64,000 nucleotides of DNA from Octopus vulgaris (Eukaryota). Both the position numbers and the translations under genes were made by a program. Shown here piece by piece: positions 1-64,000 of this stretch. Where the stretch lies: positions 53,816,001 through 53,880,000 of the forward strand of contig OX597825.1 of NCBI GenBank assembly GCA_951406725.2, written 5' to 3'. Position 1 is the first letter of the stretch. Each line of letters starts with the position of its first letter. The notes under the pieces were generated by a model that did no database searches, was not told where the DNA came from, and saw only the letters and a program-made list of their open reading frames with translations.

Positions 1-127
1 TGACATATCTCAAATTCGAAAGGGAAATTCAGTGCAGTACCGCAAAGAAAAGATTATTATGGCTTCTGCTAAAAGGAGACGCTGAACAGGTATGATGTTT
101 TTAGAATATTTACCAAAAGTAAGAATG

Positions 128-530
128 CTTTCTCCACGGTAACTGCGCTGAATTTGCTTTTAACAGTGAAAATATGCTACAAACATATTTTAACTCACCT
201 ATAACTCGTTTATAATACATTAATGCTTGACGCTAATACCATTATAAATATTCTGACCAGGCTGTCCACAACTGTTCTAACTCATTGCTATCGTCTGTTC
301 TAAGATAAAAGTACGTCTTTACTATCTGTTTATGGTTGTGTCTTGTGGGTATCTCCTGGCTAATGAGCAAGAGATGTCTTTGGTAGTCCGCTAGAGGAAG
401 ACATATAGCAGATATGGGGTTTTACTCATTTTATCAGAAGCGAAATTTTTTTTTCCTCCGTGGTAACTCCATTGAATTTGTCTTTAGAAGTTAAAATATA
501 TCAGAAACATACTTTAACTGACCTAAATTC
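128..530 (+). repeat. Two direct copies (128-207, 447-530) of an unclassified ~80-bp hairpin-containing repeat
   Basis: TTCTCCACGGTAACTGCGCTGAATTTG...CATATTTTAACTCACC aligns by eye with TCCTCCGTGGTAACTCCATTGAATTTG...CATACTTTAACTGACC; a third copy lies on the minus strand at 20801-20880. Confidence 0.7.
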
Positions 531-551
531 ATGTGTGTGTGTGTGTGTGTT

Positions 552-583
<32 letters not shown>

Positions 584-859
584 CGCGCGCGCATACAGGC
601 ACACGCATACATACACATGTAATATTTTTAGATATATATATGAGTTGCAAAGGAATAGTATGTTCTTTTATAATGCAACAGTCGAAGTATTAAAATGTGT
701 ATGGAGTTGTAAAGTATAAATTACGAACATTGCAGTGCAATAAATTGGTATTTCGATATTATTTTATACATGGCAGGTAAAATATTTTAACTTCATAAGT
801 TTGAATGTTGCCGTAAGCTATATAAGTTTTCGTATTAATATATATGTATATATAATTTC

Positions 860-1560
860 TTTTTTAAATGGAATAAGAACGTAACGGACAATTAAAGCAT
901 ACGGACAGATAGACGATACAAAGACAGACAGGAAAAACCAGGATGGGTCATCTGCGGCCCTCTATTCATCAGTGAAGCTTGCAATTAACATTACAGTTTC
1001 AGCCTGTTACACTTCAGACTATTCAAAACTGGTAACCCCACCCCACAAAAAATCTAAGATAAGGGCATTAACGTTTTGGAAGAAAGCAGGCGAATGTGTA
1101 CAGCACAGACAAAAAAATAACGGAGAAGATTACAAAGACAAACAACAAAAGAAAAACAAAATGTGTCTTTTGACTAATAAAGACAAGTTAAGTTCAGCTG
1201 GCGTGAGGAGTGAAAGCCTTGTAGCGCAAACATAGAGGAAATTCTGAACACAGAAAATCAAGGTGTTGCACGGGTACAGGTCAGGCCAAGAAGGAAAGAT
1301 CATACTTGGCCGAACACCGGTCACGTGGAAGGAGTAGAGAGAGGTAGGGGCAAATTGAAGAATTAGGGAAGAGAGAATGTGAGAGAGACACAGAAAAAAC
1401 GTACATATGAGATAATGAAGGAAAGTAGAAAGTTTAACGAAAGAGAATGCCAAGCAACGTGTGAGATGGGAAGCGAGAAAAAGGAAGAAGGAAAGGAAGA
1501 AGACAGTATAAGGGGGACTAAACGAAGGAGAAATAAAAGTTATACAGAATTTAGATACAT
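860..1560 (-). mobile_element. Penelope-type terminal-repeat-like element, family A (diverged copy)
   Basis: Collinear similarity to 2965-3310 (GACGATACAAAGACA...GGATGGGTCA...GGAAGAAAGCAG); CTGATGA on the minus strand at 966-972; purine-rich body; PLE assignment is inference. Confidence 0.5.
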
Positions 1561-2853
1561 ATTTACTTACAAGCATATATATTGCACCTGTCATGTATAT
1601 ATATGTGTGTGTGTATCTATGTATGTATCTCTATATATATAAAACTGAGAATGTGTGTCTGTCTGTCTGTGAGTGTGTTTCCCTAAAACTTGAGAACTAC
1701 ACAACCAATTCCATACAAATTTTACACATGCATTACTAAGGGTCCATGTAGTTTCATGGGCAAAAATAATGTTCAACTTCTTGCCTAGGGCGAGGTCACA
1801 GCAATGTCATATCTTCTGCACTATTTCAGTATTACGCGTTAAAAGTGAAACAAAAACATCTCTCTATTGTATGTATATGGATGTATATATATATATATTA
1901 CAGAATATAAATTTATATCTTGAGATCGTTAGTGACAACAACGCTCAAAATATATAACAGACTGGAATAGTAGTGCTCAAATGAGCTGTATACACTTTTT
2001 AATCCAAGGGGAGGCAATGCGAGCAGCAACTACAAGAGCACTACAAAATCCACAGAAAGATCAAACACATACATATATTCATATATTCATTTATATCTAC
2101 AGAACAGATATAAAGCCCGACGTTTAGAAATATATAGTAATATACAAATATATAAACATCATATAAAAATATATTGTACGCATAAGATCCACTTGACGTT
2201 CCATAAGAAATTTAGAAATAAAAATAGCAATAAAAGTTAGAGGTAATAATAACAATTGAATTAAATATAGTAGTAATTGAAATAAAACTAAAGTATGGTA
2301 ATTAAATCGTAATATAACAATTAAAAGAAAAAAAATAGCAATTAGTATAAAATGTATCAAGGACTTGAACACGAATATGTGGCTTTGCATGAATGGGAGA
2401 AATTAAAAGATTAAAAATTTAATTGAGTGCAGAAGTGAATTAGTCCAGATGGAGCTGTGCGCATGCCATTTACTATAGCTGCTAGATTGAATTATATGCT
2501 TATAAAGTAGCATTCAGTATCTATGAGAATTTTGGGGAGTACGTAATGTCTGGTCTTTCGCATGTAGCCGGTATGTCATTGTGCATTTGTTTCCATGTAC
2601 TATGTGTTTTGTGTAAAAAACATCTTGACGAGGGGATGTCAATTTTAAATATATGATATGTTTCATATTAATTCGTGCATGAAATTTTATGTATTTTTGT
2701 AAATTTGTATATTTATCTTCTATGTATTTTTCTGTGGAATTTTAATTCGTCTTTTTAATATGTCATTGTATGAGTTATTACCACAAATTTTTAATTTAAC
2801 GAATTTATACCAAACTAGCACTATGACCCGGCGTTGCCGGGTCATAATGTTAG

Positions 2854-2885
<32 letters not shown>

Positions 2886-2964
2886 CATATATAGAGGGAG
2901 AGAATGGGAGAGAGGGAGCGAGAGAGAGAGGCCAAAGTGCACTATGCCGCTATATTTCATATAT

Positions 2965-3965
2965 AAAATATACAAAAATGGGACAAGAACGCAAAACATC
3001 CTGTCAGACGATACAAAGACAACAAGGATGGGTCATTCGGAATTTAATATCTAAGTTTAGTTCCAGATTATCTTTGCAATTCTGGCTGGTTATACTCGAG
3101 ATTGCTCCAATCTGGCTAGCCCCAAAGAAGAACTAAGCTAAGAGCATTAGATTCCTTGGAAGAAAGCAGCGAAAATAATGAAAACAAGGACGGAAAAAAA
3201 TAGAAATGTTAAACGAATACAAAGACAATTAACAGGACATAACAACAATTGTCTTTCGACTAAGGACTTAAATTAAACTGGAATGTGTTGAACTAAAGCC
3301 TTACAGCAGGGACTTCATTCATTCCACTCTTCGTTCTTTCGTCCCCCTCTCACATTTCCTGGCCTTCTCTTCATGTTCACTTTCCCTCCGCTTTCACTTC
3401 ACTGTCTTTCATTTTTTCTCACCCCTCCTTGATTCTTCTATCCTTCTGTCTCTACCTCTCCCTCTTCTCTCCCCCATGACTGGTGTTGGACCAGGCCTGA
3501 CCTTTCTTTTTTGGTTCGACTACCATCCACGCAACATCTGTATTCCTCCCTGTGTCTGTAAAATCTTATGTCTCTGTCGTAGTGCTTTACTTCCACACAC
3601 GCCAGTTTAATTTAAATCGCCCTTACTCGAATGACACCTGTTGTTATTTCCTGGCAATTGCCTTTGTATTTGCGCAACATTTCTCTGTTTTTTTATTTCG
3701 CCCTTGTTTTCGTATACATTCACTGCTTTCTTCCATGGAATCTAATGGTCTTAGCTTAGTTTTTCCTTGGGGCTGACCAGATTGGTGCAATCTCGAGTAT
3801 AACCAGCCGAAATTGCAAAGATAATCTGGAACTCGACTGAGGATAGAAAACTCCGAATAACCCGTCCTTGTTTTCTTTGTATCTTTTGTCTGGATATTTT
3901 GTTATCCTTTTTTTGTATTAGCTAACTGTCTGGATGTTTTGTGTTCTTGTCCCATTTTTGTATAT
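2965..3965. mobile_element. Fold-back element, family A: ~350-bp arms in inverted orientation (2965-3310 and 3560-3965)
   Basis: TTCCAGATTATCTTTGCAATT...GGTTATACTCGAGATTGC is mirrored by GCAATCTCGAGTATAACCAGCCGAAATTGCAAAGATAATCTGGAA; right arm ends at a (TA)n tract. Confidence 0.75.
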
Positions 3966-3984
3966 ATATATGCATATATAGGTA

Positions 3985-5325
3985 CAATTGTGTAAACAAC
4001 ATGAAGCACAAAAACAAATGGGTTAGATACACCAACAACGAGAGAAAACAATGGAAAACAGGAGAAGTATCAAAAAGAATTACCCTTCATTAGTCGTAGA
4101 CTGTCTATCTACTCCTCATTTCGAGCATTCCACGACATTATAATTCTTCGAAGGCAGTTGCTGCCATAAATTCCAAAATAAAATTTTGGATTTATGGAGG
4201 GTTAAAGTTGGGACAAAACAGGACAGTGGAGACACACAAGGAAACCGAACACAAGAAAACATGGAGGTGCGTTAGACCGGAACAAGTGGAAAATGTTGAA
4301 TGCTGGGAGCAATACTTTCTTTGAAATGAGAAAAGATAGAAGAGAGAGATAGATAATGTCCAATCCTTTAAATGTCGTGCAGGAAAAGAAAGATTGTCAC
4401 ATGAGGAAAAGAAAGATGAACGATGGTGACGTGTGAGCAACGAGAGGGAGAGAAAAAGAGAAAGAAGGGGATAGAGAGACAGATAGAAAACAGCGAAGGG
4501 GAGAAGAAGGAATTAGATAAGGATGGTGGAGAAAACAGTATAGAGTAGAGTCGCATCAAAAAGGTTAAGATAAACTTTCTTGGAAATGGATGCGTAACGT
4601 TCAATAAAATAATAATATAAATAATATATATGCATATATGTTACAGGACGTCACCAACTGTGTGAACAATATGAAATACGAAAACAATAATAGTAAAGTA
4701 ATACAAAGAACGACCCTTCAACGTTTGTCGGCTGTCTATCTGCTACTCATTTCGAGCATTCAACGGCAATGAGTCTATACTGTTTTCTCCTCCATCCTTC
4801 CCTAATTCCCTTTTCTCCCTTTCACCGTTTTCTGTCCTTCTCTCCCCCTCTTTTTCTTTTTCTCTCTCTCGCTGCCCACACGTAACCATCGTTCATCTTT
4901 CTTTTCCTCACGTGACAATCTATCTTTTCCTGCACGACGTACTAAGTACTGCACGTTTTCTCTCTCTTCTATATTTTCTCTTATCAAAGAAAATATTTCT
5001 CTCAGCGTTCACTATTTACCTCTCGCTCTGGTATGATGCTTATTTTCGTTCGGCTTCCTTGTATGTCTCCGCTGTCCTGTTTTCATTCCCAACTTTGACC
5101 CTCCATAAATCCAAAATTTTATTTTGGAATTTATGGGAGCAATATTGTTCGAAGACTCATATTGTTGCTGAATGCTCGGAATGAGGGTAGAAAGACAGCC
5201 AACAACTGATGAAGAGGTGTTCTTTGTGCTACTTGTCCTGTTTTCCATTTTCTCTCTTTGTTTGTATATTTAACTCGTTTATTTACGTACTTCATGATGG
5301 TTACACAGTTGTTGACGTCCTATAC
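3985..5325. mobile_element. Fold-back element, family B: long arm 3985-4545, short direct copy 4640-4775, inverted long arm 4776-5325
   Basis: GGAAAAGAAAGATGAACGATGG versus CCATCGTTCATCTTTCTTTTCC; shared internal hairpin CCATAAATTCCAAAATAAAATTTTGGATTTATGG; mixed direct and inverted termini are typical of PLEs. Confidence 0.75.
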
Positions 5326-5345
5326 GCATCCATTTCTAAGCAAAT

Positions 5346-5383
<38 letters not shown>

Positions 5384-6491
5384 ACACACACACACACATA
5401 CACACACATATATATATAGAGAGAGAGAGAAAGAAAGAGAGAGAAAGAGAATGAGAGAAAGAGTGAAATAGAGAAAAAGAGAGGTAGATTTTATATAAAA
5501 ATATATGCATGTCAATATATGCTTCTACGTATATGTGAGCGTTTCCAGATGCGGTTGTTTGTGTGCGTGTGTTTGTGACAGTATTTTGTATTGAAATATA
5601 TCCTTCTATAATCCCATATGCGATTGTATCATTAATGTCTGTTATATAGTATGCTTATTCATATATACACGGATGGATGAGTGTTTACAAAAGCTTAATT
5701 TTGCAATCAGGAAGTGCCGGAGTCAATACTAGGAGGCAACTTAATATTTTATTTCTACCAAAACCCCGTATCAAATTCAACAAGTAAAATTGTAAAAAAA
5801 AAAAAATTATGGGATGGTTTTAGTATTCCACATATGAACAATAAAGTCAGTTGTTAGAATTTTCTAGCAGGATAAGCAGTGCTTTGTTATATTTTTCAAA
5901 GTGCGATTATTGTGGAGAGAACAAATTTCTCCAAGGGTGAAATGTCTGTATGATGATGTCTGTGCATGCTTTGCTAGGCAGATATATGTATGAATGGTTT
6001 TATATATTTTACATCTTTTACTGGCAACCTGTTTTTGCCATTGGGTTGTGGCCATACTGGGGCACTGTCTTGAAGTAATTGAGACCAGTACATACTTAAT
6101 AAAGCCTATGAGAACATAAACAGACACTAAAATACACACGCATAGATATTATATTTATATATATACACACACACACATGCACACACACAGTCATATATAT
6201 ATACATATATATACATACATACATGCGACTTCATGTGTCAGAAGGCACGTGTCCCAGTAGTTAATATGTTTACATCAAATTATAAATGTTGTGGTTTCGA
6301 TTCTTGCATAGGGCAGTGTATGTTCTTGAGGAAGGTACATCGTTACAAGTTGTTCCAATCTACCCAACTGAAAATGAGTACCTGCAATGTTGTACATCTC
6401 TCATCTTCTACGGCTTGTCAAGTTTTGGATATGAATTGATTTTTCCATTCTATTCTACTGTCGTACATATATTCATGCATATACATAATAA

Positions 6492-6540
<49 letters not shown>

Positions 6541-7761
6541 ATATATATATACCAGGATGAATAATTCTTTCAATCAACAGAAAATTCCTCTTACAGGTCC
6601 CAAAATTTTATTTACTAGCAGGACCCTTGGAAATTCAACAGAGCGGAAAAGTGTAAGAGAAGCTATTTAAGCAAGAAACAATGATTTTCATTCCAATTAA
6701 TATTTTGCTAAGTTATTTCACTTCCAGTTACAATATTTGACATGATTTTAAAATTTCTCTTATCTAAGCACTTTATATTTTTCTCTTTCTCTTTACCTCT
6801 TCAAAAAACTCTATAACTATGTAATTCTCCTCTTCACATCTTTATCGTTTCTCTCTTTCTCTTCACATCTCACTTCCACTAAGTACATCAGTGACAGCAT
6901 ATTATATCGGCTGGTTATCTGCCCTCTCATTCACTCACACATTCTTTCTTCCTCTCTCTTATTTCACATCCTTCCTCCTATCTAACAAACTATATAGCGT
7001 AAAGTATGAATGAACAGGTAGAGAAATATATTTTAGATTTAGTTCAATATACTTTTTACAATCAACACACCACCACCACCACCATCTTCATTATAGTATT
7101 CAATAACAAATCTGATTACATTTCAGTTCAGTTCAGCTGTTTTTCTTGTTGTCGATGTATCTCAACCCTGATAATGCAAACTCTATCTGTCTCTCTCTCT
7201 CTCCCTCTCTCTCATTCTCATTTAAAGTAATTGCTTTCCCTGCCCATCTCTCTTTATCTGCCTTTCTTTAACCTCACCACAAAAACATCACACTCTGCTA
7301 AATATTGTATCCTTAAAATATCTCTTTCTCTTTACATTTCCTTTCCCCGCCATACCGCACGTCGTTAACACTTTCCTCTCCCTCTTTTCTCTCACCGACT
7401 ATTTCTCTAGCTCTTCACCACCTACTGTGGCTTCTTGGAAAAATATATTGGACAAACTATATTATCATTGCACAGGAAGAAGATGTTCCTAAACAATAGA
7501 TGAATTCTGGAAATTCCCCAAAATTACATTAAGTGGACAAATAGCAACGCTTGCTGGAAAGGAAATGCTGAATTTTAAAATATTTCCATTTGCAAATGCT
7601 CAGAACAAAAACAGAACAACAACGGATATCAAAGGGCGACGCCACGCCTTCAATTTCGCGTAAACAAAACCGTTCATTCAGCAACTCGGAGACCTTGAAA
7701 AATAAAAGGATTAGCACTGCGTTTTCCTCCTTGCGCACCCCCCCCCCACACACATACATAC

Positions 7762-7814
<53 letters not shown>

Positions 7815-8615
7815 GACGTACATATGCATGTGGATATGTATATATGTATGTATGTATGTATGTATTTGTTTATAAATACATTTTGCAGAATTGAGGAGTT
7901 TACCTCTCACGATGATTGTGCGAGTGTGCTCACAATTTTCAATCCTAAGTGAAATACATCATAAATGTTTCTAGCATCCGACTGAACTATATCACCATGT
8001 ATCCTCTCAGTAAACTGATTCCTCATGCGGTCCCTTTTGAATTATAAGGTATTCTGATACGCTGCATGTTTTCAGTGCATTGAAATAGGAAAGAATTTTT
8101 TGCATTCCTTCCAACTGCTTTTATCATTAATATGTTTCTATATGTATGTTTAGGTTTGTGTATGCGTGTTGCTTGTGTGTATGTGTATATGTCTGTGTAT
8201 ATGTATGTGCGTGGTTTTTAGTAGGTTGTAAAGATATCGTAGTGATAACATTCAGTTTTTATTGATTTTCTCAAAGCACAATCAACATCAACAACTAAAA
8301 TTACAACATCATCAGCGGGAAAAAATATGGCAAAAGAAAAATTAAAACAAGGAAATAGAAAGAAGATAAGGAATTTCAAATGAAACCATTGTTGTATTAT
8401 GCCTAAACCTTGCAGACACAAACTATGGTGCCAATATTTCCGGATGGTTGGTCCACATTTAACAAGTGAATGAACGCTAAGGGGATATAGCCAATAGTAA
8501 CACAGAATAGATTCTGAGAGAAGCCAACCATTTCCTGTTATGCTTGTCGTAGCAGTTATTCTGTTATTATTTTCATTATTACTATCATTGTAAATACCAT
8601 TATTCAATTATTATT

Positions 8616-8646
<31 letters not shown>

Positions 8647-9749
8647 GCATTATTATTATTATTATAAAATTGATGATAATAATAATATCATTATAATTAC
8701 TACTATATTTGATTATTCACATATTTTTGCTGTTGTCATTATTATTATTATCTTCATCATCATCATTATTGATATTCATTTTATTATTGGGAATAATTAT
8801 TATTGTTAGTATTCGTAAGTGCAACAGGGCTGGTAGTGCCAACAGTATCATAGATATCACCACCGTCATAAGCAACAGCAGCAGTAGTAGTATTAGTAGT
8901 AGTAGCAGTGGTTGTGGTGGACGGGATGCTAGCTATTTAAGCGAATCCAAACGCTATAAATATGGAGGAAGAATTATTTAAAATCTAGTCAAAAAATGTC
9001 AAAAGGTAAATCCAGAGATATAGAAATGTTGGCTAACTATATGCGTGTGTATGGATGTGTATGTATGTGTGTGCGCGTGTGTTTAAGTATGTATGCGAGA
9101 TGTTTGGATAAATTGTACATAGGGAGAACTGTGTTGTATTTATTTCAATATGTGCGCATTTGTTTTCAAACATATATTTATCTGAATATACACACACACG
9201 TTTTCTCACTCACTCTCCATTTCTCTCCTTCTCTCTCTCTCATTCCTTCTAACGCACACGCACGTGCATACACACTCATACATTCATAGAGCCATAGACA
9301 CCTTCATAAATTTCAGAAAGCCACGCTGATGCACACTATCACACACACATATATAAATACTTATACGCACGTACATATACATCTGAATGTATGCGCCTAT
9401 ATGCGTTTTTTATCGCTGTGTTTCTGTGTGCGCTCGTGTGCGTCTGCGTATGCGTGTGCTTGTGTATACACAAACATGTTTTCTTGTTTATTACATGTCA
9501 CAACCAAAATATTTCGTAGTTTCTAATTGTCGTTCTCGATCACAAACCCTGCAAGTAATAAATCAATATCGTCAGCAGAAGTATCCCCATCAACAAATTT
9601 TTCATCATCGCTTTTGCGTTTGTGTTGTCGTCGTCTCCATCATTATCGTCATCGGAATGTGTAGCTGCAGCATGGTAAATGTCGTTATGAAAATTATTTT
9701 GTGCATCACCCTTAACATTATTATTACTATTGTTGTTGTTGTTGTTGTT

Positions 9750-10300
9750 GAGTGAGTGAGAAAGCAGAGCGTGCCATCAAAGTGACACTTGCATAAAATA
9801 TACGAAGCCCAGTATACCCATCATGACTACCTGTCTACCAAACACATGTATCACAACCATATGTGCGCGACATGCTAATCCCATACATTGATAAATAGCG
9901 CATGACTTAGCAGTCAGGGACCAGTTACAATTTTCTTCAGGTCAAGTAGTCCCTCCCACTCACCTGGTCATTGAATAAAGGTTGTTTAAGGATATCAAAT
10001 GAAACACTGATGTTTCCATAGGTGAATTATTCAAACTCGAAAGAATTCCTCTCAAAACACGGTTATGGTGCTCCCCTACTACTTCTGCTCGTGACCAGAG
10101 ATGCACATATCGTCAGCAACCAAAGGACATGCTCAGCTGGTTAAAGTCAAACAACTGACAAGCACATCTGTGTTATTTTGCAAGATATTTGCTGCAGCCC
10201 ATCTTTTATACCAATGCAAAATAAAGTACATGAAAACATTTCCAATCGGTTAAGATCAGCAGCCACGGGAGCCACTGCCTGGTACTGCATCAGGACATTT
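9750..10300. mobile_element. ~550-bp non-coding interspersed element embedded in (GTT/ATT)n tracts
   Basis: Start GAGTGAGAAAGCAG...GCCATCAAAGTGACACT recurs at 61096, also after (ATT)n; trinucleotide tracts on both flanks. Confidence 0.7.
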
Positions 10301-10316
10301 ATTATTATTATTTTTA

Positions 10317-10368
<52 letters not shown>

Positions 10369-10396
10369 CGATATATTCATTTTGATACTTCATGAA

Positions 10397-10595
10397 AGCG
10401 GCGAGCTGGCAGAATATCTAACACGCTGGACGAAATACTCAGCCGTATTTCGCCCGTTGCTACGTCCGTAGTTCAAATTCCGCCGAGGTCGACTTTGCCT
10501 TTCATGCTTTCGGGGTTGATAAATTAAGTACCAGTCAAGTACTGAGGTCGATCTGATCAACTGTCTTCCTCCTTGTGCCTATAGTAGAACATATT
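10397..10595 (+). mobile_element. tRNA-derived SINE with Nin-like core
   Basis: Head GCGGCGAGCTGGCAGAA, B-box GTTCAAATTCC, core GTCGACTTTGCCTTTCAT...GATAAATTAAGTACCAG, (ATT)n tail. Confidence 0.85.
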
Positions 10596-10635
10596 ATTAT
10601 TATCATTATTGTTATATTTATATTTATATTTCATT

Positions 10636-10815
10636 AAGCCCGTGAGCTGCTAGAATCGTTCGCTTAGCAGTATTTCGTCATTCCGTTCTGAGTTGAAATT
10701 TCGCCACGACCATTTTGGCTTACATAAAATAAGTACCAGTTGAGTATCGATGTATTATTTCACTCAATCCCCTTCTCTGAAGTTGCTGGCCTCGTGAAAA
10801 ATTTCAAGACATTAT
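10636..10815 (+). mobile_element. Second, more decayed tandem copy of the Nin-core SINE
   Basis: GAGCTGCTAGAATCGTT...GAGTTGAAATT...AAAATAAGTACCAGTTGAG. Confidence 0.7.
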
Positions 10816-11417
10816 TACTATTATTATCATTATCGCCATTATTGTCATTGTGCTTATTATCATTACTATTCTTTTAATAATTTTTTATCACATATTTTAC
10901 TCCTCACATTGCTTTTGTGGTTACTGTTCTTTAACAACCGTCACGTTTGGCAGAGCTCAACAGAAGATATATTATTCTGAGATTGTCTCGTGAAGAAAAA
11001 AAAAGTAATGTTACAACAATTTGTTGAGAACATATATTTTGCGTTCTTTCATAGTGGTGAAATATGTTTACATCTACTGTAATGGGAGGATGTGCTTGAC
11101 AGAAAGGCTGTAGCAGCAAAGACGTTCCCAAGAGTTTAGAAAAAGAAATATAAAAAAGTAAAAAAGGAAACATACAAAGGGAGGCTCAAAGAGCTACAAT
11201 TAGAGGAGAGGAAACAAAAAATAATCGGACAAACCATGCTTTGCTAGCGATGCAAATAAAAAGAAATATTGGACATCGATCACAGCCCCACTGTGTGTGT
11301 ATGTGTGTGTGTGAGCGCGCGCGCGTGTATGTGTGCATACACATAGAGAGAGACATATATACATATATTATATGTCCCAGTTTGTATTTTTGTAGCATAT
11401 ATATATATATATATATA

Positions 11418-11620
11418 TGACCGCGTGTGTAACGTTGGCGATTGTTTTTCCTCCGTCTTCCCTCCTCTGGATCTTTCCTTTTCCTATGTTTCTGACGAAG
11501 AGCTCCGCTCGAAACGTAAAACCCTCCTTCTTCCCTTCCTTCCTGAGCGTCCAATAATATTATATTTGTTCCGCGTCCTCGCGTTGCTGTGTTTTCTCTT
11601 TGTGTTTTCATGTTTGGTCA
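11418..11620 (+). mobile_element. ~200-bp hammerhead-carrying element (family C) next to (TA)n
   Basis: Contains the hammerhead at 11488-11522 and the downstream TTCCTGAGCG motif shared with 20033-20237 and, as a variant, 50226-50460. Confidence 0.65.
11488..11522 (+). ncRNA. Minimal type I hammerhead ribozyme motif
   Basis: GUUU-CUGACGA-A-GAGC-UCC-GCUC-GAAAC-GUA-AAAC: both core boxes, 4-bp stem II, 4-bp stem I, palindromic ACGU stem III. Confidence 0.65.
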
Positions 11621-11624
11621 TGAT

Positions 11625-11862
11625 AGGCAGGCAGTCGCCAATCCATACTTGTTTCTTCTCTCCACGCCACCAGTGTAACCCAAGGCAAAAGCAAAGGCTG
11701 ATACTGTTTGGCACCGGCGACGCATTTCTACTGCTGAGTGAACTGGAGAAACGTGAACTAAAGTGTCTTGCTTAAGAACACAATACAGAGCCTGGTCAGG
11801 GAATCGAACCCACTATCTCATGGTTGTTACCCCGATGCTGTATCCATTGAATCATGCCCCTT
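11625..11862 (-). mobile_element. tRNA-derived SINE of a different family
   Basis: Minus-strand B-box GGTTCGATTCCC followed by TGTGTTCTTAAGCAAGACACTTT...CTCCAGTTCACTCAGC core. Confidence 0.7.
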
Positions 11863-12017
11863 CATACACATACACACACACACAAATATATATATATATA
11901 GAGAGAGAGAGAAAGAGAGAAAGAGAGGGGGGATAGATAGATATTTACACACACACATATATCGATATAAATAAGATGTAAATATTTATATATGCATATA
12001 TATGTACGTATCAGTAT

Positions 12018-12541
<524 letters not shown>

Positions 12542-12649
12542 GTATACACATATATATACATATATATAGAGAGAGAAATACAGATAGATAGATATACATA
12601 TATATTTATATATATATATATGTGTGTGTTTGTATATATATAGACACAC

Positions 12650-12684
<35 letters not shown>

Positions 12685-12770
12685 TTGAAGGGAATTATAG
12701 ATATCGTATATTTAGAATATAAGGGAGTCTATAAATGTTGGATGATTTATATCTATATATATATATATAT

Positions 12771-12863
<93 letters not shown>

Positions 12864-14149
12864 CATATATATACATATATATATCGTTATCGGATTTCTA
12901 AAAAGGTGGTTTAGATATACATTTCTTGTTCTTTTTATATTGCCAAGTAAGGGAGAAGAAAGGAGGAAAATGTTTGAGAAGATGGTGAAGGTAAAGAGGT
13001 GTGGCTTTTGCATTGGTATGTTGAGATTTGTTTGTTCAATACTTAGTGACCTTGTTGTGTGGGGAGGGAAAATAATTTTTGTATTTGAATTGGTCAATGT
13101 TTTGGGTTGAAAAACATGTTTTTTACTTTCTACAGTAAAATTAATCGCAATTCCATGTCGTATATATTCTTTTCTATTCATTAATGAATCTTGAATTTGT
13201 TTGGCCAAATTTGTTTGATTGCGGTTCAATACTTAGTGGTCATTTGAGTGAGAAGGGAAAGGAAAATTTATGGAAGTCAAAGTTGTTTTTTTCTTAAATC
13301 AGATGTTGATTTTGACATTCTTCAGTAAGAATTATAACTGGATCTCCAGGTCTCGTTTTTTTTAAATATTCTTTTGTATTCATTAAAGAATGGTATTATG
13401 GTAAATTCTAAATGGTAAATTCTAAATGTCTTCCATTGAGTTATTTTTGAAAGTGTGACTTTTTAGTACACTATACACTCACATTGCAATTATAACGATA
13501 AATAAATAAATAAGAATAAATGAGTGAATACATTTTTAATCTTACAGCTGTTCTCACTTTGGGGATCCAGCATTCCAAAATGTATATATATATATAAAAA
13601 TACAAACAAGCTTAAAGACATCTATATATATATATACTTGTTCATGTTATGTACACATACAAACACCACACATACATAAGTACATATTATGATTTCTTTT
13701 TAATAATTAGTTAATATACTTAGATTTATCTCTTACTAAATAAACTTGGTATGTTTTCGCTATTTTGCCACTACTCTTGATTTTTGTCCGAGTACTTGTC
13801 TTTCAGTTTGCAAAATGTAATCTTAAAAAGCAACACACGATGCGGTCAAAATTATATTTCCAAATTCAGCTACTTTGATTGATTTTTTCTTCATATATAT
13901 ATACATATATACATATATCGAGACACACACACATACACACTCACACTCACACATACACATATATAAGGCGTACTGCCAGAATCATTAGTGCGATTATATA
14001 TATATAAATATATGTTTGTATATATATAAAGATATATATGTGTATATATATATATATGCATATATATATATATACACATATATATATATCTGTATATATG
14101 CGTGGAGTTGAGTGTGTGTACACATAAATACTTATGTATGCATGTATGT

Positions 14150-14259
14150 CCTTGTTCAGTTTTATTTGAAGGTCTCTTATCAAAAGAGGAGCTAGTTTCA
14201 AACCTAGATCCAGGGCTCCTTCATTGAAATTTCAACATCAATTACAGTGTATTTTTGCT

Positions 14260-14325
<66 letters not shown>

Positions 14326-14770
14326 GTTCTGTATGTTTTGTTTTATGCATGTATTCTCTTGAATATATTTGCATATCTAGAAACGTTCATATATATGATA
14401 AATGATAAACTTCTAGAAGGTATTACTCAATTTTACAGTTCTCGTGATGGATTGGATCAATTGTCTTCGAATTAGCTTTCTCCTTTCTGATCTGGAGAAG
14501 TCTAATTTCTCAAGATTGGTATTTAGGTTGTGTGTTATATATCCCAGGTCCCCAATATGGATAGAAGTAACTGGACGTTTTCTCTATAGTTCAGCGTAGA
14601 TGTTCTCTTTTTCACCGATCTTCAGCTTTATGTTAATATATGCTGAGTAGCTACTTTCCTCAACTGTACACAGTTTCTTTTCTGCATCCCAAACCATTAT
14701 ATCATGTTTTTTGTGCTTATATTTTATTGAGGTCTTTTATTGAGGTCTAAATCTCTGTCGCCTTGTTTTC
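14150..14770 (-). mobile_element. 3' end of an RLE-encoding (R4/NeSL-type) non-LTR retrotransposon, decayed
   Basis: Minus-strand translation HKKHDIMVWDAEKKLCTVEE...NIKLKIGEKENIYAEL...IGDLGYI resembles the PD-(D/E)xK restriction-like endonuclease C-terminus; contains stops. Confidence 0.65.
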
Positions 14771-14904
14771 GGTTTAGGTAGAGGCGGTCTACGTCACTTT
14801 ATGTATAAATTATGTGTGCTTTGTAATATTTTACAGATTTCCACACCAATAGCTCGGATCTCATCTCGCGCATATATGTATGTATGTATATATGTATGTT
14901 CTCT

Positions 14905-15137
14905 TTTTTTCTTTTATGTGTTTCTGTCATTTGACTGTGGCCATGCTGGAGCATCGCTTTTAGCCGAGCGAATCGACCCCAGGACTTATTCTCTGGAAGC
15001 CTAGTACTTCTACCGGTCTTTTGCCGAACCGCAAAAATTACGGGAACGTAAACACACCACCACCGGTTGTCAAGCAATGTTGGGGGGACAAACACAGACC
15101 CACAAACATATACACACACAAACGTATACACACACGT

Positions 15138-15174
<37 letters not shown>

Positions 15175-15346
15175 TATATACGACGGGCTTCTTTCAGTTT
15201 CCGTCTACCAAATCCACTCACAAGGCATTGGTCGGCTCGAGACTATACTAGAAGATACTTGCCCAAAGTACCAAGCAGTGGGAATGAACCCAGAACCATG
15301 TGGTTGGTAAGCAAGCTACTTACCACACAGCCACTCCTGCGCCTAT
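14905..15346 (-). mobile_element. Near full-length tRNA-derived SINE with internal (CA)/(TA) tract (OR-like)
   Basis: A-box TGGCTGTGTGG, B-box GGTTCATTCC, body TTGGGCAAG...GTAGACGGAAACTGAAAGAAGCCCGTCG, tail GCTCCAGCATGGCCACAGTCAAATGAC. Confidence 0.85.
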
Positions 15347-16479
15347 GTACGTGCGTATATGTAATTTGAACATCTACACACCCCTACACGAGCATGTATG
15401 TATATGTGTGTGAGTGTCGGTGTGGATAATCTTACATTGCACGGATCTTCAACCCTATTAGACTCCTGTATGTATTTCAGAGGATTACCCATGTTCCTTA
15501 TTAAAGTTTTCATTCCTTAGTTTCGGATAATAACGTCTGTTGTCTAGTAATGATTCAACACCATCACGACGCGATTATCTGAACGATGAGGTTGCTATTA
15601 TCATTTCTATTAGAGAGTCACTGAAGCAGTGGATATTTTAAAATGTCTATGTACATCAGTCTTCTTCTATATATCCAGATTTGTTTCCTATGTTGATTTA
15701 CTGTATGAATACTGAATTGATATATTCGCTTACCTACTCTAGAACTTACCACACTTTGTCTAGAAATTGAGAATTTAGCCGGGAAACGTTTCATGCTTTA
15801 TCGAAAAATATTTCATCGGTGAAATAGATATATCAAAATTATTTCATTAGATTTGTAGATCAGTACAGATATTTCACATATTATTCCACATTCTCTCAAT
15901 ATAAATGTTACTGACTTCTTTTCAAATATGTTCCTTTGAACTTCTTTATTATTCATAGTGATTCGTTTTCTCCTCCTTTACATTCTAGTACAACTCACCA
16001 TCTTTTCTCTCTATTCGTCTCTGTCTCTTTCTATGTATATCTGAATACGTGTTTATATTTCTGTGCCGCTTTCTACTCTTTTTCTCTTTATCGCCCCTCT
16101 CCATTTCTCTATATATCTCTCTAACAAATCTATTTTCGTCTTATCTCACTCACCGTCTTACTCTGACTCTCTCTCTCTCTCTCATTAACTTCAGCTCTGT
16201 CTCTGTATCTGTCTTTCCCCGTGACCTTTTCCCTAATAATGTATGTATTCTAAGAAAATACTGCCTCTAAGCGACACCTTATGAACTATTTTGTTCTGAA
16301 ATAAATAGTAAAATTAGGGCAGAAAATTTCGTATCTCAGACAATCTTTTAAGCTTTCTCAAAGTTAATATCAAATTATCAATTTATCGCAGGGCACCTAC
16401 ATATATATATGTGTGTGTGTGTGTGTGTATGTGTGTGTGTGTGTGCGTGTGTGTGTATGTGTATGTATATGTATACATA

Positions 16480-16547
<68 letters not shown>

Positions 16548-16558
16548 TATACATACAA

Positions 16559-16589
<31 letters not shown>

Positions 16590-17130
16590 TATGTGTGTGT
16601 GTGTGTGTTTGTATATGTATGTGTATAGGAGAGAGAGTGAATGTGTCTGTTTGCGTGTCTGTGTGTTCTCATATGTCTAAATGAATAGTCATAATGAGCA
16701 AATATATATACATCTTAAATGTGCATTCAAGTACATACATACAGAACACACACCCTGCAAGTGCATATAACAACTAGATGTCATTGGGCAAACAAACAGT
16801 TGCATAATCAAGTACCTGTATTCCTGGGGAACTACGTTGCGTCGAAACAATTGTAGCGATTAAAAAATAACTGCCCAACCGTGCTCTTGTAGATATATAG
16901 ACTGTGTTCATAAATATATCTATAATCGTATTTGCATGTGAATGGACGTATACAGGTTGATGATGTGTGTGTATGTGTATGTGTGCGTGTGTGTTCGCAT
17001 GTGATGGGTGTCATATGTATATAAACATGTATGCGGGACGGGTATGTTGTACATCATATATGTCTACAAATTCTTTATCCACGTATTCTGTTTTATATTT
17101 TATGTAGGTGTTTGTTCATGCACGTGTGAG

Positions 17131-17193
<63 letters not shown>

Positions 17194-17495
17194 CATATAT
17201 ATGCATATAATATACATACATATATATATATATACATATAAATATATGCATACGTACATATATACATGCATACATACATACATACAAACATATGACAAAA
17301 CAGGTAATTGGAATTTTTTCGTATTCTTTTCTAACCATTACACATGTTTCATTTGTTACTAGGAATTACAGAGTGTTACATGTTATATACTCAGTCAGGA
17401 AAATTATATAATAGTTAGGTCTTTTTATTGTCGTTTTCGATGTTGTTGAACCTGGAACCATGTGGTTGGTAAGGAATCTACTTACCACACAGTTA

Positions 17496-17543
<48 letters not shown>

Positions 17544-17544
<1 letters not shown>

Positions 17545-17740
17545 TTTATTTAAAGCAGCAGAAAATTCAACAAAACCTGTTACTCTGTTTCAAAAACTGT
17601 CCGATGAACGGCAACGGGAAACTCAGAGTAACAGGTTTTGTTGAATTTTCTGCTGCTTTAAATAAAGCATATTACTCTACCACTGGTATTTGAGTACTCT
17701 TCCTTCCACCTTGTTTCACATTTATGTGTTTACTCCGGTA
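17544..17740 (+). mobile_element. Short fold-back element: perfect 44-bp inverted repeat enclosing a hammerhead-like motif
   Basis: Arms 17544-17587 and 17624-17667; lies between (TA)n and (GA)n(TA)n tracts. Confidence 0.75.
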
Positions 17741-17771
17741 GAGAGAGAGAGAGAGAGATATATATATATAT

Positions 17772-17804
<33 letters not shown>

Positions 17805-17809
<5 letters not shown>

Positions 17810-19215
17810 AAAAAAAATACAAGTCAGAAAATGCTATTATAATTTTATTATGAAATTCATTTTGTAACGGTTAGTAAGATTTTCCGTCTTTTCGACATTT
17901 TCAACAGAGTTAAACGAAAGTGGATATTGATTAAGATGAAAAAACAATTAAATTGAAGAAAAAATTAAATTAAATGTTTTGTAAATATTTCCATAGTCTT
18001 CAAATAGGTAGGACATTTTCCTTTCTTTTCCTCTCTCTTTCTTCCCCTTTGTGAAGACTCGTAAGGTAGCAGCATCTTTAAGGAAATAGTATTTATGGGC
18101 GGGGAGGAATATTTGGTCCGGAAGTTTGATTGTTTAAGCAGCAACAGCTGAGGGAGTAGAAGAAGAAGAAGAAGAAGAAGAAGAAGAAGAAGAAGAAGAA
18201 GAAGAAGAAGAAGAAGAAGAAGAAGAAGAAGAAGAAGAAGAAGAAGAAGAAGAAAGGAGTGGTTTGACCCAGTAGTAAAGGCTATCCGTATACGTTAGTT
18301 AGGTTTTTTTACTGTCGGTTTCGATGTTGTTGACGAGTGTACTTGGGCTTCATATGTGTTTCCGAAAACCCAATATGTGTTAACGTACTTTGGGTTTCGA
18401 GAGCAGTACATTAGTCAAACAAAGAACAGTTTACGCCAAAGATGACTGTATATAGTTCCCAGGTTAAGATACGGGAATACAGATAAATAGAATTAAGTTA
18501 ACGCATCAACATTTGCGCCACTATTGAACAATCCAAGTTTATAATTTTGCTCTCTGAAAATTTAGGGACAATGCAACCTACAATCGGCCCACTAACAAAC
18601 AATCATATTTTATCGCAAAATATAAACCTCTTTCGAATGCTTCCTCCACAGATGACTCTACTACAAGTATCTCAGAATAATAAACACGCAAATATTAAAA
18701 ACAATAGATATATTAAGAACAATCGCTACCCATGAACTTATTTACAACAGTTCCTACCACTACTGCTACAACTACAACATGGCACTTTTAAGACACTTGT
18801 CAATTAAAGTAGATTCTACGGACAGCCTCTACTACTCGGTCATATCACTTGTTCTTGTTCTTGTTCTTGTTCTTCTTCTACTACTACTACTACTACTACT
18901 ACTAATTTTCTTCTTCCTCCTCTTTGCCTCCCCCTCCCCTTTCTTTGCCTTCCCCTCCTCTTCTTCACCTTCTCCTCCCTCAGCGGCTACTGCTGATTAA
19001 ACCGTCAAACTTCATGCACAAATATTTCTCTGCCCACATAAACACTATTTTTCCAGATTTGACATTACGTTACGAAACTTCACAAAGCAAAAGGGAGAGA
19101 CAAAAAAAATGAAAATGTCCCACCTATTTCAAGACTGAGGAAATATTTACAAAACATTTCATTTAATCTTTTCTTCAATTTAATTGCTTTTCTTCTTAAT
19201 TAATAGCCACTACGA
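17805..19215 (+). mobile_element. Decayed Penelope-like element: GIY-YIG relic with inverted termini (17920-18160 and 18960-19210)
   Basis: 18345-18450 reads FICVSEN..YVLTYFGFREQYISQTKNSLRQR, homologous to the 55.8-kb element; termini are reverse complements (AAATGTTTTGTAAATATTTCC versus GGAAATATTTACAAAACATTT). Confidence 0.7.
18158..18255. repeat. (GAA)n microsatellite
   Basis: Pure trinucleotide tract. Confidence 0.95.
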
Positions 19216-19975
19216 TGATAACCTCTTAATTTAATCTCCCATCCTTGACCTCTCTATTTCTTCTTCTTTGCCTTCCTCTTATGTTTTATATCTGGCTATC
19301 ATTTTAAAGAAATAATTTAACATGACATTGTCCATTGATTGTTTTATTACGCAAAGGCCGATGTAATCTGGCAAATCTTCGGTTTGTCTTCACAATCTTC
19401 ATTGTTACCAAAACAAGAGTGTCAATCCGCATTCCACATCTTGGTATTTTTTCTGTAAACCATATTTTAAATTTTTTATTCACTCCAATACAACTTTATT
19501 TTTTCGTGGTGTAATCGAATTATTTATCGATAAAGAAAACGCGTCTGAAACAGTTGTAATGAATCTTTAACCCATTTATTTTTTATGGTATAGGTTCGTT
19601 TGTACGTGCGTGCGTATGTGAATGTGTATGTTTATAAACATGTAAAGGGGACATGTATATTGTACACGTCTACAAATTCTTTGTCCAGATATATTCTATG
19701 TGTTTATTGAATCATATGAATGTTTACACCCACATACAAACACACATATATGAATAAACATACATATCGATATATTCATTATATATATATATATATAATA
19801 ATAATAAGGGTAAATAATTTCTATAATGGTTTTTAAAAAAAGACCACAATTATTTACTGGTAGAATTCGGTATGTAACTATAGCCGATTACCGGCAGGAA
19901 CTTCTGTAAAGTTCAGGAATCGGCTATATATATATATAATATGTATGTAAATATAGCCGATTACCGGCAGGAACT

Positions 19976-20032
<57 letters not shown>

Positions 20033-20033
<1 letters not shown>

Positions 20034-20235
20034 ACGGGAAGCTTTATGAAAATAAACAAAAGATGAAGGCAGGTGGAATACAAACAAACAATTGTATTGG
20101 TATGGCGCTCAGGAATATAAATAAAACAAGTCTTTTACGTTTCGAGCCTACGCTCTTCAACAGACAGATACACAGAAAAGAAACGGAAAGAAACAAGGAG
20201 AGAAAAAATGCGTGCAGAAGGAATCAACATGGCGA

Positions 20236-20237
<2 letters not shown>
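20033..20237 (-). mobile_element. Family C hammerhead-carrying element between two (TA)n tracts
   Basis: Minus strand CUGUUGA-A-GAGC-GUAG-GCUC-GAAAC-GUA at 20131-20168, then UUCCUGAGCG. Confidence 0.7.
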
Positions 20238-20277
<40 letters not shown>

Positions 20278-20282
20278 GTATA

Positions 20283-20333
<51 letters not shown>

Positions 20334-20597
20334 AAAAGAATTCAACCTTGTCTGATTTTCACGTTTTATTTACATCTTATAATGATATATTATAAGATAA
20401 TATATTATAATTGAATAAAATAAAAATAGTAGAATGTTAAATATTCATTCTGATTGCTAGAAGCTGCAATCTTCGGGTTCGACAATCAATTTTTGACTGT
20501 AGCAAGATGATGATATAAATACAGCTGGGTATATATGCAAACTGTATTCTGACCAATCAGTGTGTAGTATCACTCAATTACTTTATATATATGTATA

Positions 20598-20671
<74 letters not shown>

Positions 20672-21068
20672 CATTATTTATTCACCATTACACATTTACA
20701 TTTGCTAATAGGAATTCGAAATTTTACATGTCACATAGACATGTAAGGAATTTCGAATTAGAAATTCTTCAGTTACAGAAGTTATATAATTTATGAGCAG
20801 AATTTAGTTTAATTGAAATATGTTTGTCACATATTTCAACTGCTAAAGTCAAATACATTACATTTACCGTGGAGAAAAAATTTCACTTGTTTGTCACATA
20901 TTTTAACTAACCTAAATTCTTCTCATACTTAAAGACAACTTTGCACCTATGCTCCGTTAATTAATTTGATTGGCTGAACTAGTTACGGAAATCAGTCAAC
21001 GTGTTCACTGAATTATAAAGAAAGCTGTAGCTCTATTAAGTTCGTTCAGAGTTGCAACTTTTAGGTAG

Positions 21069-21115
21069 ATCTCATTGACAAGAGTCAAAAACCTCGAAAC
21101 ATCGATGTCTGAGAT
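21069..21115 (+). ncRNA. Type I hammerhead ribozyme, U3:A8 core variant
   Basis: AUCUCA-UUGACAA-GAG-UCAAAAAC-CUC-GAAA-CAUCGAUG-UC-UGAGAU: 6-bp stem I, 3-bp stem II, palindromic stem III, GUC cleavage triplet. Confidence 0.7.
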
Positions 21116-21384
21116 AGATAGTCTCCCTATATTTTTATGAGATATCTTTTAATCACGAGCACTCGATTACTTTTTTTTTTCTGAAAGGGGAAAAATTACT
21201 ATTTGATTTAAAATACAATAGTAATCTTTATTATCTTATCTAAAGACAGAATAACAGAAAGAGAGAGACTATCTCTCTGCAGAGGAAGATCGTTTACAAT
21301 GAGGATCTCATAAGAATGGAAAAGCAAACAACAAATGGGTTGTACCTTATAATGAAACTCTTTTAAGAGCATCCAAATGCCACT

Positions 21385-21755
21385 GTAGAGCTGTAATCGT
21401 TGCTTCAGTGGGGTAAATGAAGCCTTCTGAGTGAATTTAGTAGATGGAAACTGAAAGATAGTTATTGTGAATATTTGTGTGTGCGTGTGTATGTGCGTGT
21501 GCGTGTATGTGTGTTTGTCTGTGTGCCTGTGTGTTTGTGTGTTTGTGTTTGTGTTTACCCATAACCACCGATTGACAACAGGTGATGGTGTATTTATGTC
21601 CCTGTATATTTGCGGTTCAGGAATAGAGTCCGACAGAATAAGAACCATGGTTATAAATAAGTTGTAGTACCGATTGCTTCGACTGAAATAACTTCAGGCG
21701 GTACCCCAGTATGGCTGCAGTGTAATGATTGAAACAAATAACAAAATAAAAATTA
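21385..21755 (+). mobile_element. OR-like SINE, 5' decayed
   Basis: GTAGATGGAAACTGAAAG, (GT)n, TTGACAAC..GGTGTATTTATGTCCC, CCCCAGTATGGCTGCAG. Confidence 0.75.
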
Positions 21756-22149
21756 TATAAACAAACAAACACACACACATATATATAAGCTAAAAAGCTA
21801 GTTCTAAATTCTCTATAAGAGATGATTGCAATATCTGTTCTAGCAAGTGATGTTCGTAGTAAATTTCGGTCGAACGGAACGACCGAAATTTACTACGATT
21901 TTTTTAACCCCAAAAGGAGGACATCTCTAATTGGTTAACAATGCACAGTTCTATCCAATATATTGCGAGCAGTGGAGAGAACCCATACCCACTTCTAGGG
22001 ACACATATATATGTTTGTACACGTTTATATGCGTGTGCATAAATGCATGAAGTTGTGACTAGCTTGAGTGCATTTAAGTATTTGCAATCATAAGTATTCC
22101 AGCTTAATTTTCTTGAATGGCCGAATGAGTACGATAATTAATATAAACT

Positions 22150-22512
22150 CTTTAAATATGATCCCCCGGAAAGTTCTTTGCAATAACGTTACTTCACAAA
22201 GGACGTAGCATGGCGTTCGGAGAGTCTCCCCAGGTCGAGTTGCTACATCTCCTAATTGGGAGGTCACAGTTCCAGTACCATGGACATGTGATAAGAATGT
22301 CGCTGGGAAGGATTACAAGATGGATTCTTCAAGACGAACAAACCGGAAGGACACGAAGTGGTATACCAAGAATGAGATAATATCCATAGTCTCAATTAGT
22401 CAGGTGAATCCAGGTGGTCGCTTGTGATAGGAACTACAAAGGACGTGCCTGAGGATTGTACACCAATTACACTTGCAGTAATAATGGGTGGAGAAGATGG
22501 ATGGATGGATAC
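22150..22512 (+). mobile_element. RTE-clade LINE 3' end, decayed
   Basis: Translates VELLHLLIGRSQFQYHGHVIRMSLGRITRWILQDEQTGRTRSGIPR (GHVxRM...GRxxxGxPR motif); (GATG)n tail. Confidence 0.7.
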
Positions 22513-23285
22513 ACAATATTCAACTAGTTTCTGTTATACATTTACCTTTTCACTTCATACTATCAGATCATTTTGTAATCTATTCTGACCTGTGGAATAT
22601 TTTTAGTTACCTTGAACATTAGGTTTCCATTGTATTGTTATTTTTATATTCCCAATTATAATCTCTATATTTATTTATAAAGGTTGATGTAATAAATATA
22701 TCATTGGTTCATCATAGCCTTTCTCACTATTCATATAATTGAACATCTTCTGTACGTATTAAAAAAAACATCTGCAATGCAGATTCTGAGATATATCTTT
22801 TTATTGCTTGTACAAACCGGCATTCACTTCCTCTCCTAAAGCTAAATCCATCTCTCTTAATGTGAACGCTAAAATATCTAGTTTGTGATAGACTCTGACC
22901 TGCCCATTCCTCAAACTAATTATAGATTATTTTATTTATATGAAATAAACATATCTTACATGATATGACGTATAACATTTCTTCTCTCCCCCCCTCTCTC
23001 TCTCTCTCTCACACACACCATTTTGATAATAATTATGCATTATTTTATTTATATAAATTGAAAATTGTTTATATTACACTATTACTTAGGGAATTCATTC
23101 TCCTCCCTACATCTGATCAAACTAGAATGCGCAACGTCTCTTATTTTTTGTGTTTTTAACTGCTTCACATTCCCCCAGTCCTTTATTGCTGCACATTAGC
23201 CAATTTAATATCCTTAGGTCATTATCCATTCACTCGCTTCTCGTTACCAGCCCTTCTCGAGTTTCAATGATTTGTCTTAACATCC

Positions 23286-23570
23286 AAGGGTCTTCAACCA
23301 CTCTACTACAGGTCAGTACCGTGCTGTGACTCATTAGGTCCAAAACGGCAGAGAAAGAAAAAATTTCCAAAATCATATTTCTATTTTATTTGCGATCGCA
23401 ATCTACAGGACGTTTTTGCATTATAAATGTATTACATACGTAATGATTAAATCATATATTATGCACTTTATTGTGTTTTGTAATGTTGTAATACACATAT
23501 CCCGCGCGAACCGTAGAAATCTTGTCTTACATGAAACCGTTGCATGCTACAAACATGTTGGGGATCGCTG
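23286..23570. mobile_element. hAT (Charlie/MER1-like) MITE
   Basis: Termini CAAGGGTCTTCAACC and GTTGGGGATCGCTG; subterminal TTGTCTTACATGAAACCG resembles this family; no clear TSD. Confidence 0.6.
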
Positions 23571-24829
23571 TTATAAAGTGTGGGTAATTCTAAAAACATG
23601 ACATTTCTTTCCGTAAAACTTTTCAATTAGTTTCGTTATGCTTCTGTTCAACTACTAAATTTGTGAGTGTTGTCAATATTATAGCCTCAAATACATTTAT
23701 TTCTCTGCTGACCTTTAAAAGCAGTCAACAATTTACCCCGCAAGAAGTACATCGACATCAAATTTATACATTTTGCTTCAATGCAAAATGTTCTCTATGC
23801 AAAATTATTCGGCTGTTGATCTTCCAAATTAGCTATCGTCTATCCCATATTTCCAAAAATAATTTTCCACAGAATTTAGTTCATAAGTTGCCTATAACTA
23901 ATTTCCTCTATCTCATTCCATATCACACCAGTGCAAATGGAGCTTCGAGTAAATGTTAAACTACGAACAAATTGTTAATAATTTTACTAGATCTTCATAG
24001 ATTCAATTATAATTTATTGGATATTACCAGCCAAGGAACACCTGCAACAAAATAAAAAAAATTGGTTTACATAATTATTAGATCATTTTCTGATTTATTT
24101 GCATTTTACTAATTATCAAATATTTGTATCAGCTCACTTTAAATAGCCCAGCATTAAGATTTTGTGGTATATATCAGCATTTTATTTTAAAATACTATTC
24201 ACTGCATAATGCATTTGAAACTTTCATTATTTGCTTATCTCATATTTGCGTCGTTACTACTCTTCGCTGTAACAACTAATGATATCAGAGACCTTTTAAC
24301 TCAGCCAATCTTTTCCCTATAGTGTTTTGAGCCAATTATTCTCAATTTCAGTATTAAGCCAATATAATTTGCCAGTCTTCATTTCATCTAATTTTACCAT
24401 TTACTTCAAACATGAACCGTCACACACATTGAAATACTCAAAGGGTTTCACTAACAAATACATTTCGTTTACCTGATCAGAAATTACCTTCTCTATCAAC
24501 GATTAAATCAAATTTGGCACACTGGAATTCCCTCTCTGCTCATGTCCTTCCTCAAATTGAAGAATGTGCAACTGTCTAAGTTGAAAGTAAAAGATAACTT
24601 TTTTTACCGATCTCGGAGGACCTACGAAAATCATCTGCATTGCACCTCACTTCAGAACTAGCAAATGAAATAAGTAAATAAATACTACTAAATTTTACTT
24701 TTTTTTTATTATTCATTCTCTGCCTCTGATACCTGAAAATATATATGAAAACGTTTCTCAACCAAATCAAAGTACGTTTTTGTTTTACAAATACCCTCAC
24801 AGACAAGATTCTATAAATATAGCAATCAC

Positions 24830-25002
24830 TGATTGACAGTTGGTATTCGTGTGTTTAGGTCCCAGGATCTTAGCGGGTCGGAAAAAAGATAGCGATAGAA
24901 TAAGTACCAGGTTTAGAAATAAATGCTGGGTTCGATTCATTCGACTGAAAGATTAAGGCGGTGGCCCAGCATGGCCACAGAATAATGACTAAAACAAGTA
25001 AG

Positions 25003-25005
<3 letters not shown>
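24830..25005 (+). mobile_element. OR-like SINE 3' half
   Basis: GATAGAATAAGTACCAGG...AAGGCGGTGGCCCAGCATGGCCACAG. Confidence 0.7.
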
Positions 25006-25058
<53 letters not shown>

Positions 25059-25231
25059 TGAGAAATAAACATCAGATGAAAATCATATACGTATAAATCC
25101 CATTTTGGCATTGCCTGCAAAAGACGCAGAGAATCGAGCCTCAAGCAAATAAAACTAAACGACACAGAGTGGACATACGAAAGTTTAAAAAAAAATGCAA
25201 TTCAAGACAATGGAGAAAAATGAATTGCGAC

Positions 25232-25281
<50 letters not shown>

Positions 25282-25283
<2 letters not shown>

Positions 25284-25503
25284 TTATTGTCACAAGGGGC
25301 TAAACATAGAGGGGACAAACACAGACAGACAAAGGGATCAAGACGATTACATCGCCCCCAGTGCGTAACTCGTACTTTATTTATCGACCCCGAAAGGATG
25401 GAAGGCAAAGTCGGCCTCGGTGGAATTTGAACTCAGAACGTAATGGCAGACGAAATACCGCTAAGCATTTCCCCCGTCGCGCTAACGTTTCTGCTAGCTC
25501 GCC
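25282..25503 (-). mobile_element. Nin-core SINE, well preserved
   Basis: TTTATCGACCCCGAAAGGATGGAAGGCAAAGTCGGCCTCGGTGGAATTTGAACTCAGAACG...TCTGCTAGCTCGCC; flanked by (TA)n. Confidence 0.9.
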
Positions 25504-25517
25504 TATATATATATATA

Positions 25518-25636
<119 letters not shown>

Positions 25637-25639
25637 GTG

Positions 25640-25800
25640 CTACTGGATTCAGTCCAAATGTGTGGCACCTTGGGCAAGTGTCTTCTACTAAGGCCATCGG
25701 GCGATCCGTAATGAGTTCAATTGTTAGACTGAAACTGAAAGAAGCCCGTCGTATATATTCCTGTATGTGTGTGTGTATCTTAGTGCCTTTGTTTGTCCCC
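25640..25800 (+). mobile_element. OR-like SINE fragment
   Basis: GTGGCACCTTGGGCAAGTGTCTTCTACTA...AAACTGAAAGAAGCCCGTCGTATA. Confidence 0.75.
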
Positions 25801-25899
25801 TCATAGAATAAGAGAAGGTTGTTGTTGCCATCCTTTTTGTCTCGTGAGACAATAGAGTTGCGCATAAAATAATCTGGTCCGGTTTTTACATTTCATGTC

Positions 25900-26535
25900 T
25901 TAATATATCTCCTGCTGTGGCTGTGTAGTCCTATCCTGGACAAACACTCCCTCTGGCAGGTGCCGCAAATGTAGCGAAAACTTTGCCTGGCTGGTTGTAA
26001 TGTTATAGTTTCTTGTTGACGTCTTTTCAAGTCTTTCCATTTCTCCTATCTCTCTGTCACTCCTTTGTGTTCCCTCTTCTACAGTGCGTTGCCAATCTCT
26101 ACGGTTGCTGGCAACTGCTTCCCAGTTGCTAATGTTGATGTCGCAAGCCTTCTTGTCCCTTTTGCTAACATCCTTGTATCGTAAGAACGGTCTTCGCACA
26201 GACCTAGTGCCCCTAGGAAGCTCTCCGTAGAATATGTCCATGGGGATTCTGCCATCTTCCATACGAATAACATGTCCAAGCCATCTCATACGTCTTTGTG
26301 TGAGGAGTGCAAACATACTTGGTATTCCTGCTTGCTTGAGAACATCTTTGTTGGGGACATGATTTTGCCATTTAATGCCAAGGATTATCCGGAGGCAGCG
26401 TAGGTAAAAGATATTTAGGTGACGCTCTTGGCGTGTCTATGGCGTCCAGCTCTCACTGCCATACAGTAGAGTGCTAAGTACACATGCCTGTTAAATCTTC
26501 ATTTTTGTGGTCTTGGTCAGCTTGTTGTCCCATGC
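25900..26535 (-). mobile_element. RTE-clade LINE ORF C-terminus (pseudogenised)
   Basis: ACVLSTLLYGSESW...CLRIILGIKWQNHVPN..VL...QRRMRWLGHVIRMEDGRIP..IFYGEL..G.R...RP.LRYKD. Confidence 0.9.
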
Positions 26536-26539
26536 CCGT

Positions 26540-27800
26540 TTGGAGGTATAAATGTATAAAGGAAGAAACAGGAAAAGAAAGAGCGAAAGTTAAAGGAGAA
26601 AGGCAGGTACGAGAAAATAAAGAATACTTGATAGATGGAAAGAAATGATGAAGGGAAGAATAGGTGGCATGGGAAGTAAGAATAAAAAATAAAGATAAGT
26701 TGCAGAAGTTATTATTAGGTGAGGGATATATATTATTTAAAAAAGGTAAATGAGTGGGGTTTTTTTCCACCGCAAACACCTGTAAACATGTTCGTTAAAG
26801 TTGTTGACCAGTTTATATTTAAAAAAGAGAATAGATAGTTGCTCACCTGTTGAAAGAGGACAGAAAGATTTCTATTTGTCATAAGGAAATGATCTTGATA
26901 AAATTTTCCTATCTACAGAAAAATGTTTATTCCAGACTTTAAGGCGCCAAATTAGCTTAATATATCCTGTAGAATTACGCTGACTGTATTTAAAAGTGGC
27001 AAGATGGTTCGCAATACGACTTTTAAACTCTGTAGAAGCTAATCCAATATAAAATTGTTCTTTAGATCCATAGGTAATTTTGCATTGGTAAACAACATTT
27101 TTAATTCTGAAGTTTCCATTGAGGACCCAAGTTTTATTCAGGCCACATTTACAAGGATTAATATCACTGGTATTATTATTCAAGGAGAGATTATCGTTAA
27201 TATTACTAATGTTGTTACAGTTATTAATACAGACGACATTACCTTTGAGAATAGAGTTATTATGGGAGGATATAATTTGCAGGAGGTTACTGGTGTTGGA
27301 AAAGCCAATTCTGATACGGTGGGTGTTGAAAATTAAGTGATACCTGGAATTTATGAGAAAATTCCTTTCGAAAGCCTGACGAATTTGGTGGGGAATGTTA
27401 CTTTTAACTTGTGTTCCATATGGAACAATCAACCAGATATTTTTACTAGGGTTACGCGTTTTATTCTCTTTTCTAAACATAAACTTCTCTTAACTTAAAC
27501 AGGTCAACACCTTTAATGACCGTGTCTACACGGGTTTGCATTGGAAGCAAACACTTATTTGCCTTTTTAAATAAAATCTACCCCTCATCTGATAATAATT
27601 TCCGCAACGTCTCATACACCGTATTCTTCCCACCAACTTTTCTTCCCAATTATCATTCATTCTCTATTTGCTTGTAGCTTCATTTCCCATTCAACTCTCG
27701 TTCTTTCGTTTCCTCTTTCTTCCTCTATACCTTCTTTTCTTCCCTCGCCCTGTGACGTCTGTTTTCTCAACAGCATTTTAAAAATTACTAACGTTCACTT
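26540..27800 (-). mobile_element. 5'-truncated Penelope-like element (Naiad-like GIY-YIG) with an inverted copy of its 3' end at 27483-27800
   Basis: ORF 26872-27480 NVVYQCKIT...FYIGLASTEFKSRIANH...IWRLK...PY continues past a TAG as FCPLSTGE; 27483-27620 is the reverse complement of 26700-26830. Confidence 0.8.
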
Positions 27801-28028
27801 CACAACTTCGCTTTCCATATATGTATAAGCCTGTAGGTGTTTCTGTATGTGTATGCATGTATATTTATATATGTGTGCATGCGAGCATATATATATATAA
27901 GTAAGTGTTTGTGTATATGTATATGTGTGTATATATGTTTATACATATATGTATAAGATATACACGCATGTATGAGTATGTATATATGTGTGTATGTTTG
28001 AATGTATATCTTCGAACCGAAGGACGAA

Positions 28029-28096
<68 letters not shown>

Positions 28097-29294
28097 CTAT
28101 GCATATGTATACGTATATATATTATACACATGCATACAAAGTGAACCAAGCAAACTATTAAAGTCGTGTGTATTTAAGAGCAAAATAATTGCTACCTCCT
28201 TCAAATTATATCCTCGCATAATAACTTTTTTAATACTATTTACTATTTATTGTACTTTATTGATTTTGAGAATAAGGTTTTTATAGTATATGTTTTCTAT
28301 ATGGTGTCAATAACATCTTTCATTTTTGAATTGGTTAATAGAGTTTTTTTTCTCTAAATTATATATATATATATAGTATCTGTGTTTGCGCGTACACATC
28401 CATATATGCTCTTGCACGCTTATGTTGATTTCACCAAATTCATATAAAACATCCACGAGAAATTTTATAATCGATCTTTTGACAGTATAAGATTAGCAGC
28501 CAACTGATCCCTCAAATCAAAAGCCCCACGTATATGAAGAAATGAGCACACGTGAGAACGGACTCACAATTATATTACTATTTCAATTTGTTTACAATAG
28601 ACTATCCAGGTTAACGAGACTTATAATACGCTATCCTTTTAATTTACTCTTGATATTATCTACTCCAGTGTTAAAATGGTCATAAATAATAGTACATACT
28701 TCTATGCTGTTTGCTAATGAAATGACATTTTCATTCGTAAAGAATTTATGCAGAAGTATTTCAAGTATCATAGATACAGTCTTCTAGATCTCTTACCGTT
28801 TATCTATAACGTAAAAGAAAGAAAAAAACTTACTATTTTAAATTCAAATAAGGACCAGGTACATAAATACATTTCGGTTGAATTTGAAGTTTCCAGAGCA
28901 TAAAATAAATTCCATTTCCATTAGATATTTTCAGGATTAAAACTGAAGAAAAAATATTTCATATTTTAAGTAAGTTAAAAGAGTACAGTAGCAATTACTT
29001 TGCTCTTAAATACACACGACTTCAATAATTTGTTTGGCTCACTTTGTAATGTAATCTCATGATTGTCATAGGATGTAAATGCTTTTGAGTCACTTCAAAG
29101 TTGTGGGGGAGATCTGACTTATGAAACTCCCAAGGTGAAACAACTCACTATCCTGGTGAAAAAGTTGGTATCTCAAGATTGTTGAACTCGCTTCTGAGTT
29201 AGTATAATTGTTCTCATTACTGAAGATTTGAAAGGTAAGACACTGATATTCTCTAAAAACATTTACAGGACCATTCATCAAGAGTGTTTAATTC

Positions 29295-31565
29295 ACTTCT
29301 GGATTATGATAACAGTATTTATCATCAAACATATATCAACGTCTACTTAATGTAGTGTTTAATTCTGATTTTAAATATTCAATTAGTTGGGGGTTTTTTT
29401 ACATCATGTACAGTTTTTAAGATGACAAAGCTTTTTTGTTTTAGCTCATGCATTATATAGAAATTCCAACTACTGACGTGTATACATGTATTTCATTTAC
29501 ATCTTAGAAACATACCTTTAAAATAAACTACATTATTCATTGCTACATAGTTCGGATGCAATATTTCATTATCATAAATCAACCGATCAAGTTTTGTCTG
29601 ATGAAATAAGTATTTAAACATCTCAAGTTGTCCAGTCATACAACATCTCAAATTCAATATTAGTATAACTGTTTGTATCTGTTTCCTTACTTGTTTAACA
29701 ATGTTAACAATATCAAGTATAGAAATCACCTTGATGTGTTTTGCTATGTCTGTGTACAATTTATTGTGGAAGCTCAGAAATGTACCAAAACAACAGAGAT
29801 CAAGAAGATCTATAAGCTATACTTTGACTGTCCTCTTGGAGATCAAGACAAGTTATGGGCACCATATTTTATTTCCTCAGCTTGCTCAAATGGCTTACGT
29901 GACTGGTTCAATAAGAAATCCATGCCTTTTGCAATTTCAGTGATATGGAGGGAGCCGAAATGACCATTTTAATGACTGTTATTTTTGCAAAGTAAATGTC
30001 ACAGGATTTTTTGATGAACAATAAGCACAAACTCGTGTATCCCAATATGGATCCTGCAATGAGGCCTGTGCCTCACAATGGCAGTCTGTCAATTCCAGTT
30101 TCACCAGATGATGTTATTGAAACATCAGATGATGATACTGACTGTAACGATGTGGATGATGATGATAGTTTTGAACTTCGGAAATTTTCCCAAGCTGAAC
30201 TGAATGACCATGTCAGAGCAGAACAATTAGCATCAAAAGTGATGGTGAGGAATCTGTTAGAGCACGATGTTCGTATATCTTATTTTCCAAAGTGAAATGT
30301 GGTTCTACAAACGTGTTTTTCTGTTGAATGTCCACTTTTGTTTTGCAGTAACATCGATAGGATTTTCGTATATTTATCACAAAATCATGATCCTGTAAAA
30401 TGATATCTGTTTATTGACTCTTCAAACGAAGTTTGAACGCTGCACTTCTCCATAATGGTAGTTTGAATTCCTCCATTCATATTGCATACTCCGTTCATCA
30501 TGAATCATGTGAGAATATGGATCTTTGACATCATACCATTGCCTATGAAATATACTCGTGGGAAATATGTGGATATTTAAAAGCCATTGGAATGTTTATG
30601 TGAATGCAGTCAGGTTTCACAAAATAATTTTGTTTCTTCTGTCTATGGGATAGTCAAACAATTCGCAAACATTATTCGGAATCAAACTAGCAGACAAGAA
30701 CATCATACCATCCAGGATGTCTAACGTCAAGAATACATTTCGAGTAGATCTCTGTAATGTCCTACTGCCTCCTTTGCACATAAAGCTTAGATTGACGAAA
30801 CAATTTGTGAAGATAAAAGGGAAGAGAAATACCAGTGTATTTGAGTATATTGTAGAAAGGTTTCCCAAAAATACACAAGCGAAGTGGAAACAGGGGATCT
30901 TTTCCGGACCCCAAATTAAAGAAGCACTCAAAGATGTCAACTTAAAGACAACAGTGGATGAACTGGAACTGCCTGCCTGAAATGCTTTCAATTGGATCTG
31001 TGAGAATATCTTGAGCAACAAGAAGGCAAGGGACTACAAGGATGGCATCAAGAAACTTCTGGAATGTTACTCAGCAATGGGTTGTCGCATGTCACTGAAA
31101 GTTCAGTTCTTGGACTCGCCTCTAGACATTTTCGCATATAACCTTTCAACAGGATATTAGTGCTATGGAGAAATGGTACGGAGGCTTCTGAAGTGACAGT
31201 ATTCTGGCTGAATACTGCTTGACACTTTACCGTGATCAACCAGACCAGGAAAATCGCAGGAAATCCAATCCCAATGTTTGTAACTCTTTGTTTTGTCTGA
31301 CCCAATTTTTGTGTATTCACTGATTGTAGAATGATAGTAAGGATTTTCAACTCAATAAATTTTCAATTTCTAAAAATATGTCCTTATTTATTTCGTTAAT
31401 GATTTCGTATATACAAATATGTACATATTTGCATGTATCTACTGAAAATCTGATATGTGCTGCATACAAACGGAGTAAAAGTTTGAAATCAGCATGAAAA
31501 ATTAATCTAAAAATGTTGGTTTGCATTCATAATGACTATAATGCATTTCATTTTGCTGACTAGTG
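29295..31565 (+). mobile_element. Decayed DNA transposon, Chapaev3-type (CMC superfamily) transposase
   Basis: Motifs FCYVC, GDQDKLWAP, WREPK.HFNDCYFC, AMRPVPH, LPPLHIKL, GIFSGPQI, GCRMSLK, YC; right end ...GCTGACTAGTG followed by TAA; many stops and frameshifts; left end uncertain. Confidence 0.8.
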
Positions 31566-32087
31566 TAATTGTTCTCATTACTGAAGAATTGAAAGCTTTT
31601 ACAAAACCATTCCTCTGTAGACATAGCTATGCCTAAATAATGTAACGATGAGTTTGGAAATCTTTGGATACACTGACTCTTTATGGTAAATAGCTCATTT
31701 CAAGCTCTTGCTTGAAAATGCAGATAGTTTCTTTTATCGTGATGTCTAAACTCATTTTAGTGTAGCATGCTTCATATTAGGGTCGTCACCATATCGTGTG
31801 TTTAACGGCTGCAGATGAGAAGGTGGTAGTGGGTGTGGATTTAAATGTGAATGAAGGTACACTTTAAATTTGAATGATTGCATTGAAGGAGTGATGCTGC
31901 CAGGCTTTTGAAGAGACTGATGGCCGTTTTATGTGAGCTGTTTTAGCTTATAAAACTGTATAGCGATGAGGACGTTATTCGTTTTGATCTTGGGTAGGAA
32001 GTAGAGTGATTTTATCTATATACGCTGTAAGTTGTGTGTGTGTGTGTGTGTGTGTGTAAATAGTGTGTAGGAGAAAGCGATGCAACT

Positions 32088-32123
<36 letters not shown>

Positions 32124-33008
32124 CAGTGTAGTACTCAAGTAAATCAGAAGTCAAACTTCAGCTCCAATAAGAACGATCCTGGGAGTAGAAAGGCCGATGC
32201 ATACACAAATAGGCTTAATGCGTGTATTTAAATATAGTACAACATACAGACTACTGAATAAGTAAGAAAGGATTCATGTAACAGTTTTATCTTGACAACC
32301 GTTTCGGTAACAACATTTATACTTAATAATGACCCATAATGCTATGGATTTAACTAACGACAAAATCCGTTAGATGAAGCCAGCTTATTCCGATCAGGGT
32401 GACCTGGATTCGTATAAAGGATCCATAGGAAATTATGCTATTCCATACACCTACGATATTATCGGTCTTCTTTACGTATAAACGTAGTCATCCTGGTCTT
32501 TAAATAGCTGTTAAGACAAGATTAATACAGAACACCATTTCCTTACCTTCTATATTCAATACTCTGCATTTTGCGTTCCATGTAAATATACACATTACGA
32601 CTTCTTATGTTTATCTGACTTTCTACTCGCATGTGCACGTAGGTGTGTTTATTATATAGAAATATATGTTTATGTATATATCAGTACATCTAATGTGCCC
32701 AGTGAACTGCATAAAATGTTTATATCCTGCACGACAGGGTGTAATTCATATAAAATTTGATTAATGAGAAGCCAATACGATACACCTTAATAAAAGACTT
32801 TAATTTATCATTGTTTTATATTGCATCTCATAAGTTATTTGGTGGGAAAATCAGAATGTTACATCCACTCTGAGAAGAGGTCAACAATCGCCACCGTTTT
32901 TTTTCGTACATCAATAGCTTAGAAAGAATATACTTACATTTTTATTAGACCCGCACCGAGGCATTTTGACAGTGGAATGTATTTCAAACTTTCTGATTTA
33001 TGCTGCAT

Positions 33009-33067
<59 letters not shown>

Positions 33068-34998
33068 ATGTATGTATGTATGTATGTATGTATGTATGTA
33101 TGTATGTATGTATGTATGTATGTATGTATGTATGTATGTTTGTATGCATATATACACACACATTATCCCCATACACATATATATGAATATCTAGTCATAT
33201 TCCTGCCTGGGTTGATAGATAAAACATACATGGTTAAATACAAGTACAGATGCAAAAATATACATAAACACATACACACACATACATATACACCTGTGTA
33301 TATGTGAGTATGTATGTATGTATAACCATTGCTATGCATATCTATCAGTACATGCATACGTACATCTGTAACTTAAATTTTCAATTTTCGTGTTGTCAAA
33401 ATAGCTAAAATGAATGATATTACTATACATATTATGGAAAGAAAATAGCAAAAATATTAGAAAAGCAAACACATAGTAACAAACAGTGAATAAATAATAT
33501 TCTAGAAATATACAAACAAATAATTTATCAAAATTCTTCCTGGGGTCTTAAACTGAACTCGTCTCCATGTCCACTCAGAAACGCGTTCACATTTTCAAAT
33601 ATGTGCTATAAGGATTAATAATTTCTTCACATATACACACATCTATGCTGTCACAGGATATTCAATACATTCTGATGAGATATTTCGTTATTTTATATAT
33701 GTATTGTCTGTCGATGTTCCAATGTGAATATTTCAATTTCTCAAACTGACATCTGCCTTTAGCTTACGCAGATTGTTGTTGAGAGGGGAAAACTTTTATA
33801 TCTGAGCAAACTGTTTACACTTTCTTTGTATTTGTCATGTTAATAAGTTGGTGTCTTTCGCTATGATAAACATAAACTCCCTTTGCATAAGTTGTTCGCG
33901 AAAAGAAACGCCTAAGGTTTTTCCTTCCATTTAAAAGTATTTGCAAAATTCTTCATTCTGTAGTCAGTCAATGTCTCGGTGTAATATGAAGAATAAAAAT
34001 GTTTACCCTTGAGGTATATGGAGTGAATAATTTAAGAATATCTCAAACATATTGTTAGATAACAGGATGATTTCTATCTTGGAAGCTTGTCAACACTTTC
34101 AAAAGAAACCATTCTCGATTCCCTTGTAAAGCACAGCAAGTTTTCTTGTGCGGCAAGTTTTCATATATATCGATTTACCGATATCACTTACTGCTTTCTT
34201 CCCTCATAGAATATTTGATTGGGAGTTGAGATTTCGCTACAAACATTTTCGAAAATCTTGATTGGACAGTCACAATATATGTGTCGTTTCTTTTTCATTT
34301 TTTATTTCTTTCGTTTTACGTTTCATTTCGTATATTTTTAGTTGTTATTTCTCTTCTCTATTCTATCTTTTGATGGAAGCAAATTAACTATATGATCAGT
34401 ATTCAGGAGATGGTTATTTCAAATATTAAAGGTATAATCAATTCGATGGCATTCAAAGTGTCACCTTAACGTATTGATAGAAAAATCGTTTCTCTGAAAA
34501 TGTGTGAAAAACATTAATAAATTTGCTGAAGGAGAATGCAGCTAAATACACTGAGATACACCCAACCATATGTATATAGGTGCGTATGTATATATCATAT
34601 GTATGTATATAAATAGTTAGGCAAATACACATGCATACACATATGGTCAAACCAATAAAAACACATACATATGCACAAGCACACACATATATACATCTGT
34701 GTATGTATACCTATAAGTATATAAACATTATGTGTGTATGTATGTGTGTATGTATGTATGCATGCATGTATGTTAGTATACATGACGCTGTAAGTGCATG
34801 TGTATGATTTGATATGCCTATGACTACGTGTGATTTAGTTATAGTACACGTAACTATATGTAAGAATTTTGTTTTTATAATTCACAACAGTTCACTAATG
34901 TGCACACACCTATACGGACATACACATAGATATAGGTGTATACGTTTAATTATATATGCAGATTACATATACATGCATCTATATTCATATATATAAGC

Positions 34999-35029
<31 letters not shown>

Positions 35030-35524
35030 AAGAGAGAGAGAGATGTATATACACATGCACACATTCACATATATATGGCTTGTATGTATGTATATATGTA
35101 TACTTATGTTTATATTCGTAGAAATAACTCATATCTATGTAGAAAATGATTTAGGTTGTGGAAAAAAATAATGATGGTGTTTGTAAGGAAGGCTAATTAC
35201 TTGGAATTTTCCAATTATTGAAGTGTCAGAAAGTTATACAACATATTCTGTTATCTGTGATGGAATTTACAGAATGGTAATAACTCTACTGAAACAGAGC
35301 ACTGTCAGAGAACTTTTTCCTATTTAGACAGTGGTGATATGGCTTCATGATAAAACTGGTGTTATACGATATGACTATATCAATTTTACAGTTATATGTG
35401 GCTGTTATAATGTATGCTTATATCAACGTTACTGATGGGAGCATTACGTAGGTATATTCTATTGCTATATTAATGATGGTAATTTGTGTATTGGTATATG
35501 GGTATATGTTATGATGTTATGCAT

Positions 35525-35695
35525 TCATCAGTGAGAGTTCGTCCGTCATTACGCCCCGATTTCATATTCTGCCAAGTTCAACGCTGCCTTTCTCATTTGG
35601 GGGGCGATCAAATAATACCATTTGAACACTGGGGTCAGTGTAATCAACTTACCCCTTCCCTTAAATTTCTGCCTTGTGCTAAAAATTGAAACCTG
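35525..35695 (+). mobile_element. Highly decayed Nin-core SINE
   Basis: GCCTTTCTCATTTGGGGGCGATCAAATAATACCATTTGAACACTGGGGTCAGTGTAATC. Confidence 0.55.
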
Positions 35696-36270
35696 TATTA
35701 TATAATAACTACATATTTCAGTTATTATTTGTATAATATGTAATGTATTACGGAATTTATTCGAAATAGTGATATCTTCTGAATCCAGATAAGTATAGCT
35801 TAGAAGTTCCTAGAAAAATGCCGCTAAAATTTGTTTCCCTAGCTTTCAATTGAGAAGTTTACGGTAAATTTTAAAATATTCGTTATCTCATTTGCATTAT
35901 ATCCATTGGCTACTTTCTATTTTTAGACATGTTGATATTATTTGCTATTGTTTTGAAACATGGCAGCACCCATTCAAGAAATCTATGACATGGTTACAGC
36001 CCTGGCATACTAGGGGCCTTGTTACAGACAAAGTATATCAATGACTAGGGTTAACCAATGTCTTCGGCTTCCTTTTAATGTTAGAGTATAATCTGTGGGA
36101 GATTTGGTTACTTATTGCAGCTGGGCTTATCAACAAATATCATATTTGGCTTAGTCTCAACATACCTGTAAACATTTATGAAGGTATATCCGTGGCAAGC
36201 ATGTATGCCTATATGTATGCATGTATGCATGTTTGTATAGATGTGTGTATGCATATATATATGGTTATAC

Positions 36271-36470
36271 TACTGTTCTATACATTTGAGATGAGAAATT
36301 CTGTACATTATTTACATTTGACGGATATGTGTCCTCATCGTGTTTTTTGTTACCACAACGCTTCTGCTAATTTACTCTCCACCATTCATCGCGTGCCCTG
36401 GATGAATATTGAACCCAAACCTGGATTCTCATTCCTAATTTATTTATTTTTTTGCTGATAATAATACAAA

Positions 36471-36554
<84 letters not shown>

Positions 36555-36568
36555 TGATAATAATAATA

Positions 36569-36641
<73 letters not shown>

Positions 36642-36815
36642 CAGCAAAAGAATAACTTAGGATTGAGGACCCAGGGTTGGGTTCAAAACTCTACCAAGGC
36701 ACCTGATAAAGGCTGGAGAGTAAATCAGCCGAAACGTTGTGATAAAAACAAAAAAGATGAGGACATATATCCGTCCAAAGGTAAATTATGAAAATAATGT
36801 ATATGGTGGTGCTCA
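36271..36815. mobile_element. Two divergent copies of hammerhead element family D around an (AAT)n(GAT)n tract
   Basis: 36271-36460 (minus) mirrors 36640-36815 (plus); plus copy reads CAC-CUGAUAA-A-GGCUG...CAGCC-GAAAC-GUU-GUG at 36700-36741. Confidence 0.75.
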
Positions 36816-37211
36816 TAAATAAAGAGAACAATATATTTGTATTGTCCTCCATAACTTGCTTAAATATTCTATTATATACCATACATGAAACAATGCAAGT
36901 CTTCAGATAAAATATATCATTAAGAAGCCATCAGAATGCCCTGCAAATATAAGGACACCGTCGATAAATACTATATAATCATATAAATACTATATAATCA
37001 TTATATATAGGTAGATGCAATATATTGCTTTTATGTATCCTACATACATACACAAACACACACTGATATTTATTTGAGTGGTGGTGCTTGCGCGTATGTG
37101 TGTGTCGTGTGTGCGTGTTTGCGTGCGTGTGCGTATGAGTGCGTGTATATGTATAAATATGTATATGTGCACATATACATGCATATACATACATATATAC
37201 ATACATACATA

Positions 37212-37470
37212 TCATCATCATCCAGTGTTTTAAATTCGGGTTGTGTCCCCGTTAACAGAGGTAGCAGGATCTATCTCAATGCCATAGCAAGCGAGGTTGG
37301 TAGGTGCCGCCTACCCCAAACTTTGGGTTGGCTGGTGCCCATTACCCTTTGCTTACCCTCAACCTCAGTTTCTAGGCATGAGTGGTCCCGACGATTTTTA
37401 AGAAATGTGGAAAACTAGCTCAGGAAGGCAGGGACGCTACTCCTTGAGACCACTTTCGGAGCTTCCTACC
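37212..37470 (-). mobile_element. Probable RTE-like LINE 3' end with (TGA)n tail
   Basis: Minus translation CLETEVEGKQR resembles LEGxVEGKR; ends in GATGATGAT. Confidence 0.4.
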
Positions 37471-37477
37471 TAAACAT

Positions 37478-37526
37478 ATATGTATGTATGCATGCATGTA
37501 TGTATGTATGTATGTATGTATGTATG

Positions 37527-37558
<32 letters not shown>

Positions 37559-37720
37559 CATGCATGCATGCATGTATGTATGTATGTATGTATGTATGCA
37601 TGCATGCATGTATGTATGTATGTATGTATGTATGTATGTATGTATGTATGTATGTATGTATGTATCTATGTATGTATGTATGCATGCATGTACGTATGTA
37701 TGTATGTATGTATGTATATA
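37478..37720. repeat. (TATG)n/(CATG)n tetranucleotide array
   Basis: Direct reading; source of the MYVC and HTYI ORFs. Confidence 0.95.
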
Positions 37721-38165
37721 TATATACTTTTCAGATGGAGGAATTCTCTAAAATTGATATGCCAATGAGGAAAAGAAAAAGTTTATTTTCTGGAAGCAAG
37801 AGGACAGTTGCGAACACATGATTCTTGACACAATAAATGTCATGTTATTGTAGGTGCCCTAGGTATGATAAAAAAGGGATGTCAGAAACACCTAGACAAT
37901 AGCCCATTACTTGTATACTTAAAACAAAAATGTGCCAAGTGAAAAAACTCACTGTGATCACTGCTTTATGACTGTATGTCAGTACGAGTATATATGTAAG
38001 GCTAGGTCGTATAGGAATGTATACTCATATGATTTTGAGTATATGCAAGCGTGCGTGCACACACACACACACACACACATATGGAGGTATAGGAGAGAGA
38101 GAGAGACAGACAAACAGACAGAACGGGAGATACATATAGATAGCGTGATAGATAGATAGATAGAT

Positions 38166-38890
38166 ATGTTTCTTTATTAGCCACCCAGGGTTGGGTTCAA
38201 CAGATAGAACAAATTATAAAGGCTAGAGCTTTTCTTTTGAAAGGTTTAAAAAAAAAAAAAAAAAAAGAAGGAGATGAGGATCATAGGGATCCGTTCAAAG
38301 GAGAGAAAGAGGAAAATAATGTATATGGTGGTTCAAAAAAAAGGGGGAGAGGAACAAAAAAAATTGATCAATAGCGATCGTTATCACAGAAAAATGTCTT
38401 CAATATGAAGTGTAAAGGGGAGACAGCCATCAGGAATGCCCTGCACCCGTGGAAAAAAAGCCTACTGAAAAGAACGGTATAACCTCATTATATATAGGCA
38501 GATGCAATATATTTCTTTTTTTTGCAAATAAGCAACTCACTGATATTTCATTTGAGTGGTGGTGCTTGCGCATATGTGTGTGTCGTGTGTTGGCTTCGTC
38601 ATTCAGTGCGTGCCATTCTTTATACATTCACTCATCTTTTTTTAAAACATTCGCTAGACAAAACTTGCCTCTCTACTCTCACTTTCCTTTTCAAGTGGTA
38701 CTTGAAGAAGTTGATGAGAGATTGACCAGAGAGGAAAGTGTTTGTCTCCAATCCTTTCAGACGCGTCCACCAGATACATTCTTTCGCCATAGCCACAAGG
38801 ATGATGAAAATAGCTCTTCCTTCCCGTTTGAAGGAAGGAGGCGTGACAATATTGACGATAGACTCAGCTGATAAACCGACTCGTCCCACA
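38166..38890 (-). mobile_element. L1/Tx1-type LINE 3' end
   Basis: LSAESIVNIVTPPSFKREGRAIFIILVAMAKECIWWTR...FFKYHLKRKVRVER is homologous to 48667-49039; AATAAA then (TCTA)n. Confidence 0.7.
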
Positions 38891-38933
38891 GGTGATGCAT
38901 GCATGTATGTATGTATGTATGCATGTATGTATG

Positions 38934-38967
<34 letters not shown>

Positions 38968-39377
38968 TGTATGTATGTATGTATGTATGTTTATGTATGT
39001 GATGCATCTGCAGGTCGGTATGTATGTATGTATGAGTATGTATGTATGTATATATATATCCCGAATGGGGTAGCGCTTCTTGTAGCACTGCCAGGCCAGA
39101 AAAAGTTTATTTTCTGGAAGTTGTCCAGAGGCAGTTGGCCCGAAACATGTCCTGACACAAACAGGCGGGTCAGGTAGATCCTCGTCGACGTCCAGTTTAT
39201 AGCCCCGAGCTTGTCGTCTTAAAAGAAAAATCCTGCCAACTGAAAACTCATAGAATGCTTTATGACTGTTGTCAGTACGAAGTATATATATGTAAGGCTA
39301 GGTCGACCCAGGACGGCAGATATGATTTTGAGTATATAGCAACGTGCACACACACACACACACATATGGAGGCATTC

Positions 39378-39440
<63 letters not shown>

Positions 39441-39464
39441 ACGGGAGATACATATAGATAGCGT

Positions 39465-39553
<89 letters not shown>

Positions 39554-39998
39554 ACATGATTGCCTCATTTTTTATATATTTAACTGAATATATAATTGCC
39601 GGAGATAATACCCCATCATTGCCTAATATGTAATCCTTGATAGCAAACATTAAAAGAAAATAGTGTCTGAAAATGTCTCAGCCATTGTCTGTCTGTCTAG
39701 GTCTCTCTCTCTCACACACACACACTCTCGCTACGTTTCTCACTCTCTACATGACAACATGCATATACTCACTCACATACATGCATGTATGGGTGTATGT
39801 GTGCGTATGTGAGGGTATATTCTTTTAGCTTTCCATCTCAGTCAACTGTGAGTCTATCTATTGACATACCAGTCCATCTATCAGTCTGTCAATACAGTGA
39901 AAAATAGATATATATAAATATTTAGAAAGGCAGGCAGATGGACAGACAGGCAAACGGGCAAACAGAGAGACAGATAGAAAAACGGACAGACATGCAGT

Positions 39999-39999
<1 letters not shown>

Positions 40000-40057
<58 letters not shown>

Positions 40058-40180
40058 GTAGATCGGTAGGTAGGTAGGTAGGTAGGTAGGTAGGTAGGTA
40101 AATAGGTAGGTAGGTAGGTAGGTAGGTAGGTAGGTAGGTAGGTAGGTAGGTAGGTAGGTAGGTAGGTAGATAGGTAGGTA
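40000..40180. repeat. (GATA)n/(GGTA)n compound microsatellite
   Basis: Direct reading. Confidence 0.95.
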
Positions 40181-40865
40181 GAGAGGAAGGTACAGAATGA
40201 GGCAGACTGAGAATTACATAGATTAGACGGATACGAAAACAGCAAATAAAAGAGATAACAGAATAGTATATCAAAACGAAATATGTGCATACTCATACAC
40301 ACGCGGGTACTTACACATTTCAATGTGGATGTGCATTCATGCATTTGTATATGCATGGTTATATATGCACACAACCATACATATGCAAATATATATGTAC
40401 ATATGCCTTTAGTTATACATTCATTTAGATGAAGGAGGATAAGAGTGACACGCATACTGTAGAGGTGAGAGATGCTGAGTCTGTGTATAATATGTTCCTG
40501 CGTAACTGTGTACGTCTGTCGGCGTTAAAATTTTTCTGCTTCTTTTTTTACTGTTATCTAGACGTGACATACATTTCATCAGGGATGGTAATTAGAGGGT
40601 GAATATAGCTGCCTGCTTTTAATTAGAGAACCGCCACCACAACCACCAATATACACATGCTTTGCAGCTATATTCTATAGCCGTAATGTTGCACACAGAA
40701 TCACACACTCATGCATCAGCTTAGGCGCAAAGGAGATTTTTCTTCTCCATACACATATGTAAACTCATACCATATGCAGGTACATGCATATCTAAAGGCA
40801 TTAAATTTGCCATTACAAGCAAACGCACGGACGAATGCATGCACACATTTACAGACACACAGATA

Positions 40866-40937
<72 letters not shown>

Positions 40938-40954
40938 TGTATGCATATATGTGT

Positions 40955-41145
40955 ATCATCATCATCATCATCATCATCCCGTTTAATTTCCGCTTTCCGT
41001 GCTGGCGTGGTTTGGACGGTTTGACTGAAAACTGATAAGCGGCAGGGTGCATCAGGTTTTCAATCTGATTTGGTAAGGTTTCTACGGCTGGATGCCCTTC
41101 CTAACGCCAACCACTCCGAAAATGTAGTGGGTGCATTTTACGTGC
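40955..41145 (-). mobile_element. 3' end of an RTE-tail retroposon with (TGA)n tail
   Basis: TTCTACGGCTGGATGCCCTTCCTAACGCCAACC and CGCTTTCCGTGCTGGCGTGG adjacent to (CAT)n. Confidence 0.6.
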
Positions 41146-41428
41146 TACACACACACACACACACACACATATTTATATATGGGGTATGTGAGTTTTCCAT
41201 ATATGTACATTTTTTCATTTTTTCCTTTGTCGTTTCTTAATTGTATGTACGTGTGTGTGTATGTGTGCATATATATTATATTATATGTGTGTGCGTGTGT
41301 ATGTGGATATCTATGTAAATGAGTGTCAGACTGTGTCCGGTGCATCTGTGCGACTTTCATGCACACGCTCCCTTCATTTATACGGATATGCGTATGTTTG
41401 TATATATGCAGGAATCTGAATATATGTT

Positions 41429-41467
<39 letters not shown>

Positions 41468-41544
41468 GTATATGTATACGTATAAATGTCTAAATACATA
41501 TGTATTATATATGTATTATGTTACGTGTACGTAACTAAGCACAC

Positions 41545-41632
41545 AATTGGTACTTAATTTATCGCTCCCGAAAGGACGAAAGGCAAAGTCAACCTCGGCA
41601 GAATTTGAACTCAGAACGTAATGACAGACGGT
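41545..41632 (-). mobile_element. Nin-core SINE fragment
   Basis: GGTACTTAATTTATCG..CCCGAAAGGACGAAAGGCAAAGTCAACCTCGGCAGAATTTGAACTCAGAACG. Confidence 0.85.
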
Positions 41633-41759
41633 CATAATACACAAACATTTCTTATGGCACCAGTTCACTGTTTACAGATGCTTACATTTTTAACGATTTT
41701 CTTAAATTTTTCACGGGTCCAACCAGTTCTTATTATTATCATAATCAAAATCAACGAAT

Positions 41760-42177
41760 GTGACAAGAATGGCTGGAGTATGTGGGCCTGGTTTTAGCTG
41801 GACGCTGTAAGCTTACCGATTAATCCATCATATCCATGTGATTCTAGTATTGTAAGGAAAGAGGATGAAAAGGTGAAAATATACAATCCTATACGATTTA
41901 AACTGGAAGTGTGTGGAACACGAAATGCTGAATGATTGTACCTCTAAAGTTGGTTCACAATGGACTGTGAGTGATGAAATAGGCCGATGGGTAAAGAAAA
42001 TGGAAATGGAATCTTGCAGAGGTTCTACAGAAGATTTGCTTCATAGCAACAGGAAAGATGACGGTTTATTGAAACAGTACGTATATCTAACGTAACACGG
42101 ATCAATCCCTTACTTACATACAGTCTAACTGGAATGAAGCTAGTCTTGAGTCAAGGTATTGAAGTAGTAGTAGTAGC

Positions 42178-42220
<43 letters not shown>
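41760..42220 (+). mobile_element. R4/Dong-type LINE 3' end (RLE relic) with (TAG)n tail
   Basis: PCDSSIVRKEDEKVKIY...VPLKVGS..TVS...EVLQK resembles the RLE C-terminus; frameshifted. Confidence 0.55.
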
Positions 42221-42344
42221 CCGATGATGATGATGATGATGATGATGATTTCTTTTTTGAGAACAAGGCTCACAAAATAATTCGGAGACGATGGGGTGGG
42301 GAAAAGGAAAGTCCATGACACTGAACTCTATGGTAGCTCCTCGA

Positions 42345-43190
42345 TGGACATACAAAATTCCTGATTACTGGTGAAATTTTGAATATTTTGAAGTATTCCT
42401 TTACCGAGCAGTGAAGAAGTGTATCAAAGGCCTTCTTGTAGTCTATCCAGGCCTTTTGAGACAATCTCTAAAATTCCTCATCTTAATTAGATCCCTACGT
42501 ATATAAAACCCATGTTTACATTATTTTTGTTCATCAGGAAGATGTTATTGTTAATGAGAAAAGCACATGTGGATTTCATCGCATAAGATGTAATAGGTTT
42601 GTACATTATTATAAAGCACGTTATGGATCCGTAGTTCTTAGGCCTCTTTGATTCATCATTTTGGGGGAGGCAAAATGTTATACCATTGGTCAGCCATTCT
42701 GGGGTCGACTGCGATTCCGTGTAAGAACTAATTAGTTTTTTTTTTGTGAGTTTAGAAATACACTAAGTCAATAATTTGTTTTAATGTGAGTCTGATACTT
42801 GTGCCTTCCCATATTGACTCTCCAGTAAGCTCAGTACCTTTTTTTCGTCTCTTAATCTATGGGGCATCATAGATGGGATCCTTTTCACCTGCCCAAATTT
42901 ATTACAAACCTCCAGTATTTCATGCTCTGGTGGGATTTCTTCTATTTCTTCTATACTCTTTCTTCTTTCTAATATGCCTATATAATTTCTTTGGATTGAT
43001 TTTAAACATGCTGTATCAGGACAAGGTACTTCCGTTCTACCAGTACAACATTTGTGTACAAAAGAAAAAGAACAACATTAGTGCATAGTGTGAAACATGT
43101 TGTCTTTGTCTATTGCTTGGAATCACGGTTGGTGTGGAGATGTAATATATAACAACCATAACATCTGCTATTCTTCTGCATAAAAATCTT
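42345..43190 (-). mobile_element. R4/Dong-type reverse transcriptase fragment, decayed
   Basis: PEWLTNGITF...PKNYGSITCFIIMYK...EQK.C...AWIDYKKAFD. Confidence 0.8.
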
Positions 43191-44870
43191 CATTTGGGGG
43201 ATGATCTACCAAAGCCTAAATCTTGAAACTGAGCATTCCATGTACAGAAACCTGTATTCAACCACAAGTGAATAAAATTCCAGATCTCGTAAATGATTTG
43301 TTGTCTCAGTAGTATATCATATTGTATGATGATTGTGTCGTGTATGATTCTTGTGTGTAAAGCAGAAAGTGTAAGTTATGTGTACCTTTTACTTTATGTG
43401 TAGCATCCTGTGTACTCCTACCATTTCCGACTATGGTTAGACGAAATGAATCGAGAAAATTGCTTTGAAGCATCAAATGATACTGGTTTTCGCTTCAATT
43501 CTTAATAATTCTATCTGGGTTTGCCTTGTTATAATAATTATACCTTGTTGGTATGTCCGTTTTTTATATGTAATTACACCTCAAAAGTCTGACTGGTCTA
43601 TTGAATTATATAACAGTGCTTTGCCTTGATGTACTTGCCAGTAAGGACAAGCAAGATTGTGTCCAGTTTGTTGTGTTATGTCGTGGTATGTCGTGTTACA
43701 TACCTTTTCATAATAAATTTTGTCCGTTTTCATGTAGGAACACTGCCCACTGGATTTAACTGCGCATATAGCATTCTTTATTAAGCACTGAGTAAGCACA
43801 AATAATAAATAATTGCTTAATTTTATTATTTTTATTACGTGCTTTCTCTGCCAAACAAAAATCTTTTCTCGGTTGTGTTTGCAGTAATATGTGTGCAGTA
43901 CATAGGAGAACAGTTTTCCCCTATGATGTCTTCAGTTGTTTTTATATCTCAAACAAAATAATCGATTCTTCTGTAAAATCCACGTCATGTTTATAGTCTT
44001 GCTTCTAGTAGGATATTATTTACGGGATATAAATTTAACCACCCATGTACAAAAAAAAGCGTTAATTCTTCGTGTATAGCATTTTCACCATTCGGTATAG
44101 TTTAACATATAGAGCAAAATATAGGTAAATATGGGTAAGAGGCTCACACTGGAGTATTAGTCCCTTCAAATAAAGAACTAGTTAATTCTTTGTTTTGCCT
44201 CTATAAGAATATCCGGAATATTAGAACGGTTACATAACAGACGACACGATCAAGTTTGTAAATAAAATCAGTGCGTTTCTCACAGATATTAGCTAGAAAT
44301 AATATAAAATGATACAGCCATTTCCTTCATTGCATACATTCCATAATCTCTGATGTTAGGCGAGTTTTCCTTTATTTGTTTTGTTTGTTTTCTGTAGTTA
44401 TAATACCCTGTTGGGTGCCGATATATTTCTTCACTTAACGTATAGGGCCGATTGTTTATTTTGGTTCAATTCTCATCAGTTGGGGATCCTGGGTGCTTTA
44501 CCGTTGATTAATTATGGGAAGTAGACGAATAAAAGTTTATAATATGTTGAAACAGGCAAGGGAAAGTTTAGATGGATGAAATAAACTTTGAAATTCACTG
44601 CCGTAATTTACGTAATTTTTTTTTTTTTTTGAAAATAACGAAAGAAAAATTAAATACATAAAATTGCTCATGAAATAAAAAATAAACACACAACGTCATA
44701 TAGACACACACATACACACACAAACATAAGAACAACATGCAAAAACAATCTTTTGATCTTACAATTACTCTCATGGAATAGGTTTTGCATTACATGTCTA
44801 TTTCAGTCCACAGCTAATTCTAGCACTATATACCTACACACATACATAGAGTACACACACACACATACAT

Positions 44871-44915
<45 letters not shown>

Positions 44916-45065
44916 CTCACACACATATATATATAAATATATATATACATATGATTATATATATATATGTCTGTGTGTGTATGTATGTATATAGACATTA
45001 ATATATTTGCATACACACGAATAAGTATACGCACATCCGCACACACACACACATACATATATATA

Positions 45066-45103
<38 letters not shown>

Positions 45104-45144
45104 CGTTATCAGTCATCACCATCATAATTAGAGGCAGCAGCAGC

Positions 45145-45228
<84 letters not shown>

Positions 45229-45834
45229 TATCTTTAAATTGTATGATTACGTTTATGCATTATTTCGTTTGTTTGTCTGTGTAGTTTACTAAGGTTAACA
45301 TAATTATGAAAAATATTATTTTTATCATTATTAATATCACGTTTTATTTCATGTTTACATTTTACTTGTTATCTATTAATTTCGCATGTCGTTATTATAG
45401 TAGTTGCTTGTTTTGACTCATTCTAAATATTATTATCATTATTACCACTATCATTATTGTTGTTGTTCTTCTCAATAATAACAATAAAAATAATAATAAT
45501 AATAACAACAACAACAACAATAGCAACAATAATAATAATAATAATAATGTTGGTTTTGCGTTCATTATAACCATCATGATAATCACTATGGCAATCATCA
45601 GCGTAGACATCATGACTTCGAACAACCTTAAGATCATCAGTAGTCACAAATTGTGCCCATCCCCTTCAACATCATCCTGGCAATTCTACTCCACTTTTCC
45701 TCGTCACCATCCCTCTTATCGTCATCGTCTGCGTCATCACAAAAATCTTCAACACCACTATAAAACATCCCTAACACTAGTTATTTGTTTACTTGTTACT
45801 ACTGTAATATATATTTTTGTTGGCTTTTTATTGT

Positions 45835-45851
45835 CATTATTGTCATTATTG

Positions 45852-45916
<65 letters not shown>

Positions 45917-45920
45917 GTTA

Positions 45921-45973
<53 letters not shown>

Positions 45974-45977
45974 GTTA

Positions 45978-46015
<38 letters not shown>

Positions 46016-46034
46016 GTTATTGTTATTATTATTA

Positions 46035-46104
<70 letters not shown>

Positions 46105-46110
46105 CATTAT
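45835..46110. repeat. Long (ATT/GTT)n microsatellite
   Basis: Direct reading; source of the poly-L/I/Y/N ORFs. Confidence 0.95.
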
Positions 46111-46211
46111 TATTTTTCATTCAATAAATTCAACTCGGTTTCTCTTTGATATTTCTCAAATACACATTAAAGATATTTTTTAAAGAAAAAAAAACTTTGT
46201 CGTGTGCAAGG

Positions 46212-46257
<46 letters not shown>

Positions 46258-46329
46258 AAGTGAAAGAGACATAGAGAACAGACAGAAACTTAAGCATGCA
46301 AGTTTACATCTATACCTATTTATATCTCT

Positions 46330-46362
<33 letters not shown>

Positions 46363-46929
46363 CATATACGTGGCGCACATACAAGGTGATACTTTAGAGA
46401 AACATGGCATAAAAAGAGAAAGCCAGAGTGACATAAAGACAGTAAGAGAAGCAGTGAGATGAGAAAAGGAAGGAAAAAAAGATAAATAAAGAGGAAGGGG
46501 AACAGAGGCAAAGAGTAGGGGAAAAGGGAGATACAGAGGAGGAAATATATAGGGAGAAAGAAATGTTAAATAATTTGATCTTTCGAAATATTTTGATAAT
46601 ATTGCCTGTTTTCGTATGCCTATACACACACACATACATATATACAAATATATATGTGTGTGTGTGTATACATATATACACATATAATGTTTATATATAT
46701 ATATATGTATATGTGTGTACGCGTATGTGTCCATGCGTTTTGCATGTGTACGTGTGTTTGTGTATGTGCACGCCTATTCTCAGTGTGTATAAGTCGTGCA
46801 CGAAGTTTATGTTCACAAGATTATTTTTTTTATTTAATATTCATTAAAATTTTCTAAATTTAAATACTTTTGAGACGTGTCTATTTTTGGGGTAAATACT
46901 TCTCAAAAAATATGCACATACATATATGC

Positions 46930-47093
<164 letters not shown>

Positions 47094-47506
47094 CTACTCT
47101 GTGTGTGCGCGCGTGCGCTCATTCATATACCAATTTTTTTCTCCTTCTATGTGTCTATCAATCTGCCTATTCTCCTCTCACTATCTCTTAGAACATATAT
47201 ACAAGCTCACATTCCTATACACAGACCCACAGATGTATATATATATATATATGATGGGTGATATATACAAACATATATGCGTATGTGCGTCTGTATTTAT
47301 CTATGTACGTTATAATGTTTGTATGCGTACCCGGATACGTTTGATTTTTAACGTATACACATACATCAGACATATAAATAAATAGTCATACATTATACAT
47401 TATATGATTTCTGAAGTTATTTCTGCTTATACGCACACTTTTCTCCATTTGTGTGTGTATGAATGTCTGTATATATACGTGTATAAGTATAATCATAAAC
47501 ACAAGC

Positions 47507-47573
<67 letters not shown>

Positions 47574-48377
47574 ATATACATATATATATATACATATATA
47601 TCTATATATATTCATACATATTTATATATATATATATATACATATATGTGTGTGTGTGTGTGTGTGTCTGTGTATGGGTGACTGTATGTGTATATGTTTG
47701 TGTTATTTTTTTAAGGTGAATTTAAAACACTAATAAAAGAAAGTGATGATGAAATGAAGAAAGACGTGTAAAGATAAATTGGTTCACAAATTAGTGAGAT
47801 GAAAGGAATTATTTTTCGATGTTATTTCTTGTAGAAATGGCTGTCAATAAATAGACGGAATCACTTAACACTGTCATAGTCACCCTTCAACCAACCAAGT
47901 AATCAACCAGCCAACCAGCGAGCCGAACATCTTACGTACATACCTATCTACCTACATATGTATCTACTTAATATCTTCTGACATTTAACATTTTCTATGT
48001 CCTGATTCACTTGATGAATTCAAGACACTCCTGGTATCTATATCTTCGCCACTCCTCCTCTACAGGTATATGCTCTTCGTAACCTTTCCTCAGACCGGAA
48101 AATTTGTTTATGTTTTTAAAGTCACTAGCTTGACAGGTTGTCCTATCTCACCTCCAGTAACCTTGGAGTTCATATATTTCTTGCACTGGAATATTTCTCA
48201 ATGTTGAGAGGCAGACAGAGAAGAGCAAGTTTGTATATTTGATATAGTGTGAGTTTGCTAAATCTAAACGTTAGCTACTGAAAATAAACCCATAATGAGA
48301 ATAAAAGTCATTACCACTAGAGACCACGAAGACAGGATAGACATCTCTGTAAATAAAACTGATCAACACTTGTTTTT

Positions 48378-48618
48378 CCCCGTCCAGGGTCCTAAGTCAC
48401 AACGTGTCGTTTTCCTTGGTTTGTTTCGTTTCGTTTGCTCTTGCAAGAAATTTTTTTTGCCGGCGCCGCCAATTGGGAAGCATTCAGTCTTATTTTAAAG
48501 GGGCGAAACTGAAAAGTACCATTGGTTGATAATTGATGAAGGGTTATGGACTTTCTATTTGCTTAACGTTTGTTTTTACATTCATGTCGTTTGTCGTTAT
48601 GTCGTTTATTTATATATT

Positions 48619-48670
<52 letters not shown>

Positions 48671-49298
48671 CTGCACGTGATTGTGCAATGCCCCAAGGTG
48701 ACTGAGCTCTGGGCTTATATCGAACACCTGCTGTCGCATTCGAGAATAGTACAACTGTCGAGCGAATCTGTAATTAAGATCGTTCCACCGACCTCCCTGA
48801 ATAGGGAGGAGCGAGCCTGTTTTCTCTCGGTAGTTGCTGTGGCGAACGAGGTAGTATGGAAGACGAGAGGGAAAGGAATTACAACAGGCATGTTCATCTC
48901 CAGTCTCGAGCTAATCGACTTTTTCGCTTTCCACATGAAACGGAAAATAAGGCTGGAGAAGAAATGCCTGTCGCAAAGTGTGTTTCGTAAAAGATGGAAG
49001 TCTGTAGCAAGTATGTTGCGAGTGAAAGAACCTGTTTAAACGAGAACATAAAAAGGAGAAAGCAAAGTCTTCAGTATGAGTATGTGGTTTGTGGGGTCGA
49101 CCGTGTCCTCCGCTTCATTTTTTGTAAATCACTCATTCTCATTTAATTGTATATATTTTAATTTTTGTTTATTCATACGTTTCGTCTCATTCGATACCCT
49201 GACCCTAATGTTTGTTTTGTCTGTCCTAGTATCACCCCCTCTTTTTTCCTTAATCTTATGGTGAATAAAGACATTCTCTCTCTCTCTCTCTCTCTATC

Positions 49299-49329
<31 letters not shown>

Positions 49330-49330
49330 C

Positions 49331-49377
<47 letters not shown>

Positions 49378-50215
49378 CTCTCTCTCTCTCGCTCGCTCCC
49401 TGTTGCCTTGATTCCTTCTCCTTTTCTTTCTCTCACCCTGTCACTTTTGTTCCAACCTGCCTAGATATTTCTCTCTTTGCCTCTTGTACTTCCTAGCCTT
49501 TCTGCTTCCCCTCATCCACGTCCCCCTTTCTTTCTCTGTTACTCCTTCTCCCTGCTGTCTTTCCCCTCTGCATGCTGCTGTCACGCGATTAGCGGCCAGT
49601 TCTGCTTTTTCTTCTTTCTTAAACTGGACTCTGAGCTGACCAATGCAAGTTCACTTACCTTGTGCCTTCTATTCTAGCCTTTCTACTTACTCTCTTTCTC
49701 TATCTCTCCCTCATCTATTTCTAGCCTTTTTCCTTCCCCCTTCTTTTCTATGTCACTCCCTCTCCCTACTGTCATTCTCCTCTGCCTGCTGCTGTCAAGT
49801 GACCAGCGGCTAGTTCTTCTTTCTTCCTTTCTTAGACTTGTAACTTGGCTGACCAGTCTCAAATTCTGTCTCTCCGTTCTCCAGCGTTCAAAATATTTTC
49901 TAAGCGTTACCCACTATTCTCGTCTTCTTGACCCCGAAACTGTATTCTTTTCCCCTTTTTGTCCTCGTCCACCGTCTTAAATCACACTGTGTCGTTTTCC
50001 TTGTCTTATTTCTTTCTGTTTGCTCTTGTCCATAATTCTTCGCAAGAAAACTTTTTATGCGTGAGCCGCCAATTGGAAATCGTTCAGTCTTATTATTGAA
50101 GGTCCTAAACTGAAAAGTACGATTGATTGATAACTGATGAAGGATTATGGACTTTCTATTTGTCTCACGTTTGTTTTTTTACATTCAATATACGTTGTGT
50201 CGTTTGTTTACATAT
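48378..50215 (+). mobile_element. Two diverged direct ~240-bp repeats (48378-48615, 49962-50215), family E, PLE-terminus-like
   Basis: GTGTCGTTTTCCTTG...GCCGCCAATTGG...AAACTGAAAAGTAC...TGATGAAGG.TTATGGACTTTCTATTTG in both copies. Confidence 0.75.
48667..49275 (+). mobile_element. 5'-truncated L1/Tx1-type LINE inserted in a (TC)n tract
   Basis: VLHVIVQCPKVTELW (C-terminal Zn-knuckle region), open to a stop at 49039; AATAAA at 49264; (TC)n on both sides. Confidence 0.8.
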
Positions 50216-50225
50216 ATATATATAT

Positions 50226-50460
50226 ATAGTTCAAATTTACTGGAAATAACAGGCGAAGACATGTGAAGGTGTGAAGGAACAACAAGCAGATATATTAGTT
50301 TAATGCTCGGAAAAAACTGAAACGTCTTGGACGTTTCGAACCTACGTTCTTCGACAGAATACAATGAGAGGAAAAAAACAGAGCGAATCCGAAAAAAAAA
50401 ACGGGAAGAGAAAAATTGTGTAAGGATTAACCGTTCAACATGATGAAATGGCCGGAAGAA
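50226..50460 (-). mobile_element. Family C-related hammerhead-carrying element next to (TA)n
   Basis: Minus strand CUGUCGA-A-GAAC-GUAG-GUUC-GAAAC-GUC at 50326-50360. Confidence 0.65.
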
Positions 50461-50775
50461 AGAGGCTGAGTGAAAGAAATAATAATGATGAACTGGCCGA
50501 AAGAAACTGCGCAAGCGCACATGCGTATGTGTGAATGGGGGGCGCCGTTTACTCAACATGCAGAAATTGATCATCTATTTTGTATATCTTAAACTACGTC
50601 TGATGAGATTCGACTTTCAAATTATTTTTAAAACTTTATGAAATAGCTGTAAGGAATGTTAGTCGATTTTTTAATTGATAAAAAATAATCTATTAATTAC
50701 CTCTCTATTTTCTTAACTTATTATAATAAATAAATGAATGTAAACCACGGTTTATATAGTTGCCTTGCAATTGCA

Positions 50776-51016
50776 ATACAGTTCTATATTTAAGAGATTA
50801 GGAATTATGTACATTACTTACATTATTTGCAATTAACTGATATTTGTACTCATCTTGTCTGTTGTTAACACAACGTTTAAGCTGATATACCCTCCAGCCT
50901 TCATCAGGTGTCTTCGGGAAATATCGAACCTGGGTTCTCATTCCTAAGGTATATTTCAATGTTGTTATTATTATTATCATTATTATTATTATTCAGGTCA
51001 CTGTCTGGAATCGAAT
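50776..51016 (-). mobile_element. Family D element: B-box-like remnant, (AAT)n, then hammerhead
   Basis: Minus strand TTCGATTCCAGACAGTGACCTG, (AAT)n, TAGGAATGAGAACCCAGG, ACAC-CUGAUGA-A-GGCUG...CAGCU-UAAAC-GUU-GUGU. Confidence 0.75.
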
Positions 51017-53900
51017 TTCTTTAATGCCGTGCATTTGAGGTAACAATAGTTATATGGGTGAATTAAGTTTAATCCACTTTTAATAACGTAGGTATACTCA
51101 AGGTTAGAATGAGGCTAACTGACACACTATGCACAGCGCAACACCAGTCGTCTCGAACCTTCTATTATATGGCTGAATATAATATTAAATATTTAGAGTT
51201 TTTCCAGGCCAACACGCTAATGATGACATCATAACTATATTAATTAACTTATAACTTAATTTTCTTTGAGCAATGATCTAAACTATCGCTTTCTGAACGA
51301 AGTACTTTGAAATATATTTCCACGTGAATTTACAGATTCACTGTTTTCGCCTTCAGAGATTTGGTGAATCAGTGGTTGATCTGCTGGAAACCAATCTATA
51401 ACCTGTAAGAATCAACACTATAGTTTAGTTGTTGCAGTATAGAATAAATAATCACATAATGAATATTCATAGTTTCACTCCTCGTTTTATAGCATAACCA
51501 TAATTAAGAATAACATTTCGAAGAAACCGCATGCATCTCATTATTGAGTGGATTTGATTAATCTCACCCTTTGAAATGCCTTTGTATCTTCATCGCCCCT
51601 TGGGAAAATAGAAACCAAAGAGAAATTCTTAGCAACATTTGGAAATAAGAACATACCTATGGAGCCGTTCCAGCAAAACATGTGATTGAAACACGGATTA
51701 GAACTAAGAACATACTTAATGAAACGTAACTAAATCCTTTAAAATATACAATCCGATGCCCTACTGTTGAAAACACCCTTCAACCCACCCCTACTATTCT
51801 CTACCACACTTACGATACTCACAACAGCACCAACAAGAATATCTATATTTATTCCTTTAAACCTGACTGAAATATATTTTTATCAATATTTCTGAAGTTA
51901 AACATCTGTTGTTTGTACGATCTTTTCTCGTCATTTATGTTTATTTTACGTGCAAATCACCTCTGGCAGATTTTATATCCCTCTTTCAGTTTTAACTTGC
52001 TAAAATATTCACAATTTAGAACTAAAATGGCGAACAATCTACATTCTTTCATTTTTTTTATCTCTCCCATTGTGTTAGCACACGATTCACCCACCATATT
52101 CATACACATATACATGTATGCATATTTACAGATATAGAAACATATAAATATACATGTAATACACAAATAGACATAGAAACATACACACACAAATATATGT
52201 CTAGAAAAAAAGCAGAAACGTTTAAAGATGCACAAACACATACACATGTATATATATTATATGTAAATACGTATGTATGTATATAAACATAAATATATAT
52301 ATACAAACATATAGCATATATATGTACATTGATATATATATATATATATATATGTACATACATGTACATGCGTATATATACTTATATATACTCCCACATA
52401 CATATATACACACACATATATATATACAAATATTTATACACATGCGCATATATATACATTCATGCATCATACATACTATTTGAAATATTTATGCAAGAAT
52501 TCTTCTGCTTTAGTTTAGAAACCATGATTAACTATATTACTCTAAGACACAAAACTACACTAATACCTGAATACATTTAACTAAATTTTCACTTTCCTTG
52601 CAAATGCTGAAACATGCGTACTTAAACCTTTTCCCCAGTGCCGAATGAATATTAGTCCTATTTTACTGAGATTATCTACAGGATAATTAGCTTATAAATC
52701 TATGATATTCAAGTAATAACGTTCAACCGGTTAAATATCAGCCAAAAGAGATTTCCATTTACCGCTACTACAATGGTTAGAACTCTGAAATAGTACGCTA
52801 GTACCACTTCTTTCTCTGCATCATTTCAACGAAGGAGTCCTTACGTGGCTAGGAATACCCACCAAATATCCCTTAATTCATAGTATACAGAAATAAAGTG
52901 AAGAGCTTATTCGCTAATTTCTAGTCCAAGAACGCGTTATTAAATCCAGTTTGGTCTCGGCTAGATTTCATCTGACCTCAGCGCTGCTCAAACACATTTT
53001 GTGAACGATTAAACAAGAACGACACCTATATCACTTAAACACGCCCATTTTCACTCAAATAACCCTCTCTCACAAATTATTAAAATATGTACGGCATTCA
53101 TCTGATCCTTCGTCTACAGTTTTACCACTCTCTTCATTTCGAACAGTTCCCTCGATATATTTATAAACAACGCCCTGGAAAAATTACGTTTGAGCACGAA
53201 AACATTAACTTACCATGGTTGTTAGAAGAGGGACACAGGTAGACATTCCTGATTGTGACGATGAGTATAATTGGCAACTTTGAAGAGTAATACGTAATTG
53301 TTGCTTTCACTCTCTAACAGTTGTCTTTCTCTTACTCTTATAACAGTATAATTGTAAATACATCAAACCTGATCTTCACTATAATCCTGCTGGACAGTAA
53401 GTGTCATTACCAGTTGACTTAGCGGCGAGCATATATTTTAAGATACTTAAATTCCTTCTCATATATTAAGTGAGTTGCAAGCTTGTCTAAGAGAATAGTT
53501 CAACTGGTCAATAAATATTATACTGCCACCTTGGGTTGTTGGAAACGTATGTGCTTCTCTTTTTGTCATCTGTGATATTCTGTATAAATGAAGATATTTC
53601 CTCCGTCTGGCTGCTTTACTCTCTACAAAAAAGGAAAGTTACATTGAGGAAGTGTCATTTTAACGACTTGTATTTAATTATCACCCGACGAGATACATCT
53701 GTACCAACGGATGTTCCTGTTGTTGAATGTCGCACCCAAGAGGAATCGATGCTAGATGTGTCGAAACATGTGTCAGGATTACTGATAAATTCTTGTATAT
53801 TCCATCTTCTGTCTTTCATTTGCTATATATACATATGTGATTGTGAGTGTGCGTGTGTGTGTCTTTGCATATATATATTTATGAATATATATATATAATC

Positions 53901-54262
53901 AAAAAATAAGCAACAAGAATGGATCCGGTAATTTAGTACAATTGTTTCATACTACAACATTTTATTAAAAGCTGTAAATATTACAGCAGATTTAAGATGC
54001 CGAGTAATCTTAGGCTAATTTAATATAAGTTTTCCAATAATATAAAGTTTTCAAATCAATTAATAACATCTTAGGAAAGGTAAATATACAGATGAAGATG
54101 TAAATATGAATCTTAGGAACATGAGGTCGTGTAGTTCAGATGCCAACTGACCAAAATCTTGTTTACAACAAATCTGCTGTAATATTTACAGCTTTTAATA
54201 AAATGTTGTAGTATGAAACAATTGTACTAAATTACCGGATTCATTCTTGTTGCTTATTTTTT
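53901..54262. repeat. 93-bp inverted repeat (one mismatch) with ~176-bp spacer
   Basis: Arms 53901-53993 and 54170-54262. Confidence 0.9.
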
Positions 54263-54384
54263 TTATTATAATCACCCCGCATATTTTTATGGGTAACACC
54301 ATAAATATTCTGGTGCATCTAAATTAAGTGCCATATTCATTTGAATCTAAATTGTTGCTGAACATATATATATATATATATATA

Positions 54385-54610
54385 CAGTGTTGGCCAAAGG
54401 TCACGTGCAGTAAATCAAATCTATTTAATTCCAAGTTACATTTACGTTTAACATCTGAATGAATTTTATAAAAGCATCTAGATATGAAAATTGCTCAAAC
54501 TGAAGCCTTTCTTGAGAGACTACATAACTGTAATAAATAAATAAAATTGAACATTATGCATTTATGAAATTTTGATCTACTATCGGGTTGGTGACATTTT
54601 AGCAACACTG
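54385..54610. mobile_element. Tc1/mariner-type MITE
   Basis: TIRs CAGTGTTGGCCAAAGGTCAC and GTGACATTTTAGCAACACTG; TA at the left flank. Confidence 0.7.
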
Positions 54611-54673
54611 TGTACATATGTATGTATGCACGATTGTATGTATGCATTTATATATATATGTATATATATATAC

Positions 54674-54716
<43 letters not shown>

Positions 54717-54732
54717 AGAGAGAGAGAGAGAG

Positions 54733-54788
<56 letters not shown>

Positions 54789-54888
54789 CGATATGTATAT
54801 ACATATATATGGATATTGTGCGTGTGTGTGTGTAAAATTTTGAAAAGGAACACATGAGTTGATATATATATATATATATATATATATG

Positions 54889-56805
54889 GAAAAAAATCAA
54901 GGTAGTAAATAAAAGATAATTTTATAAAAAAACATTTCAGTACCGGTTTCGGTCATTGCGACATTTTCAACTGGAAGTATGGAAAAGAATTAAATTTTGG
55001 GAAAAGTAAATTTTGGAAAAATTTAATGAAAAGTTTTTTTTTAAATATAGGCAGAGTACAAGGGGCATTTTCCTTGTTTCTGCCTGTCTCTGTCTCTCTT
55101 GTTTACTCTTGTGGGTTCGAGGTCGTTGTGAATTCTTGGCAGAGAAAAAAAAAGAAGAAGAAGAAGAAGAAGAAGAAGAAGAAGAAGAACAACAACAACA
55201 ACAACAACAACAGAGAAATGTGCGAGAAAAGTAGTATGATGTTAAACGGTCAAGTGCCCTGAAAGTGACTTGTGGATTGTAGTAGTGATTAGATACTTGA
55301 GATATCTCTTTTGTATGTATTGTTTATAATATCTGCGTAGGTGTTATTCTAAACAGCAGTAGTAGTAAAGTAAGCGAGGAGGTGACGGAGAGGAACAAGA
55401 CGAAAAAGAAGGAGAAAGAGAAGAGATTAATAAGGGAAAGCGGGATGGTAGGATACTAGTAGGATGTTAAATGTACAAGTGACCTAAATGTGGATCGGGT
55501 TGGATTACAGCAGTGATTGGGACTGTTGGCCAATTCTTGGGTATCTCTTGAATATATCATTTTTAATATATGCTTGCGTGTTATTCTAAGGCCGTGGTTG
55601 ATATGTCGTTTGTTATAGATGCGTTCAAAAGGGGTCTGTATTCAGTAATAAAGAGAGTCTTTTTACTAAATAGTTGGCTACAGATTGTATCATCCCTGAA
55701 TTGGTAGAGGGAAAAAATCTGAAGATTAGATTTTTGTTATTGGCGTAAATGTCGATGTGTTGGCTGAATGCTATTTTTCAGTTTTAGGGAATTTTGTTCT
55801 GGGATCTGTGCAGAGCTATCCTTTGACGTAGAGTGTTTTTGTTTGACCTATGTATTGCTCTTGACACCAAAAGCAGGTTAGTGCGTATATCATTTTCTCC
55901 GAAGCACATGTGAAGCTGATTTTCACTGTGAAACGTTGTCCCTGATTGAGTGAGAACTCTGATCCCTCAATTAAATTTATACATATCCCACAGTTGGGTC
56001 TTCCGCATTTTTTTACTGACGGCTTCTGTGTTGTTCTTGATCGTATTCAGGCTTTTGTTAGGAGACTTTTCATAGATTTGGGCTGTCTCTTGCTTTTTAT
56101 GAAGGTGTGTGTTTAGAGGATTAAGTTCATTTTGCGGTCTTCTTTTAGCAGGGGAATGTTTTGAAGGATGGTGCCGAAGGCTTCATTGTTAAGAGTGTTG
56201 TGTGTGGAGGTGTATGGTAGGGCTTTTGGGATGCCTGAGTTCGTGTATGTTGAGTTGTAGGGCACGTTGAAAACATATGTCAATTAGTGAAGGTGGGTAG
56301 TTCCTGGTGATGAGTGTATCCTTTAGTTCATGTGGTCGTGTGTCCCTGGTGCTTGCATTAGACACTATAGTACATATCCTTTTTGCTAGGTTGAAGGGGA
56401 TATTCATTCAGGTGTTTCTGGGGAGGCATGAGTTGAACGGTAGATATTGCTTGGAGTCCATAGGCTTATAGTATATATCAGTTTCTATTACGTCGTTAGA
56501 TTTCTTACTGACGATTTCGAGGAAGTTGGTGATGGCTATATTCCATCGTGAATTGACTGTTTACGCCAAGTCCATTTATAAGCGCTCAGAATTCTTTAAG
56601 TCTCTCCATACGTTCATGTCAAAGAATGAAACAGTCATCCAGGTATCTCTTCCAGTTATTTTCTATGCATAGGAAGATTGGGCTGCCGTATTTTTCTAGA
56701 ACCTTATGATAAAGATTAATTTCTAGATATCCCATGACTAGGTTAGCAAAGGAGGGGGGCCATTTTCGTACCCGTCGTAGTCCCCGATTTTTGTCGATAG
56801 AAGTG
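54889..56805 (-). mobile_element. Penelope-like element (Neptune-type), 5'-truncated pseudogene: RT C-half, Cys linker, GIY-YIG, 3' terminal repeat with hammerhead
   Basis: FANLVMGYLE, RYLDDCF, ETDIYYKPMDSKQYL, NIPFNLAKRICTIVS, CGRPNCGIC...FTCASEKMIYALTCFWCQEQYIGQT; frameshifts present. Confidence 0.9.
54938..54973 (-). ncRNA. Minimal type I hammerhead motif (U3:A8 core) in the PLE terminus
   Basis: CAG-UUGAAAA-UGUC-GCAAU-GACC-GAAA-CCGG-UA-CUG; first stem II pair is mismatched. Confidence 0.55.
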
Positions 56806-56811
56806 AGACTG

Positions 56812-57180
56812 AATCCGGAATCATGTGGTTGGGAAGCAAGCTTCTTACCACCCAGCCACGCCTGCGCTTATTTTATATCATATTATACGCCATATACAGG
56901 TGTCTCAGTGTGGTAAGAAGTTTGCGTCTCAACCTCATGGTTTTTGGTTCTGTCCTACAGCGTGGCAATTTACGCACGTGTCTTCTACTGTAGCCGCGTG
57001 CCGACCAATACCTTGTTATTAGGTTGGGTACACGAGAATTAGTAGAGGCCCGTCATTTGTGTGTGTATGTGCGCACGCGATTGTGTGTGATCGTGTGTGT
57101 TTTTGTGTGTGCGTGTCCCGTTTTACCGCTTCATAACCGATGTTAGAGTGTTTATGTCACCGGAACCTACCGACACACAC
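56812..57180. mobile_element. Two OR-like SINE heads in divergent orientation (56812-56868 minus; 56895-57180 plus)
   Basis: CATGTGGTTGGGAAGCAAGCTTCTTACCAC.CAGCCACGCCTGCGC and GTGTGGTAAGAAGTTTGC...GTGTCTTCTACTGTAGCC. Confidence 0.75.
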
Positions 57181-57394
57181 ACATACACTCACACACATAA
57201 AACTGACGAAGAGACTGGCTTGTCATATTTGGAATTTTGATCCTCAAGTGAGGAATTTAAATTTTCGAATCGCATCACCTCACGCTGTTTGCTTGCCACT
57301 ACAATGAAACTCAGACTGAAGAGCCGGAAATTAAAAAGCCCGAGAGACAAAGAAAGGGGCAGAGCAGAGACAGTGAGAGTAAGAGACAGAGGTG

Positions 57395-57720
57395 GAAGTA
57401 TTGTTGTCTGTTGGACGAATCTGACAATCAAACATGTCATTATCAAACGTCGGTGACCCATCCTTCGGTGACAGAGAAGGGTGGTTGGTCTTCCCCTTTC
57501 TGGTGGCTATGACAAAAGGAATATTTTGGTTGACTACTCAAAAATATTTAAGAGAGACATTTTCTTCACAGGCCGTTCTTTCGTTGACCATTTCAAGTAT
57601 TACTTGCATCAGATGAGGACAGAAAGAGAGATACTGTTTTGTATTTTATGAAGCATGCGCAAGTGTGACTAGCCTGAATATTCATTTCCAAGAAGAAAAT
57701 GGACGCCAAGAATTGATGAG
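57395..57720 (+). mobile_element. Decayed L1/Tx1-type C-terminal fragment
   Basis: PSFGDREGWLVFPFLVAMTKGIFWLT resembles PSFKREGRAIFIILVAMAKECIWWT at 38.8 kb. Confidence 0.55.
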
Positions 57721-58199
57721 CTATATGTGGCACAATGATCTTACCATTCGATTAAGTTCTTCTCTCAGTCACCCTATATAATCTTCGCATACATTGCAGA
57801 AATTGCTTCCTAAATCTGTTTCTAGTATTAGCACTTCATTAGATATAAACCCGACATTTGATAGCTTTTCGGTGTTTTTATTGTTCTCATATTGTACTCC
57901 GTTTTAGGGTTAATAAAATGAATGACCTTCCTCATCGTCATCCCCTCCTTCTCATCTTTGTCTGCATCATCATCATCATCATCATCTTCATGATCATTAT
58001 CGTCCAAACAACCACTACCATCACTACCATCACCACCACCATCATCAGCATCATCGTTATCATCGAAGTACTCATCCCCCTCCCTCTCCTCGTCATTATC
58101 ATGATATTATCAGAAACATTACCTTGCTTCTTCTTCTTCTTCTTCTTCTTCTTCTTCTTCTTCTTCTTCTTCTTCTTCTTCTTCTTCTTCTTCTTCTTC

Positions 58200-60645
58200 A
58201 TATTTATTAGGTGGTATGATTTCTTGTTTGTATTTGTCAGCTTCCTTAAATACTGAGAACAGTTTTTCGTTTTGCTCGTGATTTGCCGCTATTTGTATCA
58301 GTTTTCCTTCCTTCTGAAGTAGATATTTTTGCAGTCCTATGGTGGTTATTTTATAGTAGTTTTCCAGCTGTATAAGGCCTCTACCACCTTCTATACGTTG
58401 TATATATAGTCTTTCTATGTCAGATTTTGGGTGATGCATCCTAGATCCTGTCATTATTTTTCTTGTTTTCCTATCTATTTTGGTCAGTTCATTTAGTGTC
58501 CAGTTAAGGATATTGTAGCTGTAACTTATAACTGGGACAGCTAAAGTATTAATACCTATTATCTTGTTTTTAGCATTGAGCTCTGTTTTTAGTATTAATC
58601 TAACTCGTCTATAATATTCTTTTTTTATTTTCTCTTTCATTTATGTGTGTTGTGTCTTATCTAGTTCATGGATTCCTAAGTATTTGTAAGTTTGGCTTTG
58701 GTCTAATTCTTTTATTTCATTGGTTTTATCTAGTGTGATGTTGTTACTCTTAACTAGTTTTCCTCTTTTCATGGTTACTTCGGCGCATTTTTCTAATCCA
58801 AATTTCATATCTATTTCTTTGGTAAATTCATGAACTGTCTTTAATAGTGTTTCCAGCTGTTTGTCATTTGCAGCGTATAGTTTTAGGTCATCCATATATA
58901 AAAAGGTGGCTGATCGTTTTGCTGTAACATTTATATCCGCATCCAGTTCTATTTAGCATATCAGGTAGAGGTGACAGTGCCAAGCAGAAAAAAATTAGGA
59001 GAACGTGTCTCCTTGGAATATTCCTCTTCTAATGGGGATGGCTTTGGTTTTCATGAGACCCTCTTTTGTTTGGTGCTGTAGCACTGTTTGCAATTTATTC
59101 ATAGAGTGCCCTATGAATTTTATAATGGTTGGTGCTACTTTGTTAATGGCTAGTGTTTCGAGGATCCATGTGTGGGGGATGCTATCAAACGCCTTTTTGC
59201 AGTCGATCCAGGCCATACTGAGGCCTTTCTTCTTTCTGTGGCTGTCTTCAGTTATGGCTTTATTAATCATTAGTTGATCTTTACATCCATATGAGCCTTT
59301 GCGGCATCCTTTCTGCTCTTCTGGAAACAGGTTGTTTTCGTCCAGGTGCTTGGTCAACCTTTGCGATACCACTGCAATAAATGCCTTGTACATTGTAGGG
59401 AGACAGGTTATTGGTCTGTAGTTTTCTGGTTTTGCTGTCTCATTTGATTTGAGAATTAAGATGGTTTTCCCCTTCGTGAGCCATTCAAGCATTGTCTCTG
59501 GCTCTGCTAGTATGTTGTTAAAGTTTTCAGCCAGCTTTTTGTGCATTCCTGTTAGATATTTCAACCAGAAGTTGGGGATCTTGTCATGCCCAGATGCCTT
59601 CCAGTTGCTTAGTCTTTGCAGTGCCTGGGTGACCTCTTCAGTTGATATGGGGGTCCAAATTTGCTCAGATGCTGAGTTTGTTGCTTTAATACTCCTTTTT
59701 TTTGGTTGTTCGTTCGCCGACCATATTTCTCTCCAGAATTCTTCCACTTCTTCTGCCGTTGGTGCTGCAGTGATTTCTATTTTATTTTTGCCAAGTTCTT
59801 GGTAGAACTTTTGGGGTTGGAGTTGAACTTTTTGTTTTGTTCAAAGAAGCGCTGGCGTTTCTCGTACCGGCGGATCCTTTGTGCTTTGGCAAGGATATCT
59901 TGCTTCAGCTTTTCTTTTTATCTCAGGTAAATATTTTTCTGCGATGGTATATTTGCGGAGTATTTTTGTTTTCTTTTTGTTGCTCAGTAGCGTTGATTGT
60001 CTACTGATTTCATTAAGAATCGACAGATCTTTTCTCATTTTTTGTATTTTGTTTTGGATGTTATTTATCCACAGGGTTTGTTTGGGTGGTGGTACTCCTG
60101 TTTGGATGGGTTTGAGTGAGTATCCAGCTTCTTTTGTGGCTGCAGTGGCTGCTGCGTATACTAAGTCATTTAGCTCAGTGATATCGCTTTTTGTTTCAGT
60201 GGCTATTAGTTCCGTGACGGCTAGGTTTATGCTGTTTATAATTGGCGTTGTTGCTTCGTCTATTTTGATTTTTGGGAGGTATGGTCGGTGGTCCATTTTG
60301 AGCTCTGTGGTTTTCAGTTTTTTGATTATTTTACTTTTTATATTATCATAATCATTAGGCTCCCCTTCGTTGTTTCCAGGTTTTAGCTTTGTGTCGCTTT
60401 CTTTCTTATTTATATGTTTGTTTGCCGTGTTTTGGCTTGCTGTTTGTCGTGTATTATTATGCATCCTTACGGTCTGGGTTTGTTTTTTTTTTTTGTTTAC
60501 ATCGTGTTTGTTGGGAATTTTACGTTTGTCTTCGTGTTTTACTGTTTCAATGTTTATATTATTGGGCATTGTTGTGTGGCTTCTATCTACATTTTCCTGG
60601 TGTATTTTTTCTTTTAGATGTTCTATTTCTATTTCTGATATTTTA
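58200..60645 (-). mobile_element. R4/Dong-clade non-LTR retrotransposon, ~2.4-kb internal segment with RT (frameshifted, truncated at both ends)
   Basis: FWREIW, NWKASGHDKIPNFWLK, ENYRPITCLPTMYK, EQKGC, AWIDCKKAFDSIPH, RGIFQGD, YMDDLKLY, YKYLGI, IDRKTRK, GGRGL; bounded by (AAT)n and (GAA)n. Confidence 0.92.
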
Positions 60646-60649
60646 TTTT

Positions 60650-60825
<176 letters not shown>

Positions 60826-61095
60826 TATCAATATATAAAGGATTGAGGTAACTCCGCGAGAAGATATAGAGTTAAATTTAAAAGAAGAGTGCCATTGTCA
60901 TCTAATGAACCTGTTGAAGACACACGAGATATCAAAATGAAGTAGATTGACAAAATTATCTTTTAAACCTGTTGAAGGTACACGAGATGTCGAAATATCT
61001 TTCACAAGATAATAATGAGTTTGACTCTCTTATTATTATTAATATTATTATTATTATTATTATTATTATCATTATTATTATTATTATTATTATTG

Positions 61096-61360
61096 AGTGA
61101 GAGAGCAGTGCATGCCATCAAAGTGACACTGGAGTTAAAAATACGAAGTCCAATATACACATCATGATTACCTCTCTGATAAGGGTACACCAGGCACATG
61201 CATCACAACCGTATGTGCATGACATGGTGGTCAAAATTTAAAATGCCTGATCTTGAAGGTGCGGCTCCTTAAGAATTTTCTTCGGGTCGAGTATTCCATC
61301 CCGCTCAATATGTGCCTGAATAAGTGTTGTTTAATGATATTGGACAAAGCACTCAATAAG
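61096..61360. mobile_element. Partial copy of the 9750-10300 element
   Basis: GAGTGAGAGAGCAGTGCATGCCATCAAAGTGACACT...ATACGAAG...CATCATGA. Confidence 0.75.
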
Positions 61361-61449
61361 GAATCCTTCTGCTTGTGAGTTCCCTTTTTGTTGAAATTCC
61401 TTCTATATTTTGGGGTGATTATGGATTTTTTCCACGTAGAATAAAATAT

Positions 61450-64000
61450 TAGAAATTTTGCTCAATGACATTAACAATTAATGTTAGAAAGACGGAGGAG
61501 TTATGTCGCAAAAAGGAGTGTGATAGCTTTTCGCCTGTTGGTATTGCTACTGGACAGGTATAGTAGTCAGGCAGAACGAGTCTTCATCATCAAAATCATT
61601 ATCAACAACAACACAGGCGCCACCGTCCTTACAACAACTGCACCACCGTAACTACAGCCACGACCACTACGAACAATATCAGCAACAATAGCAACAACAA
61701 CAGTTAAGTGTCGAGGGAGGAAAATAAGTAGTAGAGCTGTAATATAGATAATTTTCCTCCGTTAGCAAATAGCTTCGCTTTAGCTTCGACTAACATCAAC
61801 GACAACAGGAACAGCAACCGTAGCAAAGTGATAGAGCCAACGCTACAATGACAGCAAGATAAAACAACTCCTTTGCAGGAGTAACATAGTTACTGGAGCA
61901 AATCTGCCAGGGAGACCTGAGTGAAGCACAAACATTTCTCAATAGCTTGTATAGGGAAATATTCTGATTTGAGGAAAAATATTGCCAGAAGGATCACCGT
62001 TTACAGATATATGTCGTTAAAGACGAAGAAAATTTTCAATGCGCCGCACATCAATTAGCGAAATGCTTTAAGGACATATTTACTAATATTGACTTCCTCA
62101 CACGAGGAAGACAATATCGTTCTATGGAAGTGAGATTTTACACAAAGAAACTGGTTCTAAAATATTCAATGACACAGTCTAAACATGAGGCTCTTCTCCT
62201 CCTTCCCACTTACCTTGGTCGATGGGTGGCGAAGATTAACATTTCAGATGTGCCACCTGAAGTAGATATTTGGTGGTTGGTCGCTTGCGTAGTGGTCGAA
62301 GGACCGGATTCACTTCTAGATATTGAAAAAGTATCGCAAGAACAGGTAAAACCGAAATCTTTGGACAAGACTCTCGACCTAATTGAAATTCCCAGTTCCA
62401 GGTCGTGGAGGAATACAAGAAGCCGAAACGCCTCATTGGTCTAACACATATTTGTAAGCGCTCTACTCACAACAAAATGGAGGTAGAGAGATTACCCTTC
62501 TTTTACCACCAACATAAGAAAACCAAACGCTACAAAACTCACTGTAGCAATAACAATCAAAGCAGAATCGTATCACAATAACGACACTAAGCTGTGCCCA
62601 ACCATTCCTACAGACTGGCGACACAGAAACGGGTTTTACTGTTGACACTGGCGATTCGGAAGCTTTATCGTGTGATGAGGAGCAATTGAAACCATTAAGA
62701 AGGAAACATGTCGGGGAAAGGCGAAAAAATAGTTTATAAAGGCTGTCCTAAGTTGAAAGCGAAAAGACAGGGTGAGCATTCATTTCGATGGCTATGAGAT
62801 ATTCTCATAAAGTTCTCTGTCAGAAGCGGACGGTAGGTTAGCGGTGCTATTCCAAAAATCCTTAGATCTCGAAATAAGGGCAATATTCTTGGACCCGAGC
62901 GGCAAGTTGGTGGTCCAAGGCGAAGGTTGTGCCTTTAGACTAGTGGCCGTTTATGCCTCGATAGGCTTCCTATCTGGCTTCGTATATGTTGCAGCTGCCG
63001 GCAGCGGATGCGATGTCCTGGAAAAAGCCGATAAAGGCGGCTTAAATACGGGAGTCGATGAGTGATTTCATAAGTCGCAAATTGCCTGCTTTGGATGGTC
63101 TGCACGATGAATTGCATGAATTCATGCCAGATTCTTTTTGGCGACCTCTTGTCAAATGTCTACCACAACTAGCCGTAGAACTGGCGAAATCCTAGTGCTG
63201 TTAGCCGGGGTCTGATGACGCTACTGAAAAAGAACGCCGATACTGAGGAGTTGCAAGGCAAATTTAGGCCCATAATTCTGATAAACACAGAGTTTAAGAT
63301 TTTCGCCAATGTGTTTGCGAAAGGTGTGACACTTGTTCCCAGTAGTCTGGTCGGTAAAGACTTCAGACCCGTTTTCAAGGACCCATTCACGGCAATGTAC
63401 AGCAGTACCTGCTCGGTAGTCAAAGTGAAAGGCAACCTATCGGAAGCGCTTCGATTCGCAGACTCAGTCTGCCGGGGCTGCCCGCTGTCGCCTCTTCTGT
63501 TAGTGATTGCTCTCGAGCCGCTGCAGTGGAAGCTAAAACTGGTAAGGGCATCTTTCTCGAACTGGAACAAAAGAGGGCAGTGTCGGCATATTTAAACATC
63601 ACAGTTATACAGTCGGACGCTATCGATGTGAGGATTGTTGGCACCATTCTTCAGGAATAAAGGTCGGTTGCAGGTGCCAAAATCAAGGGCGACAAGTCAG
63701 TGGAATTGCAGCTGGATAACTGGAGAGGTAGACTAATGCCGTCGGGTGGCGTCGTGGGACTTTGGACTGACAGACCGGTTAAACTTCTTAGGTCAGGTTC
63801 GGTCCCCACTTCTAGGTAGATAAGAACTGGAACGAGTTGACTGGCAGGGTAACCAGCCTTACCCAGAAACGGGCTGAGAGAAAACTGTGTCTGAAGGTCG
63901 GGCACAGATGGCGATTGCCTCCACAGCCTTCTTTATCAGCTATCGCCTGACTCTCACACTCTACTCCCGTTAATGCTTGACCAGGTTGGAGCTTTTCTTA
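61450..64000 (+). mobile_element. Decayed, internally deleted L1/Tx1-type LINE (ORF1, APE and RT relics)
   Basis: DPSGKLVV...FRLVAVYA (APE region); LDGL, FRPIILINTEFKIFA, GCPLSPLL...ALEPL, GAKIK.DKS (RT); runs off the window end. Confidence 0.8.

Follow-up and report, generated by a model that had tools for sequence, protein, structure and literature searches.

The hammerhead motif at positions 21069-21115 of the 64,000-nt stretch of Octopus vulgaris DNA analyzed here (the window) lies in one clipped copy of a 340-nt dispersed, non-coding repeat, and this copy is likely a relic of an animal non-LTR retrozyme in neutral decay (we put the probability of this reading at about 0.86). An earlier note, made from the letters of the window, had described the motif as an orphan lying in no repeat; genome comparison overturned this, as the motif sits in a dispersed repeat and both flanks are other repeats. 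The finding itself matters little: the family has hundreds of copies, of which this relic is one, and neither the element type nor the U3:A8 core is new to the literature. No description of the hammerheads of these octopus families was found in the literature searched, the supplements of the cited papers lying outside its coverage.

A type I hammerhead motif with a U3:A8 core

We read the motif directly and scanned both strands of the window with a descriptor that allowed the four Watson-Crick 3-8 pairs. Three helices close the core, with helix I open: helix I has 6 bp (21069-74 paired with 21110-15), helix II has 3 bp and an 8-nt loop, and helix III, the palindrome 21099-21108, has 3-5 bp. 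The core sequence UUGACAA at 21075-81 carries U3 and A8, GAAA occupies 21096-99, and the triplet is GUC, with C17 at 21109 and the predicted cut directly after it. Apart from the U3:A8 variant, all else in the core is canonical (paired 3-8, G12 A13 A14, A15.1-U16.1, H17). The motif was the sole descriptor match on either strand of the whole window, while 40 block-wise dinucleotide shuffles gave one equally strict match in total (mean 0.025) and 0.3 loose matches per shuffle; it is above chance expectation. The helices, core, triplet, and cut position given in the earlier note thus stand as read from the sequence, and helix III is indeed palindromic, with a self-duplex energy of -12.9 kcal/mol. 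The U3:A8 pair does preserve the 3-8 pairing, and natural U3-A8 is reported in schistosome Penelope-like elements (PLEs; PMC4209133) and in other hammerheads, for which in vitro activity is cited (PMC3088659). Nearest-neighbour folding placed the active fold 4-9 kcal/mol above the ensemble in every copy tested, canonical C3:G8 copies included, so that folding energies neither support nor exclude activity; secondary-structure energies gave no separation of the window copy from intact copies.

The 340-nt repeat family

Searching the genome of the window (G000, 2.8 Gb) gave 464 candidates, and the 40 that were scored yielded 42 matches at 86-95% identity, excluding the self-match. Nearly all of these 42 matches stop at 21115; other family copies run past it. 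Across the family searches, first-look candidates numbered 464-1,762. In a consensus of 29 copies the unit is 340 nt long and positions 1-86 recur at 341-425, the unit repeating onto itself without a coding spacer. It is non-coding, has 39% GC, is 62% paired when folded as a circle, and holds one type I hammerhead. A tight motif pattern with 22 fixed bases found 45 exact genome matches (reversed control, 0), from which, at ~10% divergence over the fixed bases, we estimate several hundred ribozyme-bearing copies. A miniature element with terminal inverted repeats (MITE) was considered and rejected, as the inverted matches are inverted 5' arms plus an internal palindrome and the unit repeats directly.

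Among the loci fetched there was no long array; one of them, L042, is a single interrupted head-to-tail dimer. The interruption (L042:5226-6300, G000:C16) is an insert of ~1.08 kb with one 238-codon frame, for which no Pfam match above the cut-off was obtained, and it is bordered by a duplicated target of 17 bp (unit 180-196), which immediately precedes the ribozyme. Within the window, two older relatives (78-82%) of the family's 3' part lie at 109-201 and 429-530 and have no recognisable hammerhead. Contigs of four sequencing runs (guessed to be RNA) hold family pieces, mostly <95% alike, which have no bearing on expression; the three aligned to the window locus leave 21129-21317 uncovered.

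Anatomy of the window copy

The window copy is a solo partial unit with an inverted arm (Table 1). The outer end of that arm is the family's commonest 3' end (unit 52-53) in the 3'-end distribution. On the other side, the right flank is joined to the end of helix I via a 4-nt overlap, AGAT, which indicates that the clipped end arose by microhomology, at insertion or by a later deletion; in L223 and L224 the sequence continues upstream of the right-flank repeat piece. A 496-nt contig of run X4 runs gap-free, with 13 differences, across both junctions (inversion and right), so the structure is not an assembly artefact.

Table 1. Features of the retrozyme copy and its surroundings, in window positions
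Feature	Position	Strand	Basis
Left flank, from an unrelated dispersed repeat; AT-rich end at the junction	20670..20790		Many genome matches at 83-86%; 85-86% to L036, L037, L039
Inverted arm of the retrozyme copy, unit 293-392	20789..20888	-	90% to family consensus over 100 nt
Inversion junction, 7 nt	20889..20895		By eye matches the loop of the family's palindromic hairpin, opposite strand
Forward arm of the retrozyme copy, unit 19-238, ending with hammerhead helix I	20896..21115	+	86% to family consensus over 220 nt
5' strand of distal (extended) helix I	21039..21065	+	Consensus inverted repeat 162-188/240-267; folds of intact copies
Helix I internal loop, UAG (family, UAC)	21066..21068	+	Family comparison
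Type I hammerhead motif, U3:A8 core	21069..21115	+	Direct reading, descriptor scan, family comparison
Right flank, internal piece of a third, older repeat	21112..21422	+	40 further matches in the genome, mostly 76-86%; L223 and L224 at 73-81% over 323-350 nt

The hammerhead looks minimal at this locus because the copy is clipped at 21115. The window copy is without the partner strand of distal helix I (unit 239-267), has A instead of the family's U at position 1.7 (21116), and has lost the fourth helix II pair through an A-to-C change at 21092. The loop 1-loop 2 tertiary elements of the full-length form are kept in the family (UAC/U loop, CAANNA loop, distal helix I) and are lost or altered here. 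The motif can accordingly be called intact, as had been proposed, for the 47-nt minimal form only; measured against the family, helix II is missing its fourth pair and distal helix I its 3' arm, and there is no UAC/U internal loop. Given the missing sequence 3' of helix I, the window copy would cleave weakly at best.

Form of the family ribozyme and covariation of its helices

In intact copies, helix II has 4 bp and a 6-nt CAANNA loop, and the six helix I pairs are followed by a UAC/U internal loop and a long distal helix. The canonical metazoan type I hammerhead is described as having a 6-bp helix I and a 4-bp helix II with interacting loops, and a short palindromic helix III that needs a dimer (PMC4209133). 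Judged by its sequence, the family ribozyme is a full-length type I hammerhead, the canonical form of retrozymes, and not of the minimal PLE type.

To compare families, we took 24 unselected rows, namely the first 12 matches of each Watson-Crick frame search, in which the pattern leaves helix II unconstrained. Helix II was paired at 84 of 96 positions in these rows, U1.7 was present in 22 of the 24, and helix III was a perfect palindrome in 16, the rows representing sequence-distinct families. Among 17 representatives hand-picked from 70 extracted rows (truncated and decayed rows mostly omitted), each helix position showed at least two pair types; the helix I register in this set is the best available one, so that the test is fairer for helix II and the distal pairs. 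We conclude from this covariation across families that the hammerhead structure is real. The motif might instead be a chance look-alike inside an ordinary repeat that was never a ribozyme, a reading in line with the Rfam scan, which gave no hammerhead family at E<=10 for either the window copy or the intact copy L002, and with the 47-mer's lowest-energy fold, which is a competing hairpin (z = -1.5). However, compensatory changes occur at nearly every helix position across families, and >4,000 exact frame matches stand against 0-2 for reversed controls, which makes a chance origin scarcely credible.

At unit position 199, C4 replaces U4 in a subfamily (9 of 24 unbiased arms); hammerheads are known to tolerate U4C (PMC3088659). 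A family with C3:G8 carries CCGAUGA.

The 3-8 core pair in the family and the genome

The 45 family matches consist of 38 with U3:A8, three with U·G, three with C·A, one with G·A, and none with C3:G8, indicating that the window copy inherited its U3:A8. The pair had been taken for a compensatory change in this copy; it is the family state, and nothing changed here. Genome-wide, a generic frame pattern matched U3:A8 2,024 times, C3:G8 1,367 times, U3·G8 703 times, and C3·A8 141 times (reversed controls: 2, 0, 1, and 0, respectively), the counts being mutually dependent because families share ancestry. Pairs other than C3:G8 make up 2,868 of the 4,235 exact frame matches (68%). As the earlier note had foreseen, a CUGANGA search misses the window motif, and Rfam missed it as well; in practice, most of the genome's canonical-frame hammerheads escape CUGANGA descriptors and Rfam.

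The U3·G8 wobble matches come mostly from homogeneous families with 95-99% identical tandem units, a 354-358-nt period, and otherwise intact helices; examples are L202-L209, including the trimer L202 at G000:C2:198484000-198486300. No description of U3·G8 hammerhead families was found in the literature searched, two key biochemical papers on the 3-8 pair (PMC1986816, PMC2271363) lying outside its coverage, and these young tandem wobble-core families may be new. The superfamily offers young, near-identical, sequence-diverse ribozymes in four 3-8 states, which makes tolerance of the pair directly testable. Tentatively, and at somewhat less than even odds, we suggest that it amounts to a natural mutational scan of the 3-8 pair, with young, tandem, still-amplifying U3·G8 families and with repeated switches between A8 and G8 at a constant U3. 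If so, full-length dimer-type hammerheads would tolerate a wobble where Watson-Crick pairing has been held necessary, and A-to-I editing or CpG decay might drive the A8/G8 switches. On a tree (43 rows of 120 nt, unrooted, a non-random sample), the U·G rows lie among the U:A rows (at least four forced changes) and C:G forms one clade, so U·G as an intermediate from C:G to U:A was not supported; two C·A rows adjoin the C:G clade.

Preservation and decay

Decay was followed in an unbiased set of 29 loci that were picked by a segment outside the ribozyme, with the query locus dropped. Twenty arms in this set span the motif and carry 2-10 differences each (mean 5.2). Differences affect 117 of 1169 motif positions (10%) and 24 of 316 core positions (7.6%), and other regions differ at 6-16%; by these figures, family decay looks neutral, as expected after insertion. 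The window copy has one difference in the 47 motif positions versus 38 in 273 elsewhere (Fisher p = 0.026, uncorrected), and its motif is more intact than those of all 20 unbiased arms. The claim that it is better preserved than its surroundings is therefore nominally right, but the motif was chosen for looking intact. The chance of at most one motif difference is 0.04-0.10 per copy, so that among several hundred copies tens of equally intact ones are expected, and the window copy is surpassed in completeness by three others among those fetched, in which the whole motif, loop included, is kept.

These figures bear on whether the window copy is a cis-acting ribozyme retained or domesticated in a host transcript; the earlier note had suggested retention or domestication. 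The contrast between the motif and the rest of the copy is the sole result favouring retention, although the presence of the locus with both junctions in another data set (the X4 contig) also fits; the contig's divergence from the window locus, 2.6%, is too close to gauge constraint. The high copy number and the neutral-looking divergence, an outcome that the earlier note had set as refuting domestication, speak against it, as do the expected tens of equally well-kept copies and the three more complete ones. In addition, the window copy has lost what a full-length hammerhead requires to cleave fast, and no host gene emerged among the 15 ORFs scanned of 145 listed in the window, the only Pfam match being a reverse transcriptase. 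The domesticated intronic hammerheads of amniotes (RECK and others; PMC6155905) are likewise type I and derived from retroelements, but they are described as occurring in few copies, conserved across species, and lying in host introns, whereas the octopus copy is a decaying fragment of a multi-copy repeat flanked by other repeats. Taken together, we regard retention or domestication as very unlikely. The reverse-transcriptase fragment lies at 58998-59840 on the minus strand (Pfam RVT_1, E 1.1e-14) and is probably a LINE.

Insertion footprint and Penelope-like elements

Family copies often end in (TA)n-type microsatellites. Among the 29 unbiased loci, 12 have an inverted 5' arm, 22 a microsatellite end, and 11 more than one unit. 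The 3' ends of 37 of 45 arms fall at unit 39-86. No pile-up of 5' ends was seen at the cut site (unit 233) among the 45 arms; ten of them start at unit 242-257, that is, 9-24 nt downstream of the predicted cut and within the 3' strand of the long hairpin, possibly from stalling in that hairpin. The insertion footprint described for PLEs comprises 5' truncation, partial tandem copies, an inverted 5' copy, and microsatellite targets, and Hydra-clade PLEs are reported to insert into (TA)n (PMC8557442). The octopus family shows this footprint, and RWK, DKT, and CxCX5C, motifs of the Hydra-clade PLEs, occur in long open ORFs of the genome. A Hydra-type Penelope-like enzyme is thus a candidate, and a candidate only, for the mobilising partner.

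Alternatively, an autonomous PLE, its coding copies by now rare or lost, might have left the repeat as a solo terminal repeat (pLTR). Besides the shared footprint, U3:A8 hammerheads are found in schistosome PLE repeats (PMC4209133), and retrozymes are reported to be related to pLTRs (bioRxiv 10.64898/2026.07.22.740005). Against this, no coding spacer separates the self-repeating 340-nt units, no shared ORF flanks the family copies in 40 loci and 8 longer loci, the intact PLEs checked have a different motif and no sequence in common with the family, and the family motif is canonical rather than minimal. A non-exhaustive search of 44 Penelope-like loci found no autonomous element sharing sequence with the family, and no PLE ORF was enclosed by copy pairs 1.4-5.5 kb apart. 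A pLTR origin is therefore improbable. On C29, a sister-family copy lies downstream of a Penelope-like ORF, but this ORF turned out to be its insertion target, the arrangement being one event in a segmental array and absent from 38 other PLE loci.

The loci L134-L142 (e.g., G000:C4:96403500-96412000) are young Penelope-like elements with open frames of 900-984 codons and Hydra-clade motifs. Upstream of their ORF, a CUGAUGA...GAAA motif whose helix II is long can be seen by eye, and a whole protein of this type gave no Pfam match.

Relation to known retrozymes

The family fits the description of a retrozyme, a non-coding unit of 150-450 bp with low GC and one type I hammerhead, and the head-to-tail arrangement of at least two hammerheads is found in the L042 dimer, in the copies of more than one unit, and in dimers and trimers of sister families. 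The metazoan non-LTR retrozymes described in PMC7229834 (coral; mussel, 350-390 bp; axolotl, 330/350 bp) are alike in their ~340-nt non-coding unit with GC <45%, in their single type I hammerhead of canonical form, whose helix III is short and palindromic, and in head-to-tail repetition and a strongly self-paired predicted circle. The octopus family differs from them in its U3:A8 core and U4/C4 subfamily split, and in that its copies are mostly dispersed inserts, from partial to 1.4 units, with inverted arms instead of long arrays. The metazoan retrozymes are reported there to be expressed as circular RNA, whereas the octopus family is known here from DNA copies.

The PLE pLTR hammerheads, the U3-A8 variant of Schistosoma mansoni among them (PMC4209133), share with the octopus family the U3-A8 covariation (~1,300 matches there, mostly single motifs), a dimer-type helix III, and dispersed copies with opposite-strand neighbours. 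They are described as minimal, with a long helix II, a loop 1 that is not well defined, and repeats that flank an RT ORF; the octopus family, in contrast, lacks an ORF and combines a conserved UAC/U loop with helices I and II of 6 and 4 bp. The vertebrate non-LTR retrozymes reported by Li, Clavereau and Pollet (bioRxiv 10.64898/2026.07.22.740005), in whose text no molluscs were seen among the taxa, also occur as dispersed solo monomers, dimers, and multimers, and PLE mobilisation is proposed for them. That study reports pLTR homology for 24 of 57 Xenopus families, versus none found for the octopus family; one of nine predicted retrozyme dimers cleaved in vitro.

On the retrozyme reading, a tandem master locus would be transcribed, two hammerheads would pair through the palindromic helix III and cut after C17, and the unit-length RNA would be ligated into a circle. 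A Penelope-type reverse transcriptase/GIY-YIG endonuclease would then nick (TA)n DNA and prime near unit 40-86, and copying round the circle or along a multimer would leave inserts of 0.3-1.4 units with inverted 5' arms. A circular or multimeric template, as has been proposed for retrozymes (PMC7229834; PMC4209133), is needed to explain copies longer than one unit that continue through the cut site. The window copy would have lost, or never received, everything 3' of helix I. With a candidate (TA)n-targeting Penelope-like partner, the genome offers a setting for testing how retrozymes are copied into DNA.

Sister retrozyme families are young, with 98-99% identical copies and dimers and trimers at a 353-365-nt period. 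One of them, at L029:160-880 on the minus strand (G000:C6), has a 365-nt unit, 98-99% identical copies, and 2,212 candidates, and it shows the same architecture and a U3:A8 core.
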